NCBI GenBank assembly: GCA_000165345.1
Contig: CM000435.1
Location: forward strand, 448,001 to 512,000
Direction: 5' to 3'
Length of the DNA stretch: 64,000 nucleotides
Below are positions 1-64,000 of the stretch, piece after piece. A model generated the notes under the pieces. It saw nothing but the letters and a program-made list of their open reading frames with translations, ran no database searches and was not told where the DNA came from. How positions within the stretch are numbered: position 1 is the stretch's first letter; each line of letters opens with the position of its first letter. A program made the translations under genes and the position numbers.

Positions 1-254
1 GTTGCCAGAAAAATTTCTAACTTGTCTGTTGTTTATCACAACTAGTCTTGGTCGGCTGCTCGTAATATCGTAAAGTCAATTAATTCCTGTCCAAACTTAT
101 TTCAATTCAATTAAATATAACTTACCTTTCTTTTACCACAGAAAACCTCTTTGAGGCTTTCCCCAAAACGAACATATTCCAAGCTTTGAGAATATATTCA
201 TTAATTTCACTTTAATGGTATTTCTAAGGCAAAAAATTATAGACACATTTTGTA

Positions 255-265
255 TGGCGCCCAAA
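255..265. promoter_or_regulatory. E2F-like GGCGCC motif (tggcgcccaaa) about 30 nt upstream of ATG 289
   Basis: Rare GC hexamer in an AT-rich intergenic region, same family as the other upstream sites listed. Confidence 0.4.
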
Positions 266-288
266 CAAACAAAAAATTAGTTTTCACA

Positions 289-609
289 ATGTGTGAAAAA
301 AAAGGTTTAAGCCTTCCACCGAAGAACGATGAGCTTAGAAGAGAGGAAAATGAGTCGTTAAAAGGTGAGTCATTAACTCTAAGGCTCAATTTCAAGGATC
401 TGGATGGAATTGTTGAGGAGCTTAGTGTAAATTCTTCTACTGAAGTGGGATTTGTCAAACTTTTGATAGCCAAAAGTAAAAATGTGCAGGCAAAGGATAT
501 TAGAATATTCCACAATGGAAAGAATATGATCAATCCCATGTCTTTGTGTGACCATCCAGGTGTTTCACCTCCTTCAGTTGATGTAGATGTTTATCTTAAT
601 TCAGTATAG
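289..609 (+). CDS. small protein with predicted ubiquitin-like beta-grasp fold (hypothetical); first ATG of ORF 250..609
   Basis: ORF-track frame 250..609, first in-frame ATG at 289. Pattern LTLRLNFKDLDGIVEELSVNSSTEVGFVKLLIAKSKNVQAKDIRIFHNGKNM resembles UBL domains (e.g. TBCB-type), no C-terminal GG. Could be a partial or spliced gene. Confidence 0.3.
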   Translation: MCEKKGLSLPPKNDELRREENESLKGESLTLRLNFKDLDGIVEELSVNSSTEVGFVKLLIAKSKNVQAKDIRIFHNGKNMINPMSLCDHPGVSPPSVDVDVYLNSV

Positions 610-688
610 ACTATTACAAAGAGGTAGGTAATTGACACAAGTCCTATTTTGGGAAAGAAAAACTAATCAATAAGCAGTATTCAATATA

Positions 689-3600
689 TTATAATACCTG
701 TCTAACATATGATTGGTAGTTTTCTATGAACTTCCTCAGAATTTGCTTAAATTGAAGGTCATTTGTTTGAGAAATCTCATTCAATAGTTTAAATGTCTCA
801 TCTAGAAGTCCACTACCGGGCATAAATGATAGGAGCACAAAGTAGTGATACCCAAAAAACAAGGAAATACTTCTTCTTGCGAATGAAACGCTATCTGGGT
901 TATTAACAGCATTTGGATTATTTTGTGTGAAAGCCGCTTTAGTCCCAGAAAGAACCAAATCTCTTGTAGCTACTACCACATTCAAAGGAACAATAATAGA
1001 ACTTGTATCTTGGCCATGTTGATACTTTTGGCCTATTTGAGTTGTTCTCTTATTTTGTTTATTGGAGTTTTTCTCTACAAGGACAAGAGGAGCTTCCCCT
1101 TTAATTAGTAGCTTAAGAAACGTCAGCTGAGAGTTTAGCAATGATTCTTCCTTTTGAGAGTTATTCAATATTGAAAACCATAGAAAGGATGTGGCAACTT
1201 CAATTCCCATCTTCTTAAGCTCTTGTGACATGTTCGAGGAGTTTAGATCTGAACAAGTAAGTATTTTCAAGTATATACTTGTAATTACCTCAACTGACTG
1301 GATGTAAATATCTTGCTCTGTGAATAAATGCCTATCTCCATTATACTCGAGCCAATGAATTGGAGTCGAGAGAGATGGAAGTAAGCTTGAGATTAGAAAA
1401 CATAGAATGGGATTTTGAATGTTCGCCAAAGCTTCTCTAAACAAAAAAGCCGAAGGGACCAAATTTACATAAGATTTTATCCCAAAATTAGATGTCACTC
1501 CTACTGGATTTAGAATTACCTGATTTAGTATTTGTTTTGCCTCACTCATTTTTTCCCCTTGAGTAGAACATAATTTTGCTAAAAGCTCGAGACTTGTTTT
1601 TCCCTTTGAAAGCTGGTTAATGATCTTCACAAGTGAAAGTTGTATGGACATTCTAGCTTGATGAGCTTCCACTGAAAATGCTATATCCTCTAGTACTGTT
1701 TGTCTAAATCTCTCATCTATGCTACAAAGGGATATAGGGGATGGCCAACATAACAACCATAGTTTCAAAATATATAGGAATATTTCTGGAATCAGTGTCT
1801 CAAATATATTTGTAAAGTCTTCCGAGTTTCCATGTAATGTTACCAAATGGCAAATTAAATGAGATATTTCCTCGCATGCTTCCGAGTATCTTGATCCTTG
1901 GAATGCTTTTTGCATCCTATTCTCTGAATCAATTAAAGATGCCAAAAATGAGCTACAAATAGGAACTATGTAATTACAAATTTCAGGACCCATGATTCGT
2001 ATAAACCTATGCATAGGTGAAAGCACGGATATCTGAAGTCCACCACTTTCTGAGATTAAAACCGAGTTTGAACATCTTGCGAGCAGCAAAAGAATGTTCA
2101 GAGAAGCTCTCCAAAGATGGGACAAAGCTGGAATCTGTTCAGTGAGAGCATCTGAGATTGAAGAAATCATTTGAACAAGTTCCATTGCACTTCTCCACTT
2201 TAGAAGGTCATTTTTTATATCATTTCCACCAGAATTCTGTGAAATCTGCTCAATTAGCTTGTGAGACAACTCTAGCATGGGCTTTACAATTTCCTCATAT
2301 TGAAGAACCACCTCCTGTTGTTCTGTAATGTTACTTCTAGATTTCAATTTGTTGAATAAGAGGAAACCAATTGCTTCACAAATAGTGTTTAAAGATTTGG
2401 ATCCCAATCCACTTTTGAAAGACTCAAGACATTCATTTTCAATTGTACCTTTTTCAGCAAGCTTAAGTATCAGACTCAATGTCTCATGTGACCTCAGTAA
2501 TAGTACTAACTTCGGAATATAATCAAAAAGACAATTGCTAAATGATTTGGTGATCCCTACAACCGACTTGGAAGATTGGTAGGAAATTGAGTAGTGTGGG
2601 TTAAGAAACCCACAATTAGAGAGTAATACATCAAGGATTTTGTTAAGAATCTTCCTAGTTTCATCAGTCTGGATATTAAGAGTTCCCCCACTATTGCTCC
2701 CAATAAGATCTGTAAAGTTCCTAAAAATTTGAAGAATTGAGTTTCTCAGGAATATTTCCCTGTGAATTCCAGATTCTGTTGGCTTGTAGCACTTACAGTT
2801 GAAATACATAATTTCAGAACACTCTAAAATAGACCCAACAAATCTGATATAATGGCTGGAAATTAAAAGATTTGAATCAGATAAAGAGGCATTTCTAGAC
2901 TTGAGTAGCTTTCTCTTTTCTGCTAGGGAGGCTTGTCCAAACTTTGCAATCAGAAAAGAAACGGAGTCAACCTGGTTAAAACTTACAGATTGGATATCTG
3001 AAGTAAGATTTTTAATAATCATCTCCATGAATTCACAAACTATTTCAGGCTTAAGGTCCAAAAGAGAAAGGAATAAGGCTCCAAAATCTGGTGAGTTTTT
3101 TCCTCGATTCATGACTCCAGGGAAATCTGTATCAGATTCACCTCCAGTTTGATAAAAGTAGTGAGAATCAGGTTTCTTTAGAGCATTCAATAGAGCAAAT
3201 AAGACTCCTGATACGAAATTTGAAAAGAAAGATGTATTATTATTTAGATCTTGTGAAAGTCTTGATAAATAAGAATCATTTGACGAGAGTACCAATGAAA
3301 AATGAGTTAAGAACTTACATGTTTCTTGTTTAATTTGTTTAAACTCTGAGCTCTCGATTGAAAGTATAATATTCAAAGATGGAAGCAAAGTCTCAAGAAT
3401 CTCCATTCCTGTTTTAAAAGCAGCCAGATCACTTTCCTCTGCATTTTTAGACTCTTGTTCTAAGAATAGGTTTTTTATGGCTAAGAAGAGTTCATTTATA
3501 ATTTTAAGAACAAAATTAGCCCTAAATGACAAAAGAAATAAACAAAAGTCTTTAAAAATATCTCCAAAAGGGCCTTGTTCTATAGAAATAATGGTTTCTG

Positions 3601-4600
3601 GATTCTCTAAAATGGGCCACTTCCCTAGAATTTGAGATTGAAAATACTCTGGAGTAATATCCTTTATATTGAGGGTAATCTGATTTTCAACCAAATATGA
3701 GATATTTAAATCCTTAAAGAGTTGAATTTTGACTTTAGGAGGCATTCCCTTTAAAAGAATTGCAGATAGAAAATTCAAAGTTTCAACAACAACAGGAGAA
3801 TCAATGGGATTCAGAAAGCTGAGAATAATAGAAAGAACCTCATTATTCACAGCATAGCTTATATCAATCCAATCAATGAAAGATTCCATCATCTTCATAG
3901 AAGAAGAAAGTAGTTGAATTCTATCTTTAGTAAGAGACTGACTCTTGTGTTTGGAAACCACAAAAATCCAGGCTTGAACAATATGATTTAAATCGCCATT
4001 TACTCTCATAATATCTTTAATCTTACGTCTTATTGAGATATCTTCAGCAGATTGCAACCCAATATTACTAACAATCATTTTATCAAAGGTACATAATATC
4101 CTTATAAACATGTCTGGCATCCAATCATGCGCTGTAACCAAAGAAACTATGTCTAAAAATGCAGATGGCCAGTTCTCCGGATAATCAGCATATATCATAG
4201 TTACATATAACTCAGAAATTTTGTTTTTTAAATAGCTTTGAGTGTTTCCCATACGAACTGGATCACGTAGATAGTCTGATAATGCCTCCCTGATCACCTT
4301 CTTGCTATCAATCATTAGCTTACAGGAAACCGTCTTGTTCTCCTCACCAGGAAAAGTCCCTATCATCTTAATCAAACTTCCAACACTCCAAAATCTAACA
4401 TCATCATCAGTTCCTGTAGTAAAGTGTTTCAGACATATCTTCCAGCCTTCAGACGATCCTACCACTAATTCACATACTTCCAAACTCCTCAATTTCTCGG
4501 ATGGAGTAGATCCTGGAGAATTTAATGTTTTTATCGCTTTCTCAAGATCATCCATTATTCTGTCAATTACGACAAGTATTTTTGCTAATATAATCCACAT
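689..4600 (-). CDS. importin-beta/exportin family karyopherin (exportin-5/exportin-T-like), 1303 aa
   Basis: True ATG at 4600. N-terminal importin-beta-N-like segment (LEKAIKTLNSPGSTPSEKLRSLEVCELVV...WKICLKHF...VRFWSVGSLIKMI), then about 1200 aa of helical HEAT-like repeats. Exact exportin subtype not resolvable by eye. Confidence 0.45.
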   Translation of the reverse strand: MWIILAKILVVIDRIMDDLEKAIKTLNSPGSTPSEKLRSLEVCELVVGSSEGWKICLKHFTTGTDDDVRFWSVGSLIKMIGTFPGEENKTVSCKLMIDSKKVIREALSDYLRDPVRMGNTQSYLKNKISELYVTMIYADYPENWPSAFLDIVSLVTAHDWMPDMFIRILCTFDKMIVSNIGLQSAEDISIRRKIKDIMRVNGDLNHIVQAWIFVVSKHKSQSLTKDRIQLLSSSMKMMESFIDWIDISYAVNNEVLSIILSFLNPIDSPVVVETLNFLSAILLKGMPPKVKIQLFKDLNISYLVENQITLNIKDITPEYFQSQILGKWPILENPETIISIEQGPFGDIFKDFCLFLLSFRANFVLKIINELFLAIKNLFLEQESKNAEESDLAAFKTGMEILETLLPSLNIILSIESSEFKQIKQETCKFLTHFSLVLSSNDSYLSRLSQDLNNNTSFFSNFVSGVLFALLNALKKPDSHYFYQTGGESDTDFPGVMNRGKNSPDFGALFLSLLDLKPEIVCEFMEMIIKNLTSDIQSVSFNQVDSVSFLIAKFGQASLAEKRKLLKSRNASLSDSNLLISSHYIRFVGSILECSEIMYFNCKCYKPTESGIHREIFLRNSILQIFRNFTDLIGSNSGGTLNIQTDETRKILNKILDVLLSNCGFLNPHYSISYQSSKSVVGITKSFSNCLFDYIPKLVLLLRSHETLSLILKLAEKGTIENECLESFKSGLGSKSLNTICEAIGFLLFNKLKSRSNITEQQEVVLQYEEIVKPMLELSHKLIEQISQNSGGNDIKNDLLKWRSAMELVQMISSISDALTEQIPALSHLWRASLNILLLLARCSNSVLISESGGLQISVLSPMHRFIRIMGPEICNYIVPICSSFLASLIDSENRMQKAFQGSRYSEACEEISHLICHLVTLHGNSEDFTNIFETLIPEIFLYILKLWLLCWPSPISLCSIDERFRQTVLEDIAFSVEAHQARMSIQLSLVKIINQLSKGKTSLELLAKLCSTQGEKMSEAKQILNQVILNPVGVTSNFGIKSYVNLVPSAFLFREALANIQNPILCFLISSLLPSLSTPIHWLEYNGDRHLFTEQDIYIQSVEVITSIYLKILTCSDLNSSNMSQELKKMGIEVATSFLWFSILNNSQKEESLLNSQLTFLKLLIKGEAPLVLVEKNSNKQNKRTTQIGQKYQHGQDTSSIIVPLNVVVATRDLVLSGTKAAFTQNNPNAVNNPDSVSFARRSISLFFGYHYFVLLSFMPGSGLLDETFKLLNEISQTNDLQFKQILRKFIENYQSYVRQVL

Positions 4601-4602
4601 CA

Positions 4603-4614
4603 GGCGGGAAAATA
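4603..4614. promoter_or_regulatory. E2F-like site (minus-strand reading TTTTCCCGCC) directly 5' of exportin ATG, in the divergent promoter shared with the ARID gene
   Basis: Sequence caggcgggaaaatatgg at 4601-4617, intergenic 4601-4891. Confidence 0.5.
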
Positions 4615-4891
4615 TGGTTTAGCGAACATAGGGCAAGAAACCGATGAAAGAGGAAAAAAAAGGATAAGGTATAAAAGACCATATTTGAAAAGGGATCTGA
4701 ACTTGGAAATTCAAAAGTCCGACATCCAATATTAGGAGTGGTAGGAGGCTTACTTTTATTCCTCCTATTGTCCGCATGTAGCTTTTGAAATCGCAGCTTA
4801 GAAATTAGAAGCCAGAGGAATTTCTTCAGTTTCCTCCCCACTTTATTCCTAAGGAAGATTAAATTGCTATATATAGTTAATATTTTGGAAT

Positions 4892-7636
4892 ATGGACCGT
4901 ACAACTTTTATGGATGGCTTAAGAGCCTTCCATGAAAGTCAGGGTCGAGCATTTAGGCCCCAAAAAGTGTCAGGCCACACTTTAGATCCATATAGAATGT
5001 TTTTGATGATAGTTGCAAGAGGTGGGTATTCTAGAGTGAATAAGAATTCCAGATGGTTTGTTTTTGGAAAACCAATGGGAATTGATATTCCAGAAGGGAA
5101 GCAACAGGAGGTTGGATTTGGGATTAAGAATTATTATTTGAACTGGTTAAGAGAGTACGAAAAGGCGTTGGACGATAGTATAAAGCTTGCAATGGCAGCT
5201 GAATTTGCTGCTAATAATCCAGACTTAGTTCCAAATCCCAACCTTGCTTTGTCTTACTATACCCAAACTTCTACTTCTAATACAAATGAAGAAGCACCTT
5301 TAACTCGTTCTGCTGCGGCTTCCCTATCCAGAACTAGAGGAGGAAGATCTAATGAAGAGATGGAGAACTCAAGGATGGAGAAGAATCAGGTAGTTTCAGA
5401 TCCTTCAAAAGTGATTGACTCTGCTGACGCTTTCTATTTGGTTCCTTGCGAAAGTCATTGTCTTCATAACAAACCAATAACTCCCAAAAACCTCACAATT
5501 TACGATATTGAAGAGCCTTATTCTCCAAAGTATCCTATTACAGATGATTTATGGTATTTGATGGCACACTTTAGGAATCCAGATTCAAAAATGGAAGACA
5601 AAATTCAGATTATTAACAATTTAATGGCCATTGCAGCTAATAAAAGACTAAACCTAAGCAGTTTTCCTTCAATTTTAAATGAATTCTCTGAAATAATGAC
5701 AGTTTGTACCTTTTCAATTGACTCTCAAATACTTAAAAAGGAGAAACTTCAGAGAGAGAATCCCCTAGACATTAATAAACTAAAATTAATGATTGAAAAG
5801 AGAGTTTGTCTATTGGATATTGCTTTAATCCAGAAGCATCTTTTAGCTTCTTCTTCTAATTTGATTTCACTAATTCTTAATAACAAGGAAAACCTGGAGT
5901 TCATTTACGAAGTCAGTAGCTGTTCTAACATTGGCAAAAACTTTCTTAGAATCTCAAATTATCTCGGTAACCAACCTGAAAATGATCAAGAAACATTAAA
6001 CCAGAACGGAAATCTTCCAAAGATGAACGATTATTCTAATCAGTCAGTTTCTGAATCTTTATCTCATTCGAATACACTAAAAACCTGTTACTTGAGGATT
6101 CCTGAAGCTGTAAAAGTTCTTGAACAAATTAACAACTTTTATACAGAGAACTCTATTCAGAATAAAGAGTTGAATATAGTCCGCTTAAAGGCTCTCTTAA
6201 CTGCATTACTTACAGTTTTCAGAACAAGTTCTGGAATAATATTTTCATATGAGAGAAAATTCCATAATGAAGTTCTTCCTTTAGTCTTAGTATCCTCGAA
6301 TTATCGTCAAAAGGCAAATCCTCACTCAGAGAAAGTTATTATTAAGTTTAACACAAGTTCACAAATACAATACGAATCAGATAATAAAGAAAATAGTTAT
6401 AATTATGATGATTTTAGCCTGACTAAGGAAATTGATCCAGATTCAATGAATGAGATAAGCTTCAAGGATGAGCTCAGAAAGAAAACCAAAACTATGAAAC
6501 ATAATGATCCTGATTTACTTGACCAAGTTTTAGAATATTTGAATTCTGAAACAAGATATTCCTGGGCTATTCTTTCTTCAACAATAAATTCTCTTAACCA
6601 TCTCATTCCCGTTATTTTTGAAGAAAAATTTGATGAGGTATTGAGCCTTGTGAACAGCTTTATAATGGAGATTTTCAAATCCTGTAGAACATGTTCTCAG
6701 TTTTCAATCCCATCATTGACAAATTGTATGAGAGAAGTGAGGAAAAACTCTTGCCTTCTTCCCTGCTTAATTTATAATAAAGAAGGAATACAGCTTATAT
6801 CAGATATTCTAGAATTTGGATGTAATGTGATTTTAAATATTACTTCAGGACAAGCTCAAAGCAAGGTTAAATGCAATCAAAAGCTCTTAAATTCTTTTTT
6901 TCAGATAATTTTAAAGCTATCATCAACATGTATCGGATTCTACTCATTCCTTAAGGATGAAGAGAACTTTAAATCGGGTATATTTTCTTCAAATATCAAA
7001 TCTATTAAATATTTGTTTGAGGAATTGGTTCTACCAATTTCCCTAGCAACTTTAGTAACTATTTCAGAACATGTTTCCTTTGGGAGAATCTTCCAATCAT
7101 TTTCTAATCTAAATTACCACTATCTTCATCACCATACCCAATTTACTCAATCCCTAATTGAAAACCAGTCTAGCAACCAAGCTATTAACCAAGAAATCTT
7201 AAATATAAGCGACAGTAATGATTCGTTTGTTAAAGATCAAATCTTGATTCTTTGGGGAAGAGAAATCATTGGTCCTGTTTTTGAGCTACTTAAATCAGAA
7301 TTAGATGAATTTGCTAAAAATAAATTGGAAAAAATACCAGTTTCTTGTTTAATGCTTTCTCAGTATATTATTTACATATCATCAGAATTAATGTCCTGGA
7401 AAAATTCTCAGAAGGATCCCAACTTACAGAAATTACACTGCAAATCTTCTAGAGAAATTGCAATAGGAATCCTTTCTCCATTCATTGACATTTTAATTGA
7501 ACTTGCATGGATTCCCTCCACCTTTAGAAACCTATTCTGGTCCATTATTTCAGAAATCTCTAACTTTGGAGTCTCAAATCCTTCTGTAACCCTAGGTATC
7601 TCTAAATTTACAATTGAAAATCACTCTACAGATTGA
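4892..7636 (+). CDS. ARID/BRIGHT DNA-binding domain protein, 914 aa
   Basis: N-terminus FMDGLRAFHESQGRAFRPQKVSGHTLDPYRMFLMIVARGGYSRVNKNSRWFVFGKPMGI matches the ARID consensus. Remainder is low-complexity and helical. Confidence 0.55.
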   Translation: MDRTTFMDGLRAFHESQGRAFRPQKVSGHTLDPYRMFLMIVARGGYSRVNKNSRWFVFGKPMGIDIPEGKQQEVGFGIKNYYLNWLREYEKALDDSIKLAMAAEFAANNPDLVPNPNLALSYYTQTSTSNTNEEAPLTRSAAASLSRTRGGRSNEEMENSRMEKNQVVSDPSKVIDSADAFYLVPCESHCLHNKPITPKNLTIYDIEEPYSPKYPITDDLWYLMAHFRNPDSKMEDKIQIINNLMAIAANKRLNLSSFPSILNEFSEIMTVCTFSIDSQILKKEKLQRENPLDINKLKLMIEKRVCLLDIALIQKHLLASSSNLISLILNNKENLEFIYEVSSCSNIGKNFLRISNYLGNQPENDQETLNQNGNLPKMNDYSNQSVSESLSHSNTLKTCYLRIPEAVKVLEQINNFYTENSIQNKELNIVRLKALLTALLTVFRTSSGIIFSYERKFHNEVLPLVLVSSNYRQKANPHSEKVIIKFNTSSQIQYESDNKENSYNYDDFSLTKEIDPDSMNEISFKDELRKKTKTMKHNDPDLLDQVLEYLNSETRYSWAILSSTINSLNHLIPVIFEEKFDEVLSLVNSFIMEIFKSCRTCSQFSIPSLTNCMREVRKNSCLLPCLIYNKEGIQLISDILEFGCNVILNITSGQAQSKVKCNQKLLNSFFQIILKLSSTCIGFYSFLKDEENFKSGIFSSNIKSIKYLFEELVLPISLATLVTISEHVSFGRIFQSFSNLNYHYLHHHTQFTQSLIENQSSNQAINQEILNISDSNDSFVKDQILILWGREIIGPVFELLKSELDEFAKNKLEKIPVSCLMLSQYIIYISSELMSWKNSQKDPNLQKLHCKSSREIAIGILSPFIDILIELAWIPSTFRNLFWSIISEISNFGVSNPSVTLGISKFTIENHSTD

Positions 7637-7962
7637 CTAATTAGGAAATTAACATAGAAAAACTATTAATCTTAATCTATTTAGTTATTTTTGTCTATTT
7701 TTACACTTAAATGTTTCAATTCCCATCTTGCCTGTATTTAGTTAAGCAAATCATATAGAAAATTATTTATTATTGTTCAAGCAAATAATCGCAAAATAAA
7801 ATATCATATTCAATCATTCATATGATTATCTATGTTCCTAGCTTTAAATCTAATCAATTAATTGTTTCATGGGGGAATACTGGTAGCTCTGTGACATTAT
7901 TGTTGCTATTAATCATACTCTATTTTCCAGGTTTTAAGTTAGTAAACTTTTATTCTTTCTTT

Positions 7963-8738
7963 CTACCTTTCCTCTAAACTTACCACTAATTTATTAGATC
8001 CCAAGTGTTGGCAAGGCTTTTGTAACATCTGCTCCCTCTCATCTCTCCATTGCTGAACTCGAGTAGAGATATCTGAAAAGATTTGCTGAAGTCTAATTTT
8101 GTGGCCTGGAAGCCAAGTTTTATTTGAAAACTTTTCAATTTCGTCAATATCCTTTGGTGTTATTGTACAAAGGGCTTCAAGCTGCAAATTCAATTCAGTT
8201 TAAATTGTTAAAACGACCAAAAATAAATAATTTGAGGGAAAAATATTTCTTCCTCTAATTTTTTGAAAAACTTACCGTATCAAATCCTGCACCAATAAAG
8301 TCACCTGTAATTTTAGAGTTAATAAATTGTGATCTAAAGAAATCTATTACTGCAAATCTTTCCTGCTCAAATTCATATTCTAAAAAGGTTTTGAATTTAT
8401 GTTTAATTAAATTTAATATAAATAGTTAAAAAAAAAAAGATAATTGGTTGCATGCAAACACCGGTATCAATTTTTTTATTGCATGCAACTTACAAATTAC
8501 TTACCAGCATTCCAAATTCTTGAAAACCCCAAAAGATGCTCTCCATAATTCTTACACATGAAATCTACTATAAAATATGGGATATTTTCAGGATCTGATT
8601 CATCAAACTCCTTTAAAAATGTTTCCAAAAATCAATATTACAATATTAAATATTTAAATTTTGTCATTAACTTACCTGAAGCAACCTCTCGGTTATCTTT
8701 TCCATAGCAATCCTTCTAGCTGGGAATCCCTGTTCCAT
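7963..8738 (-). CDS. four-exon gene, 163 aa, with SAM-like C-terminal domain. join(complement 8676..8738, 8505..8610, 8276..8379, 7963..8181)
   Basis: Exon 1 encodes MEQGFPARRIAMEKITERLLQ, donor CAG|GTAAGT. All three introns are GTAAG...YAG (65, 125 and 94 nt). Frames connect without stops. Last exon equals ORF-track 7963..8193. C-terminal ITPKDIDEIEKF...LPGHKIRLQQIF resembles SAM-domain helices (LTEEDLKELGI..LGHRKKIL). Confidence 0.5.
8448..8488. promoter_or_regulatory. two copies of TTGCATGCAA, 21 nt apart, inside intron 2 of the SAM-like gene
   Basis: ggttgcatgcaaacaccggtatcaatttttttattgcatgcaactt. GCATGC at 8451-8456 and 8481-8486. Confidence 0.4.
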
Positions 8739-8826
8739 TTTTACACTACTTTAATAAAATCTGTGCCTTTTTTTGCTTCAAAATTTTTAGGAAAATTAAA
8801 AAAAAAAAATACAAATAAAAAATATT

Positions 8827-8838
8827 GTGTGCATGCAC
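8827..8838. promoter_or_regulatory. palindrome tgtGCATGCaca about 90 nt upstream of the SAM-like gene ATG (minus strand)
   Basis: Perfect 12-nt palindrome in the 5' flank. Confidence 0.4.
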
Positions 8839-8909
8839 ATGAAATATTTGTATGCGACCCTTGAATATAAAGTAATTATGAAAGTAAAATTTCAACTCAA
8901 CTTTTGCCT

Positions 8910-11900
8910 TTAGATGCGTTTTTTGTGTTTGTAATGATGAGAATGAGTATTGTATGTTTGTTTCTGTTGATTTACGTTAACATTTGAGCTTATATTGCAT
9001 TGATTTCCTACACACTGAGAATCATAAGTTACAATTGCTTCAGTTTTCACTTGCTTAATACATTTTTCTCCTTCTTCCGTGAAACCCTAAAAATTGTAAT
9101 GAATTTAAATTAATTATCACAAAAAAAATTGATTATATTTTCTTTAACTTTTTTTAACTTACAATTGGACACCTAAACTTTGCCTGAGCAAATCTTAAGC
9201 AATGATTCTTTTTTAAAATTAACCCTGGTGGACAAATTCTTTTGTGACCTGAGTACTCAATCATAATACATTTATTTCCGGCTTCTACAAATCCTTTTGG
9301 ACATCTTGAAATCGGGTCAAGATATATCTTATTTTCACATGTATCATTTGGACATTCCTTCTTTAACATAGAGAAACATTGTCCATTTACCATCATGGAA
9401 TCTCTTGGACAGGAATTTACCGTGGAATGGTATTTTTCCCAAACACAAATTGCTTGATCTAGTTTATATCCATTAGGACAACTAACCTCAGGTTCTACAA
9501 CTTTCTGAGTTTTACAATCCTTGTGTTGACAAATCTTATCTTTATAAAGTACACACTTATCTCCACTTAGAATATACCCTTCAGAGGGGCAAATCATATC
9601 TTTTGGAACAATCTCGGATTCCTTACAAGTGTTTCCATTAACTAATTCTGTTCCATTTGGACAAACTTTATTGGGAGTTATTGTTTTCAATTCTTCACAA
9701 TTATTGTTTTGACATTCCTTGACTGAGTAAGTGAGACAACTTCCATTAGAAATAATAGATCCTTTTGGACAAGAGATTTGTCCATTATTAAATAGTTTTT
9801 TCGTGCAAATTGGTCCTCCGTAGTTCAAATTTTGAGAGTTCTTTTGGAATCCAGAAGGACAACTTAAGACTGGGGGGAAAGTTTCTTGGGCTAAACATCC
9901 TCCTCTTGGACAAATCGACTCAACTTCTCTAATACAATAAGAATTCATAAGATTTGTTCCAAGGGGACATTTCAATTGAGGAAGATGATGAACTCTTTTT
10001 GAACAATTTCCTCCAGGGAAAAGTGAATACTGATTAGGACACTCAATAATAGGAGGAAAATGAACTTTTTTCTCACATTGATTATTCAAACATTCCTTAT
10101 AGACATACTTGGCACATAAATCATCCTGAATAGTGAAATCCTTGGGACAAGTAAGAATAGAAGGACTTCTTTTGATACTTTCACATTGATTTCTGGAAAT
10201 CAAAGTTCCTTGCTTACATGTAATTCTTGGTGGAATTGAAATAGTAACTGAGCAGTTTCCTCCTGAACATTCTTTAGATACCTGGTGAACGCATTGATCT
10301 CCTACTAATTTGAACGGTTTAATACATTTCAAAATTTGAGGTCCAATATTAATTTTTTCGCAAAGTTTGGTTTTTGAGTTTAGGGTTTCATTCTCATCAC
10401 ATTTAAACTCTGGAGGCTCTTTATGAATGATCTCACAATTACTATATGAACAAATCTTAACAATTCTTTCAATACAAATTTGTTGATTTGCACTAGAAAG
10501 TTCTCCTCTTTCACAGGTTTTTTCTGGAAAGACTTCATGCTTAAATATACAAACCCCATCTTCAAAAACAAATCCTGGAGGACAAATTCGTATTGAATCG
10601 ATAATATTTCTCAAAGTACAACCTTCTGGAGGACAAATTTTGGTAGTTACTTGAATACAATTTCCTTCTTCCATAATATATCCCTCTTCACAAATTAATT
10701 CTGGAGCTTTTCTAACAATAGAGGCACATTTATTATCTTCAGTCATACTAGAGCCTGGAGGACAAATGTTAACTTTTGGGATCATAAATTCCTCAAAACA
10801 CGTTTCCAGGGTTTTTGTATGGTCTGAGCAGATTCTTGTCATTGGAAGATGTTCTTTCTTCATACACTCTTTTCCAATATTAATTGATCCCTGTGGACAG
10901 GAAATCTTTGGAGGAAAAGCCTCAGTTCTAGTACAAGTTTTATGATTTCTTATGGCTTGAGAACAAATTCCTGAGTTTCTTTGGCCATAAAATCCAAGAT
11001 TAGAAGTATTTATGGTATTGACTCCACTTCCACAAGGAACAGGAACAATACTTACCTCAGAACAATCATATTCAACCAATTTTTGGCATTGTTTGATCTC
11101 ACTCAAATAATATCCCTTGGGACATTCATAGGAAACATCTATAAAACTCTCAACCAGACAGGAATCTCCAATTTTAGTTCCTTTGAGACATTTATATTCA
11201 AGAGGAAGAGGCTTTCTTCCTCCACACATTCCTGAATCAAGTCCAATAGTTCCTTCTGGACATTGAGGTTTTGAGTCTGAAATATTAATTTGAACACAAT
11301 CTCCATATTTTCCTTCCCTTCCAAATCCTTCTGGACAAAAAGAACTAGGTTTTGAGGTCTTAAAGCATTCATCTCCGTTATCCAAAAATCCAGGAGGACA
11401 AATTTTACTTCTTTGTATTGTTTTATGACAACTCATATCTAATTCATTGATTTCATATCCTACTGGACAATTTAACTCTCCCTCAGCTCTTTTCTCTTTT
11501 ATACATTTATTTTCTATTAAAGAATATCCTTCTGGACAATTTGATTTGGCTCTAGTTTCTATAATACAGAAATTCTCATTTGTCGAATCTTCTCTAGATC
11601 CTTCTGGGCATATTTTTGGAATAACTTCAGTATAAATACATTCTCCTAGTGAATTCAAGGTACTGGGTTCCTGACAAACCAAATCTGGAGATCTTGTAGT
11701 AATTTTTGTACACTTTTGTGTCTCAGGATTATATTTGTATCCTTCAATACATTGCTTTTCCGGGGATTCTATAACTGAGCAATAACCTCCAGAATCTAAA
11801 GAATTCAAAGGACATTTTCTTTTTGAAGTATTTTCACTAGTTAAAATACAAACAGAGTCAGATAATTCTGAACCTGAGGGGCATACTGTCTCAGCTGGAG

Positions 11901-13290
11901 ATAGAATAACCTCTTCACATTGTCCATTCACTAAACTCTGGAGATTTGGACAGGTTCTTCTTGGGGATACAAAACTAGCACATTCATTTTCTCCAATCTC
12001 TTCGTATCCTGGGGGACAAACTTGGATATTTCTTTCATACCCAACACAAGTCGAAGTACTTTGTTCAAATTTAGAATTTGGAGGACAAATAATATTTGGT
12101 TCAATGGATAATATTTCCTGGCAAAAATGGTTTTCTGGGTTATATTTAGTTCCAGCAGGACATTCCCATTCTCCTTTTACTTTTTGTAAACACAAATCCT
12201 TAGATCTGAAAGAATTAGCAGGACATTCCTTTTCTAAGGTAATTTCTGAAATACAAAGCTTATTAGATTCATCAAAGTATGAATATTTATTTGGACAAGA
12301 TATTTCTGGTTCAACTGACAAAGTGTTTAAACAAACTTTGCTACCATTATGAATAGTTTGCTCATATCCCTCTGGACAATGAAACAAAGGTTCTTGGTAA
12401 TTTACGCATTGATCTTCAACTTCAACAAATCCTATGGGACAAACTCTATTATTAATTCTGGACATTGAAATACAAGTCTGACCCTCTAAAAAGGACCCAG
12501 GAGGGCACTCTAATGTAGGATTTGAATAGTTAATATACCTACAAAGAGATTGATGTCTAACATTCTCAAGCTGAGTCCCTTTTGGACAAATATATTCTGG
12601 TTGAATCCATGTAGCACATTTATCTTCATCAATATCCTTAAATCCTTCGGGACAAATCTTTGGCTCAATCTGATCTTGAATACACATCTTTAAAGAAGCA
12701 TCAAAAACAAAAGGTTCCGGACAAACTACAGTTGGAAGAGCTGCCTTTCTTTCAATACATAAATTTGTGTTAGAGTCAAATTTGTATGGTTCTTGACAAA
12801 TTTTCATCGGCTCTCTAGCCATCGCACAGGTGTCTCTAAAATTAATGCTCCCTGGAGGACAAATTGCCTTAACTTCCTCTTTGTAGTAACATTTACCTGT
12901 ATTATAATCCATTTCTAAGCCATCAAGACAATATTTTTCCTTTTCAGCAAAGACTTCTTTAACGCATTGTTTGTCTTGCATTTGAAAACCTGTAGGACAT
13001 TCCTTAAGGAGAGGCTCAGCCAAATAGCACTCTGATCCTTTGGATACAAATCCTTCTGGACAAACTGGAATCTTTTGTGTCTCAATTTGATGAACACAAA
13101 TTCCATTTACTAGTGCAAAATTACCTGGGCAGGTCTCCACAGGTACTCTCACATACTGAGAGTTAGTTGGAATACTAAAAAAAAGAAGAACTGAGGTCAA
13201 ACAAATTCTTGCAATTCCTGATAAACTAATCAAAATCATTTTTAGATCTCCGGTTTTATGTACCGGTATCTTCATGCTTTGTTTCCTCAT
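8910..13290 (-). CDS. COWP: Cryptosporidium oocyst wall protein family (COWP-type Cys-rich repeats) with a 3' intron. join(complement 9163..13290, 8910..9086), about 1434 aa
   Basis: Signal-like N-terminus, then dozens of CPxG(F/Y)...C and CxxxxC modules. ORF-track stop at 9154 sits inside GTAAGT. Splicing ATT|GTAAGT...TTTTTAG|GG keeps frame. Added exon reads GFTEEGEKCIKQVKTEAIVTYDSQCVGNQCN..., completing the interrupted CPI|GF..G..C module. Confidence 0.7.
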
Positions 13291-13463
13291 CCTTATGAGG
13301 CTGGCTTTCCTTCTATTTTATTCAGTAACAGAAAAACCTACTCGCAAGACAAGTAAACTCTAATCACGCCTCTACACCTATCTCTAAATCATCTTATTAC
13401 TCGCATTTTCATAGTTATAACTTTTTCACATTCTCTATTTTACGATTTTGACACGAGGGTAAT

Positions 13464-13476
13464 TTTGGCGGGAAAT
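13464..13476. promoter_or_regulatory. canonical E2F site TTTTGGCGGGAAA in the COWP/ALG1 divergent intergenic region
   Basis: Sequence aattttggcgggaaatg, about 85 nt upstream of ALG1 ATG 13559. Confidence 0.55.
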
Positions 13477-13558
13477 GTGCAAGATAGCAAAGACTTTGGT
13501 AAATTTAACGAGTGTGGGACATTAAAAGTTGATATTCAGGATAAGAGAAATATACGGG

Positions 13559-15601
13559 ATGATTCTGTTCGGGATTTTGTTTTGTTTTTTTGTTACGATA
13601 TTCTTTTCAATTTCCTCATTATTCTTTTTGTTATGTTTGGTTATTCGTAGAATTTATATGAGGAGATTAAATAATTATGCGACAACAAGGAATATTGCCG
13701 TTTTAGTTATTGGAGATATAGGTAGGAGTCCAAGGATGCAAAACCATGCTTTGTGTATTTCCAAGAGATTTTGCTCCAAGTTAGATTCTTTGGGGAAAAC
13801 TGGAAAGCTAGTAAATAGAAAGGGGAATAAAGATATTAACCAGAAGCTGGACGACAAAATCAATAATAACCACGTTTATTTGGTTGGATATAATGAAACT
13901 ATTTGTAGTTCAGCTGTGACTGGAGACAAAAATATTACTTTACAAGGTATTGAGAAAACTTTTGTGGAACAATACAGAAAGGTTCTCCCATTGTGGGCTT
14001 TTCTATTCATGAAAGTAGTTGAACAGTCATTGAGGATTTTCATAACAATCATGAAAATTCCAAACCTCTCTGGGATAGTATTACAAGCTCCTCCATCTAT
14101 ACCGGCAATTCCTATTGCTTTGTTAGTTTCTTATATTAAAGGAGCTCATTTAATAATTGACTGGCATAATTATGGTCATACTTTGTTAATAGCCGATAAA
14201 AGAGAGAATAGTCAATTCTCTTTGATCAGGAGAATATACCAACAAATTTTGGTTAATAGTTACAAAATATTAGAGTTCTCGTTAGGAAGACTTTCACATT
14301 CTTCATTTTGTGTTTCTAAAGCCATGCAGGAAGACTTAGCAAAAAGGGGAATTCAAGCAACAGTGGTATATGATAGGCCTAATGATGACTTTAAACCTTT
14401 GGATTCTATCTCAAAGAGACATTCTGTCTTGTTTAAATACTTTGGCAGTTTAGAGAATGAGATTTGTTCTGAGAATTCTAGTTTAGGAGATCAATGCACT
14501 CAAAATACCTTCAATAGAAAGGCTCAAGGAGAAAATAAAAGTAAAACGAAATCCAGAGAAGAGAAAAAATCTGCTCAAAATAACAAGAAAAATAACACAA
14601 AGACAAAAGACGCTTTATTATACGATGAATCTTTGACAAATGTCAAGGATTTGGAATCTGTATCTTTAAATAAATCAGTCTTAGATATGCATCAAATTAG
14701 TGAGAGCATTAATACAAATCTCACAGAACAAGGAAAAGGTTCTGCTAGGACCTCTTTGTTTTCTAAGTCTTTAATAGAGGAAGAATTCTTCTTTGAAATA
14801 GATTCAAGAATCTTGGATGAAATCTCTTCCAACTTCAAAAGTCAGGACTTGAAGGAACTATTAACAAGAGATGATTTATTTTTTGATAATCATATTTTCG
14901 AGACTTCACCTGTAACTGATTTAGGAATTTCTTGCGATCAAATTGATAATAAGATTTCATTAAAGATACAACTCAAGAAGAACAGGCCAGCAGTTTTGAT
15001 AACTTCCACTAGTTGGACTCCTGATGAAGATCTTAACTTATTACTTGAAGGCCTTGTGGAATATGATAAACTTGTTTCAAAACAATTAGGAAACGATAAC
15101 TTATCTAAGAAGCTTCCTGACATATTTCTTATCATTACAGGTAAAGGCCCAAACAAGAATTCATGGTTAGAAAAAGCTTCAAAAACTAAGATGAAACATG
15201 TGAGTATTAGAACAGTCTTTGTTGAAGCTGACGACTATCCAAAGCTGCTAGCTTGTTCAGACTTGGGAATTTCTATGCATTACTCTTCTAGCGGGTTGGA
15301 TCTCCCAATGAAAGTAGTTGATATGCTTGGAGCAGGAATTCCGATAATTTCATTCTCATATCCAACTATTAACGAGCTTTTAAAGAGTGAGAAACTTGAG
15401 TTGTTATTTTCAAACCCTCAAGAGCTTTGTTCTAGAATTACTACTTTACTTGAGGGTTTCAATTCAAGTCTTGAAAAAGAAGCTCTGCCTTCTCCAAATT
15501 TGAACAAGATCCTCAAGTCTAACAACTCAAAGAAAAGAGAAACTTTCTATCAGGAATGGAACAATTCGGCTGTCTATCATTTCGATGAAATGGTAATTTA
15601 A
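13559..15601 (+). CDS. ALG1: ALG1 chitobiosyldiphosphodolichol beta-1,4-mannosyltransferase (GT33) with K/S/N-rich insertion
   Basis: First ATG in ORF frame 13529..15601. N-terminal TM helix, then NIAVLVIGDIGRSPRMQNHA (ALG1 hallmark GDxGRSPRMQ[YN]HA). C-terminal GT-B fold motifs. Low-complexity insert around 14450-14900. Confidence 0.8.
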   Translation: MILFGILFCFFVTIFFSISSLFFLLCLVIRRIYMRRLNNYATTRNIAVLVIGDIGRSPRMQNHALCISKRFCSKLDSLGKTGKLVNRKGNKDINQKLDDKINNNHVYLVGYNETICSSAVTGDKNITLQGIEKTFVEQYRKVLPLWAFLFMKVVEQSLRIFITIMKIPNLSGIVLQAPPSIPAIPIALLVSYIKGAHLIIDWHNYGHTLLIADKRENSQFSLIRRIYQQILVNSYKILEFSLGRLSHSSFCVSKAMQEDLAKRGIQATVVYDRPNDDFKPLDSISKRHSVLFKYFGSLENEICSENSSLGDQCTQNTFNRKAQGENKSKTKSREEKKSAQNNKKNNTKTKDALLYDESLTNVKDLESVSLNKSVLDMHQISESINTNLTEQGKGSARTSLFSKSLIEEEFFFEIDSRILDEISSNFKSQDLKELLTRDDLFFDNHIFETSPVTDLGISCDQIDNKISLKIQLKKNRPAVLITSTSWTPDEDLNLLLEGLVEYDKLVSKQLGNDNLSKKLPDIFLIITGKGPNKNSWLEKASKTKMKHVSIRTVFVEADDYPKLLACSDLGISMHYSSSGLDLPMKVVDMLGAGIPIISFSYPTINELLKSEKLELLFSNPQELCSRITTLLEGFNSSLEKEALPSPNLNKILKSNNSKKRETFYQEWNNSAVYHFDEMVI

Positions 15602-15775
15602 CCTAACCTTAAAAAAGATCTAATTAATGAAAATTTCTGCTTCATTTTGGAAGAATTTGAAAGTCCAGTTAAAATAATAATAAATATGTATTTTTACGAC
15701 AATTAAGAAGTATTATAATAAAGTAATTAGTGCTATAATTAATTAACTAGGTACTTAGGATCAAAAATTACGATT

Positions 15776-16396
15776 TTATTCCTTATACTCGTTCTCTTGA
15801 TCCTCTTCCTCGTCATCATCATCAAAGAATTCTTCCTGTAATCTCTCTTTTAGCTCCAAATATATCTCATTAGTTGCGTCTCCTCTTAGAATATCCTTGA
15901 CAAAGTAGCATACAACTTGCATTTGAAGTTGTTCAAGGGCTCCTCTAATCACTCCACATACCATATTACTATAATTCAATGAAGATGAATAGCAAGGAGG
16001 AAGTTCCACAAAGTCAGCCAAGGGATTTTCATTGAATACTAGAACGCATGAAGTTTCTTCCGGATTCCAATCCTTGGTTTCAGCAGTAATTCCAAGAAAC
16101 ATCTTAAAACCAACACAAGCTATAACCTCTGCTGTATCTCTAAAACTATCACATTTTGAAATACCGGATTTGGCAAGGAATTCATCCACAAGACGAATAC
16201 CAATATTATATCCAATCTTCTCAAGCTTTGAATTAATTAGTTCAGCATTATCAAGATCTTTAACAAATTGAGCAACTAAACTTCCATACATAAGAGAGAA
16301 AACTTCCCCATTAATCTTTTCAGTTTTTTGAAAGGCGAGTTCTCCCATTCTAAGATATTCAGAACGTTTTTTGTACTGATTTGAAGAATTTGACAT
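15776..16396 (-). CDS. BET3: TRAPP complex subunit Bet3/TRAPPC3
   Basis: FSLMYGSLVAQFVKDLDN...IGYNIGIRLVDEFLAKS...FRDTAEVIACVGFKMFLGI...FVELP...SNMVCGVIRGALEQLQM aligns throughout with Bet3. Confidence 0.85.
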   Translation of the reverse strand: MSNSSNQYKKRSEYLRMGELAFQKTEKINGEVFSLMYGSLVAQFVKDLDNAELINSKLEKIGYNIGIRLVDEFLAKSGISKCDSFRDTAEVIACVGFKMFLGITAETKDWNPEETSCVLVFNENPLADFVELPPCYSSSLNYSNMVCGVIRGALEQLQMQVVCYFVKDILRGDATNEIYLELKERLQEEFFDDDDEEEDQENEYKE

Positions 16397-16804
16397 TTCC
16401 TGGAATTAAAAGAAACTATATTTGAGAGTTAATCAGAGTCAAATTAGGCGCAAAACCAAGGTAAAGTAAAAAAAGGACATTATCAGCAATAATTTGAGAA
16501 AAAATAAAAAAGACCTAAAATTCAGAAATTTCTAGACAACTAGGATTAAAAAAGGGATATATTTCTGATTCCTTTTATGAAAAAAATATTGTAAAACTTT
16601 TAGTAGGAAAGAAATATAATAAACTTAGTTATACAACATTTCCGTCCTACCTCCAAATCAAGAGAATTAAAGTATTGAGTCGAAATAATAAGAAGTCAAC
16701 AAAATATAATAAACAGGGAATGCAATTTCGACCTTCTGTTTAATTAATATCTATTAGATGCGAGCGATTAAAAATTTCAATGATTAAAATGAGGGGTACA
16801 TAAG

Positions 16805-16818
16805 TTTGGGCGCCAAAT
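16805..16818. promoter_or_regulatory. palindromic E2F site TTTGGGCGCCAAAT in the Bet3/USP divergent promoter
   Basis: Sequence aagtttgggcgccaaatac, about 50 nt 5' of USP ATG. Confidence 0.55.
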
Positions 16819-16863
16819 ACTGTGGGTACTTTTTTGTTTTTAGGTATCTTCAACATTGCAAAA

Positions 16864-18828
16864 ATGTTCCGTAATAAATCGTTTTTGAAATTCTGTTTCT
16901 TATATATTTTATATTTTTTCACCTTTTATTTTTCGATGGTTGTTACAATATCTTTAAGAAGTCCAAGCAACTCAGGAAAGAAATTGGACTTGGAAAGTTT
17001 AAAGGAAAGTCTTGTTAAGGGTGGTCAGGACCACATTTTAAATTTGTTGGAGTCTGGCGATTCTGATAATGTAAATAGACTAATTTCTCAGTTAATGACT
17101 TTGGAAACTTCGTGTGTGGGTGGTGGGTTACTTGGATATATTAACAGAGCTAAGAAGTTATTGAAAGACTCAAAGGACGGTGTTAATCCAAGAGAAGGGT
17201 GTTATCCTGAGGTTCCAGAGGTAGTTAACTTAGATGTTGGTACTGAAGACTTTAAAAAATATGAGGAGCACGGCTTTTCTGTCCTAAAAAATGTTGCCTT
17301 TGTTTTGGTAGCTGGCGGTTTGGGTGAAAGACTTGCATTTGAGGGAATAAAAATAGGAATCGAGCTGTCAATGGCTTCCAACATCACATTTTTCCAGTTA
17401 TACACAAACTATATCAGGGAGTATCAGAGAAGGTTGAAGGAGGCTTTCGGAGAAGATATTGTAATTCCTTTGCTTATCATGACATCTGATGATACTGACA
17501 GTATGACTAGAAAGTTTTTGGAAGAAAATGATCATTTTGGCTTGAGAGAGGACCAGGTGTATATAGTAAAACAACTCAAGGTCCCTGCTTTGATAGATTC
17601 TGATGCAAAGATTGCATTGGATCCTGAAGACAAATACTCAATCTTAACAAAGCCTCATGGCCACGGAGATATTCACACTTTGCTCCATGCTTCAGGACTT
17701 TTGAAGGATCTTTTTGAGAAAGGAGTAAGATTTTTGGTTTTCATCCAAGATACAAATGCTTTAGTTTTTAATTCAGTACTTCCAGTATTGGGAGTTACAT
17801 CAATGAATTCATTCGTGATGAATAGTTTGACAATTCCCCGTATTCCATGCGAGGCAGTTGGCGCTTTGTGTAAGCTCAGATATCCAGATGGAAAGAAAAT
17901 TACTATTAATACAGAATATAACCAGCTCACTCCTTTACTCAAGAGCTGCGGTTTAGGATCAGATTTTGCTGATGAAAAGACAGGATACTCTCCTTTCCCT
18001 GGAAATTCGAACGTCTTGTTCATTTCAATGGATTACTATATGAAGACCTTGGAAAAGACTGGGGGAGTTGTACCTGAATTTGTGAACCCTAAGTATTTGG
18101 ACTCAACTAAAACAGCATTCAAAAGCCCAACTCGTTTAGAATGTATGATGCAAGATATTCCACTCTTATTTGAGGCTGATTACAAGGTTGGATGCGTGCA
18201 AATGCAGAGATGGGCTACATTCTCTGCTTGCAAGAATAGCTTGGCCGAGGGAAGAGCAAAACATAGTGCAGGAGTCTCCATAGATACCGCCTCTATAACA
18301 GAAGGCGACTTCTATGCAGCTGCCTCACAATATTTGAGATTGGCATCAATTGAAAAGGGTGTAGTTTGTAGAATTGAGGAGAGTGGAAGGGATCCAGTCA
18401 CTGGAAAGGATGATAAGAACTCTCTAATCAAACACGAAATGATCGCCGGAATTCCAGTCAGAGTTGGAGCAATGGTTGTTTTGCACCCTTCATTCGCAAT
18501 TAAGTATTCTGATCTTCTCCAAAGGATTCAGGCTGGTCCTATTATTATTACAAGTAGATCCTATGTGCATTTAGAAGGAGATGTGGTGATCAGTGGAAAA
18601 TTCTTTGTAGACGGTTCAGTTAGAATTGTGGCAAAGAACGGCTCAAGGATTATTATTAAGAATCTCATTGTTAACAATAATGGAACCACTAGATATCATA
18701 TTTCTGAGCAGGATATGGGACATGCAACCAGCAATCAAAAAATCAGAGGATATGGAATTAGACACGAGCAAATAAGGGAAATTATCTCGGATAACGGAGA
18801 AGAAGTTATTATCGACGATCAAAACTGA
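16864..18828 (+). CDS. USP: UDP-sugar pyrophosphorylase (USP, plant/Leishmania type)
   Basis: FVLVAGGLGERLAFEGIKIGIE signature, plus nucleotidyltransferase core and C-terminal left-handed beta-helix. First ATG 16864. Alternative start at 16936 (MVVTISL) is possible. Confidence 0.75.
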   Translation: MFRNKSFLKFCFLYILYFFTFYFSMVVTISLRSPSNSGKKLDLESLKESLVKGGQDHILNLLESGDSDNVNRLISQLMTLETSCVGGGLLGYINRAKKLLKDSKDGVNPREGCYPEVPEVVNLDVGTEDFKKYEEHGFSVLKNVAFVLVAGGLGERLAFEGIKIGIELSMASNITFFQLYTNYIREYQRRLKEAFGEDIVIPLLIMTSDDTDSMTRKFLEENDHFGLREDQVYIVKQLKVPALIDSDAKIALDPEDKYSILTKPHGHGDIHTLLHASGLLKDLFEKGVRFLVFIQDTNALVFNSVLPVLGVTSMNSFVMNSLTIPRIPCEAVGALCKLRYPDGKKITINTEYNQLTPLLKSCGLGSDFADEKTGYSPFPGNSNVLFISMDYYMKTLEKTGGVVPEFVNPKYLDSTKTAFKSPTRLECMMQDIPLLFEADYKVGCVQMQRWATFSACKNSLAEGRAKHSAGVSIDTASITEGDFYAAASQYLRLASIEKGVVCRIEESGRDPVTGKDDKNSLIKHEMIAGIPVRVGAMVVLHPSFAIKYSDLLQRIQAGPIIITSRSYVHLEGDVVISGKFFVDGSVRIVAKNGSRIIIKNLIVNNNGTTRYHISEQDMGHATSNQKIRGYGIRHEQIREIISDNGEEVIIDDQN

Positions 18829-18913
18829 ATAAATTTAATCTCACGCATATTTTTAGTACTTTTTTTAAAATTATTATTAGTTTTGTTTAATTTTTAATGT
18901 AAATTAAGACATT

Positions 18914-18926
18914 TTTGCATGCAAAA
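18914..18926. promoter_or_regulatory. TTTGCATGCAAAA palindrome upstream of CDPK
   Basis: GCATGC core 18917-18922. Confidence 0.4.
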
Positions 18927-18960
18927 TTCCCCCCTCATAATATAATTTTTACCCTTCAAG

Positions 18961-18985
18961 TGCCCGCCCATTTTTGGCGGGCAAA
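18961..18985. promoter_or_regulatory. inverted-repeat E2F-like element TGCCCGCCcatttttGGCGGGCA about 100 nt 5' of CDPK
   Basis: Two GGCGGG cores in opposite orientation around a T-rich spacer. Confidence 0.5.
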
Positions 18986-19082
18986 CACATTAATGCAGAT
19001 TTATCCATGGAAACGTATTTCTTAGGAAAAAAGTAAATTTGTCAGGAATAAAGTACAAGTCATGTAAAAAACCCAAAAAAGC

Positions 19083-21113
19083 ATGGTTTTGATATCATGG
19101 GAATGTGTGTGTGATCTGACACATCCTGGACAGTCTTTGTATGTGGTAGGGAGCCACCCAAGACTGGGAGCTTGGAAGATTACAACTGAGCAAGAGGAAA
19201 ATAAGCCTATTCGACTTATTACTGACAAACTTTCCTATCCAGTCTGGAGGACAAGCGAGCCTATTAGGATTCGAGGTGCATGTCTTTTAGAGTATAAGTT
19301 TATTATTAGTAAGGAAACTGAACCGTACGAGAATCTAGAGTGGGAGCCAATTCAAGGAAACCGATACTTACAAGTCGACGAGAATTTTCCAGAATATAAG
19401 TATATTATTCATTGTAGTTGGGGAAATATTTCTAAAAGCACGATAAGGTTTGAAGAATATTTCGGTAATGATGGCAAAGTTGATGATTACTCATATAGAG
19501 CAAAGCCTGGAGCAAGGTATATTTCACCGGAAAATGCAGAAATATATTCTGAGGAGGATGAAGAACCTAAAGACAGAGGTGCTTATGAAAGCTCTGTAAC
19601 ACCTCCGCTAATGTTGAGTAGGACAGGGTCCAGATTAAGACTTCTATTGGACAGATCCAGATTTATTTTGAGCACCAAAGGTGACATCAACCAATATTAT
19701 ACTTTGGAAAATACTATAGGAAGGGGTTCTTGGGGTGAGGTAAAAATAGCTGTCCAGAAAGGAACCAGAATTCGTAGGGCAGCAAAAAAGATTCCAAAGT
19801 ACTTTGTTGAAGATGTTGATCGTTTTAAACAGGAAATCGAAATTATGAAGTCTTTGGATCATCCAAACATAATTAGGCTATACGAAACTTTTGAAGATAA
19901 TACTGATATATATTTGGTTATGGAACTATGTACTGGAGGAGAGCTTTTTGAAAGAGTTGTACACAAGAGAGTTTTCAGAGAAAGCGATGCTGCAAGAATT
20001 ATGAAAGATGTTTTAAGCGCTGTAGCTTATTGCCATAAGTTAAATGTGGCTCATAGGGATTTGAAACCTGAGAATTTCCTTTTCTTGACAGATTCTCCAG
20101 ATTCTCCCTTAAAATTGATTGACTTTGGCTTGGCAGCTAGATTCAAGCCTGGAAAAATGATGAGGACAAAGGTTGGAACTCCATATTATGTGAGCCCGCA
20201 GGTTTTGGAAGGTCTTTATGGCCCAGAGTGTGATGAATGGTCAGCAGGAGTAATGATGTACGTTTTGCTTTGTGGCTACCCTCCTTTCAGTGCACCTACA
20301 GATTCTGAGGTAATGCTTAAGATCAGAGAAGGAACATTTACATTTCCAGAAAAAGACTGGCTTAATGTTTCTCCTCAGGCAGAATCTTTAATAAGGAGGC
20401 TGTTGACAAAGTCTCCAAAACAAAGAATTACTTCTTTGCAAGCATTAGAACATGAGTGGTTTGAGAAACAACTTTCTTCATCTCCAAGGAACTTATTGCT
20501 AGATAATGTAATCTCTAACTTTAGAAGGTTCCAGGGCCTTTCAAGATTAAAAAAGATTGCTTTAACATTAATAGCTCAAAACATTGATGAAAGAGATATC
20601 CTAGATTTACACGACACATTTATGGAATTGGATACAAGTAGAGATGGAACGCTGAGCAGAGCCGAGATCATTGAAGGAATTAATAGAACAGGTTGTAGTC
20701 CAACAATTGGGATCGATGCTCTTCTTGACGAAATTGATCCTGAAGGTACTGATACTATTTCTTATACAGACTTTATTGCAGCTTGCATTCAAGAGCGGCA
20801 AATGTCCCATGAAAGTGCATGCAAAGCGGCATTTAGAGTATTTGACATTGATGGAGATGGACAGATTAGTAATATAGAATTTCTCAAGGTCATGTCTCTT
20901 TCTAGTAAGGCTAAAAAATCAGACGATGAACTAGCTCAAGAACTGAGCGAATTTATGAAATCAGGAGATTTAGATAAGGATGGAACGATTAATTTCGATG
21001 AGTTCTGCCATGTGATGAGAAGAGTCCCATCCAAATTTCTCCTTGGGGAGGCTTCTGATGACACAATAAATATGATGAAAAGATGTTCCTCTAGAACTAA
21101 CATTAATTTATAG
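19083..21113 (+). CDS. CDPK: calcium-dependent protein kinase with N-terminal CBM20 starch-binding domain and 4 C-terminal EF hands
   Basis: CBM20-like N-terminus (LYVVGSHPRLGAWK...EYKF), Ser/Thr kinase core (HRDLKPENFLF, DFGLA, GTPYYVSPQVL), EF hands DTSRDGTLS, DPEGTDTIS, DIDGDGQIS, DLDKDGTIN. Confidence 0.9.
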   Translation: MVLISWECVCDLTHPGQSLYVVGSHPRLGAWKITTEQEENKPIRLITDKLSYPVWRTSEPIRIRGACLLEYKFIISKETEPYENLEWEPIQGNRYLQVDENFPEYKYIIHCSWGNISKSTIRFEEYFGNDGKVDDYSYRAKPGARYISPENAEIYSEEDEEPKDRGAYESSVTPPLMLSRTGSRLRLLLDRSRFILSTKGDINQYYTLENTIGRGSWGEVKIAVQKGTRIRRAAKKIPKYFVEDVDRFKQEIEIMKSLDHPNIIRLYETFEDNTDIYLVMELCTGGELFERVVHKRVFRESDAARIMKDVLSAVAYCHKLNVAHRDLKPENFLFLTDSPDSPLKLIDFGLAARFKPGKMMRTKVGTPYYVSPQVLEGLYGPECDEWSAGVMMYVLLCGYPPFSAPTDSEVMLKIREGTFTFPEKDWLNVSPQAESLIRRLLTKSPKQRITSLQALEHEWFEKQLSSSPRNLLLDNVISNFRRFQGLSRLKKIALTLIAQNIDERDILDLHDTFMELDTSRDGTLSRAEIIEGINRTGCSPTIGIDALLDEIDPEGTDTISYTDFIAACIQERQMSHESACKAAFRVFDIDGDGQISNIEFLKVMSLSSKAKKSDDELAQELSEFMKSGDLDKDGTINFDEFCHVMRRVPSKFLLGEASDDTINMMKRCSSRTNINL

Positions 21114-21257
21114 TCTACTTTTTAGTATTAACTAATACTATTACGGGCTACTAAGTAGAAAAGGACTAGGAGGCCTTAGTTTTGATGGTTATATTTGGTG
21201 CATTATTTCTATGTGTATTCATTAATTGTATATAATTAAAGTTTACTTAACTCAGAA

Positions 21258-24200
21258 TTAGGCATTTTCCAGGATATTTTCATCTCCTGCACCTTCTTCT
21301 GCCTTTTCTCTGTCTCTATGAACGGAGGTTTTGCTTTTAACATCAGAAGAATAGTTACCCGGTATAATTGAGACAGATTTAGTAATGTCAAATGTTTTGT
21401 AAATCCCGACGAGCCTATCAGCCATTTCGAACATATGGTTTCTGAGAGAAACAACGATAAACTGAGCATTCTTGGTTTTCTCTTTAATGAATGTTGCGAT
21501 AATACTAACATTTCTAAAGTCCAGGGCTGCATCTACCTCGTCCATAAAATAGAGTGGCGACGGCCTAAATTGGTGTAGGGCAAATACTAGGGCAAGGGAA
21601 CTTAGGGTTTTTTCTCCTCCAGAAAGGTTATGAATGGGTCTCCAACTCTTTTTTGGTGGCCTTACTGAGAAAATTATACCGTCAGAAAATGGATCCACAC
21701 TATCAATCAATTCCAATTCAGCATCTCCACCAAGGGTAATCATCTGGTAAATTTCCTTAAGTTGAGATGCAATAATTTTGAAGCCAGAAATAAACTCAGA
21801 ATGTCTGGCCTGCCTTACAGTTTCAAGGTGTCTCCTGCTTTCATCTCTAGCATTAGTTGCTTCTTCAACTTCTTGGTTTCTTCTATTAAAGAGTTGGAGC
21901 TGACTAGAATACTGGGAGAAGATATCTGAGGAAGGTCTGAATTGTTTTACGGAGCCTTCATTTGAATATTGCTCACAAATTGCCTGGAGCTGTGCCTGCA
22001 AAGACTCAATATGCGGCTTAAGTTTTTTAGAAGTCATATCACCAAGTATTTTCTCATATTCGGCATCCTGAACATCCTGAATAAGGAATTTGCTCTTTAA
22101 AGACTCTAATTCAGAATTTTTTTCTGGCGCTGGTTGCTCACTCTTTTCAGGTTCTATTTCCGGAATAGATGGAATACAAGATGCATCTGCTCTGACCTTT
22201 TGGAGCTTTTTTTGTAGTTGCTTTATATTTTGACTTTCAACTTCAGAGATTTTTGCAGAAATCTCATTCAGTTTGTTGGATATCTCTACATCACGGAGCT
22301 CAAGTTTTTCAATTTCCCTTTCAATCTCTTCAAATCTAGCTTGGAATGAACTGTGTTCATTTAAAAATGAGTTCAACTCCTCTTCAGCGAGTTTCTTGCT
22401 TTCCATAATCTTCAGTGCGACTTCTTCAAGTGAAACAAGCTCAGATTCTGTCTTATCAATCGCTTCCTTAAGAGCCTTGGACTTATTTTCAAACTGTTCA
22501 ATGGATTCGATGGCCTTAAGTTTCTTTTTCTCAGACAAAGTAATTTCTACCTGGCTCTTGCTGATTTCACTTTCCAGAGCTCCAATAGTTTTTGTAAGTT
22601 CCTGAACAAGTTCAGATTGTTTCTTCATTTCTGGGCCTCCAATTTCGTTCATCTCATTTGTGAGGCGATCTACAACAATTTGCTTTTGCTTCAAAGAAGC
22701 TTCTAGGGTAGAGATTTGTTTTTTCAACCCCTCAATTTCAGATTCTAATCTTGAGATTTCTGCCATAATCTCTGTCTGATTACTAGGAGATTCTTGGCCA
22801 GTTTTGGACTGAATCTCAGATCTAGACTTTTCAGTCTCTTCTATTGAAGCAAGTTCAATCTTGATTTTCTCAAGGGTAATTGTATAGCCATTAATATCAT
22901 TTTTAAGGTTTTGAACATGATCTTCCAAATCCTTGCATTCAGATTTAATTTTATTGCATTTATTTTGACAGGCCTCTAAATCTGTCTCCATTTTTTTAAG
23001 CTGCTCAGGAGTGGGAATTTCTGAAGTCTTTTCCAACTTTTTACCAGCGTGCTTTGCAACAGAAACATTAGGGCCGCCTCCTGTCATTGTTCCACTGGAG
23101 TCGATCAATTCCCCATTAATAGTTACAACTCTCCATCTTTGCTTTCCATTATAGGAAATTTTGGTTGCAATATCGAGGTCATCGACAATTAGAGTGTCCC
23201 TCATTGCAAAATACCAGGCGATCTTGAATTTAGGGTCCTTAAACTTAACAAGATCAAAGAACCTTTTTGACCCTTCTGGAGCTTTAAATGTTTTTTCCAT
23301 ATTTTGTATTAGAGTAGCAGAAAGTTTTTCCAAGATAATACACGAGATCCTGCCCAAATTTGATTTTCTCACATAATTAACAACTTCTTGTGCATCTTCA
23401 GTAGTCTGCACAACGATGTTTTCAACCTGCGGCACTGAGGAGGCCAGAGCAAGTTGGAATTTGTCATCCACCTGACCCAAATCCCCCAGTCTTCCGTGTA
23501 CTCCACTTTTTTTATTTGCAGAAAAATATTTCATAACAGTTTCTGATAATGACATCTTGGGACCTTTTTGCTTTGATTCAGAAACAACCTTAGTTTCTAA
23601 GTGATTATTTGAAGCTAAAAGGCTTCTTGCTTCATCTAACTCGACCTTTTTTATACCTAGAAGTCTGGTATTCTCACTTAGATCTTTCTGTAGCTGTTCA
23701 AGCTTCTTAGATTTTTCATCAAGAAGAGCCTTACTGTCCTTTAGATTCTTAGAAAAATCCTTATTTTGCTTATTTAGAGCTTGAATCCTTTTAACAGTAT
23801 TTTCTTTCTCCCTCTTACTATTTTCTTCGTTTTCCTGTTTTTGAATCTGCCTTTGTTTCAACATATCCAATTCAATATTTAACATATCATGAGATTGTTG
23901 GAGATCTAAAAGCTTCTTTTGTAGTGGCGATAGCTCCTGCTCCGCCTTATCCTTCTTCTTTCTAGACTCTTCAATCCCATCCTTAACATTCTTCTGCAAC
24001 AATTCCAGCTTCTCCTGAGCAGAGTCGAGGTCCTTCGAGATCTTTGGGAGTTGCTTTTGTTTCTTTCGAACTTCATCTTCCAAATCAACGATTTTTTGCT
24101 CTAACTCTGGTATAAGTTTTTTTTCACCTTCCGCTGATTCCTCAAGTTTCAAAAGTCTTTTTTTTGAATTCTTTAAAGTGGCTCTCAGTTCCTCATCCTT

Positions 24201-25211
24201 CAGTAATATATTCTTAAACTCATTTTCCTCCTTCTCTAACTTAACCTTTAATTCGTTAACTCTGGAATTAGTCTCTTTGTTCTCAACTTCAAGCTCAGCT
24301 CGCCTATCTTCTAAGGCTTTCTTTTGGTGAGCTAGCTCTCCTCTAATATCCAAGTGTTTGTTTTGCTCATCTTTCAACGCATTCAAGTGTTTTATAGCAT
24401 CTCTTTGTTCCTCCAAATGAAGTAATAGCTTGGCAATGTAAATTTCTCTCTCAAGAGTAAAGAATTCAATAGCCATATTATAAGGACCTTTCAGAGTATT
24501 AAGCTCCTTCTCTGCGATTTTAAGTCTATTCAACTTTTCTTGACGAAGTTCATTAAACTGTTCAAGTTCCATTAAATGCTTTTCTATATCAGGAATAAAT
24601 CTGCTACTCCCTATAATATCCTCAATATATTCAAGCAAGCCATCCTCGTTGGCATTTGTAGATTTTGGCTTCATCTGAGCAATTAATTCAACCTCTCCTT
24701 GAAGGATTAGAAACCTATTATGCTCCAAGTCAGTCCCTTTTCCACTTAATAACTTAGTGACTTCCTGATAACTTGAAAGCTTTTCATTAATATAGTATTT
24801 TGTTTGCTCACTATTTTTATGTACCTCTCTCTTTATCACAATCTCAGAATTAGGAACGACTTTGTAGGCATGCTCATCTCCAGGTACATCTATAATTTCT
24901 TTAAAATGCACTGCAACACTTGCCTTTTCATTGTTTGGGTAATGCTTGGAGTTATGAATCAGTTCAGAAACTTTATTCAAGCGCATATGCTTTGCTCTTT
25001 TCCCAAACACAAATAGCATTGCATCTATTACATTACTTTTACCACTTCCATTTGGCCCCACAATCGCAGTAAACGACTTGTGAAATGGTCCAATAACCTT
25101 GCTGCCTCCATAAGATTTAAAATTTTCCAGAACTATCTTATGGATAATCAAGCGTGGTTTTTCTTGCTCTCCTCCAACGGATTTTGACTCGTCACTTTCT
25201 ATGTTCTCCAT
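21258..25211 (-). CDS. SMC4: SMC family ATPase, best match condensin SMC4
   Basis: Walker A GPNGSGKSNVIDAMLFVFG, long coiled coils, hinge, C-terminal signature LSGGEKTLSSLALVFALH and Walker B FYFMDEVDAALD. N-terminal FKSYGG...GPFHKSF..IVGPNGSGKSN fits SMC4. First ATG (MENIESDE) at 25211. ORF-track upstream extension uses a TTG. Confidence 0.8.
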   Translation of the reverse strand: MENIESDESKSVGGEQEKPRLIIHKIVLENFKSYGGSKVIGPFHKSFTAIVGPNGSGKSNVIDAMLFVFGKRAKHMRLNKVSELIHNSKHYPNNEKASVAVHFKEIIDVPGDEHAYKVVPNSEIVIKREVHKNSEQTKYYINEKLSSYQEVTKLLSGKGTDLEHNRFLILQGEVELIAQMKPKSTNANEDGLLEYIEDIIGSSRFIPDIEKHLMELEQFNELRQEKLNRLKIAEKELNTLKGPYNMAIEFFTLEREIYIAKLLLHLEEQRDAIKHLNALKDEQNKHLDIRGELAHQKKALEDRRAELEVENKETNSRVNELKVKLEKEENEFKNILLKDEELRATLKNSKKRLLKLEESAEGEKKLIPELEQKIVDLEDEVRKKQKQLPKISKDLDSAQEKLELLQKNVKDGIEESRKKKDKAEQELSPLQKKLLDLQQSHDMLNIELDMLKQRQIQKQENEENSKREKENTVKRIQALNKQNKDFSKNLKDSKALLDEKSKKLEQLQKDLSENTRLLGIKKVELDEARSLLASNNHLETKVVSESKQKGPKMSLSETVMKYFSANKKSGVHGRLGDLGQVDDKFQLALASSVPQVENIVVQTTEDAQEVVNYVRKSNLGRISCIILEKLSATLIQNMEKTFKAPEGSKRFFDLVKFKDPKFKIAWYFAMRDTLIVDDLDIATKISYNGKQRWRVVTINGELIDSSGTMTGGGPNVSVAKHAGKKLEKTSEIPTPEQLKKMETDLEACQNKCNKIKSECKDLEDHVQNLKNDINGYTITLEKIKIELASIEETEKSRSEIQSKTGQESPSNQTEIMAEISRLESEIEGLKKQISTLEASLKQKQIVVDRLTNEMNEIGGPEMKKQSELVQELTKTIGALESEISKSQVEITLSEKKKLKAIESIEQFENKSKALKEAIDKTESELVSLEEVALKIMESKKLAEEELNSFLNEHSSFQARFEEIEREIEKLELRDVEISNKLNEISAKISEVESQNIKQLQKKLQKVRADASCIPSIPEIEPEKSEQPAPEKNSELESLKSKFLIQDVQDAEYEKILGDMTSKKLKPHIESLQAQLQAICEQYSNEGSVKQFRPSSDIFSQYSSQLQLFNRRNQEVEEATNARDESRRHLETVRQARHSEFISGFKIIASQLKEIYQMITLGGDAELELIDSVDPFSDGIIFSVRPPKKSWRPIHNLSGGEKTLSSLALVFALHQFRPSPLYFMDEVDAALDFRNVSIIATFIKEKTKNAQFIVVSLRNHMFEMADRLVGIYKTFDITKSVSIIPGNYSSDVKSKTSVHRDREKAEEGAGDENILENA

Positions 25212-25304
25212 GTAATAAAAACATTTCAAACTCCCTTGAAGTCTATTTACTTTATTCAACCTCTTTTCTCCCAACTTTATCTGTTTACAATTGTGTGGGG
25301 GAAT

Positions 25305-25318
25305 ATTGGCGGGAAAAC
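25305..25318. promoter_or_regulatory. E2F site (minus-strand reading GTTTTCCCGCCAAT) about 95 nt upstream of SMC4 ATG
   Basis: Sequence attggcgggaaaac. Confidence 0.55.
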
Positions 25319-25460
25319 ATGCATAATGGGGAGCAACTGCAGGCAATAAAAGCCGGTACTAATGAAAAAGGCAGGTAATAAGAAAAAAAAATGAGGCATG
25401 TAAATTACACATATAATATAAGCTACCCAGCTACCTGGATCCTTTAGTAAAAATGTAATG

Positions 25461-26072
25461 CTAAACTAGGTATTTAACCTGGAAGTAAGATTTGATATAG
25501 TAAACTTGAATGGCTACCAATCCGAAGGATAATAAGAGTTCAAGAATACTCCATATAGCGGCCTTCTTTCTAGATGATTCTATTGCTTCCATTTGGAACC
25601 TTTTTCTTGTAAGGGCATATCTCTGTTTCTCAGAAGCAACTGTAATTCTTTCGTATAGCTTCTCCATAGATTCAATTAGCTTTTTTGATTCAATATTGCT
25701 CATAACATTGTTAATATTGGAATTATATGCCATATTCTTTATGCTGAAATTCACTGTTTGTTGCACCGAATTCATTAGATTCTTAAAGCAAAGTTGATAT
25801 TCTGTGTCTTTTGGGGCATTAATACTAAAGTCTCCACTATTTTCAATTTTGTCAAGAATCTTTGAAGACTCTTTATTTTCAAATAGAGAAACTCTAACGC
25901 CCTCATATGCTGAATCTATCTCAAATGATCCAACAATATGGTCTGCTTTCTTTGCATGAAAATGAATGCACTCCGTATAGCCTGGATTTAAAATGAAGTA
26001 GAGGGCATCTGTATTAAAAGGGAATAAAGCAATAAAGACGATTACAACAAAATATATAGGCTCAATTTTCAT
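25461..26072 (-). CDS. p24/emp24 (GOLD domain) cargo receptor
   Basis: Signal peptide, GOLD-like beta region, coiled stretch, single C-terminal TM with short tail (LVAIQVYYIKSYFQVKYLV). Confidence 0.7.
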   Translation of the reverse strand: MKIEPIYFVVIVFIALFPFNTDALYFILNPGYTECIHFHAKKADHIVGSFEIDSAYEGVRVSLFENKESSKILDKIENSGDFSINAPKDTEYQLCFKNLMNSVQQTVNFSIKNMAYNSNINNVMSNIESKKLIESMEKLYERITVASEKQRYALTRKRFQMEAIESSRKKAAIWSILELLLSFGLVAIQVYYIKSYFQVKYLV

Positions 26073-26448
26073 AGGTATCTATACAAGTAACTAAATTTGA
26101 AAATCTTGTTAATTACTTATTCGCCTATATTTTTTTAATTTACCACTACTTTTTTTTTAATAATATTTTATTTTTTTCGGGTACTTATTGGCATGGTATT
26201 CTCAACTACACACATAAAACTCTTAATTTTATACTTTTTTTTTCCTTTACGTTACCCGCAAAACGAGACAAGATCACAAAAAAATAAAAATGTCAGGCGG
26301 CCATCAACTTTTATTCAGCGGCAACATATTTGGACCAATTCAGTGCGCGGCAATTTCTCGAGACGTAGTAAATTAAAGAATCAAGGTTCAAAAGTTTTGA
26401 ATTTTTCCAATTATAACAAAAAATTCTTGATTCATATAATTAGGGAAA

Positions 26449-26830
26449 ATGGTAAGTTTTATGAAGTTAGATCGTTCCCTTTTAATGGTTCTGATGACAT
26501 TTAATCTTTTTTTAGGTTAACATTCCAAAGCTTAGAAATACTTTCTGCAAGGGATCAGACTGTCGCAAACATACTCCTCACAAGGTATCTCAATATAAGA
26601 GAGGAAAGGAGTCACCAAGAGCTCAAGGTAGAAGACGTTATGACCAGAAACAAAAGGGTTATGGTGGTCAAACTAAGCCAAAGCTTAGAAAGACAGCCAA
26701 AACTACAAAAAAGATCGTCTTGAGATTGGAGTGTACCAAATGCAAGCAGAGACGCTTTCTTGCTATCAAGAGATGCAAACACTTCCAATTAGGTGGTGAC
26801 AAGAAGAGAAAGGGAGGTCCAGTGTACTAA
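26449..26830 (+). CDS. RPL44: 60S ribosomal protein eL42 (L44e/L36a). join(26449..26451, 26516..26830)
   Basis: ATG|GTAAGT, 64-nt intron ending TTTTTAG. Exon 2 reads [59 protein letters not shown]...[30 protein letters not shown], a near-identical eL42 pattern. 106 aa. Confidence 0.9.
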
Positions 26831-27101
26831 ACACTTTAGTATATTAGAAATTCTTTATTAGTCGGATGCTTTTGAATCTGACCCATAGTTTTAAGATAAT
26901 AGGTCCCTTCTAATCTTTTGTATTTCTAAGGACTCGGTTTCTGTTCATAAGTAACTAACGTATTCTACCCTAATCATATTTATATTCAGCTTTAAGGGGG
27001 GAACTCAGTACAGAGACAACTTAGGTGAACTTAAAGAAGTTAATTTATTGTGACAAAATGCTAACAAACCAAAACATTGTTAATATTCAGAAAACTAACA
27101 G

Positions 27102-29558
27102 TTAAAATGTGGAAATTGTGCCTCCAAGAGTAGGGAAGCACTTTTCGTCGAATTTAAGTGATTCTGGGGCGGAAATCTTGTTCGAATGAGGTCCACTTTG
27201 TTCGCTGCATGTCGTGGTGTTTGAATTTGAAAGAGAGTTTGAAAGAATTTCACTTATTAGATTTCTAGCAATAGTGCATTGTTCTTCCGTACCCTGGAGA
27301 ACTACATGGCTGGAATTTTTTGGTACGTTGATTGATTCACAATTAGCTTTGCTCCTGATTTCGTTAAGTACACTTCCCTTTGTTCCTATGATTAGTCCCA
27401 TCTTTCCACTTGGAATTTCTATAATTTCTTTGGTTTCATTTGAAGAACTTTCCAAAGTCTGTCGGTTAAATTCTAAGAACTTTTCTTTAAGTTTCAAAAC
27501 TTCTTCCTTTGATCCAAGGAGTGAAATCGAATTCCTCTTTTTCTCTGCCTGAATAACTTGTACATTTGGGAAATTAGAAGTAAGCTTCCTCAGGTGTGAT
27601 CGTTGACTACCATAAAGCTTGTCATATGTGCAAGAATCAAGCTCCAAAGTCTCTAGATGTGCTTCTTTTGTTAGTACTTCATCAATTAAAGTTTCAGCTT
27701 TAGCTTTAGCTTGTTCAGATCCCAAAACCTCAATTACAACACTACGTCCCTCTTGCCTCTTATGAGTTGAAATTTCTACGCAAGCTTCCTTCTCGACCTT
27801 CTCACGTCTTGAATGGTTAAGAACTCTTAGTTGATCTCTATGAATTGTCTTAGTAAGTGGAGTGTATTGAGCTCTCTCCAAAAGATCTAGTAGATTTGGC
27901 TTGGCCTTTTTAATCTCGGAGGCCGGTCCAACTAGTACAACGGAGGAGCCGATTCTAACAATTCCCATCTTGTTAGAATCCCTTAATTTTGAGAATTCAT
28001 CCAATATGCTCCTAGAGATTCTCGCATTTGAGTCGTCCGATGAATACTTACCAGGCGGACTGAACAACTTCCTTACTGCCTTGCTATCAGCTTGGATACT
28101 CTCTACTTCAAGACCCTTGATCAAATTAGAGAGCTTATTCTTGGCAACTTCACATTTATCAGGCTTTCCAAAGATCAAAATCTTGCTGTCATGTTGAGAA
28201 TCTGAAATGTCTGCCAAGCTTGATACCTCTCTAGACTTACCTCCAAATTGAATGCGAACGCTGGTTTCAGTCTCTTTCTCAATAGAACGTACGGTGGGGA
28301 GGAAGTTGAATTGTAAAGCTTTAGCAATGATTAGTGAAACAGAAATTGAGACAGTGTTACTTGAAATATCAGAGTTCTTGTTGATTATTTCAACTGCAGC
28401 CTTCGTGGATTCTGGTGAACCTAAAATAGTCAATGAATTCTCCATACGATTGATGATAATAGAGAGCTCATCCTGTAATGACTTCAAGTTAATATTCCCT
28501 GTCATCGAGTAAAGCTTCTTAATAACACGTGGATCTAATGAAATTGTTTCCTGAGAGCTGAAGTCTAATTGACGAATGCTTTCCCAGCAACTCTCAATAT
28601 CTTTCAGTAACCCTGTAATCTGTACCGAGTTACCAGTCGACTTCTCAACCAAAGCCCCAAACTTCTTCTCTAAGTTCTTGGCCATCTTAGCACTGGAGCC
28701 GAACAATACATCCAATAGATTACCTTTATTGTTTGGAAGTTCAAATATTTTTGTTTCAACAGAGTCGTTGTCAATTGAAGAATCCTGTTTCAAACCCTTA
28801 ACTCTATTTACCAGCCTCTTTTGCTTGTTACTATCTGCTGCCGCCTGCGAAAGTTCCTTGTTAATAGATAGCTTACGTTCTATTCTAGTTCTCAGCTCAT
28901 TACATTGGTTCTGGAAGTTGCGGTAGTTCTCATAGAGTGAGGCTACCACTAACAACTCCTTCAAGTGCTGGTAAAATTCTTCGTCATAACCTTCCTCATC
29001 CTTGGATGCAAGCTCGAAGTCACGGAGCTGCTCACAAATGGTGTTTACACTAAGGTGCTTTGGTGGCTTCTTCAAGTTAGAGGACTCTTTAGACAAAGTT
29101 TCAGAGATATTTGACAAAAGCCTGTTCAATTCACGTTCCTGTTCTCCCTTTTTACTCAAAACCTCCTCTATTGGTAAAACTGAAAGATCCAACATGCCAC
29201 GTAAACTAGAGTTAATTTTGGAAAGGAATTCCGATCTTGTCTTGGACATTGGGTCATTTGGTAGCATTGCCTCGATCTCTTTCTTAGTTAGTGGTTTTCT
29301 TTGTTTTCCAGCTCCCTGGCCCTCTTGGGAGTTTGAATCCATATTCTTCTTTTTCAATCTCCTCTTTAGATTTTTCTTTTGGGTTGCAGATAATCCAGAA
29401 AAATCTACAACTGCTGGAGTTTCCTCAATTACTTGAGGCTCTTCAATCTTCTCCTCTTGCTTATGTTTCTGCTCAACATTAGTCTTACCATTTGAAGGCG
29501 ACTTTTGCTTGCCCTTCCCTGAAGTCCCTTTACCTTGATTTGGTCTCTTTTTTGCCAT
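27102..29558 (-). CDS. KH-domain RNA-binding protein (multi-KH, vigilin-like), 818 aa
   Basis: C-terminal KH motif IEIPSGKMGLIIGTKGSVLNEIRSKANCESINVP. Additional degenerate KH-like units. Basic N-terminus. Confidence 0.45.
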   Translation of the reverse strand: MAKKRPNQGKGTSGKGKQKSPSNGKTNVEQKHKQEEKIEEPQVIEETPAVVDFSGLSATQKKNLKRRLKKKNMDSNSQEGQGAGKQRKPLTKKEIEAMLPNDPMSKTRSEFLSKINSSLRGMLDLSVLPIEEVLSKKGEQERELNRLLSNISETLSKESSNLKKPPKHLSVNTICEQLRDFELASKDEEGYDEEFYQHLKELLVVASLYENYRNFQNQCNELRTRIERKLSINKELSQAAADSNKQKRLVNRVKGLKQDSSIDNDSVETKIFELPNNKGNLLDVLFGSSAKMAKNLEKKFGALVEKSTGNSVQITGLLKDIESCWESIRQLDFSSQETISLDPRVIKKLYSMTGNINLKSLQDELSIIINRMENSLTILGSPESTKAAVEIINKNSDISSNTVSISVSLIIAKALQFNFLPTVRSIEKETETSVRIQFGGKSREVSSLADISDSQHDSKILIFGKPDKCEVAKNKLSNLIKGLEVESIQADSKAVRKLFSPPGKYSSDDSNARISRSILDEFSKLRDSNKMGIVRIGSSVVLVGPASEIKKAKPNLLDLLERAQYTPLTKTIHRDQLRVLNHSRREKVEKEACVEISTHKRQEGRSVVIEVLGSEQAKAKAETLIDEVLTKEAHLETLELDSCTYDKLYGSQRSHLRKLTSNFPNVQVIQAEKKRNSISLLGSKEEVLKLKEKFLEFNRQTLESSSNETKEIIEIPSGKMGLIIGTKGSVLNEIRSKANCESINVPKNSSHVVLQGTEEQCTIARNLISEILSNSLSNSNTTTCSEQSGPHSNKISAPESLKFDEKCFPTLGGTISTF

Positions 29559-29835
29559 TTCGATTCCGATTTACAGTATATTACGTTGCCGAATAGATAT
29601 ATATATCTATTGAATTACTATTCCCCAACAAAAGCCAAAAATGTATATTTTTGGTGGTACTATTAAAAAATTCGTGTCTGCTCCCTATCGCTTCAAACCC
29701 AATCCAATTTAATTTACCCCTCACTCTTTACAGCCTCACAAGAAGTCGTGAAGCGCAAAAACTTTAATCAATTGACTTTATTATTAGTGTCTACTGATTC
29801 GAGTTATAATTGATATATCTCAAGTGGGGTCTCGG

Positions 29836-29847
29836 ATGGCGGGAACC
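29836..29847. promoter_or_regulatory. E2F-like atGGCGGGAAcc in the long KH/NDH2 intergenic region
   Basis: GC core in AT-rich DNA. Confidence 0.4.
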
Positions 29848-30248
29848 AAATATCTTTTTTAATTATACGGATAGTATTGTCTGTTATTTATTCAGAAATT
29901 CAGATTACAAACCTTTGTAATGAGTTCTAACAATCATTATGGGTATTGCAATTCATAAACCGATTGTTCTATAGCCAGGCTTTTAAAATTGTGTATGAAT
30001 AACGCTTACATGTTACATTTAGGTACATTTTTATTAATTTTTCTCGAATAATTTTCGAATCCAAAAAAAAAAAGGAATCATACTATACTTGAAAGAATTT
30101 TTGGTTTTAGTTGATGTCTCTGCAGGGATTAGATTTGTCAGAGAAACTTTCATTCTATGCCAAAGATCATATTAGAAATATGCTTGATACTTTACTATTT
30201 TAAATTCGACCTCTTCATCAAGGACACCGATTGGCATAACAAAGTGGG

Positions 30249-30262
30249 TTTTGGCGCCAACC
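30249..30262. promoter_or_regulatory. E2F-like TTTTGGCGCCAACC about 95 nt 5' of NDH2 ATG
   Basis: ggttttggcgccaaccaaa. Confidence 0.5.
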
Positions 30263-30352
30263 AAATAATAATATCAGTCGAGATTGAATTCATTTTTCAT
30301 TCATTAGAAATTAATTTCAAAAAAGAAATTCTTAGTAAATAAACTTTAAATT

Positions 30353-32059
30353 ATGTCTAACTCTGAAAAGAATACTTCCAATATCCGGACTTGTTCTTCG
30401 GTATTTGCTGAAGATGAGAAAAAGAATGTCTCAAATACATTTTCCACAATTACGAACAAAGCGACCTCATTAACAAAGAGTATATTTTCTATCTTTAGGT
30501 TGTGTTCCCCTTTCAAAACAGATGCGAGCTTGGGACGGCCAAAGGTTCTCATCTTAGGTACTGGGTGGGGATTTATGAAATTGGCCAAAGGCTTAGACGT
30601 AAATTCCAACGATATTAAAGTAATAAGTCCAAACAAGTACTTCTGCTTTACTCCTCTACTTACACAGATTGTCTCAAATAGACTTCCAAGAGAAGTTTGT
30701 GAAATCCCTATAAATGAACTCACTTATAGAGGGAACAAGGAGGTGATAAAGTATATCCAAGGGTTGGCCTTAGATATTGATAAAGAGAACAAAGAAGTTA
30801 TATACTTCGACTCTGAAAAGAAAAAACAGGAAAGGATTCCCTATGATTATCTGATTATTAATGTTGGAAATGAAGACTCAAACATTGTTCCTGGTATCAA
30901 GGAATACGCATTATACTTGAGGAATGTTGAAGACTCAATAAAGATGAGAGATGCGGTTGTCAATTGCATTAAAGAAGTTAACGCAAATTGGGACAAAATG
31001 AGCGACGATGAAAAACGCAAGAAACTCACATTTATTGTTGCTGGAGGAGGACCCACAGGAGTAGAGGTTTCAGGTGCTTTTGCTGAGTTGACCAAAAACT
31101 TCCTTTCCAAAAATGAATACAAGAAACTGGCTCCGTTTATTAATATTAAGATCATTGAAATGGCAAACAAGCTATTGCCAACAGCTGGTGATAAAGTTTC
31201 GGGATACACAAAATACGTACTTAGCTCATTGGCAGGAATAGAGGTCTTGCTGGAGACTAAATTGAAGAGCGTGTCCAAAGATTATGTGGTTATTCAGAAA
31301 GAGGGAGGAGATGAAGAGTTAGTTCCATATGGAGTTTTTGTTTGGGCCAGTGGAGCCTCTCCAAACTCATTAACAAAGCAAATTTGTGATAAAGTAGAGG
31401 AGCAATCTTTCTTTAAAAAGGCTATTGTGGTTGATGAGAGACTTCAAGTTCATGGAATTCCTAATGCATACGCACTTGGAGATTGCGCTTTAGTTAGACC
31501 ACGAAAGTTAGCAGAGAGATCAAAGGAAATTTACCAAAATGCTCTAAAGTCGTCCTTCGGTCCTACTGTCAAATACCTTAGAGATAACTTTTCAATTAAA
31601 GCTTTCCCCCAAATGTTTAACTTATCAAAGGTCGCAGATCTCCCTAAGAACGAGGAAATTCTCACGGAAGAAGACTTCAAGAATTTACTTGAAAAGCTTG
31701 ATTCTATGTACCACTCCCCACCACCTACAGCCCAGGGTGCATCTCAACAAGGAGAATATCTTGTAAAGTTGTTCAATGATTATCCATCAGATAAAGAAAA
31801 GCAAGAATGTCCAGCTTTCATATACTACTGGAATGGCTCTACATGCTATATTTATGATGACAACATTGCATTCTACACGCCATTTGGAAGTATGCTAGGT
31901 GGAATCCACACCAAGTATATCTGGCGATTAGCATATACTACTTTGAACCCAAGTTCAAGATCCCGCAGTTTACTTTCAAAGAATTGGTTTAATCCATTTG
32001 GAATGTTTGCCGGAGGGTATAAAAATGACGAAATCTACAAAATGAACGTTTCTCACTAA
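30353..32059 (+). CDS. NDH2: type II (alternative, rotenone-insensitive) NADH dehydrogenase, NDH2
   Basis: Two Rossmann GxGxxG motifs (VLILGTGWGFMKLA and FIVAGGGPTGVEVSGAFAE). NDH2-like VISPNKYFCFTPLL and C-terminal quinone-side region. Confidence 0.75.
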   Translation: MSNSEKNTSNIRTCSSVFAEDEKKNVSNTFSTITNKATSLTKSIFSIFRLCSPFKTDASLGRPKVLILGTGWGFMKLAKGLDVNSNDIKVISPNKYFCFTPLLTQIVSNRLPREVCEIPINELTYRGNKEVIKYIQGLALDIDKENKEVIYFDSEKKKQERIPYDYLIINVGNEDSNIVPGIKEYALYLRNVEDSIKMRDAVVNCIKEVNANWDKMSDDEKRKKLTFIVAGGGPTGVEVSGAFAELTKNFLSKNEYKKLAPFINIKIIEMANKLLPTAGDKVSGYTKYVLSSLAGIEVLLETKLKSVSKDYVVIQKEGGDEELVPYGVFVWASGASPNSLTKQICDKVEEQSFFKKAIVVDERLQVHGIPNAYALGDCALVRPRKLAERSKEIYQNALKSSFGPTVKYLRDNFSIKAFPQMFNLSKVADLPKNEEILTEEDFKNLLEKLDSMYHSPPPTAQGASQQGEYLVKLFNDYPSDKEKQECPAFIYYWNGSTCYIYDDNIAFYTPFGSMLGGIHTKYIWRLAYTTLNPSSRSRSLLSKNWFNPFGMFAGGYKNDEIYKMNVSH

Positions 32060-32220
32060 AAAGAAGAGATTTGACTATTTTTTGTGTGTACAATTCATCT
32101 TATTTAGCCATTCTTAAATATTAACCTATCAGATTATGTTTCCATTAAATAGATACTAATTAATATAGGAGTTAGTGTTGTGCTTTCTACTATTGTAGGT
32201 ATCAAGTCTATTTTAGAAAC

Positions 32221-35007
32221 TTATGCTGCTTCAAAACATTTAATGACGTCCAGACAGACAGATTCTGAGTTTGACCTGCAGGTAATCTTAACTAGGCAGC
32301 CAAGCTCTGCATTGTTTACTATTATCGCGGTACATAAAAAGGGAGTTTTTGCAAAATAAGTACCGGAAAACAAGAGGGTGTGATTAGAGGATTCTAAGTT
32401 AACATTCTCTGTATTGTCGCATGCAGCTGCATTGACTAAGGCCAAAAGTCCATTAACAGCTGAAGGGATATTTTTATATGAAAATGAGAACTTGGCAATG
32501 TGCTCAATTCCGCTAGTTTCGAGAATATTCCAAACATTTTTGAACTCTCCCTGCCTCAAATAGTTAGGGATTATACAGTCAGAGTGTGAGAGAGTCATTG
32601 GATCAATAGTAAATATATCATTATATCCACAATTTTCATCACCATCTTCACAATATAAATAGTCCAGTTTGCATGGAATAACATTTGAAACATTTGGGAA
32701 GTGATCTTGTGTAGAATTCTGAATAAGCACGAAAATTGATTCAGCTTGCCCTGGCTCGAGTTTTGGAATAGGAGCGCTTGCTATAATCGAAAATCCATCA
32801 ATTGCAGCCTCGAATTCAACATTTACATTTTTTAAGAGCACATCATTTAAAGTATTAGCAACCTGGAACTCTAGAACAATGAATTTGCCTTCATTGAAGA
32901 AGTGTTTTCTTAATTGAACCAAATATTCTGATTCGCTTTCAGTTAGAGGAATAGAAGTTGAAGTGAATAAATGGCTGCCCAAATCCTGAGCAGAAATACA
33001 GCCTGAAAGTCGTTCATATATAAGGGAAACATTGACTCCAGTAGAGGTTTTATCTGAAGAGTTTTCTGTTTGGTTTTGGTTTCCTCGAGTTCTGGAAATA
33101 TTGAGAGCTTCCATAGAAGCTGAAACAGAAGTAATATTTGAAGTTATTTGGGAGCCATTGACTGTTGACTCTACGGGGTCTGTTGGTAGGGAATTTAAGT
33201 CCAAAAGAGTTTCAGGTTCGTTTGAAACGACTTTTCCAAGAATAAATGAGAGATTACGTATAGTGTCCGCCTCTTTAGATATTAAATGCTCTCCAAAAAG
33301 GCTTGAATTAGTTAAATCACACTTATTATCATCTGAATCGTCCAGTGAATCTGAAGTAGACTTGTCATCTATGATCATTGAGTAAGTGTTTGTTCGATCT
33401 CTGACTTCGTCATCATTATCTTTGGAACAAACTTGGAGAAGAGTTCTGATATCTTCTCTTAAATCATCGCAAACTAGGGCAATTTGAACCAATGCATCAA
33501 TGCTGGCAGCTCTTACTGCAGAGCTTTCTAGTATGAGCCTATTAAAAATATACCTAATAAATCTGGAGGGAGTATTGGTCTTTGGAATATTCTTCCCAAG
33601 AAATCCCAAAATTCTGATAGTAATTACAGGATACTCGCAGTCTTCTATAGTTTCGCAAGCATGATATAGAATGCTTTCCAGAATATCAGGAATCTCATTA
33701 GAAATATCAAATAATGTATCAATTACGAAAGATTTAAAATCAAGGCTTCCCTCTTCTCTCAAATTGGTCGCCAAGAATGAAAGGATATTCTTGTGTTTTG
33801 TAGGGTATTTCAGGATAAGATTCTTAGTGGCTCTGATAATATCTTTTTTTCCGCCGTCACTAATATCAGCAATAAATGCAGGGATTTGCTTGACAAGCTT
33901 GTCAAGATTATTTTCTTGAGCTATTTTGAGTAAAATAGTGAGTACTAAAGTTGCCATGATTCTATTAGAGTCGTTAAGCAAAGGCTCTAGTTCATGTTGG
34001 CACTTAAAGACAATATTTGGACTTACATTGGCTAGTTCATTAAGAATTCTGACAGCAGCGAACTTTGCCACTGAAATATTCGAGTTTAAAATCATTTGAA
34101 GGGCATTCGAAATTTGCGAAATGTCAATAAAACCAAGTGCTTTATGATTTTGTTTCTCGTGCAAAAACTTTAAAATATCGCATATTCCTCTAGAAGCCTC
34201 TAAAGATACAGCTTCACTTCTACTCTTAAGCATTGTATGGAAGCCATCTAATATCCAGCTTACGTTTTCCCATGAGGAGTCCTGCTTACAAAGAAGAAAA
34301 AACATATTCTTCATTTGTCTGAGCATCAGACAATCGCTATATACAGACTTTATTGGCATCTTGTAGAGCATCTCTATAATCTTTTGTGTTGCCAGTCGAT
34401 CATTATTTCTCAATTCGAATAAAAGTACCAAAGCGTGGTATTGCACCATTCCGTCCCTTCCTTGAATACATTCACTTATTTCATTGAGCCAGCGCCTAGG
34501 AATATCTCCGTGGCCTCTTAGTGCCAAATTATAACCACACAACAGTGCACTGCTCGCAACAAAGGAGTTCTTATCAACTATTGCAGACTTTAAATACCTC
34601 TCAACTTGTCCGATCATTGTACCATCCGCAATCTTACTTATAACCCTGAGAGAATTTGCTCTGTAACAATCATTATTGCTATTCATGTCCTTAATTAGAG
34701 AACTTATGACAACAAATGCTTCGCTTTCATTTACTTTTAAGCTCTTTATTGCTAAGTATACAAGTCTTCTTAAATCTTGGTTGTTTGATTGGAATAATCT
34801 CGTGATTCCAAAGAATAAATCTGACCATTCTTGGTCAGTAAGCCTCTCTCCACTATTGATCATATTCAAAACCTTGGTCAAAACTGTGCAGCATTTTTTT
34901 GAGTTTAAATGGGCCTCGCTAAAACATCTTGTTTCCTGCAAAATTGAGCTTTTCTCACCCAAAAAAGGATTAATTGCAACTCCCTTATCGTCACCTTTCA
35001 AATCCAT
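32221..35007 (-). CDS. COPG: coatomer (COPI) gamma subunit
   Basis: NPFLGEKSSILQETRCFSEAHLNSKKCCTVLTKVLNMINSGERL...LFQSNNQDLRRLVYLAIK aligns with COPG N-terminus. Adaptin trunk plus appendage domain length. Confidence 0.85.
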   Translation of the reverse strand: MDLKGDDKGVAINPFLGEKSSILQETRCFSEAHLNSKKCCTVLTKVLNMINSGERLTDQEWSDLFFGITRLFQSNNQDLRRLVYLAIKSLKVNESEAFVVISSLIKDMNSNNDCYRANSLRVISKIADGTMIGQVERYLKSAIVDKNSFVASSALLCGYNLALRGHGDIPRRWLNEISECIQGRDGMVQYHALVLLFELRNNDRLATQKIIEMLYKMPIKSVYSDCLMLRQMKNMFFLLCKQDSSWENVSWILDGFHTMLKSRSEAVSLEASRGICDILKFLHEKQNHKALGFIDISQISNALQMILNSNISVAKFAAVRILNELANVSPNIVFKCQHELEPLLNDSNRIMATLVLTILLKIAQENNLDKLVKQIPAFIADISDGGKKDIIRATKNLILKYPTKHKNILSFLATNLREEGSLDFKSFVIDTLFDISNEIPDILESILYHACETIEDCEYPVITIRILGFLGKNIPKTNTPSRFIRYIFNRLILESSAVRAASIDALVQIALVCDDLREDIRTLLQVCSKDNDDEVRDRTNTYSMIIDDKSTSDSLDDSDDNKCDLTNSSLFGEHLISKEADTIRNLSFILGKVVSNEPETLLDLNSLPTDPVESTVNGSQITSNITSVSASMEALNISRTRGNQNQTENSSDKTSTGVNVSLIYERLSGCISAQDLGSHLFTSTSIPLTESESEYLVQLRKHFFNEGKFIVLEFQVANTLNDVLLKNVNVEFEAAIDGFSIIASAPIPKLEPGQAESIFVLIQNSTQDHFPNVSNVIPCKLDYLYCEDGDENCGYNDIFTIDPMTLSHSDCIIPNYLRQGEFKNVWNILETSGIEHIAKFSFSYKNIPSAVNGLLALVNAAACDNTENVNLESSNHTLLFSGTYFAKTPFLCTAIIVNNAELGCLVKITCRSNSESVCLDVIKCFEAA

Positions 35008-35470
35008 TTTGTTTTTTATTTCCCTCCTTTCTTATGCGAGGAATTCTTATTTAAGGGGGAAAAAAGCCTTTTTGATTACTTCAAAACAGTTTCTTGTATC
35101 CCCCCCTCAATTCTCTCACAAATACGCTTTAATGTTGCCGCTATAATCTTTTTTTGCTAACTATGAAATTTCAAATTTTTTTTTTTCTTATAAAATAATA
35201 CTCAGTCAGTTAAGTTAATTAAATCATTATACAGAACATAAAAGTTTTCATTAGCACTATTGATTATCTCCAGTACTATATATTTATATTCTTTCCTTCT
35301 TTATAAAATCATTATAGCTTCTGTATCTTACCTATATTCATTTTCCCACAAAATTAATAGCTTTATAGATAAATATTTCTGAATTTTTCTTTGAAATTAT
35401 AACACTAAGCCCGTTAATTTTGATTATTCTTTAATATTTATCTGAATGCATGGAGAAAAGTAGTGGCATG

Positions 35471-35482
35471 TTTCCCGCCAAA
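35471..35482. promoter_or_regulatory. E2F site TTTCCCGCCAAA about 60 nt 5' of Psf3 ATG
   Basis: catgtttcccgccaaagc. Confidence 0.55.
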
Positions 35483-35541
35483 GCCCACACAGAGCATTTA
35501 ATGGAGTGAAATTGTCTTGAAATAACGAGAATATATTAGAG

Positions 35542-36310
35542 ATGGCTGAAGAGAGTTTAGATTTGATTGAGGAGTTTATTAAGACCAGGGATGAGTTGCA
35601 AAAGCGTTCCTTTTCAAGTGTTGACTGGGATGTTGATTATATACTAATGAATGAAACAGTAAGTTGGATTATAGTTATTTCTATTGAGTCAAGTAGATAG
35701 GGATAGCAAATTAGACCCAATTTCAAAAATTAATTTTCTAGCTACTACCTTGTAGAATGGCACTAAGTCAAAAAGAATGTGCTTTTATGTGTATGGATAG
35801 CCAATTAAAAGAAAATAATGAGGTACGTACATGGATTTAATAATACAAAAAATGATCAGCTTTATTGAATCGTAGATTTTAGCTGGCGAGATATTGCAAC
35901 TACCAATATGGCTTGCAAGGGAACTCTATTCTCGAGGCTTCGTTGGGATTGATTATCCGGATTTTCTTTCGTCAAAAATGTCAAACGCTTTAAGAACTGA
36001 CCCCTGTAGTGTGGACTTAAACAATATTTCACCCTATTTCTTTCAAGTTAGTGTAATTTTCCTGGGTTTACTACAAGATGAATTATTTCTCAAGGTAATT
36101 TTGGAATCCTTTCGCAGCCGCCTGGAAAAGTTGTTCCTAGTTTCAATCTATTTGCATCTGCCTAATTCTTCTGAATCTTCAAAGATGAATAATGACCATA
36201 CACAGGTATTTCTTAAATCTCTTACTTCAATCGAAAAAGATATGTTAGAAGAATCATCTATTAGTTACTTCCAATCTGCAAATGCTTTATACTGTAGAAG
36301 AGTAAAGTAG
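35542..36310 (+). CDS. PSF3: GINS complex subunit Psf3 (GINS3), three exons. join(35542..35658, 35742..35822, 35876..36310)
   Basis: Exon 1 MAEESLDLIEEF...VDYILMNET|GTAAGT. Exon 2 LLPCRMALSQ...KENNE|GTACGT. Exon 3 equals ORF-track 35894..36310. Spliced product has the Psf3 hallmarks DDILM..EKLPC and LxLPLWLAxxL(ILQLPIWLARELY), plus DPCSVDLNNISPYFF. Confidence 0.6.
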
Positions 36311-36389
36311 GCAATTTAAATATTATATAAGAAACAAAAAAAAAACAACTTATGAAACTATAATTAAAATAAGCGAGTGAATCTAAGGA

Positions 36390-39300
36390 TTAACGCCTCT
36401 TCCTAGAGTACCCAGAGTCTACTCTTCTATCTTCGTCTTGTTCCCTTCCCCTCTTTCTGTCCTCCTTTATGGCCTGTTTTTCAAGCTCATCCCAACTTAG
36501 ACCTTCTTCTTCATCGCTTGAAAGCTCCTTAAAAGAGTCATCAGAACTTTCCTCCTCAAGATCCGAAAGATCCTCATCGTCATCGTCGTCATCATCATCT
36601 TCATCATCTTCATCACTCTCAGAATATTCTTCATCCTCATCATCATCGTCATCGTCGCTTCCGCCCTCTTCATCATCGCTATCTTCACCTAGGAAACCGT
36701 TGAAGCCTCCATTTTGTACAAAATCTTCAATATCGCTCAATATTGTCTTCAATACAGCATTCCAGTTGAGATTTTGCCTTCCTTCGTAGTAAACAATCTC
36801 CATTTCGTTAAGCCAGCGCTTAATTAAATCTAAATACTCAATAGGAATTGAGTCTACTCGTTTTACAGGCTTTGAATAGTCTTTTGTGACAAAAATCATA
36901 TCAAAGTTGCGAAGTCCCTGTTCGACCCTCTCAAATGATACAACTTCTATTTCATCCAATGAAAGTACAAATGGTGGGAACTCGAGTAGATGAACTAGAC
37001 AAGATGCTGTTGGAAAGAGTTGAACATTTGAAACCCCAGCCCTTCCTGGAACACCATAGAATCCAAGGTCTCTATAAGGAATTTCTGCTTCAAAACTATT
37101 TTTGCTCAACTCTTCAATTCCTTGTATGAATTTTTTATATTCAAGGTTATACCTTTTCTTTGTTTCACGTTCACGCTGTTCCTCCATTATTTCATCAGGA
37201 TCGTACACATTTCTACCTCTTCTCTGCTCTAAATCATCAATTTGGTTTCCTACCTCAGAGTAGAACTGAATATCTTGGGTTTTCTTTTTTCCAAGCCAAA
37301 TTGAATGTTTAAGGTGCAAATGTAAAATGACTATCAAATCGTTTTCCACAGGTTGAAATATTGCATGTTTAATGCTGGTATATAAAATATCAATTGTCTC
37401 ACCCTTGGATGAACTAAACCTGAATCCGTTGTTATGAGCCTCTAATATACCGTGTTGGCGTCTGCCCTGTCCAATTGTGGGCCGAATTCCAACATCTTTA
37501 AGAACTACTCTTTGTTTTGATCTATTGAAATCGATTGGCTGTTGATTCTTAATCATATCCTGTTCTGCCATTTCCTCCTCAAGTGTGCCTTTCTGTTTAA
37601 ATCTTTTAATTAATTCCTTAATGCTTCTGAAGATACTATTTAATGTCTTTCCATCTTCTGAACGAATCATTAGCTCTTTAATAAATACAGGGGTCTTCAA
37701 GGTACTTGGTAACTGCTCTAAAGAAATTCCTGTTGGTAGCAGAAAGTTAATTCTCAAAATAAAAGATTTCCTTCCCTCTTCCTGAGTACAGACAACATTT
37801 TTAAGTAGTCTAACGTGGAAAGGAACCAAAAGACCGTAAATTGGTACAAGGATGCTTTCCTTTGCAGTATCAACATAAATTCTACTAGAACTCCTTTCTT
37901 TTGGATACTCTTTAACAGACTTATAACTTGAAAGCTTGGAATTGAAAAAGTCCTCTTCAGAGTCTGAAATATCTCCTTTTTGGTCATTCTTTTCCTCCTT
38001 CTTACCTCCAAACCGTTTCTGAAGCTCAACAAGTTTACGTTTTCTAAGTTCTTTTTGTCTGTTTTCTATCTCCTTGAGTTCCTCTGAGTGTTCAGAGTTA
38101 TTTACTCTTCTGGCAGTTCTTCTTAGTCTATCTTCAATTATTAAATGCTCTTTAGATTTCTTTTCTTTTTTAATTTCCTTAGAATCTTTTTTTGACTTTG
38201 AATGTCTATCGTCTTCACTATCCTCTTCTGTCTCATCATCGTCAAACTCCTCTTCAGACTCATCAAGCTCCTTTTTTGTTGGCTTTTCCTTCTTAACTTG
38301 TGAAGTCTTTTCTTTCTTTACAACAGGTTTCTGCTCTTCAGGCTCTTCATCATCCAGTTCATATGAGACATGTTCCAGCTTCTTGCTACATCCTTGTGTC
38401 AGGACTTCCACATTGCCTTCTTGGGATAAAAATACAGTATCACAAATCCAAATTGCGTACTTTTTGCCATTAGAGTCCAGATTATTGAATCCAATAGATA
38501 AATTAAAAGTCATTCCTTTCTGTACTAGAACATCTGGGGACGATCTTGGGCTGATTATTAAAGAAGGATCTCTGAACTCAATTCCTATGCAATGTCCCAT
38601 AATCTTAACAAACTTTTGGGCAAGCTCGGTTCCCTTATCTTCAACTATCTTCTGGTAAATACCAGAATAAAGATCGTTAAAAGATGTTCCTTCCTTTATT
38701 CTGGAAATTAGAGTTTCCATAAGTTCCAAGCAATAATTATAAAGACTTTTCTGTTCTTCAGTTGAGTTTAAAAAGTATGTCCTCGTAATGTTTGCACAAT
38801 ACTCTCTATACTTTGAACCTATACTTAATATTATACAACCAGAGGTCAAACACAAGTTTTCATCAGAATTCTCTACTGCTTTTAGCTCAAAATTAGAGCC
38901 ACTTTGGACAAGAGAGTACACCAAATCTATATCTTCCGGATCCAAACCGTACTTTGTTTTCCAAGCATTGTGAATTGTCTTATCATCTAAAGCAGCTTCT
39001 GCACGCCTTCCAATGTTCTTGTGAGACTCTTTCAATTCTTTATCTAAAATGGTTTCGATTCTCTGCAATAACACTCCCTTCAACATCTGGACAGATAAAA
39101 CTGCTGCTTTTTTACACAGTCCAAGCTCTACTTCATCCTTGTGGCACAACAAGTAATCTATAGATGCTGTCACCATCGTGGTCTCCTTGTTACTAAATGG
39201 GTTATCTCCTGAAAACAATTCTTCGCATTGTGATGCAAATTGGCCATCCTGAAGTCCAGCAGGTTCTATTCTCCCAATAGTAGTAGTTGCTTCAGCAATA

Positions 39301-39716
39301 TTTGAAACTAGCTCCTTGTGGTTTTCAAATGATTCTTTTAGATCTCCTTTCCTATCAACTAGAATCAACTCTATATTTGGGAAATTATCCGAAGATCCTT
39401 CTAATAATTGCTGGAGAATTGATACCTTTTTTTGACTTGTAACTATTACAATTTTTTTTTTACGAGAGAATAAAATTAAAGTGTCAGAAAATTCAAAACC
39501 AAACAACCAATAATGGAGTGTCATACTCTTATAAATTACTCCATCCTCTCTAGAAGAACCTTTTCCACACAAAACATATAGAAGGTCCACTTCCCTCAGG
39601 TTTTTGAACACATTTTTATTATCATACTTAGTGTTCTCTTCCAGCCAAACCGAGTATAGGAATTGGATCCTCCTTCCAAAAGATGCAACGTCTAACTTGA
39701 CCTGATCTTTGCCCAT
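36390..39716 (-). CDS. SPT16: FACT complex subunit Spt16
   Basis: N-terminal M24-peptidase-like domain, Spt16 middle domains, very long D/E C-terminal tail, 1108 aa. Confidence 0.8.
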   Translation of the reverse strand: MGKDQVKLDVASFGRRIQFLYSVWLEENTKYDNKNVFKNLREVDLLYVLCGKGSSREDGVIYKSMTLHYWLFGFEFSDTLILFSRKKKIVIVTSQKKVSILQQLLEGSSDNFPNIELILVDRKGDLKESFENHKELVSNIAEATTTIGRIEPAGLQDGQFASQCEELFSGDNPFSNKETTMVTASIDYLLCHKDEVELGLCKKAAVLSVQMLKGVLLQRIETILDKELKESHKNIGRRAEAALDDKTIHNAWKTKYGLDPEDIDLVYSLVQSGSNFELKAVENSDENLCLTSGCIILSIGSKYREYCANITRTYFLNSTEEQKSLYNYCLELMETLISRIKEGTSFNDLYSGIYQKIVEDKGTELAQKFVKIMGHCIGIEFRDPSLIISPRSSPDVLVQKGMTFNLSIGFNNLDSNGKKYAIWICDTVFLSQEGNVEVLTQGCSKKLEHVSYELDDEEPEEQKPVVKKEKTSQVKKEKPTKKELDESEEEFDDDETEEDSEDDRHSKSKKDSKEIKKEKKSKEHLIIEDRLRRTARRVNNSEHSEELKEIENRQKELRKRKLVELQKRFGGKKEEKNDQKGDISDSEEDFFNSKLSSYKSVKEYPKERSSSRIYVDTAKESILVPIYGLLVPFHVRLLKNVVCTQEEGRKSFILRINFLLPTGISLEQLPSTLKTPVFIKELMIRSEDGKTLNSIFRSIKELIKRFKQKGTLEEEMAEQDMIKNQQPIDFNRSKQRVVLKDVGIRPTIGQGRRQHGILEAHNNGFRFSSSKGETIDILYTSIKHAIFQPVENDLIVILHLHLKHSIWLGKKKTQDIQFYSEVGNQIDDLEQRRGRNVYDPDEIMEEQRERETKKRYNLEYKKFIQGIEELSKNSFEAEIPYRDLGFYGVPGRAGVSNVQLFPTASCLVHLLEFPPFVLSLDEIEVVSFERVEQGLRNFDMIFVTKDYSKPVKRVDSIPIEYLDLIKRWLNEMEIVYYEGRQNLNWNAVLKTILSDIEDFVQNGGFNGFLGEDSDDEEGGSDDDDDDEDEEYSESDEDDEDDDDDDDDEDLSDLEEESSDDSFKELSSDEEEGLSWDELEKQAIKEDRKRGREQDEDRRVDSGYSRKRR
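36497..36700. repeat. GAN/GAT trinucleotide-rich tract encoding the acidic Spt16 tail
   Basis: Runs of gat gac gaa codons. Antisense gives a poly-Ser artefact ORF. Confidence 0.8.
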
Positions 39717-39726
39717 TTATCACTAA

Positions 39727-39760
39727 TTTTGGCGAAAATCTTTATTTTCTCGTTTTCGCC
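39727..39760. promoter_or_regulatory. inverted repeat TTTTGGCGAAAA-(14 nt)-TTTTCGCC, 15-45 nt 5' of Spt16 ATG
   Basis: ggcgaaaatctttattttctcgttttcgcc. E2F half-site-like arms. Confidence 0.4.
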
Positions 39761-40170
39761 TTTTTACTTTCCAGTCTCTGGTTATCTTCTGAATTGTACC
39801 TCTTAACAAAACCCCACTTTCACAGCGCCTAATAATTAATTATTTGTATAGTACAAGTAAATTGAATTATTCACTTTGATTTACGTATTGGAATTTTAGG
39901 AGAAAATATTACTAAGAATTTGAAAAAAATATGTATTCTGGCCTAAAATAATTATTTTTAATAATCTCAAGCCTTGAATTGCGAATCTATGAATATTTGT
40001 AAAATAATTACTACCGGCAATTCATTTTCTTGTCTCCAAAATGCATGCTTCAATTCCTTCTATATCTATGTTTTTTTATATGGTTAGAATAATAAATGAT
40101 AACAAATTTAATGTTCAAGACTTAATATTAAACTATTCTAAAAAAAATTATCAACTATAACGATAAAGTT

Positions 40171-41865
40171 TTATTTCTTATCTTTTGATTTTAATAGAGG
40201 TCTTTCAGCATTCTTATTAACGTTCTCATTGATCAAGTGTAATTTCTGGAATTGTTCTAGCTGCATCCTAATAGTGTCTTTGTGTAACTCACCAAGTGTG
40301 GAGTCACTTTTCAAGAAATCTATATCTTTTTCTTGAACTTGAACGTTAAGGACTCGGTCTTTTAAGTTAGGCTGAGGAGTAAATATATTTTGATCTTTCT
40401 TGACAATATTTTCTGCAATAGATTGTAGAGCTTTGCTTTCTGGATCAATTTTCTTTAGAAGCTCAACTAAATCTTCGTGGCTCCTACCTTTAGTTAATTC
40501 ATAATTTGGCCACTTAGCATTGATTGATTCTTGTTTAATCAGATTATTATATTTGTTCTGTGAAACCTCCAGAGCTTTCTTAGTTTCTTCTAGTTGTTGT
40601 TCAATACTTTGAATCTTTCTTTCCAACTCAAATTTCTCGCTTTCAAGTTTCTTGTACAAAGGTGAAGAAGTTTGTGCTTGCGGAGAACTTTTATCTTCGA
40701 TATTTGTTGATAATACTATAATTCTCTCTCTTAACATTCGTATTTGTTCATTAGAATCTTTAAGTCTCTCTGACAAATGTTTATTATCTTCTTCCATCAT
40801 GATAGAAACATGCTTGGCAGCTTCTAATTCCGAACCTTTTGATTTATAAAGTTCATCCAGTTTCTCCAGATGAGTACCAATATCAAAAAGAGACTTTTGA
40901 ATTTCATTGACGAATACTAAAGCTGAATGATCGTTATTCAAAATCGAAGCAATAACCTCGATTTTCCCGAATATAATGTTCACTGTTTGTACTATATTAA
41001 GAACCAAGTCATTTTTTGTTTCTATTCCAATCTTATTTTCCGTAGGGAAAACGGAATACTTGATATCTCCTATCCTTTGATGGATTGTACTCAATTGTTT
41101 TGATAACGTTGCAATTAACTGCGATTCGTTATTTGGGTTATTTTTTGAAACGAAATCATGAACAGCTTCCCCTAATTGGAATAAACTTTCTCTAAGCTCT
41201 TTGTTTTCCTTTTCCAAATCATTATTTGAGGGATTCACCCCTCCCTTAAATTGGTCTTTTGCATTATTTGAGAAACTAAAGTTAGAATCATGTGAACCAG
41301 GGAATTCTGGAGTCATTATTCCTGATTTTTCAGGAGCACAACAAAAAACTGAACCAATTCCACCTGAATTTGGGCTTTTTAAACCTGTATTTTGTCCGAC
41401 ACTTGGTTGAGCACCACAAGTCCCCATCCAAGGTATAAATGAATTAAGTAACTTTGTCCCTATTCCCGAATTACGTTGTTCTCTTTCTGGAGAAGGCATT
41501 GGAGAGGAAGGAACGTTCAGGTTTTGCGGTATTGAAGACGCTGGGTATGGAACGCCATTTATACTTTGGTTTTGAGCAGTAAATGTTGACATCATCAATT
41601 CTTGAGCTGGCGTAAGCTGTGTTCCTAAACCCGGAGGCTTCCCCATGACTCCAACCCTTGGAATTGGCACTTGTCTTGGAAACATCTGTGATTGAACATT
41701 TGGAGGTATTTGGCTTGATCTATTTGGCGAATGTGGAGTGCTGTATACTCCCATTCTTGGAACTGCACCTGGAAATACAGGACCATTTTGTCTTGTTGGC
41801 ATTCCCCCAGCCATGGGACTTGGAATCCCCCCCCAAGGTTGAGCGTTGAGTGGCACTTGCTGCAT
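40171..41865 (-). CDS. hypothetical protein: Pro/Gln/Gly/Met-rich N-terminal half plus C-terminal coiled coil
   Basis: First ATG (MQQVPLNAQPW) at 41865. No recognisable catalytic motif. Confidence 0.4.
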   Translation of the reverse strand: MQQVPLNAQPWGGIPSPMAGGMPTRQNGPVFPGAVPRMGVYSTPHSPNRSSQIPPNVQSQMFPRQVPIPRVGVMGKPPGLGTQLTPAQELMMSTFTAQNQSINGVPYPASSIPQNLNVPSSPMPSPEREQRNSGIGTKLLNSFIPWMGTCGAQPSVGQNTGLKSPNSGGIGSVFCCAPEKSGIMTPEFPGSHDSNFSFSNNAKDQFKGGVNPSNNDLEKENKELRESLFQLGEAVHDFVSKNNPNNESQLIATLSKQLSTIHQRIGDIKYSVFPTENKIGIETKNDLVLNIVQTVNIIFGKIEVIASILNNDHSALVFVNEIQKSLFDIGTHLEKLDELYKSKGSELEAAKHVSIMMEEDNKHLSERLKDSNEQIRMLRERIIVLSTNIEDKSSPQAQTSSPLYKKLESEKFELERKIQSIEQQLEETKKALEVSQNKYNNLIKQESINAKWPNYELTKGRSHEDLVELLKKIDPESKALQSIAENIVKKDQNIFTPQPNLKDRVLNVQVQEKDIDFLKSDSTLGELHKDTIRMQLEQFQKLHLINENVNKNAERPLLKSKDKK

Positions 41866-42194
41866 TTTTGGGACGCCAAGTTCCACTTAAAATATCAGTT
41901 ACTTTACCTATTAAACACACAAATCTACAATTCCCGCTACTACTTTAATTCCTTACTTTTCTATTATGTCATTAGTCTTTTGAACAAATATTTTTTTATT
42001 GACTTTAAGTATACGTCTACAAAATGTCCATATTAGAAATATGTTAATATAAGAAAAAGAATACAGAATAACAAATAAATCTTTACTAGAATGACTTAAA
42101 ATACAAGGATAAACAATTATAAATGAGTAGTACAACATATCTTGCTGCTAATCTTCACTCCAGTTTTTACCTTGTCACCATTATTATAATTTTT

Positions 42195-42218
42195 GCATGC
42201 ACACACTTTTGGCGGCAA
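42195..42218. promoter_or_regulatory. GCATGC followed by E2F-like TTTTGGCGGCAA in the divergent promoter of 40171..41865 and COQ10-like
   Basis: tttgcatgcacacacttttggcggcaact. Confidence 0.45.
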
Positions 42219-42454
42219 CTCAGTTTTTAGATCAGCATTGGATGGCAAATGAACCAATATGTGGAGAACTTAGGTGCGGCTTAATATTTGTGTTTTTATT
42301 AAATTTTTACTCAAATGTTTAATATTTAGACACTTAGTTATCTATTTGAAAAAAATGCTGTCCTGATTTGTTAGAAGTTCTCTTAGTTATCTTCGTTGAA
42401 TAGTAAGCAAGTATAGATGGTGGATGGTAGGTTCAGTGAATATATTTCCTTAAG

Positions 42455-43024
42455 ATGCTAACCAAAAAATTAAACCGTAATTTCTTTATTCAATCAAAAT
42501 TTTCAAGAGGAATTGTATATTTTTGTGAAAGATTGGTGCCTTATTCGGTGCCAGAGTTGTATTCTACTGTTATAGATGTGGCAAAATATAGGCAGATATT
42601 TCCATGGATTTCAGAAACTGAGATAACTAAGATTTGGGGATCTATTCATAATAGAGATATTTTTTTTTCAAGACAAAAAATCAAATTTGGTATTTTTGGG
42701 GGATATTTATACTCCATTGTAGAAGGAAGGAAGCCAAATTCAATAATAGCTTACTGGCCACCAAAAGAAGTTTTGAAGATACCTATTACAATTGAGAAGT
42801 TTTCATCCTTTGTTAGATCTCATAGAACAAGTTGGGAATTTATTGGGAACTATAAATATGGCTTGACTAAGGTTTCGTGCAAACTAGAGTTTGAATTTGA
42901 TACGATTCTAATGGATAAAATAGCACAACGCTATATCAAAGATATGACAGAGACAACCATTAACACACTAATAAATCACATTAAAAAAAGTGAAAGTTTG
43001 AATACATATAGTCTGAATATTTAG
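42455..43024 (+). CDS. COQ10: COQ10-like START/SRPBCC (polyketide cyclase fold) protein
   Basis: Pattern YSTVIDVAKYRQIFPWISETEI...IAYWPPKEV...SWEFIGNY resembles Coq10. About 190 aa. Confidence 0.45.
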   Translation: MLTKKLNRNFFIQSKFSRGIVYFCERLVPYSVPELYSTVIDVAKYRQIFPWISETEITKIWGSIHNRDIFFSRQKIKFGIFGGYLYSIVEGRKPNSIIAYWPPKEVLKIPITIEKFSSFVRSHRTSWEFIGNYKYGLTKVSCKLEFEFDTILMDKIAQRYIKDMTETTINTLINHIKKSESLNTYSLNI

Positions 43025-43211
43025 AAATAAGCATTAGGAACTATCAAAATAAAATACATTGTATGACTTCTTTATTTTTTTTAATAATTTGAACACGTAC
43101 AATCACGATGCACATGAATTGACTCCTATTCTCAATTATTATAGATAGCGAATAGACTATTTATTACGTAATATTTCTTATATTGATTTAATGTAAGTCC
43201 TATATTCCGTA

Positions 43212-44951
43212 TTAATTTACATTGTTTGCTGCACTGCTCGAAGATTGCGAATGTCCATCACTTATATGAGCAGCGTTATCTCTTGATTCTGCAGATGTAT
43301 GTCTTTGGACAGAACTTCTTTTGCCTCTGTCAGTCCCAGAAGCATCTGAAAATCCTTCAGAATGATAGCTTCCTTCAGAGAGACGACTTCTCCTTCTTAG
43401 TTCTCTTTGCCTAATTCCTCTTCTTATATATCTATCATTCATCTTTAGGGATCTAGCAATAGGAGAAAACCCAACAACAAGACCCAACAGTAGGCCTAAT
43501 ATCAGGCCTATAACCCACGATATGGTTCCAGAGTGAGCCATTAATCCAATTGATGCCCCAGTTCCTAATCCACCAATACCTCCCAAAGCTGCTCCAAGTC
43601 TTCCAACAAGCAATACTGACATGAAGAGATTAGTTAGAGACCCACCGAGTGAAAGAGCCCCAGCAAAGCAAGACGAAACTAGTCCTCCAACAAGCATACC
43701 AACAAATATTCCAAGACCTCCGCTACCTGCCAGCCAGTATCCACCTCCTTTCCAAAAATGTGAAGACTTAAGGCCAAGAGAGAACAGGGCAGATTGCCAG
43801 TATATAGCCAAGAAGGCCATCACCATATATGCCGCGAAAGATATTATTGATCCACTCCAAACTGGCCAACAACAACATTTGCTGAAACAGAATCCACATT
43901 TTATTTCCTCATCTGTTAAAGGAGCATTGCCCAAAGAGCTAGATACATTTGAAGCTACTGTAGATGAAGGCAAAGTTTGAGTATTCGCTGTGGTTCCACT
44001 GGAGCTTGATCCTGATTTCAAAATTGGAACGTTTTTGGTCATGAGCTTAAACCCTCCACTAGATTTCAAACATATTTTAGTATCACTATTTGCTTGAATA
44101 AAGGCTAAAGAATATTTTGAAGACTTTGTTGTATGCATATTTGGAACACTAATTGCTGAACATTCTGACTTCTCATCCTTAAGACTTAGCGACCCAGAGA
44201 TTCCGGAAGAGTCAATTGTTATCTTCTCTGCGTTTTTCAATCTTGAAAAGTTACTTGAAATGATTGACCTTTTATTAGAGGTTGAGGTTGAATCTTCCTC
44301 TTCTTTGATGTGTTTTTCATCAGTATTTTCTCCTGTTTCCTTATTTTCTTCATTACTTTCACTCTTTTCCTCTTTATTTTCATTCTTTTTTTCTTTATCT
44401 TCATTTTTTACCTCTTCTTTCTTATCTTCACTTTCTTTATCTTCACTTTTTTTATCCTTTTCATCCTTTTCTTTCTTTTCATCCTTTTCTTTCTTTTCAT
44501 CCTTTTCTTTCTTTTCTTCTTTTTCTTTCTTTTCTTCCTTCCCTTCATCACCACCTTCTTCGCTCTTTGAATCTTTAACTGGGCATTTTTTCAGAATTTC
44601 TGAACATCCTGACTCGCATACAGACAAGACCATAATTTCATTTGACAATGTTCCAATGTCTGATGACTCCTCGTTACATGCTAAAGTGCAAAATAGATTC
44701 TTTAAAAATGAAGAACATTCCGTATTTGCGCCTCCATTTAATTCTGAATATTCTTCTGCCATGGAAAGCAACTTATCAGAACAACAGGCACATGGATTGT
44801 TAGAACAATCCTCTGTACTTGATAGCAATGGGTTTTCTGTTTCTACCTTTGCTTCTGAAGCTATCGGAACTCCATTTGTGAACTTATAAGCGCATACTTC
44901 CAATAAAAGTAAAAATAATAATTTGATTGATAAACTTTTTAATGCATACAT
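43212..44951 (-). CDS. secreted/membrane mucin-like protein: signal peptide, Cys-rich module, (KEKDEK)n repeats, Ser/Thr-rich stretch, Gly-zipper multi-TM region, basic tail
   Basis: MYALKSLSIKLLFLLLLEVCA signal. KEEKKEKEEKKEKDEKKEKDEKKEKDEK. CGFCFSKCCCWPVW. GxxxG-rich hydrophobic segments. Confidence 0.5.
   Translation of the reverse strand: MYALKSLSIKLLFLLLLEVCAYKFTNGVPIASEAKVETENPLLSSTEDCSNNPCACCSDKLLSMAEEYSELNGGANTECSSFLKNLFCTLACNEESSDIGTLSNEIMVLSVCESGCSEILKKCPVKDSKSEEGGDEGKEEKKEKEEKKEKDEKKEKDEKKEKDEKDKKSEDKESEDKKEEVKNEDKEKKNENKEEKSESNEENKETGENTDEKHIKEEEDSTSTSNKRSIISSNFSRLKNAEKITIDSSGISGSLSLKDEKSECSAISVPNMHTTKSSKYSLAFIQANSDTKICLKSSGGFKLMTKNVPILKSGSSSSGTTANTQTLPSSTVASNVSSSLGNAPLTDEEIKCGFCFSKCCCWPVWSGSIISFAAYMVMAFLAIYWQSALFSLGLKSSHFWKGGGYWLAGSGGLGIFVGMLVGGLVSSCFAGALSLGGSLTNLFMSVLLVGRLGAALGGIGGLGTGASIGLMAHSGTISWVIGLILGLLLGLVVGFSPIARSLKMNDRYIRRGIRQRELRRRSRLSEGSYHSEGFSDASGTDRGKRSSVQRHTSAESRDNAAHISDGHSQSSSSAANNVN
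44400..44545. repeat. homopyrimidine (plus strand) tandem repeat, unit about 18 nt (ttcatccttttctttctt), encoding KEKDEK repeats
   Basis: At least 3 near-perfect copies plus degenerate flanks. Confidence 0.8.
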
Positions 44952-45238
44952 TTATTTTCAGATTGCATCTATACTACTTCTTAGTTAGGTCCAGTTTAAT
45001 ACTGGGTAATTCTTATAATGAATTACTTTTGAAATTGTACAGCATACAGAACTTAAGCTCCAGTAGTCTTTTACCGTAACTTAGCCGGAAACTTGTACTT
45101 AAAAAAATCCGTTCTCTGATTACTCAAACAAAAACACTCCTTTATATTAATATTTTTTTCCGCCTCGATATTCAATTTCCCAAAGAAGACATGTAATACA
45201 CATACGCATGCCTAAGTGCTAGCAATTTTATTAAATTT

Positions 45239-45272
45239 ACATATATAAATTTATATATATGTATATATATTT
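45239..45272. repeat. (TA)n-rich microsatellite
   Basis: atatataaatttatatatatgtatatatat. Confidence 0.7.
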
Positions 45273-45413
45273 AAAACTCTCAGTATTTTATACTTATTTA
45301 ACATTCAAGTTTAAAGCTTAGTTTTAAGTTCATATAATCTCTTAGATGGATTTTTCTGCAATATATAATATTTTTTAACCAAACTCTCATCTTACAAATA
45401 AATAAAAACTTCG

Positions 45414-45445
45414 AATTTCCCGCCTCCTTTTATAGATTTGCATGC
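45414..45445. promoter_or_regulatory. E2F-like TTTCCCGCC followed by GCATGC, 5' of the mucin-like gene
   Basis: atttcccgcctccttttatagatttgcatgc. Confidence 0.4.
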
Positions 45446-45646
45446 ACCTAGAAGTACTAATTAAAGAAAACTACTTATTTGTCAAAACGAGAGATAAGTG
45501 GAAAGTAATTCTAGGATTAGAACTTAAGTAGTTTTGTTTGATCGACTATAGTAGGTTTTAAAACTAGACTTTGAATCAAATTATTTTACAATTTTGGATA
45601 CTTTGCGTGTGCAACAATACTAATTCATTAATATATTAGCTAAGCT

Positions 45647-47119
45647 TTAGTTTAAGGACATCAAAATATCTAGTAAGTGCTGATCTACTGCGGTTTTGTT
45701 AATGATTGATTCACATATACTGATTGCTGTAGCTTCGTCAAACAATTTTGCTAGGTACAACAATAGGTGAAAGTCGTTGAGGAGATTGCAGGAAGTCAAA
45801 GGTACTGATGTTAGCCTGGATTTAATAAATTCTGAGACATCGCTTGGTTTCTGAGGAACAATTCTATTTTCTCTGGGAAACTGTGATGAGGAAAAGAAAG
45901 GTTTTGGTTGGATAGGGGCGGACTCATTAATGCGCACTATTAGCCAGTGGGCATCAAACTTGCGGGTAGATACACCCTTTTCTAGGATTTGTGGTAGAAT
46001 CTCACCCTTATCCTCTTCTCTAATAACAATATGAGTGTCGTCCTTTAATCCTTTCTCATCAATTATTTTGTCTCTGAGAAGAGCTAATCCAAGGTCAGAA
46101 ACTGCAAACGCATTTGGTATGGGGTCTCCTCCTTGGATAGACTTACAAGGAGCAATTGTACAGCAAATAAAGCTGCTAACAGGATAGCCAGTGTAATGAG
46201 GTGTTTTTAGTGCTTCTAACTGAAGCTTTCCAAGAGTAACAATCTCATTAGAAGTTAGTACTTCGTCTCTCTCATTATGTGTGAAAACCAATCCTAAACA
46301 TTCGAGACCAAGAGATTGAGCAACTCTATCGACTGTAGATTTAAAACTATCATTTTCGAGAATAAGCTTTCCTGGTTCAGCTTTCTCATCTTGTGGAGGT
46401 TCGTAAATTGCTTCCATTACAGCTCGAATACCCATCGGATATGTACTATCTTCTCGATAGTATCCATACATCCAACCGACTCTTTGTTTCATCATACCTA
46501 ATTTTGACCTCCAATAGTCAACAAATTGCATTGCTTCAGACAAATTCATCATCTCAAGGTGGTCAACGTGTCGATAAGCTTGGTGCCTTAGTGTAACTGA
46601 AGGGGGTATTTTGTTCATTACTCCTTTTGAAATAAAGAAAGATTTGTAGGATTGCTTAAGTGGTAGGTCATCAGTGACAAAATTTCTTTCGCTTAAAAAT
46701 GAATCAAATGATTTAAAATGTGGCCCTTCACTTTTTTCCACGCTATTATTCATATCCTTAGAATCAGCAGAAGAAGAAGATGGATAGTTTGAATTTGAGG
46801 GCTTCTTTTCAAGTGGAGGAAGGTCACTTGTTGTCATATGTTTTGGCCTTTGGATGCTTTGCGTAGCAATCTGTGGAGTTGCATCAGTAATCAAATAAAC
46901 TATCGAGCCATTAAAAAGACCATGTTGAAGCACACTAAGTGAGTCTCCCTTCAGTAGTGTGTTCCCATGTGAGTCTAAACTTAGAAGTTGTTGTTCTTCA
47001 GGAACCTTAAGCGACTGAGCTATCTTTGACTTTAACATTGAAAGGTTACATGTTGAAGGAATTGTCACTCTTGATCTTCCAGAGGAAGAGAAAACCCGGA
47101 TAATCCATTCTTCGTGCAT
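45647..47119 (-). CDS. NPL4: NPL4 family protein (Cdc48 cofactor)
   Basis: N-terminal UBL-like segment. LRHQAYRHVDHLEMMN and GWMYGYY match NPL4 FRHVDHVEF / GYLYGRY. MPN-like core. Confidence 0.6.
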   Translation of the reverse strand: MHEEWIIRVFSSSGRSRVTIPSTCNLSMLKSKIAQSLKVPEEQQLLSLDSHGNTLLKGDSLSVLQHGLFNGSIVYLITDATPQIATQSIQRPKHMTTSDLPPLEKKPSNSNYPSSSSADSKDMNNSVEKSEGPHFKSFDSFLSERNFVTDDLPLKQSYKSFFISKGVMNKIPPSVTLRHQAYRHVDHLEMMNLSEAMQFVDYWRSKLGMMKQRVGWMYGYYREDSTYPMGIRAVMEAIYEPPQDEKAEPGKLILENDSFKSTVDRVAQSLGLECLGLVFTHNERDEVLTSNEIVTLGKLQLEALKTPHYTGYPVSSFICCTIAPCKSIQGGDPIPNAFAVSDLGLALLRDKIIDEKGLKDDTHIVIREEDKGEILPQILEKGVSTRKFDAHWLIVRINESAPIQPKPFFSSSQFPRENRIVPQKPSDVSEFIKSRLTSVPLTSCNLLNDFHLLLYLAKLFDEATAISICESIINKTAVDQHLLDILMSLN

Positions 47120-47380
47120 TATTTAGGCTTAATTTAGGTTCCTGAATTTTCTTTGTAAGGAAAACTTTTAGTATTTGGGTTTTGGGTCTTAGCCTTTGAA
47201 ACTTTTTAGTTTAACTTATACCTCAAGTTTTTTTATTACTCCAAAAAAAAAGAGAAATATTAAGTAATTTTTTCTCAGGGAATTCCTTTCAAACCAAATT
47301 AAGAGGATAATCTATTTCTCAAATTTTTTGGGAATATTTTTACCCTTTAGGTGCAGAAAAGAAAACTTTATACCGTTATT

Positions 47381-47408
47381 ATGCGCACCCCCCCACCACG
47401 TGGGGACT
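47381..47408. promoter_or_regulatory. GC-rich island with CACGTG (ccaCCACGTGGgga) in the NPL4/gamma-tubulin divergent promoter
   Basis: atgcgcacccccccaccacgtggggactgaggctcgac. Unusually GC-rich for this intergenic DNA. Confidence 0.4.
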
Positions 47409-47620
47409 GAGGCTCGACAAGTTTTTAATACAAAAGTCGCTAAAAAAGTGAAATTCAATAGTTAATAGCAACATCGAATTAATTTCAATTTGGTTACAAA
47501 GATACAGCAGTTTTACATCTTAATAGCAGGATCCGAAAGACTCAGCCGAATTTTTAGCCAAATTTGTGCTTATTTGGTACAGAAGATATTTAATTAACTA
47601 AGTATAAACTTTAATTAAAG

Positions 47621-49093
47621 ATGCCCAGAGAATTAGTTACATTACAGATTGGGCAATGTGGGAATCAAATAGGCATGGAATTTTGGAAGCAGCTATGTAC
47701 TGAACATGGCCTGGATGCCAATGGAACAGTAATCAAAGACAGTGGCCCACTTGAAGATAGGAAAGATGTGTTTTTCTATCTTTCAGATGACAGCCATTAT
47801 GTTCCTCGAGCCTTACTATTTGATTTGGAGCCTAGAGTTCTAAATAGTATAAAATCAAGCGAATTCAAACACCTTTACAACCCAGAGAACTTCTTTATTG
47901 GAAAGGAGGGCGGCGGAGCTGGAAATAACTGGGGTTGTGGTTACGATACAGGGGAGGAGGTTTATGATGAAATACTGGATATGATTGATCGAGAAGTGGA
48001 AGGCTGCGAAAGTATGGAGGGGTTTGTTCTTTGCCACTCAATTGCAGGAGGTACCGGTAGTGGGATGGGGTCTTATATTTTAGAACTGTTAAATGAACAT
48101 TATCCAAGAAAACTAATTAAAACATTCTCAGTTTTTCCAATGCTTAATAATGAGAGCTCTGATGTAGTGGTTCAGCCATATAACTCTGTGTTAACTCTGA
48201 AGAGATTAGCTTTAAACGCGGATTGCGTTGTAGTTCTTGATAATACTGCCTTGAGTGGAATAGCTGAAGATAGATTGAATTTGACGAATCCAACATTTGC
48301 CCAAACTAATGCTTTAGTCAGTACAGTAATGGCTGCTTCGACTACAACACTTAGATATCCGGGATACATGCACAATAATTTGGTTTCATTATTCTCCACC
48401 TTAGTTCCAACTCCAAGATGCCATTTTCTCGTGACATCATACACTCCAATTACAATTAGTCAAAATATACAACAAAATGTTAGGAAAACAACAACTTTGG
48501 ATGTAATGAGACGACTTTTACAACCAAGTAATATTATGGTTAGCACAAATATGAGGAAGGGGACGTATATATCAATATTGAACATTATTAGAGGTGAGAC
48601 TGATCCAATGGAAGTACACAAAAGTTTGCAGAGAATCAGGGACAGGAATATGGTAAGATTTATTCAGTGGGGCCCTGCAGCAATTCAAGTAGCTCTTTCA
48701 AAGTATAACCCATATTCTACTCAACACAAGGTGAATGGTTTAATGATGGCCAATAATACGGCTATAGCCGGCTTATTCCAGAGATGCGTAGCTCAGTTTG
48801 ATAGATTAATGAAAAGAGGAGCCTTCCTTGACAACTATAAGAAACAATCAGTATTCCAAGATGGACTTGACGAGTTTGAAAATGCAAGAGAGGTATCAGA
48901 GATGTTAATTGAAGAATATAAGAGAGCAGAGAGAAACGACTATATGCTTGCAGGTTATAATACAGATTCTGGTTCAAAGAACTTACAACTTGATGGTTTA
49001 TCTAGACAAGAACCTCCTTTAAATGAATACTCTGATGACTTGTATAATTATTACTCCAAGGAGAACAACCCAAATTATAACACTTATTGCTAA
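47621..49093 (+). CDS. TUBG: gamma-tubulin
   Basis: [26 protein letters not shown]..., GGTGSGMGS loop, tubulin C-terminal domain. Confidence 0.9.
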
Positions 49094-49124
49094 ACAAAAT
49101 AAATAATTCAAATAGACTATAAAA

Positions 49125-49712
49125 TTAATTAGCACTAGTTTCGACTACCTTCCGCGTACTTCTCCTTTCTTTTCTTAGTTTTCTCTTTTCGGACCTCCTC
49201 ATGCATTTTGGGTATTCAATTTTAGGATTTACTACCAATGTCTTTATACTTGGGGGCAGAATTTGGATTTGAGGTGAGCTTATGCCATCCGCTTCTAAGT
49301 ATGGTATTTCAAACTTACTTTGATTGGATTTAATCAGCTGCACCAAACCAGACCTAACAGTTTCGTATGAATACTCGGGTTCTTTTGAACCAAGACTTTT
49401 TAGTCTCTCAGGTTCAATTTTCTCTCTTAATCCTACGCACGACATAGACAAACTTGATCCAGGAAGCCATTTAGCCATTTCATCATTATTAGCCAAGATG
49501 ACACATGGAACATTATTAATCTTGCATGCTGTCAAAATATGGTTCCCAATTCCGAGTGAAAAAAGCTTTTGAGTGAATATGACTCCAGCAATACTAACAA
49601 TATTTCGCAAAACTTCGTTGCACCCAATGAAAAAGAGCCCTCTAGACCATTTTATGTCTTTATTTCTAATATTTCTAACAACACTATTAGAAATGAGTTT
49701 GGATTTCACCAA
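49125..49712 (-). CDS. L7Ae/L30e-fold protein (divergent, Pop3/Rpp38- or Nhp2-like), probably with an unresolved 5' exon
   Basis: IGCNEVLRNI...LGIGNHILTACKINNVPCVILANND resembles the L7Ae-family core. ORF begins at GTG with no ATG before residue about 80. An ATG plus CAG|GTAAGT donor lie just upstream (about 49733-49766). Confidence 0.3.
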   Translation of the reverse strand: MVKSKLISNSVVRNIRNKDIKWSRGLFFIGCNEVLRNIVSIAGVIFTQKLFSLGIGNHILTACKINNVPCVILANNDEMAKWLPGSSLSMSCVGLREKIEPERLKSLGSKEPEYSYETVRSGLVQLIKSNQSKFEIPYLEADGISSPQIQILPPSIKTLVVNPKIEYPKCMRRSEKRKLRKERRSTRKVVETSAN

Positions 49713-49956
49713 TTAAGTGAATAAACTTACCTGTTAAATTTATTATAAAATAATTCATGGGCATCCTGAGTTAGTACTTGCCTAAAAATTAAAAGCGTTC
49801 GTCATTTTTCCCTTAAAAAACGCAGAATTGTAGGCTGAGACAAACTTACCACTTTGTTTTAGTATTTGTAAGTAAACTATGTCTCGTTCTTACAGAATTT
49901 TTTCCTCGGTCACTTCCTTTGCTGCTCGCATTCATTTGACCAAATCTCTCTTGCAT

Positions 49957-49995
49957 AACCCGCCCATGCATCGAGCGCCGTACTTGTGGCGGTAT
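49957..49995. promoter_or_regulatory. GC-rich element (CCCGCCCATGCATCGAGCGCCG...GTGGCGGTA) between the L7Ae-like gene and the Bub1-like kinase
   Basis: E2F-like GGCGG/GCGCC cores plus ATGCAT. Confidence 0.4.
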
Positions 49996-50202
49996 CTGTG
50001 TACAAATTTGTGGGCTGCAGGATCAGGAAATAAGTAACTTTTTAATAAGAAAAAAACTCAGAAAGTGCACTATAACAGTATTTGGAAAAAAGAGGGCTGG
50101 GAGTTGTTCAGCGTACATAGGAGAAGGTTTGAGATCAGCTTTGTATCTGAAAGGGCCTTCTTGGATAGGTTGCATTTGCTGAATTAATCTAAGCCTTGTA
50201 AG

Positions 50203-52755
50203 ATGAAAGGAAAATATAAGACATTTTTTAGTTTCAATGTTGATATTTTAAAAGATAATAAAACAAACCCATATGGTCCCTTTTCGAGAAACGATGAGTT
50301 ATCATTTGAGGAAATAGGGTACCTTAGATATCAATTAGACTATAATGAGTTTTTCAATACTAAGGTCGACGATAAGGAAAATCTAAGTAAGGTTTGCCAA
50401 AAGAGAAACTCTTGCAGTTCAACAAATAAAGATTCCTGGGTTAAAAAGGACCTTGATTCCAAGCGGATTTCTATATTAGAGCCTGTTACCAGTGAAAAAG
50501 TTGAATTAAATAAAGTTAGCGAGGTAATTGAATCGTTAAGCTTAAATTATATACAAAAAGATCAAGCTGTAATTTCTCCAATAGATTCGCAAGACAGTAA
50601 CTATGCTGCATTTAAATTGGGTAGCTGTGGTAATTTTGACAAAAGTGAGGAAGGGGCTTCTTTTCGCTCCGAAGATAATTACTATTTGGTCTCATTATTT
50701 GGTGTTCATAAATATAACTCAGAGAAAAATTTAACTTTTGAAAAATCCCTTTTTTCTATGGGATTGATTTCAACCATGAATCCTTATCACATAAGATCTC
50801 GCTCATTTAGGGAGTCAATCATGCTAAATCACATCAATGAAAGGTACAATAATTATTCAAAGCTCCAACTATGTGCTGTCCCATATATGCTTTACCAAAT
50901 CAATTTGGCTTCTGTAACTAACAAGGATGATGCTCCAAGGTTGAACCAAAGCTCGTTTAAAACTGGTTATTCTTTTACCTTGGAAATCAACCAAAGTTAT
51001 AAGCGGACCTTTATGCTTAAAAAATTAATTGGGTCAGGAGCAAATGCGAGTGTATTTTCTTCTGATGTTTGCACAATAGTGAACGAAAACCTGGTTAGCG
51101 TATTTTCATGCGCTGTTAAAGTTCAGCATAAAGACCTTGGGCTCAATGTTAGGGAAATTTATGGTGGGCTATCTCTTTATAAGAGAAATAAAAAACGCAT
51201 AACAGGTATTATTAAGAGGGCTTCTATAGAAATTGAGAAACCTTTGATTCTGAATGAGTACCAAACAAATAGTTTTAATGAAGATATTAAAAAAAGGTCG
51301 CCGCTAGTTCAAAAAACAGCCAGAAGCTCAATAAGTACAACTTATTTACCCGGAAGTAATATACCCTCTAGTAGGAATTCGTTAAACTCGTGTTTTGCCC
51401 CTATGGATACTGCAAATGAGAATCAATCGAATGAAAATATGGCATTTAGGACTTCAGTGAGTAGCCTTGCACATACTCCAAACATAAGCTTTTATGCAAG
51501 TTCAGGAAACACTCCAATAAATAATTTTAGAAAGAGCTCAGTATCTTCTGTAAAGACAGCTAGTAGAATTTCTGTTTCTTCACACTGTTCTTGCAACTAC
51601 GTTGACTCCGCTTCTGACGGAAGTTCTTTAACCAATCCAATTGAAATCGGAGAGGGGGTAACCATATTTTGTATAACCGAGCTATATATAGTTTCTCAAA
51701 GCTCATCAGGGATGATCCAGAACATCTTGACTAGGGAGATGATGAAGGGCAACCGAGAGCAAGAAAATAATCAAAAGAATGCGGAATTAAATGACGAACT
51801 TAGCGCTTCTGTGGGTATCTCAATACTACCTACATTTTTTGGAGCGCAAAGCTTACAAAACATACTAAACGAGTTTTACCTAAGGAATGGAATGACTATG
51901 GAAGAGCCTATCCTGTTATTTCTCACTTATCAATTTGCTGAAACCCTCCTTGCATTTAATGAAATGAAAATATTACATGGAGATATTAAGCCTGACAACA
52001 TATTACTATATCCAAATCCTAGTTTTTGTGAGGAAGGCTGGAATAATGATACAAACCTGTTTACTTGTCACCCACTGATTCCAGAGAGCCATGAATTACC
52101 GATATTCATGTCAATAATTGACTTTGGGAGAAGTCTAGATATAGGAGAAATTTACAAAAACACCTTCTTTGAAGGAAATTGCCATGCAAAAAGCTTTCTT
52201 CCTCCTGTAATGTTAGAAAATCTCCCCTGGCTTCACCACATTGATATCTTTGGCATTGCCTCCACAATACATTGCTTAATTACTGGAAGATATATGGAGC
52301 TCACAAAGTGGAGCGATGAGACCCTCAGGTGCTTGGAATATAAACACACTAAAAATAAACAAGATGAAAATGATATTCTTAAAGTTTATAACTATAGAAT
52401 TAAGAACCAGAGTTCATGTCTTAAAAGAAATTGGAGAATAGAGTTTTGGAGCAATTTCATGACTAATTGTATCAACTTTTGCCCCATTCTCGACTCTAGA
52501 TCTATACCAAATTCTGCTGAATTCCAGGGCTCTCTCTGTCATAATAATAAAACTGGGCTAGTTTCAGAACAGACAAAAGGTCTTCATGTTTCCCAATCAA
52601 TTGACGAGATCTCGCGAAACATTACTGTTTTCTTAAGAAAGGTTCAAGCGGACATCATCTCGATTTTCCAAGAAGACCAACAACTCAAAACTACTCTTTA
52701 TAAGCAGCTCTTGAAGATTAGGAAGCAGCTCCAAAATGTCTCCACCTCAAATTAG
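50203..52755 (+). CDS. protein kinase with Bub1/BubR1-type catalytic domain (C-terminal), long divergent N-terminal region
   Basis: GSGANASVF, AVKV, ILHGDIKPDNILL, IIDFGRSLD. NLPWLHHIDIFGIASTIHCLITGRYMEL parallels Bub1 [28 protein letters not shown]. Confidence 0.5.
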   Translation: MKGKYKTFFSFNVDILKDNKTNPYGPFSRNDELSFEEIGYLRYQLDYNEFFNTKVDDKENLSKVCQKRNSCSSTNKDSWVKKDLDSKRISILEPVTSEKVELNKVSEVIESLSLNYIQKDQAVISPIDSQDSNYAAFKLGSCGNFDKSEEGASFRSEDNYYLVSLFGVHKYNSEKNLTFEKSLFSMGLISTMNPYHIRSRSFRESIMLNHINERYNNYSKLQLCAVPYMLYQINLASVTNKDDAPRLNQSSFKTGYSFTLEINQSYKRTFMLKKLIGSGANASVFSSDVCTIVNENLVSVFSCAVKVQHKDLGLNVREIYGGLSLYKRNKKRITGIIKRASIEIEKPLILNEYQTNSFNEDIKKRSPLVQKTARSSISTTYLPGSNIPSSRNSLNSCFAPMDTANENQSNENMAFRTSVSSLAHTPNISFYASSGNTPINNFRKSSVSSVKTASRISVSSHCSCNYVDSASDGSSLTNPIEIGEGVTIFCITELYIVSQSSSGMIQNILTREMMKGNREQENNQKNAELNDELSASVGISILPTFFGAQSLQNILNEFYLRNGMTMEEPILLFLTYQFAETLLAFNEMKILHGDIKPDNILLYPNPSFCEEGWNNDTNLFTCHPLIPESHELPIFMSIIDFGRSLDIGEIYKNTFFEGNCHAKSFLPPVMLENLPWLHHIDIFGIASTIHCLITGRYMELTKWSDETLRCLEYKHTKNKQDENDILKVYNYRIKNQSSCLKRNWRIEFWSNFMTNCINFCPILDSRSIPNSAEFQGSLCHNNKTGLVSEQTKGLHVSQSIDEISRNITVFLRKVQADIISIFQEDQQLKTTLYKQLLKIRKQLQNVSTSN

Positions 52756-52810
52756 ATATTACTTTAATGCTTTTCTTGAGTCCCAATCTCATAAAAGGTT
52801 TGTTATTAAT

Positions 52811-52840
52811 TGCCGCCATTTGCTGGCGGTAAATGCATGT
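52811..52840. promoter_or_regulatory. inverted repeat TGCCGCCAtttgcTGGCGGTA plus ATGCATG, about 170 nt 5' of the HEAT-repeat gene
   Basis: attgccgccatttgctggcggtaaatgcatg. Confidence 0.45.
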
Positions 52841-52999
52841 ATATGTGTGGGGTGGTAATAGTGCCGGGATTAATAATTAGTAATAGGCTTATAATTCTTG
52901 GTTAATATTGCTTTTTTTTTTTTTGTTATTCTTTTTGTTACTTTTCTGATTAAAAATTCAAATTTTGGTCTCCTTTCCAACTGTGACAAGGTCTAAAGG

Positions 53000-55107
53000 A
53001 TGCTAGGAGCCCAACAACAGAAAAGAATAGAGTCCATTCGACAGGAGTTGGACTACTGTCTGCATAAAATGAATGATGTTGATAGTGTTGGAAGAGGTAG
53101 GTTGTAATTTTTTTCAAGTAATTTTTATATGTACTAACTTGTAATCCGAACACAATTGAAGGGCTCGAAGACCTTAAGATTTTGGTCGCAAGAATGGAAC
53201 TGGGGGACATCCATGGAGTACTCTCAAGCGGCCTCTTGGACTCTGATAAGATGAGACCAATGGGCAGGAGGTTCAGCGTCAAAGTAGTTGACTATATTGT
53301 TGAGCGCTTTGGAACGGAACGCACTCTGCCCTACATCTCTTCAATAATGGCATTCTTAATTCAAGGATGCAAAGATATGGAAGTGCATGTCCAAAATTCA
53401 GCAGTCTCAACTATAGGATTAATTGCCAGCTCATTTCTTGCCGAAGAGATTTTTCAACTTAATCAGGATATTGTAGACAATTTCTTTGATCCATTATTTC
53501 AATTCTCAAAAAAGGAAAGCAATCCAACAATTCAAATTAGTTCGATTGCAGCAATTAGTTCTGCGATAGATGGGATGAGTACAAACCTAGTAATTATGAA
53601 TCTTAATAAACTTATGGGAAACTTGGTTCCAATTATGATGAATCCTAATACTTCAGAGGCATGTAGAGCTGTAGTAATTGACACTTTGAGAAAGTTGGTT
53701 GTTCTTGTCTGGACTTTTCTACAAGAAACATCTTTTGGAAGCTCTCCAGGTATGTATGATCTTAAGCAAAAGCAAAATATGGACCCAGAATTGAATGTAT
53801 GCGCAGAAGGTCTTGAATTAAAACAAGTTGAGGGTATTAACGATCATTTGATCCTCCCTATTACTTGGAAACAAATCAGCAGTATTTTTAATGGGATACT
53901 TAAAGAATTACACCCTAACTATACTACAAATAGTAAGAATACCAACGTTAGAAGTGCATCTCTCTCTCTTCTAACTGAAATCATGGTTTGTTGCTTTGTT
54001 GCACAAGCGGGAGCTCTCTTGGCTGCGCACAACAGCAATATCCCTTTGCAAAAACCCATTGATGGAATTAAAACTTATGCAGAAGTCATAATTAATGTAG
54101 TAAACCTTGGAGCTAAAGATAAGTCGCCCAAAGTTAGAGAAGTTGCTCAATATTGTATTAAAAGGCTTCAAGAGGCTAATGAAGCTTACATTCCTGATGG
54201 TAGCGAAATGATGAGTTTTACTCAAAACATACAAATAATCGAAAAGGAACAGCTCAACAACCAAAATATTTCTAAGAGTTCTAAATCCCGAAATAGAATT
54301 ATGAATGAAAATTTCTTTAAAAATGCAACCGATGAGATTTTAGTTAAGCATGTTTCGCCTCCCTCAAGCTGGAGACAAATACAACGCAACGCTATAGAAG
54401 ACAAAGACCAACAGACTAAGTTAGATATGACAACAAAGAGTAGTGAGGAAGAACAAGTTGATAAAGAAGACCAATACCCTGCTTCAGTTTCTAGTATTAC
54501 GGAAACTCAGTCAGTCCATAGTAATAGTAACAGTTTCGTGGGTGCGAACGACTTACTTCCTCAAGATAATACAAGCAATACTCAAAATTACCCTCCTCTG
54601 CATCTTACTGAGGCTGTTAACCAAAATCTATTCTTGCCAGGCTCTAAATATTCTGCAATATCTTCAAATATAAACGCTCCTCTTCCGTCTCCCCTTTATA
54701 TCGTCACTCAACCTCCAGTCATTCAAGGCAATGTGATGAACCATTCAGGTATTAATCAAGAATCAAGTGAAAAACAATTAATTCTCGAAAAGAAGGTAGA
54801 AGAACTAAGTAAAGAAGTAAAAAGACTTATTACAAGACAAAACGAACTGGAAAATGTCGCCCATGTATTAAAGATGGTTGCGATACATAGAGTGGACTCC
54901 CTGGAAGAGAAGATAAAAGGCTTGTCAGATTCCCTTAGGGAGACTAAAAAAGAAGTAAGGCTAGAAATGGACGAAATCCAGAATGAAAAGGCAACCTTGG
55001 AAGAGGACTTAAGACATTTGTCTGTAAATGAGAGAAAGGAGATTATTGGAGATTTTCGCAGGCAATTATATAACAAGGCAAAACAAATAGTAGTTGAAAA
55101 CAAGTAG
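53000..55107 (+). CDS. HEAT/ARM-repeat protein with C-terminal coiled coil. join(53000..53096, 53162..55107)
   Basis: Exon 1 MLGAQQQKRIESIRQELDYCLHKMNDVDSVGR, donor G|GTAGGT, 65-nt intron ending TTGAAG, in frame with ORF-track 53182..55107. Confidence 0.5.
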
Positions 55108-55195
55108 TAGAGATCTTTAAGTAATGCTTCTACTTCCAAAAAACTTTTTTTTGTTAAAATACTAGGTTTAAAGATAAAAAAATTAAAAGTTATAC

Positions 55196-55747
55196 TTAGT
55201 CTGACTTTAAGTTATTCATCTTCGGGATTTTTTCAAAGCTCTTATTGAATTTCTTGGAAATATTGTCGATGTGAGGGGACACCTTTGGGCCTACAATGCT
55301 TGTGTAGAAGGAGTTGATGTAGTTCTTAAGTAAGAAAATATTGACTGCGACGGTAGTGAAAACAAAGAATCCAAGGTTTCTGAGAAAAATGGATGAAAGT
55401 GCCAATACTAAGAATGAAACAAAAGAAATGAATGGGAACTCCCATGAAATAGCGTCTATAGCAAGTTCAATCTTCTTGTTCATACATTCTGCAATGGAAC
55501 TACAATGCTTTTCGAGCATTTCAGATGTTACCAAATCCTTTTTTTTAATAGCTTCAAGTTTCTCTGGAGCTACCTTAACACAAATTCCTCCAGCCAAAAT
55601 CAAGAGAGAGAACACTGAGCAAATGAATCCGAAGAAGTTCCTTCCAAAAAAGATCATAAATGCATTAAATACGGTTGAAGCAACCACTGATTTCCACAGA
55701 GACGACCCATCGAGGAATCCCTTTATCATGCAATTGCATTCTGTCAT
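55196..55747 (-). CDS. small membrane protein with two long hydrophobic hairpins (reticulon-like topology)
   Basis: 183 aa, two hydrophobic segments of about 35-40 aa. Confidence 0.3.
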   Translation of the reverse strand: MTECNCMIKGFLDGSSLWKSVVASTVFNAFMIFFGRNFFGFICSVFSLLILAGGICVKVAPEKLEAIKKKDLVTSEMLEKHCSSIAECMNKKIELAIDAISWEFPFISFVSFLVLALSSIFLRNLGFFVFTTVAVNIFLLKNYINSFYTSIVGPKVSPHIDNISKKFNKSFEKIPKMNNLKSD

Positions 55748-55948
55748 CTTTTTGTCTAGTTACTCTTTCAACTTTACTAAACTGATAAATTATTAGAGAA
55801 GACTTAAAGTATTTTATTAATTATTTCCTCTAATGTCTGTTATGTCTTTCCCTCAAAAAACAATCAACGAGAACCCCCAAACCAAACTTTTTGCAACTTT
55901 TAAATAAGAGGGGTGTACCCCGAATAAAATACACAAAAATTCGAGACT

Positions 55949-55960
55949 AGTTGGCGCCAG
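55949..55960. promoter_or_regulatory. E2F-like agTTGGCGCCAg about 200 nt 5' of the reticulon-like gene
   Basis: GGCGCC core. Confidence 0.4.
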
Positions 55961-56071
55961 AAACATGAATGACAACAAAAATTAATTAAAACAGAAATTA
56001 TAAAATAGTTTGTAATAGTAATAAAAATTGTAGATTCATACTATGCATAATAATAAATATATCCTGTAGGC

Positions 56072-56965
56072 TTAGCTATTCTCCCTGGGAAATAATGCTG
56101 TTAGGAAGTCGGTTGATGTTTTTGTTATGTTATTTAAAAGATTATTTGGATACTCTATAAGCTCAAAATCGTTTCCATCCTCATTGTATAGTTCAAAGCA
56201 GATTGGAGCGGGGCGGATGTTTACATTGTAAATAGGGATCTGGTTCCTATATGCGTAGTGCAGACAACAATCCGTGCAGAGAACGCTGAATGATGTCCCA
56301 ATAAAGATCATTAAGTCAGCTTCGTTCATCCATGTTTGGGCTTTTTCCCACTCATAGAAAGTATGACTGGTATATGATTCGTCAAACAAAAGAAATAATG
56401 GTAATGATGGAGAACTGCAAGAGGGACATGACCATTTTAAATAGAAGTCCTTTGGGATCTTGTTATCTTGGTTAAAAAGCCCTTTCCAATCTATATATGA
56501 AAATTTTGAACTTGAATAGTCACAATTAGGATTTGCACATCTAAGGTAATGAATTCTTCCGTGAATTTCAATAATATTTTCTCTTGGGCAATTTGTCTGT
56601 TGCATGAGCCCATCTATATTTTGAGTGATTACTTTGATTCTGTTAGGAAAATCTGAACACAACTTTGAGAGTACTCTATGTCCTTCATTTGGTTTAGCTG
56701 TTAGAAAGCTGCTCCAGAATTTGAAGTTATTTTGAAATATAGAATACCATTTTATGGGATCTTTTCTGAAACTGCCTATTGTTGCCCAAGCCTCTAGTTC
56801 AGAATTCCAAATCGCTGAGCCATCTCCACCGTCAGATTCCGATCTAAAAAGTGGGATTCCAGAGTCCAAACTTAGCCCTGCCCCTGTAATAAAGAGAATC
56901 TTCTTGCCACTATCAAAAATCTCGCTTCTCAGACTTGCCAAGACCGTGCCAATTCTAGTGTTCAT
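56072..56965 (-). CDS. SIR2: Sir2-family NAD-dependent deacylase (sirtuin)
   Basis: GAGLSLDSGIPLFR, TQNIDGL, HG...C..C...C..C zinc module. Confidence 0.8.
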   Translation of the reverse strand: MNTRIGTVLASLRSEIFDSGKKILFITGAGLSLDSGIPLFRSESDGGDGSAIWNSELEAWATIGSFRKDPIKWYSIFQNNFKFWSSFLTAKPNEGHRVLSKLCSDFPNRIKVITQNIDGLMQQTNCPRENIIEIHGRIHYLRCANPNCDYSSSKFSYIDWKGLFNQDNKIPKDFYLKWSCPSCSSPSLPLFLLFDESYTSHTFYEWEKAQTWMNEADLMIFIGTSFSVLCTDCCLHYAYRNQIPIYNVNIRPAPICFELYNEDGNDFELIEYPNNLLNNITKTSTDFLTALFPRENS

Positions 56966-57447
56966 TGATGTTCAATCTACAATCAATTGCCTCTGAAAAA
57001 TAATCAACTTAATAACCCTAATAGAACTTGAGACTATATTTTTAAAGAGAAAGGATGCAAGATCAACCTAGGAAAAAAATTTCTCGTCCCCGGAACGAAT
57101 TGCTAATATGTTGAACAAAGCGACGTCTGAATTAATAACTCTATTAAAATATTAATCAGCGCTTAAATAGTTCATAGATTTCTTTATCGCACTACTTAAT
57201 TAAGAAATATCCATACTGCTAATGGAATACCTCGTCAGTACTTAGTGCTCAGTATTAGTAGTTATGTAAAAGTAAAGTAGTTTCAATTTTCTTTCATATT
57301 TACATTCGACTTCCTAATCGAAGACGTTATCAAAAAACTGTCATGATGGAATTTACTTAAACAAATATAACGTGTCTCGGCTTCTAATTCCCCGCTACTA
57401 AATATTTATTAGTACAAGATCAATGACGAGTGCCTGTGTGCTAGAAA

Positions 57448-57529
57448 GGTGTGGTGACCGAGTGGTTAAGGTGGTGGCCTGCTAAGCCATTGTGCTCTGC
57501 ACGCGCGTGTTCGAATCACGCCCACATCG
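57448..57529 (+). tRNA. trnS-GCU: tRNA-Ser (anticodon GCU), class II with long variable arm
   Basis: Acceptor GGTGTGG/CCACATC (one G-U), D-arm ACC-GAGTGGTTAA-GGT, anticodon stem GTGGC/GCCAT with loop CTGCTAA, variable arm GTGCtctGCAC, T-arm GCGTG-TTCGAAT-CACGC, discriminator G. Confidence 0.9.
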
Positions 57530-57535
57530 TTTTTT
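57530..57535 (+). terminator. Pol III oligo-T terminator directly after the tRNA
   Basis: TTTTTT. Confidence 0.7.
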
Positions 57536-57843
57536 CCCTTTTTCTTTTTTGCATTTTAAACTTTTTCTCTATTTTAGTTAAAGAAAAAAACAATCGTTAA
57601 TTTACATATTTACATATATTTTTAATATTTATACTAATTTCCCTAGCATTAAATTCAACATGAGATAGAAAAATACAATAGATCTCGAAAGACATGATGT
57701 GAATTATTTTTGTACACCTCCTTTTTCCAAAAAACTGTTTTCATTATGCTGAAAGAAATTCATCCAAGAAATTCCATTACTAATTATATCCCTGCTTCTG
57801 CATTATCTTTTAACTACAAAGTTTCGCAATCCGACTATTAGAG

Positions 57844-57855
57844 ATTGGCGCCATA
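57844..57855. promoter_or_regulatory. E2F-like aTTGGCGCCAta about 90 nt 5' of LSm6
   Basis: GGCGCC core. Confidence 0.4.
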
Positions 57856-57940
57856 TCTGCTCCCGGTTAGTATCGTTGTGAGCACAAAGTTTTTGGAAAA
57901 TTAGAAGCCATAAACCAGAAGTCTAAGGGTTTTTGAAAAT

Positions 57941-58195
57941 ATGGCAGACTCTGGAACTATTAAGCAAAATAACAAGAGCCCCAGTGATTTCCTGAGACAA
58001 GTCATTGGAAGTCCGGTTATTGTTAGATTAAATAGTGGAGTTGATTATAAAGGATTACTGGCCTGCTTAGATGATAGGATGAACATTGCCATGGAAGACA
58101 CAGAAGAATATGTAGACGGAGTATTTGTTGAAAACCACGGAGATACCTTCATTAGAGGAAACAATGTTTTGTACATTTCTTCTCCTCCAAAGTAG
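57941..58195 (+). CDS. LSM6: Sm-like protein LSm6
   Basis: PSDFLRQVIGSPVIVRLNSGVDYKGLLACLDDRMNIAMEDTEEYVDGVF...GDTFIRGNNVLYIS is near-identical to the LSm6 consensus. Confidence 0.85.
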   Translation: MADSGTIKQNNKSPSDFLRQVIGSPVIVRLNSGVDYKGLLACLDDRMNIAMEDTEEYVDGVFVENHGDTFIRGNNVLYISSPPK

Positions 58196-58442
58196 AAAAT
58201 TCTTTCAAGTTACCTTAAATTAAGAAATTGAATGTAAATTGTTAGACTCATCTAAAGCTGACTAGTAAATTATTTAGATAGCTTATTAGAATCCAATGAA
58301 TTTAGGTCCGTTTTTAATCTTTGTTTTTCATATTTTCGGTAATTCGTTTGACGAAAGTCTGGAATTGCGGTTAAAGGGTTTTTGATGCATAAAATCGTTT
58401 TGTTCAGATAAATTACAAGTTTAATTAAGAGAAGCAAAAAAA

Positions 58443-59594
58443 ATGACTGAAATTTCAGGTTCACTTTGGAATGCAAATAACTGGCACTGGGAAGAGAAAG
58501 ATTATTCTAAATGGGGTAAAGAAGAGCTAAGAACAATCATGGAGTCTATTAAGTATTCTTTTGAGCTCGAAGCTCCAAAATTTGAACTATCATTCTCAGA
58601 TCTATCAATCAGAGGTGAAGCGTCTATTTCGGTAAGGAAAAAACAACCGATTTTAGCCTATGAGTTTTCAATATCTGGAACTTGGTCAGTAAATGAAGTA
58701 GAAAGTCAAAAGAAGATCATTCTTGGTCAAATTACAATTCCAGAGTTCTCTGTGGATAATTATGAAGAAGACTTCCCTATTATGATCACATGCAAAGAAG
58801 TTATAAGTAAGGACTACAACTCAGAACTTATTCTTTCAGAGATGAAAAAGAAGGTGGTTGTAAAACTGAGAAAAAAACTTATGGAATTTCATAATAAACT
58901 ATTAAATAAGGAGAACGACCAAAGAAAGATTGAAACTGAGAGAGTTAAAAGAGAGGAAGAAATTAAAACAGCAGAAATTGCTAGAGTTGAGAAGGAAGAG
59001 GAGAAAAGACAAATTTACAATCAACAAATTGAAAAGGAAACGTTAATTAAACAAAGAGAATCTGAAGCATCAACTAAAACAATTGATCCTCATCCTCAAG
59101 CTCAAGGAAGTGTTTGGAATGCAAACAATTGGCACTGGGAAGAAAAACCAGAAACCAACTGGGTTATTTCTACGTTAACAAAGATGATTGAAGATCTATC
59201 AACAAATAAATCTGATTCAGGAAATTCGGATCTGATCCCAATCAGCTTCTCTGAAGTGAAAGTGACTGGGGAAGCATCCTCAAGCGTCAGAAAAGGCAAA
59301 AAAATTTGCGTCCTAGACTGCAGCGTTTTTGGGAGATTTAATGCAATCATTCCAGAAGGAATGTTAAGTCAAAACAAAGAGTCAAATCTAATTGGCTCAT
59401 TTTCTCTTACAGAGATTAATATGATGGATACGCACGATTACGGAAAGAAAATTAATTATGAATCAGCAGAATTGGGATTAAAGACGGCTGATATCCCAGA
59501 GTTTATTGATTTTAAAGGAAAAATAGAAAAACAAATTTTGGGGAGTTTAGATAGTGCGATACAAAAGTTCTGTGTTGAATTTCTAAATAAATAA
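58443..59594 (+). CDS. AHA1: Aha1-related Hsp90 co-chaperone with two tandem Aha1 N-terminal domains
   Basis: SLWNANNWHWEEKD at residue about 6 and SVWNANNWHWEEKP at about 212. Each is followed by an S..V.GEAS...RKGK motif. Linked by a K/E-rich helix. Confidence 0.7.
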   Translation: MTEISGSLWNANNWHWEEKDYSKWGKEELRTIMESIKYSFELEAPKFELSFSDLSIRGEASISVRKKQPILAYEFSISGTWSVNEVESQKKIILGQITIPEFSVDNYEEDFPIMITCKEVISKDYNSELILSEMKKKVVVKLRKKLMEFHNKLLNKENDQRKIETERVKREEEIKTAEIARVEKEEEKRQIYNQQIEKETLIKQRESEASTKTIDPHPQAQGSVWNANNWHWEEKPETNWVISTLTKMIEDLSTNKSDSGNSDLIPISFSEVKVTGEASSSVRKGKKICVLDCSVFGRFNAIIPEGMLSQNKESNLIGSFSLTEINMMDTHDYGKKINYESAELGLKTADIPEFIDFKGKIEKQILGSLDSAIQKFCVEFLNK

Positions 59595-59645
59595 ATAGAA
59601 TTAGCTACTATAATTTTGATATACTACAAATCTATCCTTCATGTA

Positions 59646-60290
59646 TTATTTTGAGAATTCACTCATAGCCACGTTGGTCTTTCCATCTCTTAAATCATAC
59701 ACATAAAGAACAACCTTATTGCCTTGAAGGGCCATTAGCATGAAGGATGGAGGAGCATCTGGAGTTAATGCACTAAATGCCCCTGTTGCTGTTCCAGGGT
59801 TTAGAAACAATTTACCATTTTTCTCAAAAACCCTTAATTTATGTGTGTGTCCAGTTACTAATATATCGCAATCTAGACGTCTTTGCCATTGCTCAAGAGA
59901 GCCAGGATCGTCCCATGGAAGAACCTGGTTTCCATGCATCAATCCTATCTTAAATTCTCCAATCTGTACTACTACATATTCGGGAAACACGCCATTACTT
60001 TCAGGGTCAGGATTAAAAATTGCAGAGTCCAAGTCTCCACTAACTATGTATACATTTTTGGTAATATTTTTCAGCATTTCCACGTATTCTTGCGAGCATA
60101 CATTACCTGTGCAGAGAACGTAGTTGATTTTATCAGTAGCCAGCAGCTCTCTAAAATTTGACGGCAACTCTTTTGCTCCGTAGGGAATTTTTAAATCACC
60201 AATCAATAGCACTAAATCTCCAAAGTCTGTGGAACTCATTCTTATAGGAGTTGTTTGAGCTTCGGATCTTCTTATTATTAAAGCTATCAA
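59646..60290 (-). CDS. VPS29: retromer subunit Vps29 (metallophosphoesterase fold)
   Basis: LVLLIGDLKIPYGAKELP...YVLCTGNVCSQE...VYIVSGDLD...FKIGLMHGNQVLPWDD...DILVTGHTHK...FLNPGTATGAFS aligns with Vps29. True start may be the internal MSSTDFGD (60239). Confidence 0.85.
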   Translation of the reverse strand: MIALIIRRSEAQTTPIRMSSTDFGDLVLLIGDLKIPYGAKELPSNFRELLATDKINYVLCTGNVCSQEYVEMLKNITKNVYIVSGDLDSAIFNPDPESNGVFPEYVVVQIGEFKIGLMHGNQVLPWDDPGSLEQWQRRLDCDILVTGHTHKLRVFEKNGKLFLNPGTATGAFSALTPDAPPSFMLMALQGNKVVLYVYDLRDGKTNVAMSEFSK

Positions 60291-60500
60291 AACTATATTT
60301 GCATAAATAAATTTACTTAAAATTCTATTAATTAATATTTACGAATCGCAGTCCTGAGGAAACTTCTTCCTTATAAAAGACTATTTTTTTAATTAAAGAT
60401 GAATACCTTAAAACCCCCAATGTATTAATTTATAGTTTTCCTACTTCTTTAGATAGCTTAGTCTCTTCTCAGACTCAAGCCTTAATTAGGGCTTTCGCAA

Positions 60501-60520
60501 TACCCCCCAATACCCCCAAC
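60501..60520. repeat. direct repeat TACCCCCCAA TACCCCCAAC in the Vps29/secreted-protein divergent promoter
   Basis: C-runs are unusual in this AT-rich DNA. Confidence 0.5.
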
Positions 60521-60536
60521 CGAAAAATAGCCATTT

Positions 60537-60570
60537 GAGTTGGCGCCTAAAGTTTGAATTTTTTGCATGC
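60537..60570. promoter_or_regulatory. E2F-like gaGTTGGCGCCtaaag followed by TTTTGCATGCAA
   Basis: GGCGCC 60542-60547, GCATGC 60565-60570. Confidence 0.45.
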
Positions 60571-60710
60571 AATGATGATTTTTTGATCTAAAAGGAGTTA
60601 ATAGATAAATAAGAAAATTCTTTATATTGGATATGTAACCTGAGATTTACAAGGAACTAGAACCTTTCTTTCGCACAACTTACTGTAAAAGTTAGGTAAT
60701 TGCTTTAAAG

Positions 60711-63700
60711 ATGAAATTTCCAAAGGACTTAATAGGCTTTTGGATATTATCGTCAATGTTTTTTATCTGTTTTTCATTAGTTTATGGTACTAAAACAGAA
60801 AGCAATGTCAAAAATAGTCTCCCATACTTGGAACTAAACAAAGGAAACAAACAAGGTCTATTGCGACAGCACAGAATGGTGGGAGAATTTTTGGAATGTA
60901 CTTATGTTGAGCATATCGATAAAAATTTACAAGATGGAAAAAATGAGGATTATTATCCAGGAACAGGAATTGATCGAAACAAAAGTAGAGTGGTTTCTTT
61001 GGAATCAATTGATATTTCGAGTAAAATCATCAAAACTTTGGAATGTCAGAAAAAAATTATTGAACGTTGGATGAAAGATATTACTAAAACTTTAAAAGAA
61101 AATTTGTTTTCAGTCATTGAAATAAGGAGCTGGAGAGAAATGACAAGACCAAAAAGCTTGAATGGAGAAGCTGGCGAAATTTTAGCAATTCTAGAGAATA
61201 AAAACTCGAGTCCATTAAATAAAGTTAAAGAGGCTGTGGAGGCATTTGAAAAGTATATAACAGAACTTCACGATGCCTACTCAGAATTCCGAAATTCTGA
61301 AGAAAAGCTGGAATCTGCTTCTACTGAAGAAGAAAAAAGAACCAGAGCACAAGTTGCAGTGTTAATTCTTGGTCAAAAGGAGAACAGAAGTCTGCTTAAA
61401 TTTACAAAGATAATACGCAACAACGCGGACGATGCAAGAGATTCAAAAAAACTTCTTGAGAAACTGTTTCCACTACTTTCTGGTGAAAGCTATAACAACA
61501 GAATTCTTCAAGCTCTGGAGCTTATTCAAATTTGTTTCTTTTTACTTAATGGTTTGAATGTTTTATCCGTATTTGAAGAACAGAGGTTATCTAATAAGTT
61601 CAGAAGGGATATGGAAAGAAGGAATTTAATTTACCAGCACAAAATTGAAAATAAAACTCTTTCAAGGTACCCAAAATTCTCAAACTCACCAAATTTTAAG
61701 GATATATCAAATTTCCTCTTGAGCTCTGTAAATAAATCAAGTGATGCTGAAAGTGAAAATAAAGTAAAAGTTGAATTTATTCAGATGTTTGATGAGATTA
61801 CTCAAGACTTTGGTATTCGTTGTCCATATTTTCTTACTTCAATATTGAGATCCGGAAAAGTTGGTCACTCTTTAAAAGGAGAAGAGTTGTTCGATTTAAA
61901 TGCAGTAAAAAATTGTCGGCTTGCATGGAAGGAAATATCTTCGTATTTATATAAAGAAGGCCAGATTGTTCCTTCAGCTGCAATTAGACAAGCATTGAAG
62001 AAAGCCCTATACAAACATGTTAAGACAGTTTATGTTTGGCCTAGAAATGCTTTAGGACTATTTAAAAGTCTTTTTGATCGTTCTGAATTTGAAAGAGCAT
62101 TTGATACTAGCAATGAAAAGAGATTTATATCCACTTGTTCTGAGGCTATAAATAAAGAAATTGGTCTAGGAACTTCCCATGCAGTTAGTTTGGACGAAAT
62201 TGCAATCATATGTTTTGATTTCTTTAATTTATTAGAGTTTTACACAGATCAGTACAACTACGGAAATCAGGAGAATGTTGGAAGAGATGGAAACACCATT
62301 CTAGCAACTAAAAAGTACGTAAATATTAATACTTTACCATCAAAAATTAAGGCAAAAGCACTGGACGTAGCTTGCTCTAGAACATTAGTTGGATTAATCG
62401 ACTTTCCGCCATTCAAATCTAATGATCTTGACAGAACGGTTATCGGTATTCTAACAACAAATTTTATGGAAACATGTGTTCAACGTATAGAAACTGTTCT
62501 TGGAGAGGCGTCGAAGTATAGAATAAGTAATCCCCAAACAATATGTACAGAAGTTAGAAATATCCTTAAGGACTATAATATGTTGTCTCAAAAGCCTGAA
62601 AATATAGAGGGTTCAATGGATATTTTTGAGCAATTTAATATTCTTGATACATCTATAGTTACAGAAACTTCAAAAGGTGCATCCAAACCCTCGGATAGCA
62701 TTGAATATCTAAAAATGCTTCAAAGTAAGCTTGGTAGCTTACAGCCAAGTTTTCAATCTACCCAAAGTAAAGATATAGGAATTTCCCCAATAAGACAGCT
62801 TGACCCTGTGAAGGCATATAATTTGGTCCGAAAAATGCATTTAGACTGGATGGAGCAAATGAGAAATGATCCAAGATATAAAGGTTTTACAGATTTAGAA
62901 TTGAAAAATAACTCTCCTTGGAACAAACAAATGAAACTTTGGCATGAATTAATCACTCCTGAATTACCTGAAGTTAGATATGCAGCATCATACCTTAACA
63001 ATAGACCTTCTAGATTTCCGTTGATTTCTGGAGATAAGAGAGGAAAACATAAAAAAATCACTCCTTTAGAGGAATTTCTTAATGAGGATTTGGATCCAAA
63101 ATATAGAGCCAGATATCCACTAGTTGAAAATGGTCCGTTCGAAGAACAAGATTTTTATTATGATGACGAATATTATAAACATCCTTATGAAGATTCTATA
63201 GCTGCTGAAGCAGCTCAAACTCGAGAATATTACATTAAAAGGAAAAATGGGAGCTATATAAAGAACGAGAAAGGAAGTTATATTAAAGAAAGAAACGGAA
63301 AGTATGTTAAAATCAATAAAGGAGATTATATTAAAGAAGGGAGAAGAAACTATATTAAAAAAGACGAAGGCTATTATACTAAAAATGGTGAGATAAACCA
63401 GCATTATGCCGCAGTTCCAGTTATCCATGGAGAACAAATCACAGCGCAATTAGTGAGACCCAATAAAGAATATAATATTAAGGCATACCAAACAAGGAAT
63501 AATGCTTTGATTAACTACTCCTATATTGACAATGGATGCAAAGGCGAAGAATTACCTTTACTCTGGGGACAAAGAGCAACCATTTTACATGAAAATATGA
63601 TTAAAGGTTTCAAAATGGTTAAATATAGAGGGAAATATGGGCCAGGACATTTTGTATCTATGGATGATATATGTTATATTTTGGAGAGAGACTTTAAGGT

Positions 63701-63863
63701 GAAAAGAAATTATTTTGAGGATATTTCCAAAGTTAATTTAATGGAATGTCAAAAATGGTTTACAGAATATCTTTCAAAACTCTGGCCGCCATTTAACATG
63801 GAAAGCTTTAAAGCTGATGTAAAAACTTTATGTTGGGATTCTGGATTTAGAGGCTGGTTATAG
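60711..63863 (+). CDS. large secreted hypothetical protein with C-terminal degenerate G-x-YIK repeats
   Basis: Signal peptide MKFPKDLIGFWILSSMFFICFSLVYG, 1050 aa, no recognisable enzyme motif. Confidence 0.5.
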   Translation: MKFPKDLIGFWILSSMFFICFSLVYGTKTESNVKNSLPYLELNKGNKQGLLRQHRMVGEFLECTYVEHIDKNLQDGKNEDYYPGTGIDRNKSRVVSLESIDISSKIIKTLECQKKIIERWMKDITKTLKENLFSVIEIRSWREMTRPKSLNGEAGEILAILENKNSSPLNKVKEAVEAFEKYITELHDAYSEFRNSEEKLESASTEEEKRTRAQVAVLILGQKENRSLLKFTKIIRNNADDARDSKKLLEKLFPLLSGESYNNRILQALELIQICFFLLNGLNVLSVFEEQRLSNKFRRDMERRNLIYQHKIENKTLSRYPKFSNSPNFKDISNFLLSSVNKSSDAESENKVKVEFIQMFDEITQDFGIRCPYFLTSILRSGKVGHSLKGEELFDLNAVKNCRLAWKEISSYLYKEGQIVPSAAIRQALKKALYKHVKTVYVWPRNALGLFKSLFDRSEFERAFDTSNEKRFISTCSEAINKEIGLGTSHAVSLDEIAIICFDFFNLLEFYTDQYNYGNQENVGRDGNTILATKKYVNINTLPSKIKAKALDVACSRTLVGLIDFPPFKSNDLDRTVIGILTTNFMETCVQRIETVLGEASKYRISNPQTICTEVRNILKDYNMLSQKPENIEGSMDIFEQFNILDTSIVTETSKGASKPSDSIEYLKMLQSKLGSLQPSFQSTQSKDIGISPIRQLDPVKAYNLVRKMHLDWMEQMRNDPRYKGFTDLELKNNSPWNKQMKLWHELITPELPEVRYAASYLNNRPSRFPLISGDKRGKHKKITPLEEFLNEDLDPKYRARYPLVENGPFEEQDFYYDDEYYKHPYEDSIAAEAAQTREYYIKRKNGSYIKNEKGSYIKERNGKYVKINKGDYIKEGRRNYIKKDEGYYTKNGEINQHYAAVPVIHGEQITAQLVRPNKEYNIKAYQTRNNALINYSYIDNGCKGEELPLLWGQRATILHENMIKGFKMVKYRGKYGPGHFVSMDDICYILERDFKVKRNYFEDISKVNLMECQKWFTEYLSKLWPPFNMESFKADVKTLCWDSGFRGWL
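63236..63392. repeat. degenerate tandem repeat of about 24-27 nt encoding (K/E)xNGxYIK units
   Basis: KRKNGSYIKNEKGSYIKERNGKYVKINKGDYIKEGRRNYIKKDEGYYTKNG. Confidence 0.6.
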
Positions 63864-63917
63864 GGGAGTTTATTAAATTCTCTAATTTTTTTTTCAAGCA
63901 TGTAAATCCACAATTTG

Positions 63918-63932
63918 TGTTGGCGCCAAATC
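63918..63932. promoter_or_regulatory. palindromic E2F site tgTTGGCGCCAAatc 3' of the secreted-protein gene, probably the promoter of the next gene off-window
   Basis: Perfect TTGGCGCCAA palindrome. Confidence 0.45.
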
Positions 63933-64000
63933 TGCAATGTAGATTATTTTTATGTTCTTTTAGAATATTTGATTTATTACTAGATAATTAGCTGTAAAAT

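Follow-up and report, generated by a model that had tools for sequence, protein, structure and literature searches.

The question raised by the open reading frame at positions 50,203 to 52,755 of the window (the whole 64,000-nucleotide stretch of contig CM000435.1 that was analysed) is whether it encodes a Bub1 kinase, and which parts of the Bub1 architecture have been retained in its product.

50203..52755, plus strand: coding sequence of the Bub1 orthologue, cgd7_2000 / Q5CYK3, complete and intronless, from ATG to TAG, 850 aa and a stop.

The ORF product is 100% identical to Q5CYK3 (cgd7_2000) of C. parvum Iowa II, deposited under the name 'Bub1p related protein kinase', and the initial annotation had its coordinates, plus strand and length of 850 aa exactly right. 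A comparative table published in 2023 (PMC10499817, Supplementary Data 1) enters cgd7_2000 as Bub1 of C. parvum. Neither the gene nor its assignment to Bub1 is new, both being present in the databases; the Bub1 type that had been put forward as worth confirming holds, and the need for confirmation has been overtaken by the deposited name and the tabulated entry. A kinome paper of 2011 assigned cgd7_2000 to 'OPK clade 2', stated that it had 'no known orthologues outside Cryptosporidium', and described an orphan protein with a '436-residue N-terminal extension', while the MadBub set of the 2017 kinetochore survey by van Hooff et al. (PMC5579357) is without a C. parvum entry. Full-length orthologues of cgd7_2000 are found with conserved synteny in five further species, and no second MadBub gene is on record. 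The added value of the present analysis is a map of the architecture, in which TPR, CM1 and ABBA are lost, the GLEBS core, the KEN box and the catalytic centre are kept, and the kinase N-lobe is split.

The family of the kinase domain has been elucidated by searches at several levels. Comparison of the ORF with PDB using phmmer returned six BUB1 sequences (E 2.4e-14 to 1e-11), aligned over aa 550-702; no other kinase family scored better than E 0.17, and no haspin chain was among the matches at E<=1. In the Pfam scan, only part of the generic Pkinase profile (positions 83-196) was matched, with E 1.2e-8. Among 1.84 billion proteins, a profile search gave 525 matches centred on the C-lobe (aa 550-760), those to other Bub1 kinases starting at about aa 535-550; the nearest relatives outside Cryptosporidium are from a gregarine, chromerids and an oomycete, together with plant BUB1. 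When the 41 longest of the top matches were scanned with Pfam, Mad3_BUB1_I was detected in 25 (best E 7.9e-45). For the N-lobe, an HMMER profile of aa 175-335 did not reach BUB1 in PDB and gave a chance match to nsp16 only, so that a profile-profile comparison was needed. When the profile of 11 Cryptosporidium sequences was aligned by hhalign to 37 MadBub N-lobes, a probability of 96.3% (E 1.6e-9) was recorded, and the catalytic Lys and Glu were aligned with those of the MadBub N-lobes. Judged from its sequence, the kinase domain is therefore of the Bub1 type, in agreement with the Bub1/BubR1-type domain proposed by the initial annotation; the kinase was not placed with haspin or in an apicomplexan-specific family, which that annotation had named as the refuting outcome, and the nearest relatives are MadBub proteins. 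The strings on which that proposal was based are also in place, as evident from HGDIKPDN at aa 592-599 (nt 51976-51999) and DFGRSLD from aa 640 (nt 52120). The PW pattern is present as PWLHHIDIFGIASTIHCLITGRYM at aa 675-698, with three residues after PW, as also in human BUB1, in place of the two that had been marked.

The kinase and the segments flanking it are arranged as follows.

50779..50829, plus strand: conserved block NPYHIRSRSFRESIMLN, aa 193-209, invariant fraction 0.88, a candidate Bub1 N-terminal kinase extension.
50932..51195, plus strand: N-lobe part 1, aa 244-331, with the Gly-loop GSGANASVF (277-285), the Lys K306 in AVKVQ and the alphaC Glu E318, all invariant.
51196..51627, plus strand: Ser/Asn/Thr-rich insert of 144 aa between alphaC and beta4, aa 332-475, boundaries inferred from alignments.
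51628..51849, plus strand: N-lobe part 2, aa 476-549, with beta4, a beta4-beta5 insert of about 33 aa and beta5/hinge, conserved FCITEL and SVGISILPT, strands inferred.
51850..52482, plus strand: C-lobe, aa 550-760, with HGDIKPDN (592-599), DFG (640-642), the Bub1-type activation/P+1 segment and PWLHHIDIFG.
52483..52752, plus strand: C-terminal extension, aa 761-850, with a conserved segment at aa 800-840 (I800...L837, R840).

The '550-aa N-terminal region' described earlier has to be redrawn in the light of this layout: the non-kinase part comprises about 190-245 aa, and the split kinase N-lobe follows from about aa 244-277, so that some 300 of those residues belong to the kinase N-lobe and lineage-specific inserts. 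The 144-aa insert contains 39% S+T+N and has an invariant fraction of 0.15, but the motif TARSSISTTYLPGSNIPSSRNSLNS inside it (aa 372-396, nt 51316-51390) reaches 0.64. The C-lobe carries a further insert of about 30 aa (604-633) ahead of DFG. K306, E318, H592-G-D594, K596, N599, D640 and G642 are invariant in eight species, and F641 is replaced by L in two of the eight, comparable to the DLG of the human protein. With its catalytic residues intact, cgd7_2000 is predicted to be, most likely, an active kinase.

The conserved block at aa 193-209 was compared with the N-terminal extension of MadBub kinases, which packs on the N-lobe. Its NPYH.RSRSFRESIML pattern lies 84 aa ahead of the Gly-loop, and 51 MadBub extension segments contain 39 [ND]P[FWY] motifs at 49-86 aa ahead of theirs; the agreement is one of position only. 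The hhalign probability of the block against the MadBub extensions is 0.2%, the same as that of the reversed control, and its identity as the Bub1 kinase extension is not demonstrable. AlphaFold2 models built from 8-sequence alignments had a mean pLDDT of 29 for the full protein and 43 for aa 476-850, both unusable; in these low-confidence models the segment at aa 800-840 is drawn as helical.

The N-terminus ahead of the kinase had been read as free of any recognisable GLEBS pattern. Inspection of the orthologues leads to a different result, based on two conserved segments.

50215..50250, plus strand: conserved island YKTFFSFNVDIL, aa 5-16, with invariant Y5, F8-F11 and L16; [Y/F]FSFN also in C. 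muris.
50293..50322, plus strand: GLEBS-type core DELSFEEIGY, aa 31-40, putatively binding a WD40 protein of the Bub3/Rae1 family, identified by HMM and invariance.

The core ELSFEEI at aa 32-38 corresponds to the 7-residue core common to 14 genuine MadBub GLEBS segments in the alignment, and E32, S34, F35, E36, E37 and Y40 are invariant. The regular expression E[FLMI][SC]FEE[ILV] is matched once in the six-frame translation of the window (128,000 residues), and 26 out of 200,000 shuffles gave a match, a chance of about 1.3e-4 per protein. The GLEBS HMM matched every orthologue at the same aligned site, with 4.3 bits for C. parvum and 13.7 bits for the C. muris clade, and the C. muris motif DELSFEELRCMHYKAK gave a 16-residue match with E 2e-6. 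In the intestinal (C. parvum) clade Gly/Tyr-Tyr takes the place of the Arg-Ala that canonically follows EE[IL], and the canonical N-terminal half of GLEBS is not recognisable. That half is possibly represented by the island at aa 5-16, whose C. muris counterpart is TPYFSFNASSL; the GLEBS HMM does not extend to it. A GLEBS-type motif is present in C. parvum at the level of the sequence, and its binding to Bub3 is putative.

A second element and two small islands follow downstream.

50374..50382, plus strand: KEN box, aa 58-60, putative APC/C co-activator recognition motif, the sole KEN in the protein.
50464..50532, plus strand: islands RISILE (aa 88-93) and EVIE (aa 107-110), with invariant R88, S90, L92, E93, E107, I109 and E110.

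The KEN is invariant in eight species and is also found, as NKEN, in the C. muris clade, in a region (aa 1-192) with an invariant fraction of only 0.18; the tripeptide has a chance expectation of 0.35 per protein. A resemblance of its flank KENLSKVCQKR to the KEN1 of BubR1 (KENVQPLRQGR) was rejected, as an equal or higher score was reached by 357 of 2,000 shuffles with a planted KEN. The KEN box and the GLEBS core are both corrections to the earlier reading of the N-terminus. The absence of a Mad3/TPR N-terminus, stated in the same reading, is borne out: Pfam recorded no Mad3_BUB1_I match at E<=10 in C. parvum and none in C. muris, and hhalign against a 28-sequence TPR profile gave 0.4% as compared to 92.3% for the Vitrella control, which shows the comparison to be working. 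There is also no room for an upstream exon, since about 267 bp separate the cgd7_2000 ATG from the inferred ATG of the neighbour. An HMM of CM1 (P-x-T-x-x-T-K-x-A...F) from 47 MadBub seeds scored at most 0.6 bits, at unrelated C-terminal positions only, and the ABBA regular expression found no match in the first 260 aa of 11 orthologues. An HMMER profile of the N-terminal 130 aa had zero matches in PDB, a method uninformative for short motifs.

Upstream of the gene, two conserved non-coding features were located.

49959..49992, unstranded: GC-rich cluster at -244 to -211 from the ATG, with CCCGCC abutting ATGCAT, then AGCGCC, then TGGCGG.
50003..50047, unstranded: near-invariant non-coding block with the core TGTGGGCTGCAGGATCAGGAAATAAGTAAC, between the cluster and the ATG, a promoter or 5'UTR element.

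Published C. parvum motifs include the E2F-like cores [C/G]GCGC[G/C] and GGCGGG and the ApiAP2 core TGCAT (PMC3734150). The minus-strand GGCGGG at 49959-49964 is an exact E2F-like core, and AGCGCC at 49974-49979 becomes GGCGCC in C. canis in the five-species alignment. Each of the two E2F-like cores is overrepresented in the window, and the E2F-like motif is common genome-wide. The E2F-like cluster reported 210-250 nt upstream is therefore real and conserved; it lies within the bidirectional promoter of about 267 bp and, as the divergent neighbour has its inferred ATG only some 24-57 nt away, is not assignable to cgd7_2000 alone. The block around TGTGGGCTGCAGGATCAGGAAATAAGTAAC, which occurs once in the window, has 0-2 mismatches in C. 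felis, C. canis and C. ubiquitum, is degraded in C. ryanae and absent from C. muris. Two explanations of the block were tried and rejected, namely a non-coding RNA, for which Rfam gave only a sub-threshold chance match, and a coding exon, as interspecies indels break any frame on reading of the alignment and the block is absent in C. muris.

Taken together, cgd7_2000 is a streamlined Bub1 orthologue, and is most likely active, tethered by Bub3 and engaged in centromere signalling rather than in Mad1/Mad2 scaffolding. The GLEBS motif would tether the kinase to the Bub3-type WD40 propeller encoded by C. parvum, and thereby to kinetochores or centromeres. By analogy with established Bub1 biology, the active kinase would phosphorylate the C-terminal tail of H2A at the T120-equivalent, leading to the recruitment of Shugoshin and Aurora/INCENP, and the KEN box may render it a client of APC/C-Cdh1, to be removed at mitotic exit. 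Dataset EV1 of PMC5579357 lists Bub3, Sgo, Cdh1, Aurora and Incenp for C. parvum, and its files for MadBub, Mad1, Mad2, Mps1, Cdc20, Knl1 and Plk are without an entry of this species. A scaffold role in the checkpoint (MCC) is unlikely, because the elements that dock Knl1 (TPR), Mad1 (CM1) and Cdc20 (ABBA) are lacking and van Hooff et al. detected no Mad1, Mad2, Mps1, Cdc20 or Knl1 in C. parvum. The best PDB matches of their C. parvum 'Bub3' are Rae1, with no Bub3 chain among the 60 best matches listed; the partner could therefore be Rae1-like.

The same Rae1 match favours a different explanation, that cgd7_2000 is a Bub1-derived, genus-specific 'orphan' kinase with no kinetochore role, its N-terminal motifs being due to chance or repurposed, for example with the GLEBS-like core binding a Rae1/Gle2-type propeller at nuclear pores. 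It would also account for the 2011 placement in 'OPK clade 2', for the joint loss of TPR, CM1 and ABBA, and for the large lineage-specific inserts and the weak GLEBS score of C. parvum. This explanation is nevertheless considered unlikely: the classification is superseded by the profile results and by the gregarine and chromerid orthologues, the GLEBS core is invariant amid variable surroundings and canonical in C. muris, and C. parvum is reported to have Shugoshin, by which Bub1 activity is read downstream. Less probable still, and by a good measure, is a pseudosubstrate inhibitor of APC/C of the BubR1/Mad3 kind, acting via KEN with a kinase domain of structural importance only, as in vertebrate BubR1. 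The invariant KEN and the GLEBS near the N-terminus are indeed Mad3/BubR1 elements, but the catalytic residues are all intact and invariant, unlike those of a pseudokinase; the TPR, a second KEN and the ABBA or D-box cassette are missing, the KEN flank is not KEN1-like, and for the mitotic checkpoint complex partners Mad2 and Cdc20 no C. parvum protein is entered in PMC5579357. A haspin-like or apicomplexan-specific kinase with a few convergent motifs, to which the partial generic Pfam match and the failure of the N-lobe profile alone to find BUB1 by HMMER in PDB could be ascribed, is effectively refuted by the restriction of significant PDB matches to BUB1 chains, the Mad3/BUB1 domain in most of the nearest of 1.84 billion proteins, and the alignment to MadBub N-lobes, with relatives named BUB1 by their sources.

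The streamlined, Bub3-tethered Bub1 orthologue may be viewed, more tentatively and as a rather doubtful extension, as a natural 'separation-of-function' Bub1, in which GLEBS, KEN and kinase serve a minimal Bub3-Bub1-(H2A-P)-Shugoshin/Aurora centromere axis and the conserved, phospho-acceptor-rich TARSSIST...SSRNS insert of the N-lobe provides a new regulatory input. If so, centromere signalling by Bub1 would be older or more indispensable than checkpoint scaffolding in this lineage, and a kinetochore receptor other than Knl1 MELT repeats read with the assistance of the TPR would be implied. Bub1, Mps1 and Polo were reported lost in the ancestor of Plasmodium and Toxoplasma (PMC10499817), which makes Cryptosporidium and the gregarines the place to study by experiment a Bub1 kinase of apicomplexans that have hardly any other checkpoint components. 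The divergence from human BUB1, in the inserts and the altered N-lobe, is enough to consider the enzyme as a selective target.

As compared to human BUB1 and Bub1 of the budding-yeast type (PDB 4QPM, 6F7B, 4R8Q, 5DMZ; 6JKK), the C. parvum kinase has an identical catalytic loop, HGDIKPDN, and aligns in register over D(F/L)G-x-S-(L/I)-D, over the activation/P+1 segment and over PW-xxx-ID-x-FG-x-A-x-T-xx-C-xxx-G-x-YM. Common to C. parvum and the MadBub family profile are the Gly-loop G-x-GA-x-A-x-V(F/Y), the A-x-K-V/I-Q motif and the alphaC E-x-Y, and the GLEBS core E-(F/L)-S-F-E-E-(L/I) is common to C. parvum and Bub1. Unlike Bub1 of the human and yeast type, the C. parvum protein is without TPR, CM1 and ABBA, has its GLEBS at the extreme N-terminus before a single KEN, and carries inserts of 144 aa (alphaC-beta4), about 33 aa (beta4-beta5) and about 30 aa (pre-DFG). 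BubR1 and Mad3 rely on a cassette of KEN1-TPR-ABBA/KEN2, and their kinase is either a pseudokinase or missing. The ancestral element types GLEBS and KEN are shared with them by cgd7_2000, which differs in a kinase that is catalytically intact by its residues and in the absence of the cassette.

The closest relatives of the kinase domain outside the genus are those of Lankesteria (P0016), Gregarina niphandrodes (XP_011131617.1, P0035), Vitrella (CEM28193.1, P0018) and Chromera (Cvel_3348, P0019). Chromera has a clear Mad3_BUB1_I (E 6e-17), that of Vitrella is vestigial (Pfam E 0.004, hhalign 92%), and in the gregarine homologues, as in Cryptosporidium, TPR is undetected. The gregarine and chromerid homologues, some of which may be incomplete transcript models, have no GLEBS-like core, and KEN is found only in Chromera (aa 41), ahead of the TPR. 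The gene would have been inherited vertically from the alveolate ancestor, with a TPR that is retained by Chromera, is a vestige in Vitrella and is undetectable in gregarines and Cryptosporidium.

Bub1-type kinases in which TPR is undetected are also found in Balamuthia mandrillaris ('BUB1' KAL6072987.1, P0045), Calcarisporiella thermophila (XP_069247040.1, P0039) and Acanthamoeba castellanii (XP_004334898.1, cluster of P0091); the large N-lobe insert is absent from all three. The GLEBS of Balamuthia and Calcarisporiella is full-length and scores 49-54 bits, as compared to 4-14 bits in Cryptosporidium, and their KEN lies about 170-180 residues past the GLEBS core, as compared to about 20. In both of them, GLEBS is located within the first 50 residues with KEN downstream, the same order as in Cryptosporidium.

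The ORF at 50203-52755 (+) of this Cryptosporidium parvum DNA keeps an unbroken reading frame of 850 codons, and its product is 100% identical to Q5CYK3, 'Bub1p related protein kinase [Cryptosporidium parvum Iowa II]'; within its 90% cluster, the C. hominis protein carries the name 'mitotic checkpoint control protein kinase BUB1'. Q5CYK3 (cgd7_2000) is listed as C. parvum Bub1 in Supplementary Data 1 of Zeeshan et al. 2023 (PMC10499817), where Mps1 and Polo are marked '-' in C. parvum, and Bub1 '-' in Plasmodium and Toxoplasma. It is a real, single-exon gene with existing annotation, and its Bub1 identity is already known. Full-length orthologues, with identities from 83% to ~50%, occur in all Cryptosporidium species sampled, and further, more distant ones in C. 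muris, in C. andersoni and in C. serpentis. The order gamma-tubulin, small minus-strand gene, kinase and TORTIFOLIA1-like HEAT protein is kept in six Cryptosporidium species, both flanks of the kinase gene being microtubule-related genes.

47621-49093, plus strand: gamma-tubulin gene, upstream flank of the kinase gene (Tubulin, E 3e-61)
49125-49935, minus strand: small divergent neighbour, of which only a 195-aa ORF with a TTG start (49125-49712) is listed
53182-55107, plus strand: TORTIFOLIA1-like HEAT-repeat gene, downstream flank of the kinase gene (TOR1L1_N, E 2.6e-12)

Since the HEAT ORF as listed begins with TTG and its orthologues are ~680 aa long, its true start probably lies upstream or is spliced.

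Three independent routes agree that the kinase of cgd7_2000 is, by its sequence, Bub1-type, as the initial annotation had proposed. A phmmer search of all PDB chains returned six distinct BUB1 sequences at E values of 2.4e-14 to 1e-11 (human 4QPM, 6F7B, 4R8Q, 5DMZ and 9RJ2; also 6JKK), the next kinase families (IKK, CLK3, Aurora) at E ≥ 0.17 only, and not one haspin chain. A profile of eight orthologues, searched against 1.84 billion representative proteins, gave 525 matches at E ≤ 1e-3; the best outside the genus were from the gregarine Lankesteria, the chromerids Vitrella and Chromera (the latter named 'BUB1 N-terminal domain-containing protein'), Pythium, a liverwort (BUB1) and Gregarina. 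Pfam Mad3_BUB1_I was found in 25 of the 41 longest top matches (best E 7.9e-45) and Mad3_BUB1_I_2 in seven. Pfam covers the C-lobe only (Pkinase, aa 549-698); profile-profile alignment of aa 244-331 with the N-lobes of 37 MadBub (Bub1/BubR1/Mad3) proteins gave 96.3% probability (E 1.6e-9), in register at the Gly-loop GSGANASVF, the catalytic Lys K306 (AVKVQ) and the alphaC Glu E318. The nearest relatives are MadBub proteins, not haspin or an apicomplexan-specific family, the placements that had been named against the assignment. Since K306, E318, H592-G-D594, K596, N599 and D640 show no variation across eight species, cgd7_2000 is predicted to be an active enzyme, and it is very probably a Bub1 orthologue with an active kinase and no TPR.

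The layout of the N-lobe revises the extent of the N-terminus. An N-terminal region of 550 aa had been described; however, the N-lobe already starts near aa 244-277 and is split by inserts, leaving a real non-kinase part of ~190-245 aa. The '436-residue N-terminal extension' given for cgd7_2000 in the 2011 kinome paper (PMC3227725) likewise misses this onset. The first insert spans 144 aa (aa 332-475, 39% Ser, Thr or Asn) and is variable apart from one invariant motif; a second of ~33 aa lies between beta4 and beta5, and a third of ~30 aa ahead of DFG.

51316-51390 (aa 372-396), plus strand: Ser-rich invariant motif TARSSISTTYLPGSNIPSSRNSLNS, inside the 144-aa N-lobe insert

No counterpart of this motif was seen in other Bub1 kinases, and it could serve phospho-regulation or docking. 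The non-kinase N-terminus is fast-evolving (18% invariant positions vs 35% for the whole protein), five short islands excepted. Two AlphaFold2 attempts gave confidence too low for use.

The reported lack of a Mad3/TPR N-terminus is borne out. Pfam Mad3_BUB1_I gave no match in C. parvum at E ≤ 10 or in C. muris at E ≤ 0.1, and hhalign of an 11-species N-terminal profile with a 28-sequence MadBub TPR profile reached 0.4% probability, as against 92.3% (E 5.6e-7) for Vitrella, a non-circular control outside the TPR profile; two gregarines also remained below 1%. A missed upstream exon has no room, because the neighbour's ATG, inferred from the C. ubiquitum gene model at ~49935, is only ~267 bp away. 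The Mad1-docking motif CM1, clear in 47 MadBubs of the match set, is absent from cgd7_2000, and none of the orthologues has an ABBA (Cdc20-binding) motif in its first 260 aa. The conserved block NPYH.RSRSFRESIML could not be demonstrated to be the Bub1 kinase extension.

The GLEBS (Bub3-binding-type) motif, said to be missing, is present. The island at aa 31-40 (DELSFEEIGY) fits the seven-residue core E-[FMIL]-[SC]-F-E-E-[LIV], defined by the residues common to 14 aligned genuine MadBub GLEBS segments, 13 of them from long profile matches. Across all six reading frames of the 64-kb window this core is found here and nowhere else, and 26 of 200,000 shuffled versions of the protein contain it. 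An HMM from the 14 segments picked out this one aligned site in all Cryptosporidium orthologues, weakly in C. parvum (4.3 bits) and at 13.7 bits (E 2e-6) in the C. muris clade over DELSFEELRCMHYKAK, which retains the Arg and Tyr-Lys of canonical GLEBS. Functional Bub3 binding through this motif is suggested with some confidence. Bub3 and Rae1 are both GLEBS-binding propellers. The C. parvum 'Bub3' CPAI001728, encoded outside the window (PMC5579357, Dataset EV1), has Rae1 ('mRNA export factor') as its best PDB match (E ~1e-12), with no Bub3 chain among the best 60 PDB matches listed. A further island is the sole KEN (putative APC/C co-activator recognition motif), aa 58-60, which is invariant throughout the genus and is tentatively read as a degron; a suspected likeness of its flank to a KEN1 box failed the control.

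Upstream of the kinase gene, two non-coding elements were mapped.

49959-49992 (-244 to -211): GC-rich cluster, CCCGCC-ATGCAT, then AGCGCC, then TGGCGG
50003-50047, core 50009-50038, 5' of the kinase ATG: non-coding block TGTGGGCTGCAGGATCAGGAAATAAGTAAC

In the cluster, CCCGCC corresponds to the published GGCGGG core read on the minus strand and adjoins ATGCAT (ApiAP2 TGCAT core), AGCGCC reads GGCGCC in C. canis, and the elements are kept in four to five species. The E2F-like cluster of the initial annotation is thus present and conserved, but with the inferred ATG of the neighbour ~24-57 nt away it forms part of a bidirectional promoter, not assignable to the kinase gene alone. Such sites are about four-fold enriched in the window (SGCGCS, 8 observed vs 1.9 expected, seven being the palindrome GGCGCC; GGCGGG, 9 vs 2.3; 0/100 shuffles reach either count), at a density of about one for every two genes, and an excess of the motif in gene-upstream regions across the genome is stressed in PMC3734150. 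The block, a single occurrence in the window, differs at 0-2 positions in C. felis, C. canis and C. ubiquitum, and its conservation therefore exceeds that of the coding sequence next to it; in C. ryanae it has decayed, C. muris lacks it, and Rfam gave no credible match. As it contains AA/GTAAC and AG directly precedes the kinase ATG, a 5'UTR intron is possible. Orthologous models of the neighbour (164-230 aa) reach further upstream than the listed ORF and imply for C. parvum a first exon ATGAATGCGAGC with ATG at 49935-49933, whose GTAAGA donor would give at least one intron. Pfam finds nothing in the C. parvum neighbour; a weak Ribosomal_L7Ae match in the C. muris orthologue suggests an L7Ae-fold RNA-binding protein.

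The orthologue sets of van Hooff et al. 2017 (PMC5579357, Dataset EV1) include C. parvum proteins under Bub3, BugZ, Shugoshin, Cdh1, Aurora, Incenp, Rod/ZW10/Zwilch and TRIP13, and there is none in the complete sets for MadBub, Mad1, Mad2, Mps1, Cdc20, Knl1 or Plk; the survey thus missed cgd7_2000. As docking motifs and partners are both missing, scaffolding of a Mad1/Mad2/Cdc20 checkpoint complex by cgd7_2000 is unlikely. We consider it probable that the protein is a Bub3-tethered, active Bub1 that signals through H2A and is removed through its KEN. From established Bub1 biology, the GLEBS core would hold the kinase on a Bub3-type propeller at kinetochores, phosphorylation of the H2A C-tail would recruit Shugoshin and the Aurora/INCENP complex, and the KEN would steer APC/C-Cdh1-dependent removal. 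A kinase repurposed away from the kinetochore, set beside the 'Bub3' with its best match to Rae1 on one side and the genus-wide GLEBS core on the other, is improbable. A BubR1-like pseudosubstrate, for which the invariant KEN might speak, faces the invariant catalytic residues and is very improbable; a family other than Bub1 can be virtually dismissed on the PDB and profile matches. The initial annotation was largely right, yet its reading was already known, and it is corrected in two points, the GLEBS and the shorter N-terminus with its split N-lobe. The value lies in the architecture map and in the prospect of a naturally checkpoint-free Bub1.

By lineage, Chromera has the TPR (E 6e-17), Vitrella a vestige of it, and in gregarines and Cryptosporidium none can be detected; the ancestor of Plasmodium and Toxoplasma is reported to have lost the Bub1 gene altogether (PMC10499817). 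The Vitrella and Chromera homologues both align to the Cryptosporidium C-lobe, and neither fits H-x-D-[ILVM]-K-[PA]-x-N, a relaxed pattern for the catalytic loop, which may reflect pseudokinase-like degeneration or just divergence. Among 44 long Bub1-type matches, 29 carry a TPR and 15 do not. Balamuthia BUB1 is TPR-less with GLEBS first and then KEN, the same order as in Cryptosporidium, the Calcarisporiella kinase is likewise GLEBS-first, and the TPR-less Acanthamoeba kinase has CM1 only; as such kinases occur in other lineages, the Cryptosporidium layout is unusual but not unique.
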